Source: an uncultured Phycisphaerales bacterium
Lineage (GTDB): Bacteria; Planctomycetota; Phycisphaerae; Tepidisphaerales; Tepidisphaeraceae
DNA length: 64,000 nt
Assembly: GCA_963844715.1 (NCBI GenBank)
Contig: CAWJPJ010000007.1
Location: 448,001 to 512,000 of the forward strand
Reading direction: 5' to 3'
Part shown: one piece after another, positions 1 through 64,000 of the stretch
Layout: every line of letters starts with the position of its first letter
How positions within the stretch are numbered: the stretch's first letter is position 1
The notes under the pieces: generated by a model
The model's database searches: none
Told to the model about the DNA's origin: nothing
Seen by the model: the letters and a program-made list of their open reading frames with translations, nothing else
Made by a program: the position numbers and the translations under genes

Positions 1-494
1 AGGCGAAGTCGCGCAGGAGCGGGGACCAGGAAGATGAGAACCACCATTGCGGGGAAGAAGCGGAAGACGACGTTTCTACCGAGGACCGAGAGGATGCAGC
101 CGAGTACGACGAGCACGGCCCCCCCGTGCCAGAAGCTTTGGATGCCGCGGTAGAAGCCGAAGGATCCGAGGGCCCAGCCGATGGCAATGACGATCGGCCC
201 GATATATCGGCCGGCGGGGCGGCAATGGCGCAAGCGCAGTGCGGCGCACCCAGATCAAATACAAAGCGATGATCGGGACCAGGAAGATGTGGCTGTTTTC
301 CTCGTCTTTGCTGGCGATTTCGTAGATGTCCTGCCAGGCGGGAAGGGTGGCCAGGACGCCGAGCGTCGCCATCCCGGCGGCGAGAAGGAGATGGGCCAGC
401 GTCAGGCGATCTTCCTTCAGCAGCTTCTTGCGCGGATGCCCAGAGGCGCTGGGCGCTGCGTGAAGCGATCTTCCTGGAGGGTCGGCGTCGTCAT
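1..494 (-). CDS. Exosortase (EpsH family), N-terminal part; frameshifted and running off the window edge
   Basis: Hydrophobic protein with 'AWQDIYEIASKDEENSHIFLVPIIALYLIW', matching the exosortase N-terminal W...Y/N-S-H-x-x-L-V-P motif; sits at the end of an EPS operon. Confidence 0.7.
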
Positions 495-515
495 AACACG
501 TCTCAACAAGAACAA

Positions 516-2393
516 TTAAGCGGCGTCATCCGGCGTGACGCATTGATCCACGGTTTTTCGATCTTTTCTGACGGTCGCGTTGGGCGCCACGAGCGATCGG
601 ACCAGCACGGCGCCGGCTTCGACGGTTGCGCCGGCGAGCACTACTGAATCGTGCACTCGCGCCGTGGCGGCGACGGTTGCGCCCGGTTCGACGATCGCGA
701 AAGTCGATCTCCAATCCTCGGCCAGGCCTTCAAAGCCGGCGGTTCGCATCTGTCCGTCGGTGCGATGCAGGTCGCGCAAGGCGGCGACATAGTCCGATAA
801 AGTGCGGATTGGCGCGTCCGGTGCGCTGCCTTCGCTGCAAAACGCGCACGTCGTATTGCGCGGCAATTGCAGGCAGAGCCTGCTCTTTCATATCGACGAA
901 CCCGACATTGGGGATAAGCCGCAACGTCCTACAAGTCAGGAGCATGATGCCGGTGGGGGTGCCATCGCGGTGGGCGACAATTCCCACGTCGCCGCCGGCG
1001 CCGTGCAGTTCAACGAGCAGGTCGGTGAGGGGTTCCAGCAATATTTGAGCGGCGTTGGCGACGAGGATGAGGTCGTCATCGGCGTATTCCCTGGCGAGCG
1101 CGGCCAGGAGGCCGCCGGTGCCGCGATATTCGGACGTGTCGCGCTCGATGCGGAAATGTGCGGATGCGGGCGGTGCGCTTTGGGGTTCGACGGCGTGCGG
1201 ATCGACGAGCAATCGCACGGGCAAGTTTTCGATGCCGACGAGCTTTGCGACGGTGGCCGCATGATCCATCCAGCGGGTGATAACCGTCGCGGAATTTCCG
1301 GTGGGGAGATCCATAAGGCTGCGATGGATTGCGGACGCCAGCGGGCCGGGCGCACCGAGCCGCCGAGCAGGACCAAGCCGCGCAGGCGGGCGAGGGATCG
1401 GGGCGCGGCGGATTGGGCAGTGGAGCGCGCGGCGACGGGGACCGATGGAATCTCAGTCCGCGGGACCGAAGCGGGCGCGGGACGCGGAACGGCGGGAAGG
1501 GGCTCCGGGGGCGCTTCGGCGTCCATGACGGGCTTTTTCCCGGTGAGGCGATTGGGGATTCCGGTGGCAGCGGCGCCGACGAGCATGGCGGCGGCGAAAG
1601 GCATGCCGACCATGACATAGCGTTTGAAGAGGCGTTTGGGCTCCTGGGCCAGGCGATGAATCCATTCCAGACCGTATTTTCGCATCCAGAGCGGGGCGCG
1701 GCGGACGTCGCCGCAGAGAAAGCTGAAGCTGACGCCGACGCCGAGCCACCAGGCGCGGGGCATGGTGTGGCGGATGCGATCGATGATCTGCTCCTGCTTG
1801 GGAGAGCCGAGGCCGACGTAGACGATGTCGGGAGCGGCCTCGCGCAGAACGGTGATGACGTGCTGGAGCTGGCCGGGGTCTTTCTCGAAGCCGCGTTCGG
1901 GGCAGAAACTTCCGGCGATTTTTAACTGCGGGTACCGGTCGTGAAGGATATCGGCGGCGGCTTTGGCGGTGCCGGGATCGCCGCCGAGGAGGAAGATCGA
2001 TCGGCCCTGTTGAGCGGCGGCGGCGCTGAGGCTGGAGATGAGATCGGAGCCGGCGACGCGCTGCGGGAGCGGCGTTCCCTGCAATTTGCTGGCCCAGACC
2101 AGGGGCATTCCGTCGGCGACGACGAGATCGGCCTCGGCGAGGACGGCGGCGAAATGTAGATCGCGGCGCGCGCGGCGGAGGTGATCGACGTTGGGCGTCA
2201 CGACGACGCCGCCGCGGCCGGCGCTGAGACGATTGAGAAGATAGTCGATGCAGCGTTGTTCGGTGATGGCGTGGATGGTTACGCCGTGCAGGACGATGCG
2301 CGGGAGGGCCGGCGCGGGAGTTGGAGAGGCGGGGATGGATTCGGGCGCGGCGGCAGCGCGGAGGGGGCGGAGGGCACGGGGCCAGACTGCCAC
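516..2393 (-). CDS. WecB/TagA/CpsF glycosyltransferase fused through a Pro-rich linker to a degenerate sugar-nucleotidyltransferase plus left-handed beta-helix domain (2 apparent frameshifts)
   Basis: ORF 936..2393 has VVTPNVDH, ADGMPLVWAS, RVAGSDL, VGLGSPKQE and GLEWIHRLAQEPKRL. It continues into GLVLLGGSVRP, then ORF 730..1314 (YRGTGG) and ORF 516..866 (hexapeptide-like ARVHDSVVLAGATVEAGA). Confidence 0.75.
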
Positions 2394-2743
2394 TGAATGT
2401 CGCTCTCACGCACGTACACTTTGCCCCTGCCTTTTGTCCGGGTGGACGGTCCTCATTGCAAATCCCACGACGCGTCAAAACGAACGTGCCACTCCCCCGC
2501 CGTAGCGAGGCAGTTTTCCGTTCCTCTTTGGCATTCCATGCTCCCGGATCCGACAAACGGCGAACGCACGAGCGGCGGGAAGCAATATGCTCATTTATGC
2601 TCCGGAAAGCAACCGATAAATGGGTCCATGAATCACGCCGAATGACTGCAAACGGCACATCCAGTGGGCGCAGTGTCCCCGTCAATCCTTTATCGACGCG
2701 TCATTTGAGCGTCATAACAAAAGGCGGGGGCGTATTTTCCGCT

Positions 2744-3685
2744 TCAATCGACTTGCGCAGATGGGTTCCAGAGGGGAAGCTGCTTTTCATTAAGAGCGGC
2801 GGTGGCGGCACTTTTGCCGCGCAATAGGCAGGCCCACTGATAATTGCGCAAAAATAGCCTGAATGACGGATCGTCGTAGCGGGGCTGATCCTGAATCATG
2901 CTTTTGAAATAGCCCCATAAATTGGCGATGGAGCCAATGACGACCGGAGGGTGGGCGAGGCGATAGACGGCGCTGGCGAGCATATAGAAGGGCCCGGTGC
3001 CCATGAAATATTGTCCGACTCCGTGGCGGACGCGGCCGGTCCACCAATTTTTGTGGCTGGTTCCCATGGGGCGAAGGTGGATGAAATTGAGATCGGGCGC
3101 GTCCCAGGAGACGGCGATCCAGCCGAGCATGCGGCAGCGATGTCCGTCGATGCCGTCCCACATGAGTTCGCGGACGAACCCGCCGATCTGCTGGAAGCAG
3201 CGGGTTCGATAGAACTTGATCATTCCGACGGAATTTTCGTCGCCGCATTTTTCGCTGATGAGGTTGCCGGCGTTTGGGCCGCGGAAATAGGGTTTTCCGC
3301 TGGCGGTGCCGATGCGGGGCTGGCGCTCCATGCGATCCATGAGGGACTGAAAATATTTGGGGGGGAGTTCGAGATCGAGATCGATTTTACAGACGTAGTC
3401 GAAGTCGTTGGGATTGATGGTTTCGTAGCCGTGGTAGAAGGCGTCGATGACGCCGCCGCCGAGTTTTCGGAAGCCGCGGTCGTCGCGGCGGAGGATTTTG
3501 ATGAAGGGGTATTTCGCGGCGTATTCGGCAAGGATGGCGGGGGTTTGGTCGGTGCTGCCGTCGTCGACGATGAGCCAGAGGGCTGGGGGTTCGGATTGAG
3601 CGGCGACGGTGTCGAGAGTTTTGCGCGCGAAATCCTGCTCGTCGCGGCAGGGGGTGATGAGGCAATATCGGCGGGCCTGAGTCAT
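2744..3685 (-). CDS. Glycosyltransferase family 2
   Basis: LITPCRDE, IVDDGSTD and DLD motifs; ATG at 3685 overlaps the upstream TGA. Confidence 0.85.
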   Translation of the reverse strand: MTQARRYCLITPCRDEQDFARKTLDTVAAQSEPPALWLIVDDGSTDQTPAILAEYAAKYPFIKILRRDDRGFRKLGGGVIDAFYHGYETINPNDFDYVCKIDLDLELPPKYFQSLMDRMERQPRIGTASGKPYFRGPNAGNLISEKCGDENSVGMIKFYRTRCFQQIGGFVRELMWDGIDGHRCRMLGWIAVSWDAPDLNFIHLRPMGTSHKNWWTGRVRHGVGQYFMGTGPFYMLASAVYRLAHPPVVIGSIANLWGYFKSMIQDQPRYDDPSFRLFLRNYQWACLLRGKSAATAALNEKQLPLWNPSAQVD

Positions 3686-4929
3686 GGGATGTTCATGGCC
3701 TGTTTTAATCGGGATTCGAGGCGATCGACATTGGCGGCGAGGGAAAATTCCGCGACCACTTTTTGCCGGCCGGCGGCGGCGAGATTTTTGCGAAGCTGCG
3801 GATCGCCGGCGAGCTTGGCGAGGGCCTCGACCAGGGCGGGGACGTTGCCGCCGGGGACGAGAAGGCCGGTGGCGCCGTCGTCGATGAGTTCGCGTATGGC
3901 GGGGAGATCGCCGCTGACGACCGGGACGCCGCACGCCATCGCTTCGATGAATACGACGGGGATTCCGTCCTGATCACCCTTTGCATCGGGGCGGCAGGGA
4001 AGGGCCAGGACGTCGGAGTCGGCAAGAAGTAGCGGGATTTTGGAATTGTCGACGTCGCCAAGCCATTCGATTTCGACGGAATGCATTTTGGCACGGCCGC
4101 GGAGGCGGCCCTCTTCCTCGCCGGAGCCCGCGACGGTGAGTTTGGCGGCGACTTTCCGGCGGTTGAGATCACCGAAAGCTTCGATGAGCGTGTCGACGCC
4201 TTTTTTTTCGACCAATCGGCAAATGGTGGTGATTCGGAATCGATCCGACGGGGTTGAGCTTTCGGCGGGGCGCCAATCGCCGGTTTCCACGCCGCAGCGA
4301 ATCAATTCGCATTTTGTCGAAATGTCGGGGGTGATGGATTGATACCAGTTCTGGTGCCAGCGACTAATGCACGCGACGAAGGCGCATCGCTGAAGTTTTC
4401 TAAGCAAAATGGCGCGGCGTTGGAATAGATCGTTGGCGTGGCCAGTGAAGCTAAAGGGGATCGCAAGCTGCCGGGCGGCGTACATGCCGACGGTTGTGGG
4501 AGAGTGGGCGAAGTGGCAGTGAATCCATTTGGTGCCGGCCTTGCGCAGACGGCGGGCGAGCCCGAGAGCGGCCAGGGCCTGGAGAGGGAGTTTGATACGA
4601 GTCAAGAAATTGGTCGCCTCGCCGGGGTCAATCGCGTCGCGGAAGGATGTAAGCAACGTGTTGATCGATCGAATGGGATGCGAGAATAATTCCCTGACGA
4701 TGTTCCCGAGCGTATCGAAGAGTCCGGCGCCGTAGACGACGATGCGGGATTCAAAGAGGTCTTTGAGTTCGACGGTTGGAGGCGGGGCATCGTTCAGGCT
4801 GACCGTGACGATCTGCCAGCCGCGGCGGCGCATTTCGCGGACTTCGCGGTAGACAAACGTCTCGCCGGGAAGGGGGAATTTCGCGGCGATGTAGGCGATG
4901 CGCCCGGGATGGGTGGAGGTGTCGGGCAT
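3682..4929 (-). CDS. Glycosyltransferase family 4 (WcaL-like)
   Basis: ETFVYRE, HCHFAH, CRLVEKKG and DGIPVVFIEAMACG motifs. Confidence 0.85.
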   Translation of the reverse strand: MPDTSTHPGRIAYIAAKFPLPGETFVYREVREMRRRGWQIVTVSLNDAPPPTVELKDLFESRIVVYGAGLFDTLGNIVRELFSHPIRSINTLLTSFRDAIDPGEATNFLTRIKLPLQALAALGLARRLRKAGTKWIHCHFAHSPTTVGMYAARQLAIPFSFTGHANDLFQRRAILLRKLQRCAFVACISRWHQNWYQSITPDISTKCELIRCGVETGDWRPAESSTPSDRFRITTICRLVEKKGVDTLIEAFGDLNRRKVAAKLTVAGSGEEEGRLRGRAKMHSVEIEWLGDVDNSKIPLLLADSDVLALPCRPDAKGDQDGIPVVFIEAMACGVPVVSGDLPAIRELIDDGATGLLVPGGNVPALVEALAKLAGDPQLRKNLAAAGRQKVVAEFSLAANVDRLESRLKQAMNIP

Positions 4930-5459
4930 TAAGCGACGGGGGTTGACTGCGTTTTGGGAAGAATGACGCGAGCAGGCACGCCTACGGCGGTGGCGCCCGG
5001 CGGGACATCGGAGAGGACGACGGACATCGCGCCGATTTTGGCGCCGCGGCCGACGCGCACGCCGCCCAGTACCTGGGCGTAGGCGCCGAATTCGACGTCG
5101 TCTTCGATGATCGGTGGCGGGCCGTCGTTGGTTCGGTTGCCGATGGTGACACCCTGCCTGAGCGTGCAATTGGAGCCGATGACGGCGTCACGATGAACGA
5201 AGATCATTCCGAAATGATAAATGCGCAAGCCGGGGCCGATGCGGCTGCTTCTGGGGAGACTGATTCCCGTCAGAGTCTCGACGACGCGGAAGACGAGCCA
5301 ATAGAGCCGGCTGCGGACTTTTCTGCAAACGCCGGGTTTGGCGGCTTCGATGCGGCGGCCCCAGCGATAGACGGCGATGGCCCATACGGATTGCTCGCGC
5401 AGCAAGGCTCGTTTGGGATAGCGTGCCAGATCGGCGGCCAGATCGGGGTCGCGGGTCAA
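4929..5459 (-). CDS. Serine O-acetyltransferase-like hexapeptide acetyltransferase (WcaB-like)
   Basis: IGPGLRIYHFG, NCTLRQGVTIG and GAKIGAMSVVLSDVPPGATAVGVPA; probable TTG start overlapping the upstream stop. Confidence 0.8.
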   Translation of the reverse strand: MTRDPDLAADLARYPKRALLREQSVWAIAVYRWGRRIEAAKPGVCRKVRSRLYWLVFRVVETLTGISLPRSSRIGPGLRIYHFGMIFVHRDAVIGSNCTLRQGVTIGNRTNDGPPPIIEDDVEFGAYAQVLGGVRVGRGAKIGAMSVVLSDVPPGATAVGVPARVILPKTQSTPVA

Positions 5460-6634
5460 GCCTTGACCTCCTTGGGCGCGGCTTCCAGCGGCAGGGGCTT
5501 GGGCGCAAGGGGCAGGGCAGCGATGGGAGCGGCGGATTTGTATTCGATCAGGACGGCGCGACGTCCGGCGTGGTGATCCTGCCGCCAGCGCCATTGGCCA
5601 TAAACGGCGGCGAATTTTCCGATCATGGTAAAGACGGCCCAGGCGAGGCTGAGTTCGAGGTTGCGTCCGCGGCGACGAGCGTCGGCGGCGAGCTTCGCGC
5701 ATTGCGCCGTCCACGCCGCGATGCCCAGAAGCGCCAGCAGACCGCCGGCGGCGAAGACCGTCCAATCGGTCAGGGGCGCGACGATGATGGTGAAGAAAAG
5801 TGCGACGGCGATAAACGCGGGGATATACAGACCCCAAATGCGTGCGCTGCGCACTTGCGAGGCGAAGAGACGATCGGATTGGCCGAAGCGAGTGAAGACG
5901 TCGATCGCGCCGTAACCGCCACGGACCTGGCGGCGCCAGAGCTGGTAATATTTTCGGATCGCTGAATCGTGGAGGGTCATTTCGGCGTCGATGCGCCAGA
6001 TTTTCCAGCCGGCGTTGCGAAGGCGCAGGCAGAGTTCGGGTTCTTCGCCGGCCATGACGGAGGAATCAAACGGGCCGACCTGCCTGAGGGCGGCGATTTT
6101 CATCATGGCATCGCCGCCGCAGCTTTTGGCGGGACCGACGGGGGTGTTCCATTCGAGATCGATGAACTGATTATAAACGGAACTGTCGGAGTGCAATTCC
6201 CGGCGGCGTCCGCAAACGGCGGCGAGATCTTGCCGGGATTGAAGGTAAGCGCGTGCGGCTTCCAGCCAGCCGTCGATGACTTCGCAGTCGCCGTCGATGA
6301 ATTGAACGAAAGAGAGGTCGGGAGCGACCTGGGCGAGTTTTTCCAGGCCGGCATTGCGGGCCCGGGCCGCGGTGAAGGGTTGGCGGGTATCGAGATAGAC
6401 GACGTGAGCGCCTGCGGCAGTCGCGATGCTGGGGCTGCCGTCGTGGCTTCCGGAGTCTACATAAACGATGGCCGCGACTTTTCCGGCGAGCGAGGCGAGG
6501 CAGCGCTTGAGGCGATCGCCCTCGTTGCGGCCAATGGCGACGACGCCGACGTCGGCCAGTTCGCCCAATCGAGGAGAGGGCGTCACTTTGGGGAGCGGCT
6601 CGGTGAGGCTATGGAAGAAATCGATGTAGCTCAA
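5456..6634 (-). CDS. Glycosyltransferase family 2 with C-terminal transmembrane helices
   Basis: AIGRNEG, YVDSGSHDGS, FTAARARN, FIDGD and GEEPEL motifs. Confidence 0.85.
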   Translation of the reverse strand: MSYIDFFHSLTEPLPKVTPSPRLGELADVGVVAIGRNEGDRLKRCLASLAGKVAAIVYVDSGSHDGSPSIATAAGAHVVYLDTRQPFTAARARNAGLEKLAQVAPDLSFVQFIDGDCEVIDGWLEAARAYLQSRQDLAAVCGRRRELHSDSSVYNQFIDLEWNTPVGPAKSCGGDAMMKIAALRQVGPFDSSVMAGEEPELCLRLRNAGWKIWRIDAEMTLHDSAIRKYYQLWRRQVRGGYGAIDVFTRFGQSDRLFASQVRSARIWGLYIPAFIAVALFFTIIVAPLTDWTVFAAGGLLALLGIAAWTAQCAKLAADARRRGRNLELSLAWAVFTMIGKFAAVYGQWRWRQDHHAGRRAVLIEYKSAAPIAALPLAPKPLPLEAAPKEVKA

Positions 6635-7689
6635 GCCGATCGTGGACCAGGAGAATTTCCGCGCGCGAGGGCGCGGCGGTCGGCGATTTGCGCGGGGGTA
6701 TTGGCCTGAAGGGCGGTCTTTAAGCCGGCGACGACCTGAGCGGGGTCGGAGCCATCGACGAGGATGGCGCAGTCTTCCAGGGTCCAGCGCGTCACCTGCC
6801 AGTCATGGGTCACGATGGGCAAACCGGTGGCGAGGGCTTCGAGATAAGCATTGGCGGACGATTCCTCGCGGCTGGTGTGAAGAAACACATCGGCGCAGCG
6901 ATAGAGCGCGGGCATTTGCTCGCGCGGGATGGTGAGGCGCAGGAATCGATCGGGAAGCAGACGCGCGGCTTCAGATTCGATCTGGTCCTTGCATTCGCCA
7001 TCACCGGCGACGACCAGGAAAAGATCGTCTACGCGAGAGACCGCCTGAATCCCTTCTACGAGGCGCTTGGAGGGGATGAGGGCGCTGACCATCAGGGCGA
7101 TTTTTCGATTTTGCGGGAGGCCGAATGCGGTTCGATCGACCGGGCCGGGGCAGAAGCGATCGGGATTGACGCCGTTGGGAATGAGGGCGGAGGGAAATCG
7201 CCCGCGATGGCGCTGGAAAAATTGCGGGTTGGTGCAGACGAGCGCGTCGCAATTAAAGAAGCCGTATTCGGCGTCGTGGGCCTGGAGCATCCAGTCGCCG
7301 TTCTGGGTGATGAAAATGTGCTTTGGGCGATGACCATGGCGGCCGCGGCGCAAGACCCAATTGACGAAGGGGTAGGAGCAGGCGACTGTGAAATCGAAAT
7401 TTTCGGGGTGATATTTGCGTAGCAGTCCGACGGAAAACGAAAGTTCCTCGTAGGCGTAATGGGTTCGCAGCGGAGGGAACTTGGTCCAATCGACGAAACG
7501 CTCGCGCGGGGTGCAGGGAACGTATTCGTAACGGTAAAGCTCCCCATCGCGGACCGAGCCGGAGCCGAAGAGGGTGACGTCGTGGCCGAGTTTGGACCAT
7601 TGCCTGGCGAGTTCCTCGAACGCGGTTTCGGCGCCGCGAACCACGCGGTGGACGCCGGGGAGGGCCATGGCAATTCGGTACTGGTCCAT
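6631..7689 (-). CDS. Glycosyltransferase family 4
   Basis: RGAET, IPNGV and EESSANAYLEALATGLP motifs. Confidence 0.8.
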   Translation of the reverse strand: MDQYRIAMALPGVHRVVRGAETAFEELARQWSKLGHDVTLFGSGSVRDGELYRYEYVPCTPRERFVDWTKFPPLRTHYAYEELSFSVGLLRKYHPENFDFTVACSYPFVNWVLRRGRHGHRPKHIFITQNGDWMLQAHDAEYGFFNCDALVCTNPQFFQRHRGRFPSALIPNGVNPDRFCPGPVDRTAFGLPQNRKIALMVSALIPSKRLVEGIQAVSRVDDLFLVVAGDGECKDQIESEAARLLPDRFLRLTIPREQMPALYRCADVFLHTSREESSANAYLEALATGLPIVTHDWQVTRWTLEDCAILVDGSDPAQVVAGLKTALQANTPAQIADRRALARGNSPGPRSA

Positions 7690-7699
7690 AAAGGGAATC

Positions 7700-8669
7700 T
7701 TACCTTTTTTGAGCCGCGGGCCATCTTAGGAGCAGATTCAGGATATCGCGTTGGACGGCGAATTCCGGGGTGTCCTGTTTTCCGCCGAGACGGAGTTTGA
7801 GATAACGGAGGCCGAAGCTGGCGATATCGACCAGGCGGATAAACATTTCCGCGAGGCGTCCGTAACAGCGGCGCTGGAGCTGATAGCGGGCTTGCCAGGA
7901 AAAGGCGTTTTTGTGTTTCGCGGCGAGGCGCGAGGCGTCGCTGGAGGCGGAGCCGAGATGGATGGCGGCATGCGCCGGGGTCGTAGCGGACGCGCCAGCC
8001 GTGCTTCCAGGCGCGATGGCAGAATTCAGCGTCTTCGCCGTAGAAGAAGAATCGTTCGTCGAGAAGACCGAGGCTTTCGAGAGTTTGCCGGCGGATAAGC
8101 ATGAACGCGCCGCCGACCCAATCGACATCGCGGGCGAGGGTTTTTCGGTCCCAGCCGGGCTCGTCGAGATCGGCCCAGGAGAAGATGCCGGGGATAAGCC
8201 AGGGGAGTCCGAGGCTGTAGGCGGCGAGTCGCGCCGGAGTGGGGAATCGCCGCGCCGTGTTCTGAACGGAATGATCGGGATTGAGGAGCATGCAACTCAT
8301 GACGCCGATGGTCGGATCATTTTGCATTTGCTCGACGCAATAGCGCAGGACGTTGGGTTTGAGGACGGCGTCGCTGTTGAGAAGGAGGACGAACTGGGCG
8401 CGGGGGTGGGATTGCCTGAGGGCTTCGATGCCGAGATTGCTGCCACCGGCAAAACCGCGATTGACGGGGGACGTCACAAGCGTGATCCAGGTCCATCCGT
8501 AACGCTGGATGGCGGAGCGGAGAAAGGAGACGGAGTCGTCGCCGGAGGCGTTGTCGACGAGGACGACGCGGGTATCGGGGACGTCCTGAACCTGCGCGGC
8601 GACGCTGGTGAGGCTGTTGAGGGTCACCTGCGGGGTGCGATAGTTGACGATGACGATGCCCAGGCTCAT
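7700..8669 (-). CDS. Glycosyltransferase family 2 (rhamnosyltransferase-like), one frameshift
   Basis: IVNYRT, VDNASGD, NRGFAGG, LLNSD and FFYGEDAEFC; C-terminus continues in ORF 7700..8128. Confidence 0.8.
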
Positions 8670-9987
8670 GCGCCTCTCCCTGAGGAAACTAATATGGGGG
8701 GCGATTTTTCCCCGGACGACGCGGCGTGCTTCTCGACGGCTTCAATGGTCCACTCAGCGCGGCGGCGATACCAGTTCTCAGCCGAATGATACTCCGCGGC
8801 GGCGCGCGCGGCGCGAGCCAATTCCGCTAATCGCATGGGTTGACCCTGTAGTTGCACGAGAATCTGGGCGGACTTTTCGATCTGGTTCAAAGGTAGGGGC
8901 AGGACGGCGTGTTCCTGATCGGAACGTTCTCGGACGTAGTCGATGTCGAAGGCGAGAAGCGGGAGGCCGGCGGCGTAGGCGTCGAAGATCATGCGCGGCG
9001 TGTCTTCGGCGATGGGGGTGAAGAGGAGCGCATCGCATTCGCTCAAACGCCGCAGAAGATGGTCGTCGTAAGGGGCGGCGCCGAGGAATCGGACGGAGGG
9101 GGCTACACCTAGTTTGGCGGCGAGGTCTTCGAGTCGCTTGCGCTCGGGGCCATCGCCGAGGATATCGAATTGATAATCGGCGCCCTGGGCGCGGGCGGCG
9201 GCGAGGATTTGCAGGCTTCGATCGACGCCTTTGCGTCCTACAAGCCGGCCGCAATAGACGAGGCGGATTGGGCGCGGGGATTGCAGGGTCGCCAAGCCAG
9301 CTTTTCCAGGGCGTCGAGCGGAACAATTTGGGCGGCCGAGTACGAAGTGTCGTGAAATTCATGCGCGTTTTTGGCGAATCGGCCGTATCGGCGAATGAGG
9401 GAGGAGCCTTTCAATAGGGAGAGATCGGCGCGGGCGACGGACCAGCGGCACATGCGCTCGTAAATCCACAAATACGCGCCGGATTTGGTTCTTTCGACGG
9501 TCGGTTGATTGGCGAAGATTTGGCGCTGTTGGATGACGTTGTCGGTGTCCTGGACGAAGACGGTTGCGATGTTGCGGCGGATGCCGGCGCGAAAGCCCTC
9601 GAAGGCGATAGGGCGATAGACGTCGTCAACGCCGGCATGAACGACTTGCGCTCGCGGCAGAAGGGACGCGAGATCGGCTTGCCAGCGGGCGCGCTGGCGG
9701 AGCCAGAATTCGCGGGCGCGGCAGCGCTTGTCGAAGCTGGGTTTTAAGATCAAGCCGTCCGTCGTCGGGGGAACTTCCACGAGGGTTTGCTCGGTTGTCG
9801 CCTGCGAGGTGGGAAGGCTGGGGGCGATGAGGGCGACGGGACCGAATCGTCCCTGGAAACTATCGCGGAGCAGAATGAGGGAGCGATGCCATTCGGTGGT
9901 GAGCAGTGGGCGGCTCGCCGTCGAGGTAGATGGGAACTTGGATGGGGACGAGATACATGATTGATAAGGGCGCCCGTGCGCCTTCAT
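8666..9987 (-). CDS. Glycosyltransferase family 4, frameshifted
   Basis: C-terminal GT-B domain YCGRLVGRKG...EDTPRMIFDAYAAGLP (ORF 8666..9295); N-terminal half lies in ORF 9238..10533. Confidence 0.7.
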
Positions 9988-11376
9988 GAGCCGCCCGGGG
10001 CCGTTTTGAGCGGGAGGGCGGCGGGTTTCGCGTGACGCATCGGGGCCCGTGCGGTTTGCGGTTCGCGCATGGAGAAGGTGAGTCCGCAGATTCCGCCCGC
10101 GCCCAGGACGAAGATCGGGTTGATCATGGCATTGAAGAGATTGTCGCACATATATAGGCCGCAGAGTACGGCCAGCGCCGCGGCTGGGGCCGCGCCGGGG
10201 TGAATCCAATAGGGGATTGGAATTTGTTTCCAAAGGACGAAGATCGGGAGGATCATCGCCAGAGTCAGGGAGATGAGGCCAACGAGGCCGTTGTGACCCG
10301 AGCGCGATGATCCAGAGGGCGTCTGGAACGCCGATGCCATTGCCTTGGGCGTCACGCTGACGGAAGCGGTCCCACCCGGCCCAGCCGAAGATGGGTTGTT
10401 CCATCGCTCTTTGCACGAACGGTCCTTCGGAGAAAAAGCGGACGCGGAGGGAGTCGGCGCGGCCGGCGTTTTCGTGGCTGATGGCGTCGATGAGCCCTTG
10501 GCCGGTCCAAATTCCGGTGCCGCGGACGAACATATACGTTGGCGCGGCCAGAGCAATGATGAGGATCCAGATCGGCCAGCGGGTTCTTTCCGTGAGATAG
10601 AGGCGCGGTGATGCCCATCAACATAAGGACCAGGGCGCCCGTCGAATGGCAGAAATAAGTGGTCAGGAGGAGGACGAGAAAGATCAGCCACATCGGGATA
10701 TCCCAGACGGCGCGGATGAGTTTGGAGCGCCAGAGCCAGAAGGCGGTGATGGTGCAGGCGGCCATCCAAAGTCCGACGGCGAGGCCATGCTGCATGAAGA
10801 CGGTTGGGCGGAAGCCGGCGTCGCGTTTGGATTGGTCGAAGGCGAACTGGTAATAGCCGTAGACAATGTAATGAAGCTGCGGACTAAAGCGGATTTCGTA
10901 CCAGCAGAGAGGGCGCGTAAATCATGCCGCCGATGAGGACGCCCATCGCCAACTCGCGCAAGCCGGCGAGATCGTTGAAATAGACGCGCCCGATGAAGTA
11001 GGGCAATCCCCAGTCGGTGGTTTGATAGGAGACGGCGACGATGCCGTCATAGGGACCCAATCCGTTGGTGATCGAGGAGAAGAACGGGACGATGCACCAG
11101 ATGAGCATGGGGAGGTCCCATATTCGCGGGCGGAAGGCGAAGAGGGTGCGGCTGTCAAAGATGAAAGCGGAAATGATGCACGCCGAAGCAGGCGGCGGAC
11201 ATTTTGTTGTAGTCGGGGATGCCGTCGAGTTTGAGGTGCGACATCGGGAGGAAAAGCCAGGCGATCAGGAAGGAGAATATGACGGCTCTGCGCGGGGGAA
11301 GAACGGCGAAGAGGACCAGGACGAGGGGAACCCAGCCGAAAAGGGCGACGTAGACGAGTGCATTTCCCTCGATCAT
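9984..11376 (-). CDS. O-antigen ligase/Wzy-like polysaccharide polymerase, several frameshifts
   Basis: Polytopic membrane fragments (AWLFLP, WGLPYFIGR, RPTVFMQHGLAVG, PIFGWAGW) in consecutive frames. Confidence 0.7.
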
Positions 11377-12493
11377 CGGGCTGCTCCCAGGCTGTTTCCG
11401 TGGATGGGACCCTTGGCGATCGCGGTTTCAAGGGCCTTTTCCATGAGAAACGCGGCGTCCTGCCACGTATATCGGCATGCCTTAGCATATGCGGCATCGG
11501 ACATCTGCCGCCACTGCGGGTCCGATAACTTGAGCACTTTTGGCGATTCGATCGGCCAGGGCGGCGTGATCCTCGACTTTCACGAGGAAGCCGTTTTGGC
11601 CCTCGTCGATTGTATCGAGGGGGCCGCCCACTTCGGTGGAGACGACGGGGCATCGGCAGGCCATCGCCTCTAATGGAGGGAGATGAAATCCTTCGCTGCG
11701 GCTGCCACAGAGCCAGACGTCGCATTGTGCATACAGATCTCGAATTTGGTCTTGCGGGGGATTGAGCACGAATCGCGATTGCGGGACCGAGTGGTTTGTT
11801 TTCGTCGGCGGCTCGGCGCCGAAGGCGAGCAGTTCCAGATCAGGAACGGATTTTCTTGCTTCAGCGACGGCGGCAAGCGAGACGTCGAGGCCTTTGATCC
11901 AGTGGCGGATTGAAGAGCAATCCGACGGTAGGGATGGGATTGCTTTCCGCGCGGCGGGGCGTGGAAGAGTTCCATATCGACGCTGTTGGGGACACGGGAG
12001 ATTTCGCGATCGGCGAATTTATCGTTCGCCAGGTCCGCGAGCCAGCGCGAGATGACGATTTTGTGGAGCGGGAGTCTCCAGGCGGCATCGACGTCCTCGG
12101 CGTCGCCGCCCCAGGTTTCGTAATGCTGGATGAAAAATGCCTTGGCGCCCTTGGTCGGGGAAAGGTTAGAGATCCACGGGGCGGTTTCCCACCAGGTGGC
12201 GACGACGACATCGGCGTCGGGAAGATCGTTATCGCCGAGCGGGCGGTAGTGATCGATCGCGGTGTGCGGGACGCCGGTGCCGTCGAGGAAGGATTTGCCG
12301 GGTGTCCAGACGGCGGGGAGTTTTCCGGTGCGTAGGAAGCGTCGAGACTTTTCGCTCAGGCCAGCGGGTCGAGCGCGGCGGTGGAGAAGACTTCGACATG
12401 ATGACCGCGGGCGATGAGGTTGCGGGCGTGGGTGGCGATCACGCGCGTCCCTCCGCTGAAACCGGCGTAGGTCATGACGAAGGTGATCTTCAT
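11373..12493 (-). CDS. Glycosyltransferase family 4, frameshifted
   Basis: MKITFVMTYAGFSGGTRVIA at the N-terminus and EGFHLPPLEAMAC at the C-terminus. Confidence 0.75.
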
Positions 12494-13454
12494 GTGGTTT
12501 TCGAGTTTCCGGCTTTCTTCACAGCCAGGGCGGCAAGGCTTTTCCAGGCGGAGATTTTTCGCCGGCTGTGCCATGCAGGCGCGGAAGCCGAGGGATATCG
12601 CCTTCATTTTCTCACCGCTTTGATGATGACGCCAGGAAGCGCCGATGAGCATTTGCTGAGTTTGGTCGGCGGATTTTAGGGCGTGATTTTCCGTATTGCG
12701 CGGGAGGCTCGGGGGGCTTGCCGAGCTGGAGGTCGTCCTGGCCGCGGGATTGGCGCTGTTTTTGGAATTCCCTCGCGGTTTTTTCGAAGAATTCGCGCAG
12801 GTTATTCGCCTGGGTGTGGGTGACGGAATGGTCGTGCAGGCGCCAGCGGTAGGAAATCGCCGGGTCGAACCAGACGCGGAATTTATCGCCGAAGCGCAAT
12901 TGGAAGTCGATGTCGTAGGAGGTTTTGAAATATCCGCGGAATGGCGCGATGTCGAGCATTGCCTGGCGGCGGACGGCGTAGGTGCAGAAGCTGGTTCGGG
13001 TGACGCCGGTGCGGAGTTCGTCGGTGATTTCGCCGGCTGCGGAATCGCGATGCAGCCAGGCGATGGCGGCGCCTTTGCTGGTGAGCGTTTCCATGCCGCC
13101 GGCGACGGCGGCGCACTCGGGATGGGCGACGAGGAGTTCGGCGTGGCGTTTCAGATGATCCGGCGGGTAGAGATCGTCGGCATCGCAAAGGGAGATGAAT
13201 TGGCCGCGGCTGGCGCTGAGGCCGCAGTTGAGCGCTTCGGCGGGGCCGGGATCGGTGGTGTTGCGGATCACGCGAACACGGCGATCCGCGCCACTGCCGG
13301 TCAGGCGGACGCATTCATCGAATCCGTTGGCGTCGTCGATGACAATCAGTTCCAGGTCGGCTTCCGATTGGTTCAATACGCTTTCGGCGGCGGCGGTGAG
13401 GTATTGCCGCTGCGCCGACACCGGCATCAAAATGGAAAAGCGCGGGTCGGACAT
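12490..13454 (-). CDS. Glycosyltransferase family 2, C-terminus frameshifted
   Basis: FSILMPV, VIDD, GPAEALNCG, CDADD and YDIDFQLR motifs. Confidence 0.75.
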
Positions 13455-13461
13455 GATCGGC

Positions 13462-14704
13462 TTAGGTAAATTTCCATTTTGAACGCGTGAAGATCGGGCC
13501 CTCGAAGGGAAGGAGCGTTTGCCCGTTTCCGAAATAGTCTCCGAATTCGACGTCGACGGCGGTGGCGTGCTGAATGTAATCGGCGACGCGGCCGGCGCTG
13601 AAAATTTCCAGATCAATGTTGTATCGTCCGGAAGCGAGGGGAAGGGAATCGACGCGGCAGACCACGGTCTGGCGGCCGGGCTGGATCGTCATCAATTCCC
13701 CTTCGCAGCGCGAGCTGATTCCCAGAACGCGATACCCCTGGTCGGAATTGAACATGATGGTGACCGCGGCGCTCTGGATCGGCTCGGTGACGTTCAGTTC
13801 GATTTCAAAAATGACCGGCGTGCCTGAGGCGACGTGGCGGCCGGCTTCGGCGGGGCGACAGGTGAAACCGGCGATGGCCGGGGCCAGACCCTGAAAACGC
13901 GGGCGGCTGAGGAGATTGAGTTCCTGGGTTTCGCCGGCGCTGTTGAGATATTCGGTGACAACCTCCACGGACGGACCGATCGAGACCAGTTCTCCGTTGC
14001 GGAGATAGACGGCGCGATCGCAAAGCTGGCGGACGGCGCCCATGTTGTGGCTGACGAAGAGGACGGTGCGTCCATCTCCCTGGGCCACTTGCTGAATTCT
14101 GCCGAGGCATTTTTTCTGGAATTCCGAGTCGCCGACGGAGAGGACTTCGTCGACGATAAGAATTTCCGGCTCGAGATGGGCCGCGACGGCGAAGGCGAGG
14201 CGCACATACATGCCGCTGGAATAGCGCTTGACGGGCGTGTCGAGGAATTTTTCGATTTCGGCGAAGGCGACGATTTCGTCGAACTTGCGGTCGATTTCCG
14301 CCTTGTGCATGCCGAGGATCGCGCCGTTGAGATAGATGTTTTCGCGGCCGGTGAGTTCGGGGTGAAAGCCGGTGCCGACTTCCAAAAGCGAGGCGACGCG
14401 GCCTTTCATGCGGGCGAGGCCTTCGGTGGGTTCGACGATGCGGCTGAGGATTTTGAGGAGGGTCGATTTGCCCGCGCCGTTTCGGCCGATGAGGCCGACG
14501 ACTTCGCCGCGCTGGACATCAAACGAGACGTTGCGAAGGGCCCAGAAATCGCCCTCGGATGGGGCTTTCCCGCGCAGATCGGCGAATCGCTTGAAAGGCG
14601 CTTTGATCGCGGAGACGAGGGCATCGCGGAAGGTGAGGTATTTCTCGGCGCAGACCGAGCTGGTAGCACTTTCCGATGTCGGAGATGGAAATGGCCGGGC
14701 TCAT
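13462..14704 (-). CDS. wzt: Polysaccharide ABC exporter ATP-binding subunit with Wzt C-terminal domain, frameshifted near the N-terminus
   Basis: GRNGAGKSTLL Walker A, LLEVGTGFHPELTGREN, YSSGMYVRLAF and VDEVLSVGD. Confidence 0.85.
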
Positions 14705-15603
14705 GCGATGTCCGCGAAGCGGCGTTCGATCTTCTTGAAGTAGTACAAGCCGAAGAGGAGCATGCCCGCGACTTCAACGCAGGCGATAATCAAACCCGGC
14801 CAATCCCAGTGCATGCCCAACAGGGCGGAGCGATAACCGTTGATGATTCCGAAGAGAGGATTGAGGCGAAGCAGCCAGAGTTTCCATGCCGCCAGCGGCG
14901 CCAGGGGATAAGCTACCGGGCTGACGAAGAACCAGCACTGGATCATGAAGGGAAGGACGAAACGGAAATCGCGATAGGTGACGGTCAGGGCCGCAAGGGC
15001 GAAGGCGGTTCCCATGGTGGCCAGGACGGTCAGCAAAAGGAGTACGGGGAAGAGCAGGGTCGAAAGAGGCGGAACGATTCCGCGGCAGAGCATCATGGCA
15101 AAAAAGACGCCGAAGGAAATCATCGTATCGACCAGCGCCGCGCCGATGACGGAAGTCGGGACGAAAAGGCGCGGGAAATAGACCTTGGTGAGGAGATTCT
15201 GCTGATTGACGAGTGATTGGCCGCCGCCGCCGATGCCGGTGGAGAAGAGCATCCAGGGGAGGAGGCCGGCGTAGACGAAGAGGGAGTAGGGCGTGTGGCG
15301 TTCGATGAGTTCCTTGGGCATGTTGGCCGCGAAATTGGCGAAACCGCCGAAGATGGTGGTGAAGATCACCATGTTCACCAGCGGCTGGAGGATCGCCCAG
15401 GCGAAACCGAGGACGGTTTGCTTGTAGCGGACTTTGACGTCGCGCCAGATGAGAAAGTAGAGGAGTTCGCGATAGTGAAAGAGTTCGCCGAAATCGACGG
15501 CGACCCAACCGCGGCTCGGGCGGATTTCAAATTCGGGAATCTCCGCCTCGGGTGGAGCGGGAGCGGCAATGGGGGCGGTACTGGACGTGGCGCTGAGATC
15601 CAT
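14701..15603 (-). CDS. wzm: Polysaccharide ABC exporter permease
   Basis: RDVKVRYKQTVLGFAWAILQP, KVYFPR and ERRFADI; adjacent to wzt. Confidence 0.9.
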   Translation of the reverse strand: MDLSATSSTAPIAAPAPPEAEIPEFEIRPSRGWVAVDFGELFHYRELLYFLIWRDVKVRYKQTVLGFAWAILQPLVNMVIFTTIFGGFANFAANMPKELIERHTPYSLFVYAGLLPWMLFSTGIGGGGQSLVNQQNLLTKVYFPRLFVPTSVIGAALVDTMISFGVFFAMMLCRGIVPPLSTLLFPVLLLLTVLATMGTAFALAALTVTYRDFRFVLPFMIQCWFFVSPVAYPLAPLAAWKLWLLRLNPLFGIINGYRSALLGMHWDWPGLIIACVEVAGMLLFGLYYFKKIERRFADIA

Positions 15604-15709
15604 CTTTGGCAGCTTCCCGAGGTACGGCGGAATCGGCCAGGCAGGTCATGCTACCGCCTGAAACACGAAATTGGCAATAAGCGTCTGCTTATTCAGCTTG
15701 CTTCAGAAC

Positions 15710-17023
15710 TTACGATTCATCAGGTATAGGCATCGGCCAGAATGGCTTGTCTGTTTTCTCGCCACGGAGCCATTGATAGATTTCGAGGACACAGCGGGCT
15801 TTGGCGTCCCAGGTGAAATAATGGCGGGCGCGAGCTCGCGCGGCTTTTGAGCGAACGGCGAGGGATTCTGGGTTCTCTACGACGTCCGATAACAACCCGC
15901 GCAAGTGTTCGACAATATGTCCGCGCGATCCGAGGGGGATGAGATAGCCGGTTTGGGGCGTGGCGAGTTCGCCGGGGCCGCCGTAATCGACGACGACGGG
16001 AACCGCGCCCATGGCCATCGCTTCGAGCACGGCAGCGCCGCCGAATTCTCGGACCGACGGGAAGGTGAAGAGGTCGGCCTCGGCGAGGTGATTTTGGAGT
16101 TCGTTGTGCGGGACAAAGCCGAGGAGGCGGACGGATTCGGCCAGCGACTCGCGCTGGATGGTTTGGGAGAGAAGCTCCTTTTGCGGGCCGTCGCCGATGA
16201 TCTCGAGGGTGAGCGCGCCGGATTTGAGCAGGGGCGTGGCGGCTTCGAGGAGCATGTCGGCGCCTTTGTAGGGGACGAGACGGCCGACGAAGATCGCCCG
16301 CAAGGGGCGCTGGGGGGTGCGATCGCGCGGAGTCGTGAAGCGCGCGGGATCGATCGCGTTTTCCGGGACGTAGAAACATTTCGAGTGAAAGCTGCGCGGC
16401 ATTTGCCGCCAGGTGTCGCGGGAGCCGATGAGGATGGCGGCGGCGCAGCGGCGGGTTTGGAGATAGCCGGGAATAAAGCGATGGGCGTCGCGGATATAGG
16501 AGAGCCATTCTTTTTCTCTGCGCCGCGAGCTGTCGAAGCCGGGCGGCCAGGGGACACCGCCGTTGAGTGGGCCGAGCACGAACGGGACGCCGGCTTCGCG
16601 GCATTTGGCGGCGATGGAACTGGGGATGGTGGGGCTCAAGGGGGTGAGGCGATGAACGATGTCGAATTCGCCGGCGGCGATGCGCGGGCCGAATTGCTGC
16701 CAGACGAGGCGTTCGAAATAGGGATAAGCTGCGGCGGCGAGCGCGGTGGTGGTGGTCCACCCTTTGCCTTTGCCGCCGCGGAGGAGGGACGCCAGCGCAT
16801 ATGCGGGGCGGGCGGCGGGCTCGGAGTCGATCGCCGTGAAATCTTTTCCTTCGATGAGGCCGGCCCGCAGGATGGCGTCGCGATTGCGGATTTGGGTCAC
16901 GAGATGGGCGGGGGTGAGCTTTGAGATCGCCTGGCTGTGGGACCAGCCTTCGAGGGGAATGCTGACCCATTCGGGATTGCAGGCCTCGGCGATAAGAAGG
17001 ACCTTCCCGGGGGGTCGCGGCAT
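15710..17023 (-). CDS. Glycosyltransferase family 4
   Basis: VLLIAEACNP, FVGRLVPYKG and EFGGAAVLEAMAMG; probable leaderless start at ATG 17023. Confidence 0.85.
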   Translation of the reverse strand: MPRPPGKVLLIAEACNPEWVSIPLEGWSHSQAISKLTPAHLVTQIRNRDAILRAGLIEGKDFTAIDSEPAARPAYALASLLRGGKGKGWTTTTALAAAAYPYFERLVWQQFGPRIAAGEFDIVHRLTPLSPTIPSSIAAKCREAGVPFVLGPLNGGVPWPPGFDSSRRREKEWLSYIRDAHRFIPGYLQTRRCAAAILIGSRDTWRQMPRSFHSKCFYVPENAIDPARFTTPRDRTPQRPLRAIFVGRLVPYKGADMLLEAATPLLKSGALTLEIIGDGPQKELLSQTIQRESLAESVRLLGFVPHNELQNHLAEADLFTFPSVREFGGAAVLEAMAMGAVPVVVDYGGPGELATPQTGYLIPLGSRGHIVEHLRGLLSDVVENPESLAVRSKAARARARHYFTWDAKARCVLEIYQWLRGEKTDKPFWPMPIPDES

Positions 17024-17055
17024 GGGGGGCATTCTACTTACAATCGGCTGCGATG
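17021..17055. promoter_or_regulatory. Back-to-back -10 elements driving two divergent, probably leaderless glycosyltransferase genes
   Basis: Minus strand TAGAAT (17036-17031) lies 7 nt before ATG 17023; plus strand TACAAT (17039-17044) lies 8 nt before ATG 17053. Confidence 0.5.
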
Positions 17056-18265
17056 CTCGGAATCATGATCCCGGAATTTCCGCTTCAGACGCACATATTT
17101 TTTTGGCGCGAGATCGTGGCGTTGAGGGCGATGGGGGTTCCGGTCGCGATATTGTCGACACGGCGTCCGCCGGAGGGAGCGTGCCGGCATGACTTCGCGC
17201 CGGAGGCGCGAGAGGAGACGCATTATGTTTATCCGCCCTCCGCGTCGTCGACGCTGGGGGCGCTTTTTACGAATCCAAAAGTGCGGCGGGCGCTCGGCTA
17301 TTTGATGAAGTTGAAGGAGACGCCGTTTCGCGAAAAATATCGCGGGCTGGGATTGTTTTTGTGCGCGGCGGACCTGAAGGCATATTCGAAGCGGAAGGGG
17401 ATCGAGCACATTCACGTCCACTCGTGCGCGGATGCGGCGCACGTGGCGGCGATGTGCAACATTCTGGGCGGACCGAGCTATAGCCTGACATTGCATGGGG
17501 ATTTGCCGGTGTATGGCGTGGATCATGCGGCGAAGATGGCGCGGGCGGCGTGTATTACCTGCGACGGGCCGCATTTGAAGGAGCAGATCGTCGAGAAGGT
17601 CGGGTATCCGGCGGAGTCGCATTTTGCCGAATTGGATGGGGTTGGATACGGAGCATTTCTCGCCGGCCTCTGGCGCGAACGGAGAGGCTGGGAAACTCAA
17701 GTTGGCGACGGTGGCGCGATTGGATGCGTGCAAGGGGCATCGATTTGCGATCGGTGCGGTGAGAAAGGCGGTCGATGCGGGAATGGATATACGGTACACG
17801 CTGGCGGGGGAGGGGCCGGAGAGACGGAATATCGAGGAGCTTGTCGCGCGATTAAATTTAACAGATCGCGTGACGCTTCTGGGCACGCGCGGGGAATCGG
17901 AGGTCTTGGAATTGCTGCGAAAATCAGATGCGTTTGTTTTGAGCAGCGTGGGGATGGGGGAGGCCGGGCCGATTTCGCTGATGGAGGCGATGAGTTGTGG
18001 ATTGCCGGCGGTTTGCAGCGTGATCGGGGCGACGCCGCAGATGCTGACGGATGGGGTGGAGGGGATGCTTGTACCGCAGGAGGATGAGGGGAAATTGGCT
18101 GACGCGTTTGTTCGGCTGGCGCACGATCCGGAGTTGCGCAAAACTTTGGGGGCGGCGGCTCGGCGGCGCGCGGTGGCGCAATTCGATAGCGCGGCGACCA
18201 CGCGCCGGATGCTGGAGTTCATCGAGCTTCACACGGGGTTGACGTTTTCGAAGGACAAGTCGTAG
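17053..18265 (+). CDS. Glycosyltransferase family 4 (EpsE/WcaL-like), one frameshift
   Basis: PEFPLQTHIFFWRE and HIHVHSCA, then ORF 17624..18265 with VARLDACKG and EAGPISLMEAMSCG. Confidence 0.8.
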
Positions 18266-20038
18266 GGGGTCTTGGATTTGATCCAGGCGATCGATCGGGC
18301 AATTTTTCTGGCGTAGGCGACGATGTCGGCGGTTCCGCCGCGGCCGCGGGCGGGCTGGCCGTCCCAGATGGCGATCAGGGCATCGCAATGATCGACGATA
18401 AAGAAACCGGCGCGTTCGTAGGCGGCCTGGCGATCTTCCATCGCGGCGGCGGCAGCGCCGGCGGGGGGTTTGCCGCGCGCGGGTTTTTCGGGGGCGGGTG
18501 GGAAGGCGATGGCGTCGGCGGAATTCAACAGAGATTGGAATCGCGTCAGGTCCGTCGCGTTGAAATCACGGCGGTAGTCGTCGGGTTCGAGAGGTAGGAC
18601 GACGCGCAGGCTGGCGTGTCTGTCCTGCATGGCGGCCTCGGCGACGAGGGAATCGGCGCCGGCGGCGATGGCGGAGAGAGCGATCATTGAGTTTTTGCCG
18701 GCTGACAATCGAGTCATTGCTTCGACGATTTTCGCGCGAATCGCGGGCTCGTCCTCGAGCTTTCGATGGCCGGTGACGCCGATGGTCATGCAATTTACAT
18801 CGGCGAGGGGAGGCGTCGGTTTAAAAAAATCCTTGCCGGAGAGGGTGATGCCAAGGGGAGCGAGATGGCGCTGCGCCTGATCGGTGGCGACTTTGATGTT
18901 TCCCCTGGATTTGGATTGCCCGGCGAAGGCGGCCTGATAGCGCGATCGGGCCGCGGAGAGTTCGCCGGTGAGAAGCTCGGCTTCGGCGAGGGTGACTTCG
19001 TCCCAATAGGAAGCGGCGAGCATTTGCTTGTCGCCGGCCCTGGCGACGGCGTCGACGCGGCGGAGGAGGAGTTGGCGCACTTCGCCGGCGAGGCGGCGGG
19101 AATCGGCGCGCGCGCCGAGCCAGAGGGCGGTGGCGGCGGCGTTGATGCCGAGATAGGCGTTGGAACTCTTGGACCCTTCCCAGCCGCCGAGATAGGCGCG
19201 GTGGCTTTTCTGGAGCATGTCGGCTTCGCCGGCGTCGAGGAAGAGCTGCTTGTAAACGCCGGCGATGATGCCGGCGGTTTCGTCGTCGTCGCGGGTTCGG
19301 GCGAGGAGCGGTCCGGCTTTTTCGACGGCTTTCTTCAGATCGCCGCGGCGCTTCCAGGCGAGAACGGTGAGTTGCTGGATGCGCAGGTCGTCGGGAAATT
19401 TGGCGAAGGCCGGGTCGAGGACGGAGAACGCCAATTCGGTTTCGCCGCGGCAGAGGAGGAGATCGGCGATCACGGCGGCGAGCGTGGCGGCGATCATGTG
19501 GGTCGGTTCAGCATCTCCGGCGGAAAGCTGGGCTACGGGATCGAAATCGGATGCGTCGACGGATTTGAGAAAGAGGGCGAGGCGCAGATCGCCGGCGACG
19601 AGGAGGGGGCTCGAATCGGACGTGATGGCGGGGAGCCTTGAACCGAGGCGGAACTGGCAGAAAAACCAGACGATCCAGCGTTCGGCGAAAAGGGCGGCGA
19701 GGTCGGCATCGGCGGGGGTGTGGTGGCGCAGAATATGGCGCACGTCGTTGCCTAATCGGCGCAGGCCGTTCGCCCAATAAAGCGTTGTGGTCGGGACGAA
19801 ATTAAATTGCGTGAGGGTTTCGAGATTGGCGAAGGCGCGTGGCGCTGGGGGTGATGCCGGCCATTTGGACGGCGGCGGCGCTGAGGACTTCGAGAATTCT
19901 GGCGCTATAGAAGATCGTCGCTTCGGTGGCGCCGATGGAGCGGACCGCGTTGAGATGGGTTAAGTCGGAGGCGAGGCTGTAGCCCTCGGCCTGATAGCCG
20001 GCGACCGGCGCGACCAGGCGGTCCGTGATCAATTCCAT
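18229..20038 (-). CDS. HEPN (DUF4145-like) + TPR (DUF4071/MAP3K-TRAF-binding-like) + SLOG (YspA-like) fusion protein, one frameshift near 19835
   Basis: ORF 19802..20038 joins the frame that reads FANLETL...WANGLRRLGNDVRH into ORF 18229..19743. TPR motifs: ETAGIIAGVYK, YLGINAA, YWDEVTLAEA. SLOG motifs: IGVTGHR, AIAAGAD, CDALIAIWDG, GGTADIV. Confidence 0.7.
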
Positions 20039-20040
20039 GA

Positions 20041-21486
20041 TTACCGCTGCGCGGTGTCGTAATACCCGATGAAATAGAGGAATCGGTTCTGGTTCATCAC
20101 CGGGATGTGATACTCGCGGGCCTTGTCGAGAGTCTCGTCGTACGACTGCTGGTCGGCCTGCTCCTCTTTTTGCCGGCGGACGTAGAACGGGTCCTGCAAT
20201 TGTTCATCGGTGAAATCCTCGACGACGGGTTCGGCGCCCATGACGACGAAATCGGTATCCACGTCGATTTTCTTCTGAATCTTTCCGCCCCAGCGATCGA
20301 TGAGGGCGAGAATCTTGTCGCGATCGCCGTCGGTGGGATGGCCGGTGTGGGCCAGATCGAATCGGCCGTAGACGTAGAAATTGAATTTGTTGTTGCGGTC
20401 GTAAATGAGATTGGCGATGAGATCGCCGGCGGAGATGCTCTTGGTGGGCTGAAGCTGAACGACGCGGCACTGGCTGGAGTCGGCGTCGACGCGCTCGACC
20501 TCGATTGAGCCGAGGCCGGTCGGCATATTGTCCTCGCTCATTCCGTCGCCGAGCTTGGGGATGCCTTCATCGCGGTCATACACCTCGAAGGTCATGCCGG
20601 GGACGATGTGATCGCCCATGCCGAGATTGATGTAGACGATGTCGTCAGAAGCGACTTGAATAATCTGGCCCGCCGTTCGCCGGACGATCGCGTCCTCGAC
20701 AGGGACGCGGCGGCCGGAGAGTTTTTCTTTGGCTTCATCGAGATCCTTATTCAACTGCGCGATTTTTGAATTCAGGTCGGCTTCGGTGGTTTCGTATTTT
20801 TTCAGCTCGGCGTTGAATTCGGTCGTGCGCGTTTCCATCGTCTGGCCGTAATCATTGAGCTGCTTCTCGTATTGATTATTGGCGGCCTGGAGCGAGTCGA
20901 GAGCCTTTTGCTTTTCGTCGTTGGCGTGAGCGACGTCCTCCTGGGCCTTGGTGACCAGCTCCTGGGCGTGGGTGATCTGCTGGGCGGCGTCGGCCGCGGC
21001 GGAATCCTGTCCCTTGCGGGCGCTGTCGGCCTGCTGCTGCTGGCTTGCCGCATAGTCCGTCAGAGCGCCGATCGCGCCAACCAGATCAGGCGGCAGAGTA
21101 ATTCCGTTGAGCTTGGCGCTGGCGGCGGCAAGGGCCGCGGTGGCTTTATCAATTGCGGCGGTGGGCTGGGCGACTGTGGTCGCGTCCTTACCCACGATCG
21201 CATCGGATAGGTCTTCCGATTCCTGCATTGAGGCGGCCAGGACCGTATGCTCGCGCAGCTTTGGGTTGCTGTCCTTGTCCCTGAGCAATGCCACAACGTG
21301 GGGGCTGGTGGTGTCCTCAACGTAGGATCGCATGCGATCCTGGGCGGTCTTATAGAGTTCTTCCTCCTTGGACAGAGCGACGCCGTAGTAGATGGCGAGG
21401 ATGGTCGCCAGGACGAAGCCGATAGTGAAAACCACGACCGCGGTGATGAGACCGCCTCGTGAGCCTTGTGGGCTTACGGGTGGCAT
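20041..21486 (-). CDS. Membrane-anchored coiled-coil protein with C-terminal BRCT-like domain
   Basis: One N-terminal TM helix, a long Ala/Gln/Glu/Lys coiled coil, a beta-rich VYINLG...GMTFEVY segment and BRCT-like LIDRWGGKIQKKIDVDTDFVVMG; GGAGG RBS. Confidence 0.65.
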   Translation of the reverse strand: MPPVSPQGSRGGLITAVVVFTIGFVLATILAIYYGVALSKEEELYKTAQDRMRSYVEDTTSPHVVALLRDKDSNPKLREHTVLAASMQESEDLSDAIVGKDATTVAQPTAAIDKATAALAAASAKLNGITLPPDLVGAIGALTDYAASQQQQADSARKGQDSAAADAAQQITHAQELVTKAQEDVAHANDEKQKALDSLQAANNQYEKQLNDYGQTMETRTTEFNAELKKYETTEADLNSKIAQLNKDLDEAKEKLSGRRVPVEDAIVRRTAGQIIQVASDDIVYINLGMGDHIVPGMTFEVYDRDEGIPKLGDGMSEDNMPTGLGSIEVERVDADSSQCRVVQLQPTKSISAGDLIANLIYDRNNKFNFYVYGRFDLAHTGHPTDGDRDKILALIDRWGGKIQKKIDVDTDFVVMGAEPVVEDFTDEQLQDPFYVRRQKEEQADQQSYDETLDKAREYHIPVMNQNRFLYFIGYYDTAQR

Positions 21487-21676
21487 AAATTATCCTCCAG
21501 AATTCCTAAACGGACACCCGGTGAGCGATAACCTTCTCACCACTGGCGGCACAGCCGCGGGGCCTTCTCGGCAGGGTGGGACAATCCGCCGTCCGCATGG
21601 ACAACCTCTAATTTAACGCGGCTGGTAAACCCAGGTCAAGAAAATCCGGCTTTGCCCATGTAAAGGGTCGTTTTTG

Positions 21677-22631
21677 CTATGGGTTAACGAAACAATCTTC
21701 CCCTTTTATCGAGGAATTGATGACCCCAAGGTCCGACAACTGTTTTGCCAGCTCGTTCCAGCGGTCGGCGGTCATGGTCCCAAGACCGGCGGTTTTGGTC
21801 TGGTCGGTCTCAATAAGGGGCTTTTGGGCGGCGGCGGCTTCGGTGAATGTCTGGGCGTCCATGTCGGAATTCAACTGGTGCATGAGGGCATCGGCGGGGG
21901 CCGGATCGTCGAGATAGGCGCGCCAGCCTTCGCGGCAGGCGGCGGCCATGGCGCGAACGCGAACCGGGTCGCTGCGCCATAGATCGCCTTTGCAGATTAC
22001 GACGGTTGTATAGGGATTGAATCCCTCGTCGGCGATGAGGAAGGTTTGCGGATCGGAGCCCTGATGTGTGGCCAGGATCGGCTCGCTGGTGACGAAGCAT
22101 TGCTGGGAGTAATCGGTCTTGGCGAGAAAGTCGGCGATGCCGCCGTCGTAGCCGGCGATCTTCACCTGCGGGGGGCCGAATTTTTTCAGCAGGTAGTGCA
22201 GCCAGGAATTATCCTCGGCCAGGAGGACGCCGTCGTGAGTGAAGACATCGCGGATGCTGGTGAAGCCGCGGGATTTGTGGACCATGATCCCCTGGGGGAA
22301 GGTCTGATAGACGGTGAAGAACGCGATCACGTCCGCGCCGCTGGCGCGGGCGATGAGAACCTGATCGGCGGCGGTGGTGGCGAAATCGGTTTTTCCGGTG
22401 GCGACCAGTTGCCAGGTATCGGCACCTTCCCCGGCGGGTTTGATATCGGCGGCCAGGCCGTGGTTGGTGAAGGATCCCTTGATCTGTCCGGCGTAGAAGC
22501 CGCCGAATTCGGGTTCGGGTTTCCAATCCAGAGTGAGTGAGACGGGGGAGATGTTTTTGCGCGGTGGCGCGCGTCGAGCAGATTGCGGCGGGGAGAAGAA
22601 GAAGGAGAAGCGGGAGATATTTTTTGAGCAT
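21677..22631 (-). CDS. ABC transporter substrate-binding protein, NMT1/THI5-like, frameshifted
   Basis: Signal peptide, LDWKPEPEFGGFY, and QQCFVTSEP. Confidence 0.75.
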
Positions 22632-23402
22632 CAGGCTTGTTCCTTTTCGGAGGCGTGCCAATGGCGGAGGAGGAGTCTACCGGCGAGATTGACGGCGGCA
22701 AACATCGCCAGACCGAGGAGGGACGCCATGAGCACGTAGGCGAACATGGCGTCGGTTTTGCCCAATTTTTTCGCCGAGATGATGCGAACGCCGAGCCCCT
22801 CGGCGGTTCCCAGCAGCCCGACGAGAAATTCGCCGACGACCGTTCCGATGACCGCCAGCCCGGCCGCGACTCGAAGGCCGGTGATGATGTTGGGCGTCGC
22901 CGAGGGAAATCGCAGCTTCCAAAGGCGGTCGAAGTCCGAGGCGCCGTTGAGGCGAAATAAATCTTCCAGAGCGGGATCGACGGAGAGCAGCCCGGCCAAG
23001 GTGTTGGCGATGACCGGGAAAACGGAGACGACCAGGGCACTGATCGCCACGGCGGGAAGGCCTGGGCCGCACCAGATCATCAGCAGCGGGGCGATGGCGA
23101 CGATGGGGACGGTCTGGAAAAAGACGGCGTAGGGGTAAAACGCCCGCCGAACCAGAGACGAACCGGCTAGCGCGATAGCCAGGGCAATTCCGAGGAAAGC
23201 GGCGGCGAAGAAGCCGATCAGCGCCGCCTCGGCGGTGGTTTCCAGGGCGGTCGAGCAAATCCCGGGGATTTGAATACATGAATTCGATGACCGCCGTCGG
23301 GGTGGGAAGCAAGAATCTGGGCACGTGAAACGCGCGGATGAGAACTTCGGCGATTGCCATCGCGGCGAGAAAAACGACAACGGGAGGCCAGATGCGTCTC
23401 AC
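22631..23402 (-). CDS. ABC transporter permease (NitT/TauT family), frameshifted
   Basis: FQTVPIVAIAPL, GLRVAAGLAVIGTVVGEF and GLG motifs. Confidence 0.8.
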
Positions 23403-24166
23403 GCGCCTCCCCGGCGGAGGGCGTCGTAAATCAATCGGGCGGCGGCGGCAAATTCGGGAGTGGTGCGGATGGAATGGTCGCGCCGGGCGGACAGATCGAT
23501 GCGCAAATCGTCGACAATCTGGGCGGGACGGCGGGTGAGGACGACCGCGCGATCGGCGAGGAAAGTCGCCTCGGCGGTGGAGTGGGTGACGAATAAAATG
23601 GTCATGCGGTGCGCGAGCCACAGAGTACGGAGTTGCTCGTCGAGCTTTTGGCGGGTGATTTCGTCGAGGGCGGCGAAGGGCTCGTCGAGAAGAAGCAATT
23701 TGGGCTGAGCGACCAGGGCGCGGGCGAGGGAGACGCGCATTTTCATGCCGCCGGAGAGTTGGGCGGGGTATCTGCGGAGGGCGTCGGATAGATCGACCTT
23801 GTCGAGAGCTTCGGCTGCGGCGTCGAGGCGTTCGGATTTTGCGATGCCTCGGAGTTCCAGGGGGAGGGCGACGTTGCGCAGGACGTTCCGCCAGGGGAGG
23901 AGATGAGCGTCCTGGAAAACAAAGGCGATGGAGCGGCGGTCGAAATGTTCGCCGCGATCGACGGAGCCGGAGGTGGGGCGGTCGAGGCCGGCGACGATTC
24001 GTAACAGCGTGGACTTTCCGCAGCCTGATGGGCCGAGGATGGCGACGAATTCGCCGGGGGGGATGTCGAGTGTGATGCCGGCGAGCGCGGGGACGGTTCC
24101 GTCGAAGGTTCGCCGCAGGTCGCGGATGCGGACGGGGCTGGCGGCTGGCGCGGCTTGGCTGGGCAT
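23399..24166 (-). CDS. ABC transporter ATP-binding protein (NitT/TauT family)
   Basis: GPSGCGKST, LSGGMKMR, LLLDEPFAALD and FVTH motifs. Confidence 0.9.
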   Translation of the reverse strand: MPSQAAPAASPVRIRDLRRTFDGTVPALAGITLDIPPGEFVAILGPSGCGKSTLLRIVAGLDRPTSGSVDRGEHFDRRSIAFVFQDAHLLPWRNVLRNVALPLELRGIAKSERLDAAAEALDKVDLSDALRRYPAQLSGGMKMRVSLARALVAQPKLLLLDEPFAALDEITRQKLDEQLRTLWLAHRMTILFVTHSTAEATFLADRAVVLTRRPAQIVDDLRIDLSARRDHSIRTTPEFAAAARLIYDALRRGGA

Positions 24167-24201
24167 CTTCAAGGACCTAACATAAGCCGGAGAGTCACCG
24201 C

Positions 24202-26952
24202 GTGTCCAAAACGTTTTATATCATCGACGGTCATGCCCAGATTTACCGGGCCTATTTCGCGCCGTTTCGTGACTTATCGACGGCATCGGGGGAGCCGACG
24301 AAGGCGACCTACGTTTTCACGCAATGGCTGATGAATCTGGCCGAGACGCGAAAGCCGGATTATCTTGCCATGGCGATTGATTCGGGGGATGGGGCGGTAT
24401 TTCGGCGCAAGATATTCAAGGATTACAAGCAGAACCGGACGCCCCCGCCGGATGATTTTTTCCCGCAGGAGCGGCGGATTTTGCAGATCGTGGGGGACCT
24501 GGGGATTCCGATTTTTGCGCAGGTTGGATTCGAGGCGGACGATCTGATCGCCACGATGGTGAAGCGCCTGGCCGACGAGGACGTGGAGATTGCGCTGATC
24601 TCCAAGGACAAGGACCTGCGGCAGCTCATCGGGCCGCGGGTGCGGATGTACGATTTGCAGACGGACGCGTTTATCGACGCCAAGGCGATGCGCGAGAAAT
24701 GCGGGTTTGGCCCGGAACAATCGATCGAAGTGCAGACGCTGATGGGGGACGCGATCGATAACGTGCAGGGAATTCCCGGGGTCGGAGAAAAGACGGCGGC
24801 GAAGCTGATTTCGACTTATGGAACGGTCGAGAATCTGCTGCAGCATACGGCAGATTTGACGCCCAAGCTGAAGGAGAATCTGGAAACGTACGCCGATCGA
24901 TTGCCGATTTCGCGGCAACTGGTGACGCTGAAGAACGACGTGGAGATGGATTTCGATGCGGAAAAATGCGCGTTTCGCGGATTGAATGCGGCGGCGCTGC
25001 GGCCGCATTTGGAGCAGCTTGGATTTACGAGCCTGGTGAAGCGCTGGGGACGGCCGGAGTTCAGGCGGCGCCTGCGCCGGAGCAGGGTTTATTCGGGAAG
25101 ATGGACGAGGCGGCGCCGGCGGCGACGATTCACACTTCGCAGGATTGCGACTATCGGCTGGTGGATACGCCGGAGAAATTCAAATCCTTTCTGGCGGAGC
25201 TTAAGAAGCAGAAGCGGTTTGCGTTTGACACCGAGACCAATGCGCTGGGGGCGATGGCGTCGGATTTGATTGGGATGAGTTTTTCGTGGAAGCATGGGAC
25301 GGGATGGTACGTGCCGGTGCGCGGGCCGACGGGGTCGTCGCATTTGAGTCCAGAGGATGCGATTAAGGGGCTGCGGCCGATTCTGGAAGACGCGGGGGTG
25401 AAAAAAGTCGGGCACAATCTGAAATATGATCTTCTGGTGATGCGCGAGGCGGGGGTGAATGTGCGCGGGGTGGAACTGGACAGCATGATCGGGGCGTTTT
25501 TGCTCGACCCGAGCCGCATGCAATATGGGATTGACCGGCTGGCTTTGGAGTTTCTCAATTTTAGAAAAATACCCACGAGCGAATTGATCGGGTCGGGGAA
25601 ATCGCAGATTTCGATGGAGACGGTGGATTTGGCGAAAGTCGCGACGTACGCCGCGGAAGATGCGGATATTGCGATGCGATTGGCGGATTTGCTTTTGGAA
25701 AAGCTCAACGCGATTCCGACTTTGAAGAAGCTATGCGATGAACTGGAGACGCCGCTGATCGATGTGCTGGTGGAGATGGAAGGGAACGGGGTCGCGATCG
25801 ATCCTGCGATTTTGAAGGAACAAAGCGCGGTATTGGCGAGCGCGGATCGAGGAGCTGCGCGCGAAGATCATCGAGACGGCGGGGGCGGAATTCAATCCGG
25901 ATTCGCCGAAGCAACTTCAGGAGATTTTGTTCAATCGGCTGGGGCTACCGATCATTAAGCGGACCAAGACGGGGGCGAGCACGGATGTGGAGGTACTGGA
26001 GAAGCTGGCGGACAAGCACGCGACGCCGCGATTGATTTTGGAATATCGCGGGCTGTGCAAGCTGAAGAATACCTATCTGGATAATCTGACCGATTTTGTG
26101 AACGCGCGCACGGGGCGGATTCATGCCAGTTTCAACCAGATTGGGGCGGCGACGGGGCGACTGAGCTGTAGCGATCCGAATTTGCAGAACATCCCGATCC
26201 GCACGGATGAGGGGCGGCGGATTCGGCTCGCGTTTGTGCCGGGGGACCGGGAAAAGAACGTGCTGCTGACGGCGGATTACAGCCAGATCGAGCTGCGCAT
26301 CCTGGCGCATTTCACGCAGGAGCCGGCGCTGCTGGCGGCGTTCGCGGCGGATGAGGACATTCACCGGGCGGTAGCGGCGGAAGTGTTCGGCGTGGCGCTG
26401 GAAAAGGTCACGCGCGAGCAACGCGGGCAGGCGAAGACGATCAACTTCGGCATCATTTATGGCGTCACAGCGTATGGATTGGCGCGGCGGATCGAACAAC
26501 TCAGCGTTCAGTCGGCGCAGGAATTGATCAACGCTTATAACAAGCGATTTCCGTCCATTCAGAAATTTCTGGATCAGTGCGTGATGGAGGCGCAGTCGCA
26601 GGGGTACGTCGAGACGATACTGGGGCGGCGGCGGCCGATTCCGGAGATCAATGCGCATGTCGTCTCGGTGCGGAACGCGGGGGAGCGGATGGCGATTAAC
26701 AGCGTGGTGCAGGGGTCGGCGGCGGATTTGATCAAGGCGTCGATGAATCGAATTTATCGGCGATTGAAGGAAGAGAAGCGGCCTAGCCGGCTTTTGATGC
26801 AGGTGCATGATGAATTGGTTTTCGAGACACCGGCGGGGGCGGTGGAGGAAGAGGCGGAGATGGTGCGGGGGGAGATGACGAGTGCGCTGAAATTGTCGGT
26901 GCCGCTGAAGGTGGATATTGGGTGGGGGAAGAATTGGCAGGAAGTGAAATGA
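24202..26952 (+). CDS. polA: DNA polymerase I (2 apparent frameshifts)
   Basis: 5'-3' exonuclease (IDGHAQIYRAY, EADDLIAT, PGVGEKTA), 3'-5' exonuclease (FDTET) and polymerase (TGRLSCSDPNLQNIP, DYSQIELR, KTINFGIIYG, QVHDELVFE). Confidence 0.97.
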
Positions 26953-27174
26953 GTCGGCCTCCGCTTGGAAATATTTTTATGCGCTGGCTCAAATTCTCGG
27001 GGGACGTAGGAGGACGCGCCGACAAAACTTGACACTTTTGTGGCGATTGTGAGTTTGGGTTAAATGGGAATTGCAGGGGGGGATGACTTCTTTCCATTTC
27101 ATTTGTCGTTCTTGTCTGGGATGGTGCCTTTCAAATTGGGTGCGGGTCGGCGCTCTTTTTAGATGCAAATGCAA

Positions 27175-27231
27175 TGCGGGAGGGCGGGAAAACCATATAA
27201 GGCCCTCAAAAGTTTTTCCCGCCCTCCCGCA
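27175..27231. repeat. Perfect 18-bp inverted repeat with a 21-nt AT-rich loop
   Basis: TGCGGGAGGGCGGGAAAA (27175-27192) and TTTTCCCGCCCTCCCGCA (27214-27231). Confidence 0.85.
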
Positions 27232-27461
27232 CCCTCCCACCTTTTCCTTTTCCCCTCAACCGTCGCAATACGGCGACAAATAAAAATAAAAAAAGTTTCG
27301 GTCGCGTAAGTAAGTTTTCGGGCGGGAGATACGCGGGGCGCGGAAATTCTTGGTTGTTGAAAAGGGGGCGAAACCTTCAGGTGGGGGAACCCTATACAGC
27401 GGGCATTGGTTTTTTTCACACGGCGTGACGTCGCCCGTGCGCCCAATTATTGAGGTGAAAT

Positions 27462-28052
27462 ATGAGCGGACAAATTGTTTCAGAGGGCCAGATTCGGCAG
27501 GAAAACGAGTTGAATCGGGTGATGGAGGGGTTGGATGTCGGGCAGTCGATCGCGCTTCAAATCTTGATGAGTGGAGGGACGGTCACGGCGGCGGCGGCGG
27601 GGGCGGATGTTTCTCGGCAGGCGATCTATCTGTGGCTGGCCGCGGGGCATCCGTTCCGGGTGGCGCTGGACCTTTGGAAACGAGACCTGGCTCAGTGCGC
27701 GCGGACGCGACTGGTGATGATGACGGACCTGGCGACGAGCAATGTCGCGCTGGCGCTGAAACGCGGGGATACGCGGACGGCGCTGACCCTGCTGGAGAAA
27801 TTGGGGGTGCTGGCGCTGACGCCGGTGGGGGATGCGGTAGAGGAGGTGCGGCGTGAGCGGGTGGAGACGAAGGGGGGGATGGAAAGGGCGGATGGGGACA
27901 GTACGGCGGAATCGCTTGCGGAGGTGGGATTGTGGAACGAGGAATTCGGGGCGGCGCGGATGGCGCGGGATTCGGCTGAAGGGGAAGGATCGGTAGCGAG
28001 GTGTGAAGGTGTGAAAGTGCGAAAGTGTGAAGAGTCGACCGGTGAAAAGTGA
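27462..28052 (+). CDS. Helix-turn-helix hypothetical protein
   Basis: GAGG RBS; TVTAAAAGADVSRQAIYLW is an HTH-like motif. Confidence 0.55.
   Translation: MSGQIVSEGQIRQENELNRVMEGLDVGQSIALQILMSGGTVTAAAAGADVSRQAIYLWLAAGHPFRVALDLWKRDLAQCARTRLVMMTDLATSNVALALKRGDTRTALTLLEKLGVLALTPVGDAVEEVRRERVETKGGMERADGDSTAESLAEVGLWNEEFGAARMARDSAEGEGSVARCEGVKVRKCEESTGEK
28001..28032. repeat. Short tandem 8-mer array (GTGTGAAG-like, 4 units)
   Basis: gtgtgaag gtgtgaaa gtgcgaaa gtgtgaag. Confidence 0.7.
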
Positions 28053-28320
28053 CGTCGCAGGGACATTCGAGGGGTTGCACTTCTATCGGGGTCGGCGGGG
28101 GACGAGGAGATTCGAGTCGCTTGCGGGGTAGGCGTGGAGGAGGGGGATTCTGTGGCTGTGGTTGAGCCGGAAATTGGGGGAGGCTGGGTTGCGAGGCGGG
28201 GCGTGAGCGATTCTTGGGAATCGTTCATGTGCCGGTTTTTGTTTGTCGACGGGAAGGAGCTGGGTGCCGTTTAATCTCTGCGTTCAGCTGCCGTCGAATG
28301 GTTCAACGTGCCAATTTCCG

Positions 28321-28991
28321 TCAACAAGAACGTAAATTCGCGATACTGGAATTTCGGTTTGTTGGCGGAACAGACCCGCGAAGTCGCCTGGCAATATCCT
28401 TGCTGAGCCAGCCGACGAGACACCACGTCTGCTCACGAGCGCAATCGGTAAACACAATTTGCAGTTCTCCCCAGTACCGCTCGCCTCGATAGCTTAGCGT
28501 TTGAGGTGAGAAGCCGCGTGGATCCGTCGATACAAATTGCAGGCGTACCACGTCGGCAAATGGGATACGCTTATTCGCCCGCGGAAGATAAATGAACCTT
28601 TTGCAGCGATCCACTTCGACCCAAAGCGCCAGCAATCGACGACGAGCGCTCAAGAGCCCGGGAATGATCAATAATCCCATTATCAATAACCCCCAAACCG
28701 CAATCCGTACTACCGACGCTGTCAAAGTTGAATGTGCCTCGCTTGATCTCGTGGTAAATGCGATGGCGGAAATACAGCCAAGCGAAACGATGCAGATTCC
28801 AATGAACCGCACAAATAAGGGGCCCGGCTCAAGGCGGAGGAGGTCACCGCTTACCGTAATAGTGCCGGATTCCAGAACCCAGCACGATCAGATGGATAGG
28901 CGTATTCTCGATAGCCGCTGCTGCCAATGCGGAGCTGGGGGTCTGCATAAGGAATCTTGGGGACTTTCGATAACTCGCTGTCCTCTGCCAT
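28321..28991 (-). CDS. Hypothetical membrane protein of lower GC content, frameshifted
   Basis: Two hydrophobic helices in ORF 28321..28812; TATAGT lies 7 nt upstream of ATG 28991. Confidence 0.45.
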
Positions 28992-29027
28992 AGAAACGAC
29001 TATATCCTCAGTAGGCTTGAAACGGGC

Positions 29028-29127
29028 GATTAAACAGGGACGCATCTAGTTGTTGACGATCGGCGTGTTCGGCGAGAGATTAAACCGGGACGCAGCTAGT
29101 TGTTGACGATCGGCGTATTCGGCGATA
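29028..29127 (+). repeat. Tandem 50-bp duplication forming the left REP-like end of the RAYT element
   Basis: gattaaacagggacgcatctagttgttgacgatcggcgtgttcggcgaga followed by gattaaaccgggacgcagctagttgttgacgatcggcgtattcggcgata. Confidence 0.9.
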
Positions 29128-29131
29128 GGGT
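29103..29131 (+). promoter_or_regulatory. Sigma70-type promoter for a leaderless RAYT transcript
   Basis: TTGACG, 17-nt spacer, TAGGGT, then 7 nt to ATG 29139. Confidence 0.55.
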
Positions 29132-29138
29132 GGCGGCG

Positions 29139-29828
29139 ATGCCGCGTGGGAATCGGATTACGCCTGGGGGGTGGGTATATCACGTTCTGAATCGTTCAGC
29201 GGGGCGGATCGATTTGTTTGGGCGTGAGGCGGATTTCGCGGCGTTTGAGCGGGTGTTGATTGAGGCGCAGCAACGCCATCCACTGCGTCTGTTGAGTTAT
29301 TGTGTGATGTCGAATCACTGGCACTTCGTGGTTTGGCCGCAAACGGATCGGCAGGTGACGGATTTCTTTCGCTGGCTGACGCAGACGCACGCGATGCGCT
29401 GGCGGGTGTCGCACCGGACCGTGGGGTACGGCCATGTTTATCAAGGCCGATTTAAGAGCTTTCCCGTGCAGCAGGATTTTTACCTGCTGACGCTTTGCCG
29501 GTATGTGGAGCGCAATGCGCTGGCGGCTGGTCTGGTGGATCGGGCGGAGAAGTGGCGATGGTCCAGTCTCTGGACGCGTCTGAACGGCGACGAGAAGCAA
29601 AAGGCTTTGTTGTCGACGTGGCCGCTGGAGCCGCCGCGGAATTGGATCGAACTGGTGAATCGTCTGCTGGGGGAAAGCGACGTTAAGTCGGTTGAGGCGA
29701 GCCTTGAGCGCGACCGCCCGCTGGGCACGGTTGCGTGGATCGGCGCAGTGCGCGAAAGCTCGGGCTGGAACACACAACTCGGCGTGAGGGCCGACCAAAT
29801 AAGCGGCCGACCCGTACGCGATAACTAG
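29139..29828 (+). CDS. REP-associated tyrosine transposase (RAYT, Y1/HUH, IS200-like)
   Basis: YHVLNR, YCVMSNHWH (HUH), YQGRFKS, RYVERN (catalytic Tyr) and WRWSS. Confidence 0.9.
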   Translation: MPRGNRITPGGWVYHVLNRSAGRIDLFGREADFAAFERVLIEAQQRHPLRLLSYCVMSNHWHFVVWPQTDRQVTDFFRWLTQTHAMRWRVSHRTVGYGHVYQGRFKSFPVQQDFYLLTLCRYVERNALAAGLVDRAEKWRWSSLWTRLNGDEKQKALLSTWPLEPPRNWIELVNRLLGESDVKSVEASLERDRPLGTVAWIGAVRESSGWNTQLGVRADQISGRPVRDN

Positions 29829-30663
29829 GGCCTGTCTGATGAATCCAAAATCCTGAAATAGCGACGGATCATGGCGAGCTTGGCCATGGCCTGAAAGTTC
29901 ACCGCCAGTTTCTCGTAACGCGTGCCCAGGCGGCGATTCTCCTTCATCCAATTCACGCAACGCTCCACCACGTTCCGTCGGCGATACGCCTTGCGATCAA
30001 AGTTCTCCTGCGGCGGCTGATTCGATTTCGCCGGGATCACCGCTTGGATTCGGTGGCGACGCAGCCATCGCCGCACATTTCCGTAACTGTATCCCTTGTC
30101 GCCCGCCAGCCTCCTGGGGCGACGACGGCGGCGACCGATGCGCATCGCGTTCATCACCGGCTCCACGTACCGGCTCTCGTGGCATTGGCCGGCGCTGGCC
30201 TCGACGGCGAGCGGAACTCCCTGGCCGTCAGTAACCAGGTGGAGCTTGCTGCCCCACCCGCCTCGGCTGCGGCCCAACGCGTGATCCGCCGGTTCTTCCG
30301 GGGCGGTTTTGATTTTCTGGCTCCGGCGGCGGATCGACTGGCTCGCACATTGGTGCCGTCGATGCACCACAGGTCCCAGTCGATTCGTCCTTGCTTGTCC
30401 AACCTCATCTGCAGCCGCTGGAGGATTCGATCAATCGTTCCGTCCTTTCTCCAGCGGTTGAAGCGGTCGTAGACGCTTTGCCATCTGCCGTAACGTTCGG
30501 GCATCTCGCGCCATTGAGCGCCCGAGTGCAGAATCCAGAACATGCCGTTGAGCGTGGTGCGGTGGTCGTTCCACTGCCCGCCGCGCTTGCCGTTGCCGGG
30601 CAGCAGATCGCCGATCAACTCGTACTGCTCATCCGTGAGCTCATAACGTCGCATCCGTGACAC
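29825..30663 (-). CDS. IS5-family transposase in two ORFs (ORF B in the -1 frame)
   Basis: ORF A: YELTDEQY...GAQWREMPERYG...IDGTNVRA. ORF B: LGRSRGG, AGDKGY, YRRRNVVER, TRYEK. The stop codon falls in the CTAG target. Confidence 0.9.
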
Positions 30664-30713
30664 CTCGTCTGAAAACCGCTATTTATAACCAAAAGCGATT
30701 CATCAGACAGGCC
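29829..30713 (-). mobile_element. IS5-family insertion sequence (IS427-like), 17-bp perfect TIRs, CTAG target duplication
   Basis: CTAG-GGCCTGTCTGATGAATC at the left end and GATTCATCAGACAGGCC-CTAG at the right end (alternatively a TA duplication with 18-bp TIRs). Confidence 0.92.
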
Positions 30714-30752
30714 CTAGCTGCGTCCCCGTTTATTTCTCCTCGTTTATTTCTC
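30714..30752 (-). repeat. Right REP-like end of the RAYT element (inverted relative to the left copies), interrupted by the IS5 element
   Basis: CTAGCTGCGTCCCCGTTTA is the near reverse complement of TAAACCGGGACGCAGCTAG; followed by a duplicated CGTTTATTTCTC. Confidence 0.8.
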
Positions 30753-30888
30753 GCCGCGGTTTCGTTCGCGATTTCCACTCCAGTGCATTCCAACTACCAA
30801 CGCCAAATCAGAACGATGGATTCGATTAGCTTTTAGGACATGAAATGGAGGCATCAAACAAGGGCCCGGTGCGTCACTGTTCAGTCAG

Positions 30889-32131
30889 CTACATCGCCAA
30901 GCCGGGGGCGGGGAGGTTGTTTGTCTGGGGCGGTTGCATCAGGGAGAGGTAGCTGTTGCGATAGGCGGCGTAGCTGATGTAGGCCATGAGGGGGGCGATG
31001 AAGCCGCCTACGATTGGGATGAGTTGCAAAAATATCATTGCGATAAACAGTGCGCGGATGGCCCATCTAAGGATGAATCGTTTGCCTAGGGGGAGGTATT
31101 GGGCGAAGGGGAGGACGAGTTCCATTCTGTAGTAGACGCTGGCGACGATCAGGCCGAGGATGGGGACCAGGCTCATGAGGAAGCTGACGCCTAGGACGAT
31201 GGGGAGGCGCTGGGCGATGTAGTCGGCGTAGGCGGTGGTGAATTGGGGCTCGGCGTAGTGCGATGTGCCGCAGGAATGACAGGGGTCGAAGGCTTTTCTG
31301 GGTGGGCGGCGGGTGGCACAGGTCGCGCATCTTCGTTTTTCAGTGAGTCTAAACGGGTGATGGGCGGGGTCGGGGGTGATGAAGTCTTTGGATTGGCCTA
31401 GGAAGCCTATGGCGTGGGGATTGGGGTTGGGTTCTCGGCAACGGGGGCAGGCGAGGGGCGCTGGGGTAGATCAGGGTTTGGCACTTGGGGCAGGGGAATT
31501 TGGTTTTCTCTTCCGTGATCTCCAATCGCTTTCTGAGTAGGTACAGGACGGCGGTTGCGATTGCGATCAAAAGCAACATCAGCAAGGGGAGGAGGATGAG
31601 GAGGAGCGAGCCGAAGGCGACCCAGGCGTCTTCGAGCCAACTGAGGAGATGATCGAGGTGGGTGCCTTCGATGTGATCGAAGACAGCCAGGGCGACTTCC
31701 TTGCGGGCGACGCTGAGGCGCCAGGTGAGGAAGCCGGAAATGAAGGGGGTGAGAATGTCGGCGAAGCCGGCTTGTTGGGCGGTGTGGGCGGCGAAGTTGG
31801 CATCGGAGGCCTGGATGACGCCGAAGCTGGTGAGGATGGCCAGAGCGGGTTTGAGATAGATATCGAATTCGTGGAGGAGGTTTCTGGCCTCGGGATTTTT
31901 TTGGGCGAGCATTTCCAGGATCGAGAGGATTCCTAGGGCGACGATGCAATAGTCGCTGGTAAACCAGGCGGGGTGGTTTTGCTGGAGATGGGCGAGCAGG
32001 CCTAGGTGATGGAGGACGGGAATCTGGGGGCCGAAGCGGAGGAGCAGGGCGGTGAGGAAGGCGGGGAGGAAGATGCGGGAGGAGAAGAGGCTGGCGTTGC
32101 CGATGGAATTGATGAGGGCGTTGGGGTTCAT
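30889..32131 (-). CDS. DUF4126-like membrane protein with Cys-pair zinc-ribbon segments, frameshifted
   Basis: SSRIFLPAFL...WFTS...LEMLAQK...LSWLED, then CPKC, CPRC, CATC and CHSC motifs and further TM helices. Confidence 0.6.
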
Positions 32132-32142
32132 GGGTGGGGAAG

Positions 32143-32184
32143 GTGTGAAGGTGTGAAGGTGTGAAGGGTGTGAAGAGTGTGAAG
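32143..32184. repeat. Tandem GTGTGAAG array (5 units) downstream of the four-helix-bundle gene
   Basis: gtgtgaag x3, g, gtgtgaag, a, gtgtgaag. Confidence 0.85.
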
Positions 32185-32204
32185 GGTTTAAGAAGGTGGT
32201 GGGA

Positions 32205-32678
32205 TTATGGGTCTGGGGGGCGATTTTTTTGGGGGTTCTTGTTTGCGAGTTGGGCGGGGGCCTGGTTGGATAGGCGGCGCGGCGCGCGAACTTCTCGCCG
32301 GGATATTGTGAGGCTTGGAGGTGGGCGATGGAGTTCGAGATCATGCCGCTTATGGAGCGGGAAAGTTCGCTGAGGCGCGCGTGGTCGGCCGAGGAAATAT
32401 ATTGCTGATCGGCGGCGATCTGTAGTTGGGCGCGGACTTCACCGCAGGAGCCCTTGACGATGAAGAGAAACTGTGCGAATTCGGTTGTTGAGCCGCGCTC
32501 GAATCCCTCGGCGATATTCGACATCACGGAGATTGCCCCGCGACGTATTTGATTGGCCAAGCCGAAATCCCTTTGAAACGGGCCGTCCTTGCAGAGAGCG
32601 TAGATCGCGTTGGTCAATTCGTGCGGCCCACTGGTAGATGTGCAACTCCTCGAAAGTTCTTGCGACTTTGCCTTTCAT
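32205..32678 (-). CDS. Four-helix-bundle protein (23S rRNA intervening-sequence protein family), frameshifted
   Basis: FEELHIYQ...DFGLANQIRRGAISVMSNIAEGFERG...FLFIVKGSCGEVRAQL. Confidence 0.85.
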
Positions 32679-32680
32679 GG

Positions 32681-32728
32681 TTCGGGCCTTCGCACTTTCA
32701 TACCTTCGGACCTTCACACCTTCACACC
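32681..32728. repeat. Degenerate tandem TTCACACC array (6 units), inverted relative to 32143-32184
   Basis: ttcgggcc ttcgcact ttcatacc ttcggacc ttcacacc ttcacacc. Confidence 0.8.
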
Positions 32729-32833
32729 CCGTTTGGCGATCCTACCCCGCCGCAATGGCGGACACGAATTCGGAGACTGACGACGACATTTGGCCTTGAC
32801 CTTTGCGGCGTGGACGTAATCCTATTGCGGGTC

Positions 32834-33461
32834 ATGTCGTTTCAGAATGTCATTCAGATCGATCATCCGGTCGTGCAGACGAAGCTGACGGAGCTGCGCG
32901 ACTATACGGCGGATCATCGGAAGTTTCGGGCGGTGTTGAATGAGGTTGCGTCACTCATGGTTTATGAGGTGACTCGGGATTGGCCTACGACGCCTCGGCC
33001 GGTGCAGACGCCTATGGAGAGGACGACGGGGCGGGTGTTGTCTCGGCGGGTGACTTTGGTGCCGATTTTGCGCGGGGTTGGGGATGGCGGATGGGGTTTT
33101 GCGGCTGCTGCCGGATGCGCGGATGGGGCATTTGGGTGTTTATCGGGATGAGAAGACGCTTGAGCCGATTTCTTATTATCAGAAGTTGCCGGCGGATATT
33201 GCTTCGACGGAAGTGCTGCTGATCGATCCGATGCTGGCGACGGGGGGGAGCGCGACGGGGGCGGCTACGTTTCTGAAGAAGGCGGGGGTGACGAATTTGA
33301 GATTCGTCTGTCTGGTGGCGGCGCCGGCGGGGATCGAGGCATTTCATAAACAACATCCGGAAGTGGTGATTTATTGCGCGGCGATCGATCGGGAACTGAA
33401 TGAGAAAGGATTTATTCTGCCGGGATTGGGCGATGCGGGGGATCGGATTTTCGGAACTTGA
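32834..33461 (+). CDS. upp: Uracil phosphoribosyltransferase, one frameshift
   Basis: [35 protein letters not shown] and [13 protein letters not shown]. Confidence 0.95.
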
Positions 33462-33471
33462 AAAAAACAAT

Positions 33472-33567
33472 AGTTGCCAGTTGCTAGTTGCCAGTTGCCA
33501 GTGAAGATTGGCGACTGGGCGGCGTTTTCGAATTGAACTAACAACTAGCAACTAACAACTGGCAACT
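33472..33567. repeat. Inverted pair of 7-mer tandem arrays (AGTTGCC)n ... (AACTRRC)n
   Basis: agttgcc agttgct agttgcc agttgcc at 33472-33499 and aactaac aactagc aactaac aactggc aact at 33536-33567. Confidence 0.85.
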
Positions 33568-33575
33568 TCTTCTTC

Positions 33576-34315
33576 ATGTTTCATCAAACTTTCGCACCAC
33601 AGGATTTGGCGACGGTGGGGGTGCTGGTGGTGTTGGAAAGTGTTTTGTCGATCGACAACGCGCTGGTACTGGGGTTGCTTGCGGGGCGGCTGTCGCGGGC
33701 GAAGCGGATGCGGGCGCTTTCGTACGGGCTTGTTGGGGCGTTTGTTTTGCGGTTGGTGATGATCGGCACGGCGGTTTATCTGCTGCGGTGGGCGATATTG
33801 AAAGTGTTTGGCGGGGTTTATTTGCTTTGGGTGGGGGCGAGATATTTTTTGCCTCGGCGCGGGGGGCGGAAAAAAGCGATTGGGGACGCGGAGGGGCACG
33901 GGTTTTTGGGGACGGTGGTGGCGATTGAGCTGACGGATGTGGCGTTTGCGGTGGATTCGGTACTGGCGGCGGTGGCGCTGGTGGGGCCTGCGCCGCGGGG
34001 GACGCCGGGGGGGAACTGCATCCGAAACTTTGGGTGATCGTGACGGGGGGAATGCTGGGGGTGATCCTGATGCGGTTCGCGGCGGCGATGTTCGCGGTGC
34101 TGATGGAGAAGTTTCCGCGGCTGACGCGGAGCGCCTATGTGCTGGTGATACTGATCGGGGTGAAAATGTTGGTGGAGTGGGCATGCGACAACCCGCCACA
34201 CCCGCAGCGCGTCGATTTTCAGAATCCGGAGGGCGCGGCGTTCTGGATCTTCTGGAGTTTGATGGCGATCGTGCTGGCGTGGGGGCTTTTCGGACCTTCC
34301 AAGGCGTCAGATTAA
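33576..34315 (+). CDS. TerC family membrane protein, one frameshift
   Basis: LESVLSIDNALV, IELTDVAFAVDSVLAA and GVILMRF. Confidence 0.85.
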
Positions 34316-34396
34316 TTTGCTTCCGATTTACGGCGTCGGTACGATTCCGGTTTCGACCGCGAGGAAGCGCTACCTGGGCATTAGGCCGGAGTTGAC

Positions 34397-34858
34397 ATGC
34401 GTTTGTCGGAGATATTGAAGCCAGCAAACATCATTGTTCCCCTCGATGTGAAGACCAAGAACGAAGCGATCAGCGCGCTGGTTACGCGGTTGGCGGAGAA
34501 CAAGGAAATTCTGGACGCCAAGAGCGTGTTGGACGCGGTGCTGGAGCGCGAGAGCACGCGGACGACGGGGATCGGGAACGGGCTGGCGATTCCGCACGGG
34601 AAATGCACGGGGACGGCGCATCTGGTGATGGCGATCGGGAAGTTATTGACGCCGATCGATTTTCAGGCGATTGACGGTCGGCCGGTGTCGCTGGTGTGGC
34701 TGCTGACGAGCCCGCCGGATCAGACGGGGCCGCATATTCATGCGTTGGCGCGAATCAGCCGATTGATGACGATCGATAAGTTCCGGCAAACGCTGAACCA
34801 GGCGAATTCTGCGCAGGAAATTTTCAACGCGATCGTTCAGCAGGAAAATTCACTTTAA
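34397..34858 (+). CDS. PTS IIA domain protein (Fru/Ntr type)
   Basis: RESTRTTGIGNGLAIPH with the phosphorylatable His; HIHALARIS. Confidence 0.9.
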   Translation: MRLSEILKPANIIVPLDVKTKNEAISALVTRLAENKEILDAKSVLDAVLERESTRTTGIGNGLAIPHGKCTGTAHLVMAIGKLLTPIDFQAIDGRPVSLVWLLTSPPDQTGPHIHALARISRLMTIDKFRQTLNQANSAQEIFNAIVQQENSL

Positions 34859-35686
34859 CAATATGAGAAGACCCCCATGCCGGCGGCATGGGCGTTACAG
34901 AACAGGTGGGGCTGCTCTGGGTCAGGGCGAGTCCCAGGCGGCATGCGGCGGATTTCCTCGCGCTGCAATTCGCCCAGGAGGCGGGTGAGTTGCGACATGA
35001 CTTTTCGCCCCTCGAGATCGTTTTCGAGTTTCTTGAATTGGATTCCTGTGATGATGGTGTCGCCGTCGGGGGGGGCGAAGGGATTGCGCATGCGGCCTTC
35101 GAGGATCATGACTTCCTCGCGCACGGTGAGCTGGACGCGGAGGCGGTCTTCGGTGCCGATTTTTGGGGGCTCGCCGTCCTTGCCGATGAGGCGGACGCCG
35201 GCGCCGCCGATGCTGAGGTTGCGCAGGTCGGCCTGGACTTCGGCGGCGGCATTGGGGGGAGCCTTGAAATGGACGCGGTCGCCGAGTGCGCCAGATTCGG
35301 ATGGTGACTTCGCCGTCGTGGGGGATATCGACGCGGTAGTTGGAGCGCCGCTGGACGGATTTGATTTCCTTTGGCCAGGCGACGAGGACGGCGTCTACGG
35401 TGGTTTCGAAGTTGAGTTTGACGCTGGGGACGGTTCGGATCAGGGGCTGGCGAACATGGCCATGTGGGCGCCATGCTTGAAGGAGATGCCGACGGGTCTT
35501 TTCTCGGCGATGAGCTGGGCGATCAGGGCTTGTTCCTCGGGCGGGGACTCGACGAGAAAGCCTTCATCGGTGGAATTGAGGAATCTGGATTTACTGTGAC
35601 GCAGCATACCGGCGGAAGGAAGGGACAGGGCGGCTCCGACATTGCGCAATGGCTTGACGGAGAAGTTCCAAGGAATTATCAGCCAT
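34855..35686 (-). CDS. PilZ-domain c-di-GMP receptor (YcgR-like), frameshifted
   Basis: Reconstructed QRRSNYRV (RxxxR) and NLSIGG motifs; C-terminal GIQF...ELQREEIRR. Confidence 0.65.
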
Positions 35687-35765
35687 GACGCGACGGCATC
35701 CGCCAAAGATGCACCGCTGTAGAATCGGCCGGATCGCGGGGAAGATTTAGTGAGGGGGCAAATCT

Positions 35766-37258
35766 CTAGTCGAGATTCATGCTCATCAGGAATTGTGCGT
35801 TGCTGGGCACTTTTTCCAGACGTCCCTTGAGCAACTCGATGGACTCGACGGGGTTCATATCGCTGAGAACGCGTCGCAGGCGATAGACGAGATCCATCTC
35901 CTTGGGATCGAGCAGGAGTTCTTCGCGGCGGGTGCCGCTGGAGTTGATGTCGATGGCCGGATAAATGCGCTTGTCGACGAGCCGGCGGTCGAGATGGAGT
36001 TCGGCGTTGCCGGTGCCTTTGAACTCCTCGAAGATGACTTCGTCCATTTTGCTGCCGGTGTCGATGAGGGCGGTGGCGAGGATGGTGAGGCTGCCGCCTT
36101 CTTCGATGTTTCGGGCGGCTCCGAAGAAGCGTTTTGGCTTCTGGAGGGCGTTGGCGTCGACGCCGCCGGTGAGGATCTTTCCGCTGTGGGGGACTTCGGT
36201 GTTATAGGCGCGGGCGAGGCGCGTGATGCTGTCGAGGAGGATGACGACGTCCTTGCCGAACTCGACGTAGCGTTTGGCTTTTTCGATGACCATTTCAGCG
36301 ACCTGGACGTGGCGGCTGGCGGGCTCGTCGAAGGTGCTGGAGACGACCTCGGCCTTGGTGTTGCGCTCCATGTCCGTGACTTCTTCGGGCGCTCGTCGAT
36401 CAGCAGAACGATCAGGACGACTTCCGGATGGTTCTTGGTGATGGCGTTGGCGATTTTTTGGAGAAGGACGGTTTTGCCGGTTCGCGGCGGCGCGACGATG
36501 AGCATGCGCTGACCTTTGCCGATGGGCGTGACCAGATCGACGATGCGCATGTTGAGGTCTTTGGGATCGTGCTCGAGGATCAAGCGGCCGCTGGGATGCA
36601 GCGGTGTCAGGTCTTCAAAGTTGCTGACGTCGGTGATGCGTTCGGGGTCTTCGCCGTTGATGGCTTCGACGCGGAGGAGCGCGAAATAACGTTCGGATTC
36701 CTTGGGGGGACGGATTTGTCCCTGGACGACGTGCCCGTTGCGCAGGCCGAAGCGTCGGATCTGGCTGGGGCTGATGTAGATGTCGTCGGGGCAGGGGAGA
36801 TAGTTGTATTCGGGGCTACGGAGAAACCCGAAGCCGTCGGGGAGAATTTCCAGGACGCCTTCGCCGTACATCAGGCCGTTCTGGCGGATGCGGGCGCGCA
36901 GAATCTGGAAGATGAGGTCCTGTTTCTTGAGGCCGACGTAATCGGTGATTCCCTCTTCCTTGGCGATGTCGTGCAGTTTGTGCACGTCCATGGTCTGGAG
37001 GTCTTTGATGTAGAGTTTTCCGCCTTTGACCTGTTCGTATTTGGCGTTGGTTTCGGCGTCAAAATTGGCGACGTCCTCGCCCGAGCCCGGGGCGGGTTTG
37101 CGGGGCTCTTCTTTGGGGGCTTCTTCGGCCGGTGGTTGCGCTGTGGCGACGGCGGGGGCCGCCTCCTGGCGACGTTCGTGCTCCTGCACCTCATCGCCGG
37201 AATTCGCATGATGCGAGCCGCTGCCGCGCCGAGTCCGGGCGCCGGTTGTCTTTGCCAT
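35766..37258 (-). CDS. rho: Transcription termination factor Rho, one frameshift
   Basis: [13 protein letters not shown]...[27 protein letters not shown] and FEEFKGTGN. Confidence 0.97.
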
Positions 37259-37501
37259 GAAAGGTCTCCTACTAGAACATAAAAAACAGAGCAAAAAGGG
37301 GAAATGGCGTGAAGAAGCAGGCGCCTGGGGGCAAATCCTCGACCCGAGGCGACCGGGGCGCTCAAAGGCGGCTAGCGCCGCCTGCGAGTCCGACACGATA
37401 CGTCTCTCTTACCCTTGTGAATGGGATCAGGGGACACCTAAGCTTAGCGGGATCACCCGAACAATTCATCCTGAAAACCGCTCGTTCCCTGGCCTGAAAT
37501 A

Positions 37502-38125
37502 TTATCCTGATTTCATGCTTGCAAGGGTTCGGGAAAGCACTTCATTGACTTGGGTGCGGGCATATTCCGCGTCGGCGGTGTTAACGACAACATAATCGGA
37601 TATTTCGCGCTTCTTGTCCAGAGGCCACTGCAATTTTTCGCGGCGATCCAGTTCCTGGGGGTCCCACCCGCGGGAGTCCCGGACCCGCGCAACCCGCTGC
37701 GCCAGCGAGGCCTGAACGAAAATCACGGCATCGCATTGGGTGGTTAATCCCGATTCAAATAATAGGGGGGTATCCCACACAAAAGCGGTAATTTCCGGAT
37801 TTTTTGCAATCGCGGCGTCCATGGCCCGGCGGCGGGCGTCGTCAACTCGCGGGTGAAGAAGGGCCTCGAGTTTTTTGAGTTCCTTTTCGTCGGAAAAGAC
37901 GCGGTTAGCGATGGCCTGGCGATTGGCGGTGCCGTCGGGATTGACGACTTCGGGGCCCCACCAGGATTGCAGAATTTGCACGAGCTGGGGGTTTTGATAT
38001 TCCTGTCGAACCAGTTGGTCGGAATCGACGACGAAGCAACCCTTTTGCGCAAGGAGGTTAGCGACGAGGCTTTTTCCGCTGCCGATGCCGCCGACGATGC
38101 CAAGGATGGGCTTTCCTGCGTACAT
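37502..38125 (-). CDS. coaE: Dephospho-CoA kinase
   Basis: GIVGGIGSGKS, LEALLHP and DTPLLFE. Confidence 0.92.
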   Translation of the reverse strand: MYAGKPILGIVGGIGSGKSLVANLLAQKGCFVVDSDQLVRQEYQNPQLVQILQSWWGPEVVNPDGTANRQAIANRVFSDEKELKKLEALLHPRVDDARRRAMDAAIAKNPEITAFVWDTPLLFESGLTTQCDAVIFVQASLAQRVARVRDSRGWDPQELDRREKLQWPLDKKREISDYVVVNTADAEYARTQVNEVLSRTLASMKSG

Positions 38126-38144
38126 GCTGTTTATTCGATATTAG

Positions 38145-38585
38145 TTAGATGGCGATGGCGTATTCGATAATTTCGAGCGGATTTCCGGCGGGGTCATAGA
38201 GGGCGATGACGTCGTCGCCGGGAGTGATGCCGCGGAGGCGCATGAATTCGATCTCGGCGTCATTGAGTCGCTGCGCCAAATCGGCCAGGGAAGGGACGGC
38301 GATGCCGAGGGAGCGCATGTCCTCTCGCGGCTGGGGGCGCTCGGTGATGTCGAAATAGAGATCGTGATTCTCGGCGCTGTAGACAATATCGCGCGTGTCC
38401 TCGCGGCGAAAAAATTGAAGCAGTCCAAGATAGAACTGATCGAGTTTTCGCTCGATGCCGGCGGTGGCAGGGAGGCGGCAATCGTCGATGGCAATAAGCC
38501 GCACGAGGGGAGGCTGTTCGATTTTTGGGCGGCGGTCCTCGACCGGCTCGAAGGGCGTCGCGATCGGCTCCAATTCCATTGCCAT
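38145..38585 (-). CDS. VOC/glyoxalase-like protein
   Basis: FYLGLL, LGIAV and YDPAGNPLEI motifs. Confidence 0.6.
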   Translation of the reverse strand: MAMELEPIATPFEPVEDRRPKIEQPPLVRLIAIDDCRLPATAGIERKLDQFYLGLLQFFRREDTRDIVYSAENHDLYFDITERPQPREDMRSLGIAVPSLADLAQRLNDAEIEFMRLRGITPGDDVIALYDPAGNPLEIIEYAIAI

Positions 38586-38623
38586 GCTCGCGCCTTTGTC
38601 TGTAGAGCGGCCTTCACCCGATC

Positions 38624-39187
38624 CTAGCGGAGCATTCCCGCTTTCTTGGCGAAGGGGAATAATCCGCCTGCTTCGATGATGGGCAGGACGTCTCCCAGCG
38701 GCGCAGCGCGTGGCGGGCGCTGCCGCGGGAATGGTTGATTACGCATTGTTTTTCCAGATCGACTTCGAGTTCGTCGCCGGTGTGGATTTTTTCGACCAGG
38801 CGTTCGGCGGATTCGATGGGGACGAGATAGCCGCCGTTTACGCTGTTGCGGAAGAAGATTCTGGCATAGAACTCGGCAATCACACAGGAGCACCCCGCTT
38901 CGGCGAGCGCGAGGGGAGCGTGTTCGCGGCTGGAGCCGCTGCCGAAATTTTTTCCGCCGACGACGATTTGGAAATCGCTTTTGAATTCGTTTTCGCGGAC
39001 GAATCGGATGTGCCCGTTGGGGAGACCGGCTTGCGCCGTCCGGGACGCTGCTCATGGCGTACATGCCGAAGAATTTTCGTTCCTCGGGAATCGACGGATT
39101 ATACGAGAGGTACTTCGCCGGGATGATCTGGTCCGTGTCGATGTTATCGCCAAGGACGTAGGCTTTCCCGCGGATGACGGTTTGCAT
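38624..39187 (-). CDS. leuD: 3-isopropylmalate dehydratase small subunit, frameshifted
   Basis: GDNIDTDQIIPA, NFGSGSSREHAP, ARIFFRN and IIEAGGL. Confidence 0.85.
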   Translation of the reverse strand: MQTVIRGKAYVLGDNIDTDQIIPAKYLSYNPSIPEERKFFGMYAMSSVPDGASRSPQRAHPIRPRKRIQKRFPNRRRRKKFRQRLQPRTRSPRARRSGVLLCDCRVLCQNLLPQQRKRRLSRPHRIRRTPGRKNPHRRRTRSRSGKTMRNQPFPRQRPPRAAPLGDVLPIIEAGGLFPFAKKAGMLR

Positions 39188-39485
39188 GGAAGCGACTCCG
39201 GATCGAACAAAAAAATTTGCGCTACGCCAACATATTTGCAGCGGTCGATGGAACGAATTTTGAGGATCGCCTGGCAATTATCGCGTGTTGGCTGCGTTCA
39301 ATACGGTTATACAACTCTAGTTCGCGGCTTGCCACATGGTTTGGGCATTTCGCGGTTTCCCGTTGATTGCGCACTGGCGAAAAAGCGCAGAATCAAATCA
39401 AAAACGAGGATAAGGCGATTTGAAGCAACCAATCCTGCAAGAGTGATGACAGAAAGCGGTCAAATGAAAGAGCGTTGAAAAAACC

Positions 39486-39522
39486 AAAAAAGAAGACACC
39501 GGCATTTCTGCACGGTGTCTTC
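39486..39522 (-). terminator. Intrinsic terminator on the minus strand
   Basis: 10-bp stem GAAGACACCG/CGGTGTCTTC followed by a U6 run on the minus strand. Confidence 0.8.
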
Positions 39523-39568
39523 CGGAGGGGAGAAAATGCGCCGTCAGCGCGAACGGTATAAATTGCCT
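39486..39568 (-). ncRNA. Candidate small regulatory RNA of about 80 nt with an anti-SD motif
   Basis: Own promoter (TTGCTT, 17 nt, TAAGAT at 39602-39574), single-stranded UCUCCCCUCC, then a terminator. Confidence 0.5.
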
Positions 39569-39694
39569 ATTTTATCTTAATCACGAGCAGATCATTAAGC
39601 AAGAAGTTCGATCTGCCCGCACCATTCAAGAAACCCATCGGCCGCGACCTTCAAACCTCTACAATGATTTTTTCGGAAAATATCGTGAAATTGC

Positions 39695-40405
39695 TTAACA
39701 ATGGAAAATATCAACGCTGGTCGATATGAGATTTTTGTAGCTGGGCGACGGCTTTAAAGATGCGCGAGGTGGCTTCCTCGACGCCGGCGCGAGTTTTCTG
39801 AAGATTCGATAAATCCACCGCTGGACCGAAGGAGACCGAGGCTGCGGCGGGTAGAGTGAAGGCGGCGAGGAACTCGCGGCCGCGCTGGTTTCCATCGAGA
39901 TAAGCCGGAAAGACGGGGGCGCGGTCCGCAGGGCCAGGAGGCCGATGCCCTGCTGGAAGGGGATTAGATCGGGGGTGGACTCGATTTTTCCTTCGGGGAA
40001 GACGCCGAGGAGCAGGCCGTTTTGGAGAGCACGGATGGCGGCACGTGTGGCGGCGGTGTCGTAGCCGGTGCGCTGGACGGGGATGGCGCCGACGAGCTTA
40101 TAGAGCCATTGCAGGCCGGTCTGGTCGAAATATTCGCGGGCCATCATCCAGCGGGCGAGCCTGGGGCAGCCGGTTTGGAGTAGGAGGGGATCGAGGCCGC
40201 TGGTGTGGTTGGAAACGAGGATGGCCGGGCCGGTGCGCGGGATCTGGCAGGGGGATTCGATTTTCAGGGAGTGATAGATGCGGGAGTAGATGGAAGTAAA
40301 GGAGCGTAAGCAACGGACGAGGGTGGATTTTTCGGGGCGGCCCAAAGATGCATCGGCAGGCGGCGGCACAGGCGGGGGAATACTTGATTGGGTGGAATCG
40401 TGCAA
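39695..40405 (-). CDS. Lysophospholipid acyltransferase (PlsC family), C-terminus probably frameshifted
   Basis: SNHTSGLD (NHxSxxD) and FPEG motifs. Confidence 0.85.
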   Translation of the reverse strand: MHDSTQSSIPPPVPPPADASLGRPEKSTLVRCLRSFTSIYSRIYHSLKIESPCQIPRTGPAILVSNHTSGLDPLLLQTGCPRLARWMMAREYFDQTGLQWLYKLVGAIPVQRTGYDTAATRAAIRALQNGLLLGVFPEGKIESTPDLIPFQQGIGLLALRTAPPSFRLISMETSAAASSSPPSLYPPQPRSPSVQRWIYRIFRKLAPASRKPPRASLKPSPSYKNLISTSVDIFHC

Positions 40406-40446
40406 TCTGGCGTCGGGCAGGGCTGCGGGGAGAATCGGCGTTTAGA

Positions 40447-41425
40447 GTGATTCGGGTACTGACAATCACGAATAATTTGCGGCAGGCGTCGTTTCGGTTG
40501 CGCATTCAATCGCTGGTTGGGAGACTTGCCGAGCGGGGGGTGCAACTCGAGATCGTCGAACGGGAGCGGGGATTTTTTGCACGGCGGAAGATGCTGAGGT
40601 CGGCCGGGGGTTACGACGCGGTGCTGCTGCAACGGAAAATGCTCGATCCGGGGGATATGAATATTTTGCGGCGATGCGCGGCGGATTGTGTTTGACGTGG
40701 ACGACGCGGTGATGATTCACAGCCGGCCGGTGGGGGCGATCGAGCGATGGCGCACGGGGCGACGATTTACGGCGACGGCGAAGAATGTCGATCTGGTGGT
40801 GGCCGGGAATGAATACCTGGCCGGGTTGTTTCGCGCACAGGGGGCGAAGACGGTTGTGCTGCCGACGTGCGTGGATGCGGCGCGCTATCAGACGAAGGCG
40901 GCGGGGCAATCGGGTTCGACGACTTTGGTTTGGATTGGGAGTCGATCGACGTTGCGGTACTTGCAGGAATCATTCGGGGCGCTGTCGGAAGCGGCGCGGA
41001 GCGTGGCGGGGCTTCGGCTGGTCGTGATCGCGGATGTTGGGCCGGAGAATTGTCCGATTCCGATGGAGCTCGTTGTATGGTCGATCGAGGGGGAAGCGGC
41101 GGCGCTGGGTCGCGGAGATATTGGGATTGCGCCGACGCCGTCCGATCCCTGGACGCTGGGGAAATGCGGGTTCAAGATTATTCAGTATATGGCGGCGGGG
41201 TTGCCGGTGATTGCCAGTCCAGTGGGGGCGAATGCGGAGATTGTGGTTGGGGGGGAGACGGGATTGTTGCCGGGGGATTTTTCGAAATGGCCGGAGGCGA
41301 TTGCGGCGCTGGCGGGGAATTGCGAGCTGCGGGGGAGAATGGGGGCGGCGGGGAGGAAGCGGGTGGAGGAGAAATTCACGATTGAATTTGCGGCGGATCA
41401 GTGGGCGCGGTGGCTGAGGGAATAG
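40447..41425 (+). CDS. Glycosyltransferase family 4, one frameshift
   Basis: ASFRLR, FDVDDA, WIGS and GKCGFKIIQYMAAGLP. Confidence 0.8.
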
Positions 41426-42495
41426 ATTTCTTCGAGGCGATGTAGATGGGATTCGTAGGAGAGCCTGGGACGCAGAGCCAGGGCGGCGGTTTTCATTTTG
41501 GCGCGGCGATTTGGATCGAGCATTTGGGACATTGCGTCGGCGAGTGCGGGGACATTTTTTGGGTCGGGGAGGACGAAGCCTTCGAGGGCGCCGGTCATGA
41601 TTTCGCAGGCGCCGTTGAAGGCGGTGCTGATGACGGGGAGGCCCATGGCGAGGGATTCGAGGACGACGAGGCTGCAGGAGTCGTAGGAGGTGGGAAGCAC
41701 AAAGAAATCGGCGGCGGAGTAGAAGTCGGCGGGGGATTCGGTGGTTCCGGCGAAGATGACGCGGTCCGAGACGCCGAGACGCTCGGCGAGCTTTTTTGCG
41801 GGGGCGGGGTTGTCGCGGCCGACTATGCAGAGGGCGATTCGATTATCAATCTTAGCGAGGGCTTCGATGGCTTGAGGGAGGCCTTTTTGCCGGAAATGCT
41901 GGGCGATCATCAGGCCGACGGTCTGGCCCGGGCGGAATTTGAAACGCTCGCGCATTTTGCGATCATGTTTGGTTGGATCGAATTTTTGCAGGTCTACGGC
42001 GTTGAAAAGTTTTTCCAAACGGGGGGCGAGATTGGGGTAGCTCTTCAAAATAAATCCCTTCACAAAGTCGGAGAGACAGATGACGCGCGGGGGATTTGGG
42101 CCGGTGAGTAATTTTTCCTCGACCTGGGCGTAGAGGGTTCGCTTGCGATTGAAGCGGTTGAGGAATTTGGAATCGTAGGAGGACTTGGCCATGCCGGCGT
42201 GGGGGTGATAGATGTCGCAGCGGGGGATGGGGAGCATGGAGTGGATGATGCCGTAGGAGTTGGATTGGAAGTGGTCATGCAGAGCGCCGAGGAATTTTTG
42301 GTATTCGCCGGCGCGGGTGGGGGATTTTGCGGGGAGTGGGACGGGTTGTACGCCGTCAATCGATGCGCCGAATCGGGCGGCGAGGAGGTGGACTTGGTGT
42401 CCGCGTTTGGCGAGGGCGGCGGCGAGGTCGGCGGTGTATCGCTCGGCGCCGCCGCGGGCGGGATCGGCGGAAAAAATCACCAAGGCGATGTTCAC
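41398..42495 (-). CDS. Glycosyltransferase family 4 (WaaG/RfaG-like)
   Basis: GGAERY, QKGL and PTSYDSCSLVVLESLAMGLP. Confidence 0.85.
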   Translation of the reverse strand: MNIALVIFSADPARGGAERYTADLAAALAKRGHQVHLLAARFGASIDGVQPVPLPAKSPTRAGEYQKFLGALHDHFQSNSYGIIHSMLPIPRCDIYHPHAGMAKSSYDSKFLNRFNRKRTLYAQVEEKLLTGPNPPRVICLSDFVKGFILKSYPNLAPRLEKLFNAVDLQKFDPTKHDRKMRERFKFRPGQTVGLMIAQHFRQKGLPQAIEALAKIDNRIALCIVGRDNPAPAKKLAERLGVSDRVIFAGTTESPADFYSAADFFVLPTSYDSCSLVVLESLAMGLPVISTAFNGACEIMTGALEGFVLPDPKNVPALADAMSQMLDPNRRAKMKTAALALRPRLSYESHLHRLEEIYSLSHRAH

Positions 42496-42546
42496 GCCGG
42501 AGGAGGTTACGCCGGTGGTGGGATGCAGGCAACTTGCGGGGGGCGG

Positions 42547-43635
42547 TCAGCTTTGTGGCTCCGGAGTGTGAAAATATCGTTTCAATCTGAGGATCGGCTG
42601 CTCGAAGAAATGCCAACTTAGCCAGGCGATGGCGATTGACGCGGCGACGGCGGTGATCAGGCGAAGGGCCTCGGAGGCGATGTATCGGTTGCAGAGCGCG
42701 ATGATGAGGGAGTGCACGACGTAGAGGCAATAGCTGTATTTTCCGAAGAATCTCAGGAAGCGCGAGGTCATGATTCGCCAGGGGTTGGCAACGTTCATGG
42801 CGACGACGCCGGCGAAGGCGACGGCGGTCACGGTGTATCCGATGGTTTGGGCGGGGAAAGAATCGGGCGTGTAATGGGGGATTAAAAACGGCAAGGCGAA
42901 TAGGAGAATTAGGCCCACGATTGCCATGGGCGTGGCGTAAGTCGGCTGTCCCATGCGCAGGCGAATCGCAACCCAGCCGCCGAGGGCCAAGCCGTCAAAG
43001 CGGCAAAAGGTGAACAGGTACGTAAAGTATGGGTTGGTCCAGACCAGAGCGGAGACGACGCGCAGGGCCAGGGAGAATACGATGGTGCCGAGGCAAATAT
43101 TCGGCAAGGCGCGCTGGCGCGCCAGCGCGATCAGAAGAGGCCAGATGAAATAAAAGTGTTCCTCGATGGCGAGAGACCAGAATGGATCGAAGGGGGCGCA
43201 GATCCATCCTTTGACGGATTCGAGGAGATTGGCGCCGTAGAACCACCACCAGAGTTGGTAGTGGAGGAATCTTGGATAGCCGTCGATGCGGGCTTTGATC
43301 AGCAGGGGGGCGAGGATGAGGGCGAGGGCGAGGAATCCATAATAGACGGGGAAGATGCGGAGGATTCGGCGGGCGTAGAAGTTTCGGAAGTAGTGCTGGC
43401 CGCCGCGGGAGTCGTAGAGGATGCTGGTGATGAGGAAGCCGCTGAGGACGAAGAAGAGTTCGACGCCTAGCCAGCCGTGATGGGAGACTCGGCCTAGGAA
43501 GGAGTTGTCGTAGCGGAGGAGGTGGTAGAAGAGGACGAGGAGGATGGCGAGGCCGCGGATGCCGTCTAGGGCGGGGAGACGGGAGGCGGGCGGGGCCTTT
43601 TTGGGGATCAATTCTGGGGCCCCTGCGAGGTTCAT
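42547..43635 (-). CDS. Acyltransferase family 3 (OafA-like)
   Basis: LDGIRGLA, GVELFFVLSGFLIT, RRILRIFP, WSLAIEEHFY and SWHFFEQP. Confidence 0.92.
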   Translation of the reverse strand: MNLAGAPELIPKKAPPASRLPALDGIRGLAILLVLFYHLLRYDNSFLGRVSHHGWLGVELFFVLSGFLITSILYDSRGGQHYFRNFYARRILRIFPVYYGFLALALILAPLLIKARIDGYPRFLHYQLWWWFYGANLLESVKGWICAPFDPFWSLAIEEHFYFIWPLLIALARQRALPNICLGTIVFSLALRVVSALVWTNPYFTYLFTFCRFDGLALGGWVAIRLRMGQPTYATPMAIVGLILLFALPFLIPHYTPDSFPAQTIGYTVTAVAFAGVVAMNVANPWRIMTSRFLRFFGKYSYCLYVVHSLIIALCNRYIASEALRLITAVAASIAIAWLSWHFFEQPILRLKRYFHTPEPQS

Positions 43636-43829
43636 CGTCGCGAAAGGTTACGGAGCGTATGGGTGGCAGGCAAATTTGGGTGGGGGGTTCGATTTCAGGG
43701 GGCGCGGTGTGGGGGTGGGAACGCGGTGCTGCGCACCGCCGCTAAATGGGGGGATGATCGGTGGCGGTTGTCCCGGCGGTTGGCCGATCTATACTTTCTG
43801 GGCTTAAGTTGTCGGGAAAGCCGTTTTTT

Positions 43830-46800
43830 ATGGTGCGAAAGCCGTTTCTTGATCTGGTGCGGGAGCGCGTCGTCGTCCTTGATGGGGCGATGGGGACGAG
43901 CATCCATACCTATGCCGCTGGATGTGCAGCGGGATTGGTTGGGGAACGAAAACGCGTCGGAGGTGCTCAATCTCACCCGTCCGGACGTGATTCGGGAGAT
44001 TCATGAATCGTTCCTGGCGGTGGGGTGCGATGCGGTGGAGACCAATTCGTTTAATGGGAGCAAGAACGATCTGGCGGAGGCGGATCTTTCGGATCGGGCT
44101 GTTGAGGTGAATCGGATCGCGGCGGAGATTGCGCGGGAGGCTTGCGACAAGTTTGAGAAGGCGGATTCGCCGAAATATGTGATCGGGTCGATCGGGCCGA
44201 CGCGACGGCTGGTGACTCTGGGGCAGATATCGTTTGACGAGCTGGTCGAGAGTTTCTTTCCGGCAGATTTTGGGATTGGTTGCAGGGGGGGGCGGATGTG
44301 TTGCTGATCGAGACGCAGCAGGATTTGCTGGCGATCAAGTGCGGGGTCGCGGCGGCGAATCGGGCGTTTGCCGAAGTCGGGCGGCGCGTGCCGATCATGG
44401 TGCAGGCTTCGTTCGATACGAATAACGGGCAGCAGATGCTTACGGGGGCCGATCCTTCGGCCTTCGTGGCGGCGATTCGGCCTTATGACGAAGTGGATGT
44501 GCTGGGGTTGAACTGCGCGTTTGGGCCGAACGAATTGAGCGAGACGATTCGGTATATCGCGGGGAATTATCCGAAGTTTGTCAGTGCGCTGCCGAACGCG
44601 GGGTTGCCGGTGTTTGTGAATGGGAAGGCGCATTTTCCGATGAAGCCGGACGATTACGCCAAGGGCGTGCGGCGATTTATCGGGGAGTTTGGCGTGAACA
44701 TCGTGGGCGGGTGTTGCGGGACGACGCCGGAGCATCTGAAGGCGATTGTGGAGGTTGCGCGGAGCACGCGGCGAGCGGAGCGGGATGTGAAGCCGAAGGC
44801 GCAGGTGTGCAGTTTGGTGACGGCGGTCGATCTGAGGCAGGATACGAGCTATCTGATTGTCGCGGAGCGGACGAACACGAACGGGAGCCGGCAATTCAAG
44901 CGGCTTTTGCAGGAGGATGATTGGGACGGCCTGGTGAGCATGGGGCGGGACGAATTGCGCGATGGGTCGCATCTGCTGGATGTGTGCGTGGATTTTGTGG
45001 GGCGGGACGGCGTGCGGGATATGCACGAGGTGGTGAGCCGCTACGTGAACGCGCTGGCTGCGCCGCTGATGCTGGATAGCACCAATCCGGCGGTGCTGGA
45101 GGCGGGGCTGAAATTGTGCGGCGGGGCGGTGCATCCTGAATTCCATGAATCTGGAGGACGGGGAGGAGCGGGTTGCGCACATTTGCGCGATGGCGAAAAA
45201 ATATCGGCGCGGCGGTTGTGGCGGGGACGATCGACGAGGACAAGCAACAGGCGATGGCGCGGACGGCGGATCGGAAAATTGTCGATCGCCAGGCGGATTC
45301 GCGATCTGTCGGTCGGGAAATTTGGGCTGCAGGACGAGGATCTTTTGTTCGATCCGCTGGTTTTGCCGATCAGCACGGGGATCGAGGAGGATCGGCGGAA
45401 CGCGCTGGAGACGATCGAGGGGACGCGGCGGATCATGACGGAGTTGCCGCGGTGCAATACCGTGGTCGGATTGTCGAACGTCAGTTTCGGGCTGAAGCCG
45501 GCGGCGCGCGTGGTGCTGAATAGCTGCTTCCTGAATGAGCTTTGCCAGGCGGGGTTGACGGCGGCGATTGTGCATGCGTCGAAAATTTTGCCGCGGAATC
45601 GGATTCCGGACGAGCAGTGGAACGCGGCGCTGGATTTGATTTACGACCGGCGGCGGGAGGGGTTTGATCCGCTGACGGCTTTTATTTCGCTCTTTCCGGA
45701 AGGCTCGGAAGCGCCGAAGGAAGTGGCGCGGGACGATTCGCCGATCGAGGAGAAACTCAAGCGGCACATCATCGACGGGGAGAAGCGGGACTTGGTTCTG
45801 CATCTTCAGGAGGCGCTGCAGAAATATCCGCCGCTGGAGATCATCAACAACATTTTGCTCGAGGGGATGAAGGTGGTGGGGGAACTATTCGGGAGCGGGC
45901 AGATGCAGCTTCCGTTTGTGCTTCAGAGCGCCGAGACGATGAAGGCGGCGGTGGCGCATCTGGAGCCGCTGATGGAAAAAGCGGAAGGACAATCGCGAGG
46001 GAAGATCGTGCTGGCGACGGTCAAGGGAGATGTTCACGACATCGGGAAGAACCTGGTGGACATCATCCTGACCAACAACGGGTACACGGTATATAACCTG
46101 GGGATCAAGCAGCCGGTGCATGACATCATTCGGGCGGCGATTGAAAAGCGCGCGGACGCGATCGGGATGAGCGGGCTTTTGGTGAAGAGCGTCGCGGTGA
46201 TGAAGGAGAATCTCGAGGAATTGAACGCGCAGGGGATGAAGATTCCGGTCCTGCTGGGCGGGGCGGCGCTGACGCGCGATTACGCGGAGGACACGCTGGC
46301 GGAGCTTTATGGCGGGCCGCTGCTTTATTGCAAGGATGCGTTTGAAGGCTTGTCGGCGATGGATCAGATCGCGACGGGGGAGATTACCTCGGCGGTGCAG
46401 ACCCAGCGGCAGCGGGCGCAGCGGCGGAAGGAATTGCGGGCTCGGAGCGAGGAGAAGTTTGGGGCGATCATCGCGGGTTCGGGATCGGGCGAGTCCTCGG
46501 TGGCGCGGGACAACCCGGTGCCGGCGCCGCCGTTCTGGGGGGGCGTGGCGGTGAAGGAGATTTCGCCGCGGCTGGTTTTTCCGTTTATCAATAAGACGGC
46601 GCTGTATACCGGGCAATGGGGATTCAAGCAGAAGGGAGCGAAGGGGGAGGAGTATCGGAAGCTGCTCGATGAGAAGGCGGAGCCGGTGTTTGAGGCGCTG
46701 GTGAAGAGGGGGATTGCGGAGAAGCTGATTCAGCCGAAGGTGGTTTACGGATATTTTCCGGTGCAATCGGATGGGGACGATCTGATCGTTTACCGGCCGG

Positions 46801-47342
46801 AGGAGTTTGAGACGGGGAAAACGTTGCCGAACGGCGCGGCGAAGGAATGGCTGCGGTTTTCGTTCCCGCGCCAGACGGGGCGGCGGCGGCTTTGCATCGC
46901 GGATTTCTTCCGGGCGCGAAAGTCGGGGGAATTTGATGTGCTGGGCGTGCAGCTTGTGACGGTGGGGGATGCGGCGACGCAGGCGGCGGAGGCGCTGCGC
47001 AAGAGCGATCGGTATCAGGATTATCTTTACCTGCATGGATTCGGCGTGGAGTCGGCGGAAGCGTTGGCGGAATATTGGCACAAGCGGATGAGGCAGGAAC
47101 TGGGGTTCGGGAGCGAGGACGCCGACACGGTCGAGCAGCTCTTTCATCAGGGATATCGAGGGAGCCGGTATAGCTTGGGGTATCCGGCGTGCCCGAATCT
47201 GGAAGACCGCGCGAAGATTGTGGAATTGTTGCCGGTGAATGAGATTAGCGTGCAACTGACGGAGAATTTCATGCTGGTGCCGGAACAGTCGACCGATGCT
47301 TTGGTTGTACACCATCCTCAGGCGAAGTATTTCGACGCGTAA
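43830..47342 (+). CDS. metH: Cobalamin-dependent methionine synthase, frameshifted
   Basis: LDGAMGT, GLNC, GGCCGTTP, ERTNTNGS, KGDVHDIGKN (B12-binding His), SGLL and RYSLGYPACP. Confidence 0.96.
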
Positions 47343-48531
47343 ATGGGCTGGGGAAGACGGGCGGACGTCATGAGCAAAACGGGGCGCAACGAACCAACGC
47401 TGCTGCTTTCGGCGGTTCTTTGTGTGGTGTTGGTTGTGTTAATGGGGTGGCTGCGGCTGGGGGTTTTTGGGCAAGCGGCGCTGCCGGTGGGGTATGCGGT
47501 GCCGGTGGTGATCGCGGCATGGACGCGGCGGCGGGCGCTGTTTTGGGGCGTAGTCGCGGCGTTTGCGATTCTGACGGTTTGGAAATTCGGGGTTCAACTG
47601 AACGAAATAACGCCGGCGCGGGTCACCCAGCACATCTGGGCGGGAGCGGCGGTTTTGGTGGACCTGTTTTTGACGGCGATGTTGGTGGATCTCTTTTTCA
47701 AGAGCCGGCTGGCTTCGATTCGGCAGCGCGAGGAGATTTCGGCGCAGAACGAGCGGCTGAAGGCGCAGGCGGCGGAATTGGAAATGAGGGAGCGGGAATC
47801 GATCGAAAAACGCCGGGCGGCGGAGGAGAGCTCGATCCGCAAGAGCCGGTTCCTGGCGGCGGCGAGCCACGATATTCGCACGCCGGCGAATGCGATCGGA
47901 TTGCTGGCGGAACTGATTCAGCGATCGGCGCGTCGATCCGGCGGCGCAGGGGGAAGTGCCGGAGCTGGCGATGGAAATCCAAAAAAGTTCACTGGGCCTG
48001 GCGGAGTTGGTGGGGGATATTTTGGATTTGTCGCGGCTGGATCTGGGCGTGATCGAGATGAATCCGGTGGAGTTCGATCTGGGGACGTGGCTGGCGGAAG
48101 AGAGCGTAAAACTTCAGCCGCTGGCGGAAGGGAAGCACCTGGGGTTCGAATGCAGTCCGCCGGTGCGGCCGGTGAGGATGTGGTGCGACCAGATCAAGCT
48201 GGGACGGGTAATCACGAATCTCATCGGCAACGCCGTGAAATATACGCAGCAAGGGGATGTGAAGGTTTGCGCGGATGTTTCGGACGGGTGGGTGCGGATC
48301 GCGGTCCGCGATACGGGGATTGGAATTGCGCCGGAATATCAGGGCAGGATTTTCGACGAATATTTCCAGTTGAAAAATCCCGAGCGCGATCGGAACAAGG
48401 GGACGGGGCTGGGTCTATCGATCAGCAGGCGTTTGCTCGACGCGATGGGAGGGACATTGACGGTGGAGAGCGCCCAGGGGAAGGGGAGCACGTTCACGGT
48501 GTCGCTCCCGGCGAGGATGATTGTCGGATAA
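47343..48531 (+). CDS. Membrane sensor histidine kinase, one frameshift
   Basis: N-terminal TM helices, H-box AAASHDIRTP, NLIGNAVKY, DTGIGI, GTGLGL and GKGSTF. Confidence 0.9.
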
Positions 48532-48544
48532 GCTTACTGGCTCG

Positions 48545-49324
48545 ATGGAGGCCGCGGGCGTTCAATTTCATGTGATGGGGGAGTATCTGGCGGGGCAGGT
48601 CCGGACCCGATGGGTGGAGAGCGCGCGGGCGAAAATCCCTGAGTTGGAATTGGAAATTGAGCGGAATTGGGAGACGGCGCTGCGCGGCCGGGGGTGCGGC
48701 TGTTTGATCTGCCGATGTGCAGGCTGGAGGGGTTCGGGGCCGATGCGGAATTGCAACTGACGCTGAGTTTGACGAGCTATAAGGCATTTGTCGGGACGCA
48801 TTACTGCGATACCAAAATTGTGGAGCGATATGGGCGTGAGGCGGTTGGCTTATGCGATGGGGATGAGCGCCGTTGTGCAGAGCGCGGATGGTTTTTTCCT
48901 GCTGGGGCGGCGGAACGCGTCGGTGGCGCATTACGCGAATCGGGTGCATACGTTTGCGGGAACGCTGGAGCCGGAGGAGGCGGGGGATGTGTTTGGGGCG
49001 ATCGCGCGGGAATTGGATGAGGAATTGCACTTGTCGGTGCGGGAAATGTCGGGGATGGTCTGCCTGGGACTCGTGGAGGATGAGTCGATCCACCAGCCGG
49101 AGCTGGTTTTTGACGCGGTGTCAATGCTGAAGCGGGATGAGATCACGGGGCGATTGGATCAGAGCGAGCACAGCGGGCTGGTTTGCGTCGAGGCGCGGGG
49201 AGATCGGGTCCGGGAAATGGTTTCGGATCCGGAGCTGACGCCGGTGGCGCGGGCGGGGCTGCTTTTTTGCGGAAGGAAGCGGTTTGGCGCGGCGTGGTTT
49301 GACGAAGCGGTCGCGGGCGGCTAA
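48545..49324 (+). CDS. NUDIX-fold hydrolase, frameshifted
   Basis: Nudix-like box AGTLEPEE...AIARELDEEL; LLGRR. Confidence 0.6.
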
Positions 49325-49336
49325 GGTGCGGGAATC

Positions 49337-50154
49337 ATGAATTGGCCTGAGGATTTGAAAACGGCGGTGGGTGTGGCGCGTGACGCGGGGCGACTCGTGT
49401 TGGAAAAGTACGGGAAGGTAGCGCGGCTGACCAAGCGGCACGAAGAGGCGGTCAGCGAGGCGGATCGGGCGAGCCAGCGATTGATCGTGGCGGGGCTGAA
49501 GGCGAAATTTCCGACGGATGGAATTGTCGGCGAGGAGAACGACACGGGAGACGCGATCACGTACGAGGTGCGCGATCCGATGGGGCGGAACTGGGTGATC
49601 GATCCGATCGATGGAACGAACAATTATCTCGGCGGGCTGGGGATTTTCGCGGTGAGCATCGGACTGCTGACGGCGGGAGAGGCAGTGCTGGGGGTGGTTC
49701 ACGATGTCACGCGCGGGCAGACTTATGCGGCGGCGCGCGGGTTTGGGGCGTGGCTGGACGATCGGCCGATCAAGGCGCTGGAAACACCGATGGGGAGCAA
49801 CGCGATTCTCATGCTGACGAGCAATCTGCTGGATGCGAGCGGGAAGCTGCCGGCGTGGGCGACGCGGTGGATCGGTCAGACGGATTGGAAACTTCGCATT
49901 CTGGGCTCGGCGGCGCTGGAGGCGGCGCACGTGGCCGGGGGGCGTGGCGCACGGGGCAATCACATTGAACGGAAAGCTGTGGGACGTCGCGGCGCCGGCG
50001 GCGATTGTGCTCGAAGCGGGTGGGGTGGTGAGCGATCCCGGGGGGAAGAAGATTTTTCCATATCGATCTGAGGGGGTATTCGGGGGCGAAAGTTCCATTT
50101 CTGGCGGCGGGGAATCGGGCGCATGGGGAATTGTTGGAAGAGATCAATCGATAA
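49337..50154 (+). CDS. Inositol monophosphatase family protein, frameshifted
   Basis: SEAD, GEE, WVIDPIDGTNNY, GSAAL and WDVAA. Confidence 0.88.
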
Positions 50155-50227
50155 CGATTTATCATCCGAAAACGTTGCAAACTGGGTGGTCGCAAAAGTT
50201 TTTGATCTCGTGTAATATTCTGCGTGT

Positions 50228-51818
50228 ATGCCGAAGATTACTGTGGATGGGAAAATTATTGAGTGCAAGGACCGGCAGATGGTCTTGCAGGCGTGCCTGG
50301 ATGGGGGGCATTTGCATCCCGTCTTATTGCTATCACCAGGGGCTATCGATTCCGGCTTCGTGTCGAATTTGTCTGGTTGAAGTCGAGGGGATTCCGAAGT
50401 TGGTGCCGTCTTGTCAGACGCCGGTGCGGGATGGGATGGTGGTGCATTCGAGATCTCCCAAGGCGGTGGCGAATCAGAAGCAGGTGATGGAGTATCTGCT
50501 GATCAATCATCCGCTGGATTGTCCGGTATGCGATCAGGCGGGGGAATGCTCGCTTCAGGATTACTCATATAAATACGGCAGAAGCGAATCGCGATTTGAG
50601 GAAGACAAGGCGAAGAAGCCTAAGAAGGACGTTGGGGAGGGTATTTATTTGTATGCGGACCGGTGCATCATGTGCACGCGGTGCGTGCGGTTTACGCGCG
50701 AGGTTTCGGGGACGAGCGAGATTTACGTTGACGGGCGCGGGTTTCAGGAGGAGATCGATATTTTCCCGGGGAGGCCGTGCAATAACAAACTGGCGGGGAA
50801 CGTTGTGGATTTGTGCCCGGTGGGGGCGCTGCTGGATAAGGATTTTTTGTTCAAGCAGCGTGTATGGTTATTGAAGCAGACGCCGTCGATTTCGCCGGTG
50901 GATAGCGGGGGGGAGAACATTTATCTGGAACATAATGAAGGGGTCGTGTATCGGATCAAGCCGCGCGAGAATATGGAAGTGAATGGGTTTTGGATCAGCG
51001 ACGACACGCGGTACTCGTACAAGATCATCGCGGATGAAAAGAGATTGAAGAAGGCGATGGTCAAGGAACATGCGCGCCTTCGCCGGCGGGATTTTCGGGG
51101 GCGGTGAAGACCGCCGCGGAAAAACTGCGAGAGATCGCGGCGCAAGGGGAGGGGGGGCTGTACGCGGTCTTGTCGCCGATGATGGCTTGCGAAGAGGCGT
51201 ATTTGCTTGGCAAGGCGATCCGAGAAATGGATCCGCAGGCGCTGCTTGTGCTTGGGCCGGTGCCGGGCGGGGCGGATGAGGTCTTCAAGCATTCGCAGAC
51301 GGGGAAACAGACTTTTGTGATCAAGGGAGAGAAGGTTCCGAATGCGGCGGGGATTCGCCGGGTGCTTGCGATGCTCGGCGGTCCGACGGCGACGTATGAG
51401 GAATTTGTCAAGTGGAGCCCACGCGAATCTTCGCGGGGGCTGGATCGTGGGGGGATATTTGTCGCCTTGGATTGGCGCCGAATTGCCTGCGGTCTTCCGG
51501 AGTGGATTCAAGGTCGTGCAGGATTTGCTGCCCAGCAGCCTGACGGAATCGGCGGATGTGCTGATTCCTGGGGCCGCGTGGGCGGAGAAAGAAGGATGCT
51601 GGGAAAATTACGCCGGGAAAATGCAGCCTTTCGAGGCGGCGGTGGCGCCGCCCGAGGGCGTTCGGCGGGACGGGGATGTGTATATGACGCTTTTCGGCCG
51701 GCAGGGGCTTTATCATGCGGAGACGATTCGCCGGGATATGGGCGGGGCGTTCGCGGAGGTGAAGCTGCCCGGTTCGACCGCGAAAGCCCATGCGCCGATG
51801 GAGTTTGTAGCGCTTTAA
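50228..51818 (+). CDS. nuoG: NADH-quinone oxidoreductase subunit G, short form (about 530 aa), frameshifted
   Basis: CYH..LS..ASCRICLVE, NHPLDCPVCDQAGECSLQ, RCIMCTRCVRF and DLCPVGAL. Confidence 0.9.
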
Positions 51819-51831
51819 ATGGATTGATTCG

Positions 51832-53248
51832 ATGCTCGAGTGGATTTCGACACATATTCCGCCGTGGCTGTTTATTTTGCTGGTGGCGCACTTTGCGATT
51901 CTGGGGACGGTTGCGTATCTGATTCTGCTGGAGCGGAAGATTGCCAGTTGGGTGCAGGACCGGATCGGGCCGAATCGGGTTGGGTTGGGATTTGGAATTA
52001 TTCCGGTATTGAAGGATTTTCATTTTTGGGGATTCGGGCAGCCACTGGCGGATGGGTTGAAATTCATTGTGAAGGAAGACTATCGGCCTTCGCACGTGGA
52101 CAAGGTGCTGTTCACGATTGCACCCGGGTTCATGATTTTGGTGATTATCATCAGCATCGCGGTTCTGCCGTGGGGCGGGACGATGCAGTCGAAGCGGACG
52201 ATCACGATACCGGCGGGGACGGCGGATGTGACGCAGTATGCGCGGGACCATCTGACGCTGGGGTCGAGATTGATCGGGTCGCCGGTGCCGGTGGACGGGA
52301 CGACGGACCAGTACACGATCACGTACCGGTATGAATTTCAGATCGCGACTTTGAACATCGGCGTGCTGTTCATTCTGGCGGTTTTGTCGCTGGCGGTTTA
52401 TGGCGTGGTGATCGGCGGGTGGGCGAGCAACAACAAATATTCGTTCCTGGGGGGATTGCGGGCGACTACGAACATGATTTCGTACGAAATCCCGCTCGGT
52501 CTGGCGGTGCTGTGCATCGTGCTGATGTACGGGTCGCTGGATCTGAACACGATCGTCGTGCGGCAATGCCACGACTGGGGGCATTTCCTTCCGGCGTGGA
52601 ATGTTTTTTCGCAGCCGCTGGTGTTTGTGATGTTTTTGGTGTGCATTCACGCCGAGGCGAATCGGGCGCCGTTCGATCTTGCGGAGGCGGAACAGGAACT
52701 GGTCGGCGGATATCATACGGAATACAGCGCGATGCGATTTGCGTTGTTTTTCCTGGCGGAATATGCGGGGATGATCACGACCAGCGCGGTGTGCGTGGCG
52801 TTGTTTTTCGGGGGGTGGGATTGTCCGGGCTTGCGCGGGCATCCCTCGGACCCGGGCTTGAGCACCAGTCTGATTGTCTGCGTGCTTCGAGCGGTAGTAT
52901 TCTTCGCCAAGACGATCGTGATCATCTTTGTGTTCATGTGGGTTCGATGGAGCCTGCCGCGGTTTCGGTTCGATCAATTGATGATGCTGGCGTGGCGGGC
53001 GCTGATTCCGATCGCGCTGTTCCTGCTGTTGGTGACGGCGGCGGTGGTTTATGTGTTTCATGGCGCCAGTTATGACGATGGATTGCATGGCCCGATGGCG
53101 CGTAACGTTGTTCGGGGCGAATCTGGCGGCGGCGCTGGCGATTCTGGTTGGAAGCCGGTTGATACCGCCCGCGCCGGCGACGAACCGGCGGCTGCAGGTG
53201 ATCGGGAGCCGATATAGTAAGACGCCGCTGCCGGCGGGACTTAATTAA
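51832..53248 (+). CDS. nuoH: NADH-quinone oxidoreductase subunit H, with internal insertion; C-terminus frameshifted
   Basis: ERKIASWVQDRIGPNRVG, QPLADGLK, SYEIP, NRAPFDLAEAEQELVGGYHTEYS and PRFRFDQLM. Confidence 0.93.
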
Positions 53249-53262
53249 TCGCGAGATGTCAA

Positions 53263-53799
53263 ATGAAAGATTCAGACGTGATCATGCTGGAGGAGCCGAA
53301 GCTTTCGGTTCCGGACCAGTTTTACCTGCCGCAGGTTTTGATCGGGCTGGGGACGACGATGAAGCACATGTTCAACGTCGTGGTACTGGGGAAGGATCGC
53401 GTCGTTCAATATCCGGAAGAGAAGCGCGAGGATCTTCCGGTTGAAAAAGGGGGAATGAATCTGCGGACGTATCGCGGGGTACACCGGCTGAACAAGGACG
53501 AAGAGGGGCGAGTGAAGTGCGTGGCGTGCTTTATGTGCTCGACGGCGTGCCCGGCACAGTGCATCCACATCGAGGCCGCCGAAAGCCCATGGCAGGACCG
53601 AGAGAAATATCCCGCCAAATTCGACATTGACGAATTACGTTGCATCTATTGCGGCATGTGCGAGGAGGCATGTCCGGTGGATGCGATCGAACTGACGCAC
53701 TCCTATGACATTGTCGGACTTACCCGCCAGGAAATGATTTTCGACAAATCGAAGCTGCTGCAGATTTTTGACGAAACGGTCAAAAACGAGCCGATGTAG
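53263..53799 (+). CDS. nuoI: NADH-quinone oxidoreductase subunit I
   Basis: QYPEE, RGVHRL, CVACFMCSTACP and CIYCGMCEEACP. Confidence 0.93.
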   Translation: MKDSDVIMLEEPKLSVPDQFYLPQVLIGLGTTMKHMFNVVVLGKDRVVQYPEEKREDLPVEKGGMNLRTYRGVHRLNKDEEGRVKCVACFMCSTACPAQCIHIEAAESPWQDREKYPAKFDIDELRCIYCGMCEEACPVDAIELTHSYDIVGLTRQEMIFDKSKLLQIFDETVKNEPM

Positions 53800-53990
53800 G
53801 CCGCCCCCTCGCAGGTCCCGCAATAAGAGGGGAATTGGGGCAAAAAAACGCAAATCCGGGGTTCCAAATCGCCGAAATAAACGGGTATCTTCGCCGTTAT
53901 TAATGCGGTGGAGGCGCAGGGGGGTCCGGCAGAGGCCGTGGGACAAACCTGCGAAGATTTTCGGGTCTAATATTAGTGAGGAGCATAGGT

Positions 53991-54399
53991 ATGTTTCCGT
54001 TATTGAGACGAGCGATGTTGGCCCGCGCGGTGGTTCGCGGGACGGTTGGATTAGCGATATTGGGACTGACGGGATGTGTGGTTCGGGAATACAACTCTCC
54101 GCCCCCGCCTCCGCCGCCCCCTCCGCAGCCGGCATATGTAGCCCCGCCGCCTCCGCCCGGCGCGCCGCCGGCGCAGGGGACCGCGGCGCCTCCGCCGCAG
54201 GATCAGGTGGAAGTGGTTACGCCGGCGCCGGGACCCGATTATATCTGGATCAACGGATACTGGGTCTGGCACTACGACCACTATGACTGGGTGCACGGAT
54301 ACTGGGGCCGTCGTCCGTGGGGCGGCAGCCGTTTGGGTTGGCGGGCATTGGGAACACCACCACCACGGCTGGCTCTTCGTGGGCGGTTATTGGCGGTAG
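53991..54399 (+). CDS. Pro-rich lipoprotein with WXXGXW repeats, frameshifted near the end
   Basis: Lipobox LTGC, poly-Pro tract, WINGYW and WVHGYW. Confidence 0.75.
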
Positions 54400-54476
54400 G
54401 TCCTGCTGAATGATCTCATCGACGCCGGCGGCTTGGTCGGATTCAGACGAATCCCACCAGGCGCCGGCGTTGTCGT

Positions 54477-54782
54477 TTATCTCTGTTCTTCTTCCTCTTC
54501 TTCGTCCACGTCATCGTCCGCGTCCTGGTTGCGGGGGTCGCCGACGGGATAGTCGGCGGTGTATTCAAAAACTTTTCGGACGTACTTTACAAACGGCTCG
54601 GACTGAACCGCCTTTATCTGGTTGGCGGTCATGGTTCCCTCGATGGCGCCGTTATCGGCATCGACATCGGTGACGGACATGCCCGCCGACTTGAGCTTCT
54701 GAACCGCCTGGTCCAGAGGCAGGGGGAGGGGGTCGGATAGAATTACGACGACATCGGCAATCTCTGCGTCCTGGTGTTCCAT
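54477..54782 (-). CDS. Small hypothetical protein with acidic tail
   Basis: Clean 101-aa ORF with a GGAG RBS. Confidence 0.6.
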   Translation of the reverse strand: MEHQDAEIADVVVILSDPLPLPLDQAVQKLKSAGMSVTDVDADNGAIEGTMTANQIKAVQSEPFVKYVRKVFEYTADYPVGDPRNQDADDDVDEEEEEEQR

Positions 54783-54798
54783 ACGAAAAAGACTCCTT

Positions 54799-54965
54799 TA
54801 GAGCGGTCTGCGGCTCCGCCTAGCGGCCATTTGTCCACGGCTGCAACGGATGCTGCGTCTTCGCTCCTCAACGTATCTGATTTTCTGATACGCTTCGTCG
54901 CTCATCCTTGCCTCCGTCGCAGCCGTGGCCAAATGGCTCGCTACGCGGAGCCGCAAACCGCTCTA
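54799..54965. mobile_element. TA-flanked palindromic MITE-like element of about 167 bp
   Basis: About 52-bp imperfect terminal inverted repeats (TAGAGCGGT...ACCGCTCTA) and an inner CGTATC...GATACG hairpin. Confidence 0.7.
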
Positions 54966-55549
54966 GAATTTGTTGTCCGATTTTATGCGGAATCTCGGGG
55001 TTGAAAACCGAATAAAATTGTCGCCAAGGCGCTTGGTGAGGTTTCGGCGTGAATCGGCGCAGATATTGCGCAGGGAGCGAGGGTTGCGGCGGGTTTTAAG
55101 CCGTGGCCGGCGATCAATTTATCCGGTCCCGCCGGCAGGGTTATGAGGCGGGATTTTATTTGCAAGCATGGAAGCCTTTGTTTAGACTTGCCGTTCGTTC
55201 GGGGCGGAGTTCCGACTGAGCCGGCAGGATGTCGCGGAAAACGAGTTCGCCAGGGCGCTGCGGCATGCGGCGGTAACGGGCATGCCACGAGCCTTACGTT
55301 ACGGAGGAGTCATTGGCGGGCGAGGGTTCCTTGTGTGCGAGGTTTTCCTGCCTGCGAGGAGTTCAAGCATCAGCGGTTAACCCCAGACGGCCTTCCTCAA
55401 GAATGAACAAAAGCCCGCGACGAACAGGGTCGGTATCCGTTTCGGTGATCAGGATGTCGGACCGCAATCCTAGCGGCTTGATGCTTGCGAAGAGAGCCCA
55501 CCGATGCCAAGGCGTCAGGCTGGGAATGATCTGCAAAGGAGAAATACCC

Positions 55550-58500
55550 GTGTTGTTCAAACCCACCGGCCGGGATGATCGTCAATCGAAAAAGATCATG
55601 CGCCGCGGCGTCATAACGGGAAGAAAAGAAGTCTGATCGGGTCTATCGCGTAGGAAGCGGCTGGCGTCGCTGGGGTTTGCCGCCGCGATCGCATTTCCGC
55701 CGACAGCTGGTTCCACAGTCTCGCACTTACGCCGACGACGCGTCGTCGAATCCCAGCGGAACGAAGACTCAGCGATAGCGATATGCTGAAGCTGGGGATC
55801 GTCGCAGTACGACAATGGGCAATTTGAGGAATCACTGGCGACGCTTAAGCAGGTCAACTCCAACACGCTGAGGGACTCGGATAAAAAAGATCTCGCGGAT
55901 TATTTAAGCAAGTCGCAGGAAGCGATGACAGAGCGGCAGGCGGCGCGCGACAATTTCAGCTGGGGAGGATGCGCGGCTGGCGAATAGTCTGCCCGACGCG
56001 GCAGCCACTATCGGGCGGTGTTGAGCAATTCCCGAGCCGACGAAGGGACGCGGCAAAAAGCGAGCGAGCAGTTCGCGCTGGTGGAGGCGGCGGGCGGGGA
56101 GCACCACGATCGGTGAAAGCGGGAGCGGCAGACAGTACGATCGCGCACTGTGCCGGTGGTTGTGCCCGCGCCGGCGGCAACAATCCGCGCCGGCGACGGT
56201 TAACCAGGGCAAGGCCGCGTACGATCGAGGGGTTGAAGAATACAAGAGCGGACAATGGGAACAGGCGAGGGCGGATTTCTCGCAACTCGCAGCAGCCGGT
56301 TATTCCGCGGGATTTTCTGCAGGCGAGCCCGGGCGATTATCTCCAGAAAATTCAGGACAAGGAGAATGACGCGCTGCAGAAACAGGCGGAGCAGCAGACG
56401 ACGGAACAGAAGGATCAGGCGAAGCAGGCTTATCAGCAGGCGCAGTGAAGAATATCGGCAGGGGAAATGGGACGATGCGCGGCGGGATTTCGTGCGGGCC
56501 CGCGACTTGGGTTACAAGCCGGGATTCCTCGAAGGATTGTCACCTTCTGAGTATCTGTCGCGGATGGACGAGAAACAGGCCGAGGAAGCGCGGCTGGCGC
56601 AGCGGGTGAAGGACAACACGGGGGAATCGGCCAGCGGGTCGTCTTCGGCTTCGGATCAGACGGTCAGTCTTGGCGAATCGACGACGTCGAGTCCACGACG
56701 GCCGCCGCCGGTGGTGTTGCCGGTGGCGCGGTGGAGGCGCCGCAGTGCCGGTGCAGCCGGAGCAGCCAGCGATGCCGCAGCCGACGAATCCGCAGAGCAA
56801 GGCGGCGTTTCAGGCGCAGGGGCTCGTGGACATGGGCGCCAAGGCGGAAGCCGCCGGGAAGCAATCAGAATGCGCTGACCGACTACCAGCAGGCGGTATC
56901 GCTGGATCCGACGAACGCGCAGGCGGTCGAGGGCCGCGATCGGATGATGGCGAAGTTGGGGCGGTGGCGCGGCGGGGGCCGGCACGGCGCTCTCGCGGCA
57001 GGCTCGCGAAATTCAGCAGATTCGAGACGCGATCAACTTCAAGTTCAATAACGCGTTGAGCAATGCGCGGATGGCATCGTCTTCGGGGAGCTTCAGCGAC
57101 GCCGAGAACGACATCGCCGACGCGCAGGCCGGCGCGGGATCAGGATCCGTCGGTCTTCAATGAATCGGATTTGCGCAGGATGGATGCGGCGCTGACTCGG
57201 GCCCGGAACGATTTGTATGCGGCCCGACAGGCGAAGCGAGGAGCGGGATCGAACCAGGGCCCGGCAGGAGTCGGAAACGCGGGAAAAGTTGCGGTTGCAA
57301 GCAGGCGGAGGCGGAACGCAGCGCGACGATCGAGTCACTGATCAAACTTTCGCGCACGCTGGTGTGGCAACAGAACTACGCGGCGGCGTTGGGCGTCGTG
57401 GATCAAATCCTGAAGCTTGATCCGCAGAATGACTATGCCCTGGGCGTTCGCCAATTGATCGAGGACAAGGCGATCCTTCAGGAGCAGGCGAGTTCGAAAG
57501 AGAAGTTTGATTACAACTACGAGAAACAACTCAATAACGCCGACGAGCAGTTGATTCCTTATGACGACGTGTTCCGGTTCCCGGACAACTGGCCGGATAT
57601 CTCGGACATGCGCGATCGGGAAGTGGAGGACAAGTCCGCGAGCAAGGAAGACCAGGCGGCGCAGTGCTGCTGGACAAGCGGTTGCCGACAATTCAGTTGC
57701 AGCAGGTTGCGCTGACGGACGCCATCGACTTCCTGCGCGATACGACTGGGGCGAACATTCTGGTGAACTGGAAGGCGCTGGAAGCGGCGAGCATCGACAA
57801 GCAGACCCCGGTCACGGTGACGCTGCACGACGTGAAGTTCTCGAAGGTTCTGGACATCATTCTGCGCAGGCCGGCGGCGGGAAACTGGATCACACGATCG
57901 ACGAAGGCGTGATCTATATCTCGACCACCGACGAGTTGAACAAGGCGGTGGTGACGACGGTTTACGATATCCGCGATCTTTTGATCGATCCGAACTTCGT
58001 TCCGACATTGCCGTCGGTGAACGTTTCGAGCGGAGGCAGCGGCGGGGGCGGCGGAGGCAATCTTCCCAGTGGGCAGGGCACCCAGACGGGAAATGGGCCG
58101 ACGCAGCTCCTGCAGGACATCGAAAAGAAAATTCAAAACACGGTCGCGTTTAACACGTGGAAGGTGAACGACCCCAACGGCTATGGCCAGATCGACGACT
58201 TCAACAACAATCTGATCATAACGCAGACCCATGCGGTTCACGATCAGATTCGGGATTTGCTGGCGCAGTTGCGAGAAAGCCGGGCGTTGCAGATCACGGT
58301 CGAAGCGCGGTTCCTGATCGTCGGACGGCATTTTGTCGAATCGGTGGGGATCGGGCTGAACGGGTTCATCAACGCGACCAGCGATCTGGCGGCGACGGGG
58401 GAACAGGCCAATTCGCACATCACGCCGATTCCGTTCTCGTCGAATAACGCCCAGTTCGTGGCTGCTCCGAGCACGGGCGTGCCGGGCAGCCTGGGTTCGG

Positions 58501-59215
58501 CGCCTGCGCTTCGAGCATCAGCGCCGGGTTCGGAAACTTCCTGGACAATTTCCAGGTCAACGTCGTGTTGGAAGCGGTGCAGGCGTCGAGTAATAACAGC
58601 CTGGTGCACGCCCCGCGGGTCACACTGTGGGACGGGCAGGGCGCGAACATCGAGCAGGAAACGATCATTCCCTACGTGTCGAGCCTGAACGCGTCAGTCG
58701 CCAGCGGCGCGGCGATCGCGACGCCGGTCATCTCGACGGCGACGGACGGCGTGAGCCTGGAAATCGACCGGGCCGTTGTCACGGCGGACCGCAAATTTGT
58801 GACGCTGGATATTCTTCCGGTATTGGACCAGTTCGGCGGGTTCCAGACCTTCGCGTTCCAGATCGCGCCGGCGCCGAGCACGGCGAGCAACGGAACGATC
58901 CTGAACAGCGGCGCCCAGGCGGCGACGCTGGTGGTGCAGGAAGCGATCGAAACGGTCACTGCCGTGCACACGCGCGTGACCGTGCCGGACGGAGGCACGG
59001 TGCTGCTGGGCGGCGTGAACATCAACGGCGAAACGGAACTCGAGGCGGGGCTGCCGGTGCTGTCCAAGATTCCGTTCCTGCGACGGCTGACGACCAGCAC
59101 ATCGTCGGCCAAGGACGATCAGATTCTGCTGATCCTGGTCAAGCCGACGATCATCGTGGACAAGGAAATCGAGGATAAGAACTTCCCGACGTTGTCGGCG
59201 AATCGCGGACAATGA
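55550..59215 (+). CDS. Very large secretin-like protein (GspD/PilQ family) with N-terminal TPR-like repeats, about 1200 aa, many frameshifts
   Basis: AAGGAG RBS before GTG 55550; TPR-like helices; STN-like LTDAIDFLRD..GANILVNW; VYDIRDL; QITVEARF; APRVT; TRVTVPDGGTVLLGG; LPVLSKIPFL; LILVKPTII. Confidence 0.75.
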
Positions 59216-59245
59216 ACGCCGTCCAAGCGGCCGGCGGTTCATCCC

Positions 59246-60985
59246 ATGACCAGCCGTGCGCTCCACTTGCCACCCGTGCGCTGGATTGTCGCGGCGCTGC
59301 TTTTCATTCATTGCTTATTGCTGGTTTGGTTCGCGGTGAGAGAACTCGGCGACGTACGACGAGCCGATGCATCTTGCCGCCGGCGTCGCCTATTGGCGGC
59401 GGGCGGATCTTTCCATTTACAGCCTGAGTCCGCCGCTGCTGCGCGATTGGGCGGCCGTGCCCGCAGTGTTGGATGGCGCGAAGGCCCCTGATCCGGCGGC
59501 GTCGCACGATTATGAAGTGGGAATGCGGCATATGGCGTACGTGGATGACTTTCTCGATGCCAATTGGAATACTTTCGAGCACCTTTTGTTCGTGTCGCGG
59601 ATGGGAATGATTCCGATCAGTTGCCTCACGGCGCTGCTGATTTTTACCTGGGCCAGGGACCTGTTTGGGGCGCTGTCGGGGCTGGCGGCGTGGCGCGATG
59701 TATTGCTTCAATCCGTCGATTCTTGCGCACGGGTCGCTGGTGACAACGGATGTGGGGACGACGCTGACGATGACCTGGGCGGCGTGGTTGTGGTGGAAAT
59801 TCTGCCGGCGTCCGACGGTCGGGAGATGGCTGTGGGTCTGCCTGGCGGTGCTGGCCGCGCATTTGTGCAAATTCACGGCGGTGCTGCTGTGGCCGATGAT
59901 GCTGGGGATGGCGATTCCGTTCGCTTTGCGCGGGGAAAACGTTGGAAGACATACTTTTGGGCTTGGGCGGCGGCGATGCCGGTGACGCTGCTGCTGATCA
60001 ACGCGTCGTATGGGTTCGTCGATTCGTTTCGGCCGCTGGGGTCGTTTGCGTTTGATTCAGGGATGATGATCTCGATTCAGCATCATTTGCCCGCCGGGTT
60101 TCGGGTTCCGATACCGGGCGTGATGCTGGAGGGATTCGACGCGCAGAAATATGACACTTCGCTGGGGTATCCGGCGTTTTTATGGGGAACGGTTTATCGT
60201 GGAGTGCGCTGGTATTACTATCCGGCGGCGCTGCTGTGCAAGACGCCGGTGGCGCTGATGGCGCTGATGCTGGCGGCATTGGTGACGCTGCCGATCGCGC
60301 GGCGGCACCTTGCGCCGGAGGATTTTGCTTCGTCGTGGAGCATGGCGCTGGGGGAATCGATTTTCTGGCCGGGGTTTTCATCATCGGCGACGTCAACATC
60401 GGCACGCGATACATTTTGCCGGCGCTGCCTTTCGCATTGATCGTGACCTCGCGCTTGTGGGCGTTCGAGGGGCTGGGCTGGGGATTTTCGGCGAAGATCC
60501 GGGACGGACTGCTGGTGATGGCGGCGATCGAGGCGGTGGCGGTGGGGCCTTATTTCATCAGTTACATCAATTTTGCGTTCGGCGGGCCGTCGAACGGCGT
60601 CAAACTGCTGAAGGATTCGGACTTCGACTGGGGCAACGGATTAATCGCGCTGCGCGATTGGATGCACGACCACGACGTGAAGCGCATCACGCTGGTGAGT
60701 TTTGGATACATCGATCCGGCGATTTACAAGATCAACTATCAGCTCGCGTCGGTGAAGCCGCCGATGCCTTACGTTGCGATCGACAGTTACTTCCTGCAAG
60801 GATTGGTCGCGCGAATGGTGGTCGCGCCGCATCACCGGGAGCCGGTGGCGATTCTGTATAACGAAGAGTTATTGCGGAAAACGCCGGTTGCAGTCGCCGG
60901 GGATACGATCTTCATTTACAACGCAACGGACGTTTTGGGAGCGGCGTTGGAATATCGGGCGATGAATCCCTCATCGCAGCATTGA
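59246..60985 (+). CDS. GT-C (ArnT/PMT-like, GT39/83) glycosyltransferase, frameshifted
   Basis: TYDEPMHLAAG, PPL, PSILAHGSLVTTD, KFTA and DSDFDWG. Confidence 0.75.
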
Positions 60986-62796
60986 GTCGGGAGCGGCCGG
61001 CGCCATCAGGCGGATTCCAAAGTGATCGTCGCGAAGCGGGGGATGCGCCCAGGTCGAGGGGAGTGGGGGCCTGGCGATAGTGCGTCATGATCCAGGGGTA
61101 CAGATGCTTGCCGTAGTCGGTTCCGAAAAAGCGCACGCCGAACTCGGTGGTGTCCTTGTGGACGATGAAGACGTAATCGGGCGGATGGGCTTTGAGCGAG
61201 GCCAGCATATTGGATTCGCCGAAGAGGAGCAGGTCGGGGGGATTGAAATTGACATAGGGCACGGACGTGCGCCGCCGGGCCAGGTAATTGATCATGATTC
61301 CTTCGGGGAAACAGGTGATTGTTCGATCCTGGGGGATCTGCCTGGCCAGGGCGACGGCGCGATTGATGTATATGGCTCGGTCGGGGGCTAGGAATTGATC
61401 GCCGCCGCTGCCGACGGCGACGGTGAGTTTGGCGATGGCGGCGCCGGTGATGAGGAGATGGACGAAGAGGACGGCGGACCAGAGGCCGGAGATGCCGGCG
61501 AGATAGACGGCGGCGTTGGCGTTGGTGTTTTTCAGGGCGTCTGCGATCCATCCGAAGACGCAGGCGACGAGCAGCATGGTTGCCGGCATGGCGAGCCAGC
61601 AGCCGTAATGCTCGATGCGAGCGTAGAGGAATATTTTTCCGAGCAGCGTGAGAGAAAGAACGCCCAACAGGGCGGGGAGCGCCGCGGATTCTTTTTTGGC
61701 GAACAGGCGCATGCCGATGGCGGCAAGGGCGACGGCCAGGGCGACGATCGGTAGCGGCCGGAAGATGGATATCCAATCCACGTCTTTCCATCGCAAGGCG
61801 ATAAGTCCCGCCCCGGCAATGGCGGCTGCGGCGGCATTGGGTCTCGTCCATTTTTTTGGCGTCAAGCGAGCCCACGCGGCTAGCACCGCAAGAATCGCGA
61901 CGTATTTCGCCGACCAGGTCAGGAGCCGGCCGAGGCTGCGGCGAGGATCGTCGAGCCCCATGCTGTGGAGATAGAAGCGCTGGCTGGTGATTTTTCCGGC
62001 CAGGAGCATGGGCCACATGCCGGCGGCGCCGTGTATTGCCTGGGGAAGAGGCATCGCCATTGAAAGCAGCAGCACGCTGGTTGTGGGGGGTACGATGGCG
62101 GCGGCGAGGAAATACAGAATCAATACCAAGAGGCGAGATCGCACGATGCGGCGATCGGTGGCCAGGAATAGAAAGCCCAATATTGCCGTTGCGAACGCGG
62201 CGATAAAAAATTCGGCGCGGGTGAGGAAAATCAGGCCGAGGACAAATCCCGCGGCGGCGGCGTTCCAGGCGGATTTTCCGATGATGAGCCGCCAGAGAAA
62301 AATGACCTCCAAAAGACAAAGCAGTGTGGCGTGGGTGTACTCATATTCATATGGACAGACGTAGTTGTAATTTCCGATCTGCATGAGGTGGGAAAACGCA
62401 AACAAGACGACGAAGGAGATTCCAGCGGCGAATGCCGCGGCGCGGCCGGCGATTTGTTCAGAGAGGTAAAAAATCGCGGCGATGATGCCGGCGAGAATCG
62501 GTAAGTTCCATAAAACAAGTGCAAGCAGACTGGGGCCGAAAATCTTGAAGGGGATGGTGTTAAAATAAACGGATAAGGGGCCGGTGTAATGGGCGATGTC
62601 GCGGTAGAGAACTTCGCCGGCGGCGAGGCGCCAGGGAACGTAAAGCTGTACGCCGAAGTCAACTAAGACGTCTGGCCAGGTTCCCCAGGTCCAGACGAGC
62701 ATCGCGACGGCGGCGGCGGCGATGGCGGCGGGGGCGAACCATGCGCCGTTCCCAAAGTGGAGGAAGTTTGGCGGGTTCGTGAAAGGCGGTTGTCAT
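60912..62796 (-). CDS. GT-C-like polytopic membrane protein; ends uncertain
   Basis: WPDVLVDFGVQLYVPWRL..GEVLYRD...GPLS and many TM helices. Confidence 0.65.
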
Positions 62797-62894
62797 CCCT
62801 GAGGCTGGGTTTATACACCGCGGTTGATCCGGGCGGTATCGCGGCGCGGCGAGTTCTGCTTGACAGGAGGGGGTCGTGGGCGTAACAGTATCCT

Positions 62895-64000
62895 ATGGAA
62901 CACCCCAAGATCGTCCACGATGGGATTACCTTTGATGACGTGCTGCTGATTCCTGCCCGGAGCGGCTTCGTTCCCGCCGATGCCGATACGCATACCCATT
63001 TAACGCGCAAGATTGAGTTGAATATCCCGCTGGTCTCGGCTCCGATGGACACGGTCACGGAAGCCGCGCTGGCGATCGCGCTGGCGCAGGAAGGGGGGAT
63101 CGGGGTGATTCATAAGAATCTTTCGGTGGAGAATCAGGCGCGCGAAGTGGAGAAGGTGAAGCGCAGCGAAAACGGCGTGATCGTTGATCCGATCACGCTG
63201 CCGCCGACGGAGACGATCTCGACGGCGCGGCGGGTGATGCGGGAATACAACGTGAGCGGAATTCCGATTGTGGAAGGGGCGGCGACGGTCGGGCAGGGTC
63301 CGCATCGGCGGCATGCGGGAAACGGGAAATCGCCGCGGCTGGTGGGGATTCTGACCCGGCGAGATCTCAAATTTCAGGAAGACGACGCCCGCCGGATCGG
63401 CGACGTGATGACGCACGAAAATCTGATTACCGCGCCAGAGCACACGACGCTGGACGAGGCGGAGCGGCTGCTCTATCGGTCGAAGGTGGAAAAATTGCTC
63501 CTGGTGGACAAGGAGAATCGACTGGCGGGGCTGATCACGATGCGCGACATCGACAAGATGCACCAGTTTCCCAATGCGTGCAAGGACAAGCGCGGACGGC
63601 TGCGGGTCGGGGCGGCGACGGGGGTGCTGGATATGGCGCGGGTGGAGGCGCTGATTCGGGCGGATGTGGACGTGATCGTCGTGGATACGGCGCACGGGCA
63701 CAGCCAGAACGTGCTGGATACGGTGAAGGAGATCAAGCGGAAGTATGAGATCGAAGTGATCGCCGGGAACGTGGCGACGGCGGAAGGGGCGCGCGATTTG
63801 ATCGACGCGGGGGTGGACGGAGTGAAAGTGGGGATCGGGCCGGGGGCGATTTGCACGACGCGGATCATCAGCGGGGTGGGGGTGCCGCAGATCACGGCGA
63901 TTATGAATGCCGCATCGATCGCGGATTTGTCGGGCGTGCCGGTGATCGCCGACGGCGGGATCCGCCACAGCGGCGACATCACCAAGGCGGTCGCGGCAGG
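62895..64000 (+). CDS. guaB: IMP dehydrogenase, partial (runs off the window edge)
   Basis: [20 protein letters not shown] pair, [20 protein letters not shown] and IADGGI. Confidence 0.97.

Follow-up and report, generated by a model that had tools for sequence, protein, structure and literature searches.

The window, i.e., the whole stretch of 64,000 nucleotides that was analyzed, contains a gene encoding a predicted HEPN RNase domain, a TPR-S domain, and a SLOG domain in one chain, located between a coiled-coil gene and a convergent glycosyltransferase gene (table 1). In the assembly, it appears as an ORF of 78 aa (19802..20038) overlapping, in a different frame, a sequence open from 19959 to a stop at 18229. 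The sequence-only reading had proposed a single gene of about 600 aa broken by one indel near 19835. The single gene and the indel are both confirmed, but the extra base is 19839; without it, the codons add up to 66 + 1 + 535 = 602. This base is missing from contig 23 of X4 (19759-19922, depth 3.5), which is the only piece bridging the position among those listed (25 of 29 pieces, four runs) and which, as one low-depth contig, is possibly itself in error. Both ORF pieces align with the intact homologues P0001-P0003 (601-614 aa, 80-82% identity). Several neighboring genes, among them polA and the GT4 gene, have similar frame breaks in this assembly. Two separate genes or a pseudogene are ruled out by the short-read contig, the intact homologues, and purifying selection; a programmed frameshift is unsupported because all close homologues read in one frame.

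Table 1. Coordinates of the gene, its predicted domains, and its flanks in the window
Feature	Position	Strand	Basis or remark
Whole HEPN-TPR-S-SLOG gene, 602 aa without the extra base	18229..20038	-	Sequence, homologues, and short-read contig
Surplus assembly base splitting the frame	19839..19839	.	Left out in short-read contig X4/23; homologues intact
DUF4145-type HEPN RNase domain (predicted), ~aa 14-136	19630..19999	-	Fold match 2hsb; Pfam DUF4145 in homologues
Predicted catalytic motif R93-x3-N97-x2-R100-H101	19735..19761	-	Alignment A3; predicted dimer interface
TPR-S / ASK1-type TPR scaffold, predicted signal sensor, ~aa 152-405	18823..19584	-	Pfam PF20308; 5ulm
YpsA-like SLOG domain, ~aa 415-593	18259..18795	-	2nx2 fold match; GxD/E signature
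Conserved membrane-anchored coiled-coil gene, upstream flank, outside the module	20041..21486	-	40/41 family genomes
Convergent GT4 glycosyltransferase with an assembly frameshift, downstream flank, outside the module	17053..18265	+	Polysaccharide cluster edge

Folds were checked on the AlphaFold model of homologue P0001 (pLDDT 91, pTM 0.89), in which a HEPN domain, an ASK1/TPR-S scaffold, and a YpsA-like SLOG domain follow each other in this order. The HEPN domain superimposes on 2hsb (VIA-align Z 13.5, rmsd 2.3, 117 residues aligned), and residues 14-136 also match 1ufb (Z 10.5), 1wol (10.3), and 3o10 (10.0). As helical bundles score high by chance, the motif evidence matters for this assignment. 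The DUF4145 profile stays below its Pfam cut-off on the shortened piece of the window (E 0.011, 16.2 bits, cut-off 23.1) and exceeds it in five homologues (L008, L020, P0186, P0220, and P0241). All motifs quoted in the earlier reading are present in the sequence. R93, N97, R100, and H101 are invariant in the 37 rows of alignment A3 (alignment A2 minus one wrong-strand row), and the R-x7-H motif is kept in 149 of 150 representative relatives; the pair R94-H101 also matches Rx6H, within the range Rx4-6H known for the HEPN motif at the end of helix 3. The acidic residue of helix 2, E39, is found in at least 90% of the rows, together with Y44 and R47. Fold and motif support the DUF4145-type HEPN assignment.

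The dimer modeling proposed by that reading predicts a HEPN-HEPN homodimer with R100 and H101 at the interface, where they would form a composite active site; residues 100-105 lie within this predicted interface. The score is 0.53 versus 0.00 for the best control, at least 90% of the contacts are the same between runs, and the pLDDT is 86; of the reference structures, 20 of 30 solved homodimers attain the mark set for this score, as does 1 of 23 single chains. HEPN dimers are textbook knowledge, so that the score shows likeness, not binding, and the predicted dimer may mirror HEPN dimers already solved.

The second domain matches Pfam TPR-S (PF20308, E 2e-13, 51 bits vs. a cut-off of 27.6) and MAP3K_TRAF_bd (E 1e-5, above cut-off), and its model superimposes on 5ulm (Z 15.3, rmsd 3.3, 232 aligned), which agrees with the DUF4071-like TPR module recognized at first. 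Seven positions (E, G, K, Y, G, N, and E) are common to this TPR-S domain and to those fused to cyclases. The best structural match of the third domain is YpsA (2nx2, Z 16.3, rmsd 3.1, 156 aligned), in support of the SLOG fold named in the sequence-only reading. All 37 fused homologues have GxD/E, described as a SLOG signature (PMC6459960), and 34 of the 37 have GHR. Pfam YAcAr remains below cut-off on this gene (E 0.1); among 13 SLOG members, seven match YAcAr weakly (best E 0.005) and four DprA, the first member falling under both cut-offs. Foldseek with the full model returned TPR proteins only, sequence searches of the PDB gave no clear relative, and the matches in the ESM Atlas, all below 0.9, were limited to TPR-S clusters.

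The family comprises 160 clusters at 50% identity (E below 1e-30), scattered across many phyla. HEPN-TPR-S is found in all 128 long relatives, 32 of which carry a fused SLOG and 96 none. Judged from these sequences, the fixed unit is HEPN-TPR-S, the SLOG being exchangeable and dispensable across the family; SLOG is therefore not the constant sensor that it had been taken for. The gene has no match in PADLOC (2023 library) or NCBIfam, and searches of plasmids and phages gave no full-length match in the former and none in the latter. No HEPN-TPR-S or HEPN-TPR-S-SLOG protein was encountered in the literature searched, which did not include Burroughs & Aravind 2020, where the fusion may be listed.

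Within the family of the host, the gene is very patchy. It occurs in 3 of 81 genomes (G000, G002, and G061), which rules out a core housekeeping gene; with G001, the four positive genomes are close kin, and the distribution requires two changes on the core-gene tree. G019 and G030 have an empty site, and in relatives lacking the gene the coiled-coil gene is directly followed by polysaccharide genes. The coiled-coil gene ends 2 nt before the start codon of the HEPN gene, which is probably transcribed by read-through from this core gene, whereas in G061 the gap is about 680 nt; at the other end, the GT4 gene overlaps the HEPN gene by 37 nt. The dN/dS ratio of the gene is 0.05-0.47, compared with 0.16-0.34 for housekeeping neighbors. 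According to these comparisons, the gene is under purifying selection and is passed on vertically, at a single site common to two genera. A defense gene with fast turnover would not be expected to behave in this way. Its GC content (64% vs. 59% for the genome) might suggest a recent horizontal arrival; the insertion site common to two genera argues against it. No local defense island was seen in ORF lists and comparisons with relatives covering about 8-30 kb of the window, and no TIR or defense gene flanks the locus, only the core gene and the glycosyltransferase. In this genome, the gene is an orphan insertion, and its closest homologues likewise are not part of a defense island. As counterevidence, the first reading had named core, syntenic homologues devoid of the Arg and His residues; synteny is observed, but the gene is not core and both residues are kept.

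For the 30 homologue clusters whose flanks extend over at least 8 kb, neighbors were counted by six-frame profile searches, since ORF calling had picked the incorrect strand at several GC-rich loci. A conflict-type neighbor is present in 21 of these clusters, compared with 5 of 264 background windows of G000; among 13 clusters kept out of profile building, seven have one and six have none. TIR or DUF4062 genes are found in 10 clusters, STAND/Roc in 10, separate SLOG in 11, trypsin in 8, RyR in 6, and kinases in 8. More distant relatives adjoin NLR-like STAND, SIR2, SLATT, patatin, and Cas_NE0113 genes. Together with the folds and the HEPN motif, these associations support the conflict-effector role put forward initially.

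We consider that the gene encodes, with a probability of about 0.5, a Thoeris-like RNase effector of the TPR-S type gated by a TIR-derived second messenger supplied in trans. In loci L003 and L054, the fused gene is immediately followed by a TIR-TM gene, whose TIR shares 48-50% identity with TIRs of G000, G001, and G002; these two loci, the only ones in which this TIR clade is physically linked to the gene, are near-identical. The clade, mostly membrane anchored, is present in every genome found to carry the gene (G000, G001, G002, and G061) and in 12 of the 81 family genomes, among which the carriers G000, G002, and G061 score best, for a query taken from G000 itself. All five of the 81 genomes with a TPR-S of the gene's type are among these 12 (outside the genus, three of three, p about 0.0015, kinship ignored); a receiver of this type is absent from the other seven, at most 38 candidates having been scored per genome. 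In G000, members of the clade lie at C8:676567, C8:209424, and C8:191213, and no TPR-S/SLOG receiver other than the HEPN gene was found. DUF4062 was rejected as signal source in trans, being present in one of four carrier genomes and absent from G000. Points that weigh against the TIR-gated reading are the flanks free of TIR and defense genes, the housekeeping-like inheritance, the seven TIR-positive genomes lacking such a receiver, and the 9 of 30 clusters (5 of 7 among those with fused members) near which no recognized partner was seen.

Upon triggering of a sensor, a TIR enzyme, in G000 likely of the mostly membrane-anchored clade encoded elsewhere, would convert NAD+ to a cADPR-like messenger. 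Its binding by TPR-S would switch on the composite HEPN site, and RNA cleavage would then stop translation and make the cell dormant or kill it, thereby restricting a phage or some other attacker. The exchangeable SLOG may act as a second sensor or, by degrading the signal, as a timer that determines the threshold. More tentatively, these components might form a receptor-to-RNase pathway spread over the chromosome, in which membrane-spanning TIR receptors with outward Sel1/TPR sensors signal through an NAD-derived messenger to the stably inherited HEPN-TPR-S-SLOG protein encoded at another site; this protein would recognize the messenger by its ASK1-type TPR and cleave RNA, with SLOG as threshold or off-switch.

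The trypsin-like and kinase genes, each beside 8 of the 30 clusters, would fit another trigger: a protein event, in which TPR binds a phage protein or an activated STAND oligomer, or is cleaved or phosphorylated by the adjacent trypsin-like proteases and TPR-kinases. A kinase-trypsin-trypsin-HEPN/TPR-S-SLOG-nSTAND1 block is conserved in six loci (L018, L020, L024, L026, L027, and L099), and RAZR, a DUF4145 RNase, is switched on when it binds phage proteins. We nevertheless find such a switch unlikely, since the STAND proteins of homologue loci mostly bear TIR or DUF4062 heads, the polar TPR-S positions are common to the cyclase-fused proteins, and the search of G000 for trypsin and nSTAND1 partners like those of the linked loci gave no more than one weak trypsin match.

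TIR-messenger wiring kept in this lineage might also serve a domesticated RNase that slows growth or reshapes the transcriptome upon an envelope or surface cue and has no anti-phage role. The fixed location, with a core gene on one side and a polysaccharide cluster on the other, the probable read-through, and the purifying selection would fit, as would the membrane helix and C-terminal Sel1/TPR/PDZ regions of the candidate TIRs, the lack of full-length plasmid or phage matches, and the related TPR-S-SLOG proteins that drive cyclases, whose output is signaling. The very patchy distribution, the empty sites, the scatter over many phyla, the conflict-type neighbors of distant relatives, and the absence of the 2-nt coupling in G061 make this quite unlikely. 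Most doubtful is the true stand-alone device of the first reading, able to sense infection unaided, for instance through a SLOG or TPR-S domain that recognizes a nucleotide signal or produces one from NAD+ or from phage-altered nucleotide pools. In its favor, a TPR protein of the class is reported to cleave NAD+ to a cADPR isomer (10.1101/2023.05.26.542521), and recognized partners are found with 2 of 7 fused versus 19 of 23 unfused clusters (p 0.014). Against it, only 7 clusters, one of them mostly split, make up the fused group, SLOG is absent in 96 of the 128 long relatives, and the TIR clade accompanies every carrier found. The term "stand-alone" hence fits the locus but probably not the mechanism, because relatives adjoin TIR/STAND genes and the TIR clade co-occurs in trans.

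Several known systems come close to this gene. The TPR scaffold is that of the TPR-S systems (PF20308, BcTir/Tpr, and the ASK1 scaffold), for which sensing of an NAD-derived signal has reportedly been predicted since Burroughs & Aravind 2020. RNase L (ankyrin/kinase, 2-5A) and Csm6/Csx1 (CARF, cyclic oligoadenylate) likewise combine, in a single protein, a HEPN-class RNase with a domain sensing a nucleotide messenger. These, listed as HEPN families (PMC3710099), are analogies only, their sensors and messengers being unrelated to the TPR-S/SLOG gene. Neighbors described for the TPR-S class are TIR, YspA/YpsA, and patatin (10.1101/2023.05.26.542521), matching those of this family (TIR/DUF4062 10/30 and separate SLOG 11/30), while the locus itself has only the fused SLOG. 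An HEPN RNase output is absent from the seven assembly groups described in that preprint (HEPN, 0 occurrences).

In type VIII Thoeris, ThsI, a CMP hydrolase with TPR, responds to canonical cADPR, and RNases are named among 29 putative effector types (10.64898/2025.12.03.692087). As here, TPR as the predicted messenger sensor is fused to an enzymatic effector, and loci are shared with SLATT effectors. Compared with ThsI as described there, the enzyme is HEPN with an extra SLOG, and the effector operon has no TIR gene, such an arrangement being limited to homologous loci like L003/L054; membrane receptors or NLR heads are the TIR candidates here. Type I Thoeris ThsA (SIR2-SLOG; PMC9503650) likewise joins SLOG to a toxic enzyme, but this is an NADase instead of a predicted RNase; here, SLOG best matches YpsA and is dispensable across the family, and the TIR gene is not adjacent. 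The N-terminal domain of the P0001 model is HEPN, not a SIR2 or CMP-hydrolase effector domain. RAZR / PD-T7-4, a DUF4145 RNase triggered by phage ring proteins, shares the HEPN type, a dimeric composite site (here predicted), and abortive RNA cleavage as the output (predicted likewise); the R93/H101 spacing is that of RAZR R146/H154, whose mutation abolishes defense (PMC13017515). Unlike RAZR, the gene has a predicted TPR-S/SLOG sensor and no zinc finger: no N-terminal Cys4 finger was seen in the alignment or the model, in which HEPN starts at residue 14.

With this family, RNA cleavage apparently joins the outputs of TIR signaling, and the distribution of the TIR clade suggests that the source of a signal and its effector may be genomically unlinked. 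Such pairs are dropped by design in the operon-based searches described for Thoeris types. An RNase output would provide an easy readout for the predicted sensing of NAD-derived signals by TPR-S, a question that touches the origin of the human ASK1 scaffold. If the more tentative receptor-to-RNase pathway is real, its effector would be the first HEPN RNase activated by a TIR signal. The pathway would then parallel, in bacteria, the logic of Toll-like receptors combined with RNase L, and would represent the RNA-cleaving branch of a larger NLR-kinase-protease-RyR conflict cluster that has no name yet.

The gene is real and encodes one protein, although the assembly presents it as two open reading frames (table). 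We compared positions 17500–21500 with contigs from four short-read runs of one study. Among the 25 of 29 pieces listed, contig X4/23 (19759–19922, depth 3.5) spans the junction without base 19839; once this base is discounted, the pieces join into 602 codons (66 + 1 + 535). A single low-depth contig is weak evidence taken singly. The homologues with 80–82% identity are single ORFs of 601–614 aa aligning to both pieces, and comparable frame breaks occur elsewhere in the assembly (in neighbors such as polA and the adjacent GT4 gene). Therefore, the split is an assembly artefact, and the protein of about 600 aa that the sequence-only reading had assembled across one indel is confirmed by the read contig and by intact homologues. 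Its closest named relatives are Tepidisphaeraceae (Planctomycetota). P0012, a 318-aa fragment from another assembly, is 99% identical and has different frame breaks at both ends. Between 7000 and 27000, polA, glycosyltransferase and other polysaccharide-cluster genes are split by single-base breaks, as is typical of unpolished long-read assemblies; other split-gene findings in this genome merit the same scrutiny.

An AlphaFold model (pLDDT 91, pTM 0.89) was built from alignment A1 (37 rows, the close intact homologue P0001 first) and compared with 48,161 chains. The three best structure matches span three successive parts of the protein, in the HEPN, TPR, SLOG order already claimed from sequence. 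Pfam support is strong for TPR-S and weak for DUF4145 and YAcAr, and PADLOC and NCBIfam gave zero matches for the protein. The HEPN motif R93-x3-N97-x2-R100-H101, earlier recognized as being of the R..GN..H type, is unchanged across 37 diverse members and occurs in 149 of the top 150 representatives. Its R-x7-H spacing equals that of R146 and H154, both required for defence in the DUF4145 RNase RAZR according to the part of PMC13017515 consulted. In a two-copy fold of residues 1–410, the score was 0.53 versus 0.00 for the best of three controls, with contact agreement of at least 90% and pLDDT 86; the predicted interface involves helices 1–2 and residues 100–105. The same score mark is met by 20/30 solved homodimers and 1/23 single chains. 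As HEPN dimers are well known, this modelled result indicates likeness only. All 37 fused homologues keep the GxD/E of SLOG, the signature predicted to bind substrate in YpsA-clade proteins according to the section of PMC6459960 consulted.

Positions of features
Feature	Position	Strand	Remarks
78-aa ORF	20038-19802	minus	5' piece of split gene
Open stretch	19959 to stop at 18229	minus	frame different from 78-aa ORF
HEPN domain	residues 14-136		2hsb, Z 13.5, rmsd 2.3
TPR-S part	residues 152-405		ASK1 central regulatory region 5ulm, Z 15.3, rmsd 3.3
SLOG domain	residues 414-592		YpsA 2nx2, Z 16.3, rmsd 3.1
Coiled-coil gene	20041-21486		membrane-anchored, family-wide; weak FlgT_C and ligase-BRCT-like matches
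TIR genes of this genome (L156-L158)	C8:676567-676968, C8:209424-209822, C8:191213-191584		related, one or more of them membrane-anchored; putative signal sources
RyR at HEPN-TPR-S	L006:9607-9903, L009:9669-9953, L011, L028, L049, L053, L069; P0073, P0149, P0184, P0186, P0242, P0243		solo gene directly upstream, or fused at either end

A HEPN-only profile retrieved 513 representatives at E 1e-3, 277 at 1e-10, and 160 at 1e-30. When the best 150 were classed by length and domains, 128 had at least 370 aa, all with TPR-S: 31 carry a C-terminal SLOG, one an N-terminal SLOG, five a RyR domain, and 91 HEPN-TPR-S only. The 22 shorter ones are probably fragments. On a FastTree phylogeny of 148 sequences the fused state required 16 changes versus 44 with shuffled labels; it is therefore clustered, yet repeatedly gained or lost. 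Alphaproteobacterial loci have SLOG as the following gene; those of Geobacter type have a SLOG-SLATT-like gene immediately upstream. Judged by domain counts, tree, and separate SLOG genes, HEPN-TPR-S is the constant unit and SLOG a mobile partner.

From 32 genome and 60 metagenome loci, 81 with HEPN plus TPR-S formed 47 clusters (60% identity), 30 of them flanked by 8 kb or more. Conflict-type neighbors other than kinases occurred in 21/30 clusters (background, 5/264 windows of this genome). Because profile construction used the genome loci, the fair estimate comes from the 13 metagenome-only clusters, of which 7 have such neighbors. Neighbors comprised TIR or DUF4062 (10), STAND/Roc (10), separate SLOG (11), trypsin (8), and RyR (6). 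Two layouts recur. The alphaproteobacterial loci L018, L020, L024, L026, L027, and L099 (about 3–17 kb each) encode a TPR-Ser/Thr kinase, two FHA-trypsins, HEPN-TPR-S, a solo SLOG, and DUF4062-nSTAND1-WD40, with variants in L010, L013, L022, L025, L059, and L094; this looks like an unnamed NLR-kinase-protease cascade. In L017, L019, L021, L023, L087, L088, and L091, Cas_NE0113, a CRISPR-associated family here in a TIR/NLR operon, accompanies TIR-NB-ARC-TPR (or SIR2-TIR plus nSTAND1), in most a SLOG-SLATT-like gene, and HEPN-TPR-S. Activation by a protein trigger would be rather unlikely.

In this genome the gene starts 2 nt past a conserved coiled-coil gene (present in 40/41 family genomes) and ends against a polysaccharide cluster. 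The full gene occurs in all three genomes of the genus (G000, this genome; G001; G002) and in G061 of another genus; in a wider sample, which does not include G001, it is in 3/81 family genomes. In G019 and G030, and also in G004, which the argument does not require, the coiled-coil gene directly precedes the polysaccharide genes. This empty site, the presence in two genera, and per-domain dN/dS of 0.05–0.47 (dS near saturation) show that the insertion is old and has been maintained; it is no island. A domesticated signalling role instead of defence is unlikely. A close relative has a transposase (L046:3-206) resembling the one at 29100-29828 roughly 1 kb upstream of its HEPN gene, which may be why the gene stands at a contig end in G002.

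Fused-member clusters are more often alone than unfused ones (partners in 2/7 versus 19/23). A self-sufficient module is quite improbable. A TIR-TM gene directly follows the fused gene in loci L003 and L054; its TIR shares 48–50% identity with those of G000, G001, and G002, which share 72–81% with one another over the TIR. This clade is present in 12/81 family genomes (best matches G000, G002, G061) and was not found in G019, G030, or G004, close relatives of these three. The TPR-S profile matched five of the 81, all within the 12, leaving seven TIR-positive genomes without a match; kin are not independent, this amounts to two changes on a core-gene tree resting partly on G004, the TIR query came from G000, and genomes are incomplete. 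Three of the five have the HEPN gene, and G029 and G067 a TPR-S-cyclase. In a sixth, G035, the TIR-TM gene converges on patatin and SLOG-SLATT genes (L153:3137-7691). A membrane helix is predicted for most TIRs of the clade, in some cases followed by Sel1, TPR, or PDZ regions; for three TIRs, two from G000, no helix is predicted, possibly because of frameshifts or contig ends. The position we take to be the catalytic Glu is present in the clade TIRs listed.

According to the parts consulted, the predicted sensor works like that of type VIII Thoeris (bioRxiv 10.64898/2025.12.03.692087), whose effector differs, and the nuclease resembles RAZR, which has a zinc finger absent here. With no TIR in its operon, a different effector, and no zinc finger, the gene belongs to neither system but to the TPR-S class. 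In the portions consulted, the BcTir/Tpr preprint gives YspA, patatin, LSDAT, and calcineurin as TPR-S partners, HEPN not among them; the HEPN survey PMC3710099 lists no TPR fusion for DUF4145; and PMC9503650, PMC7159879, and PMC8195603 do not describe the fusion. We found no description of a HEPN-TPR-S(-SLOG) protein in the literature searched; an earlier prediction is possible, as key Aravind-group papers and the figure and tables of the Thoeris preprint lay outside it.

The analysis establishes the architecture, motif, selection, and genomic context, and models the geometry of the dimer. As to ligand, source, activity, and purpose, we infer with a probability of about 0.5 a TIR-messenger-gated HEPN RNase that arrests the cell. 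TIR activation would yield a cADPR-like messenger, TPR-S would bind it, the HEPN dimer would cut RNA and the cell would arrest, while SLOG may tune or end the signal.
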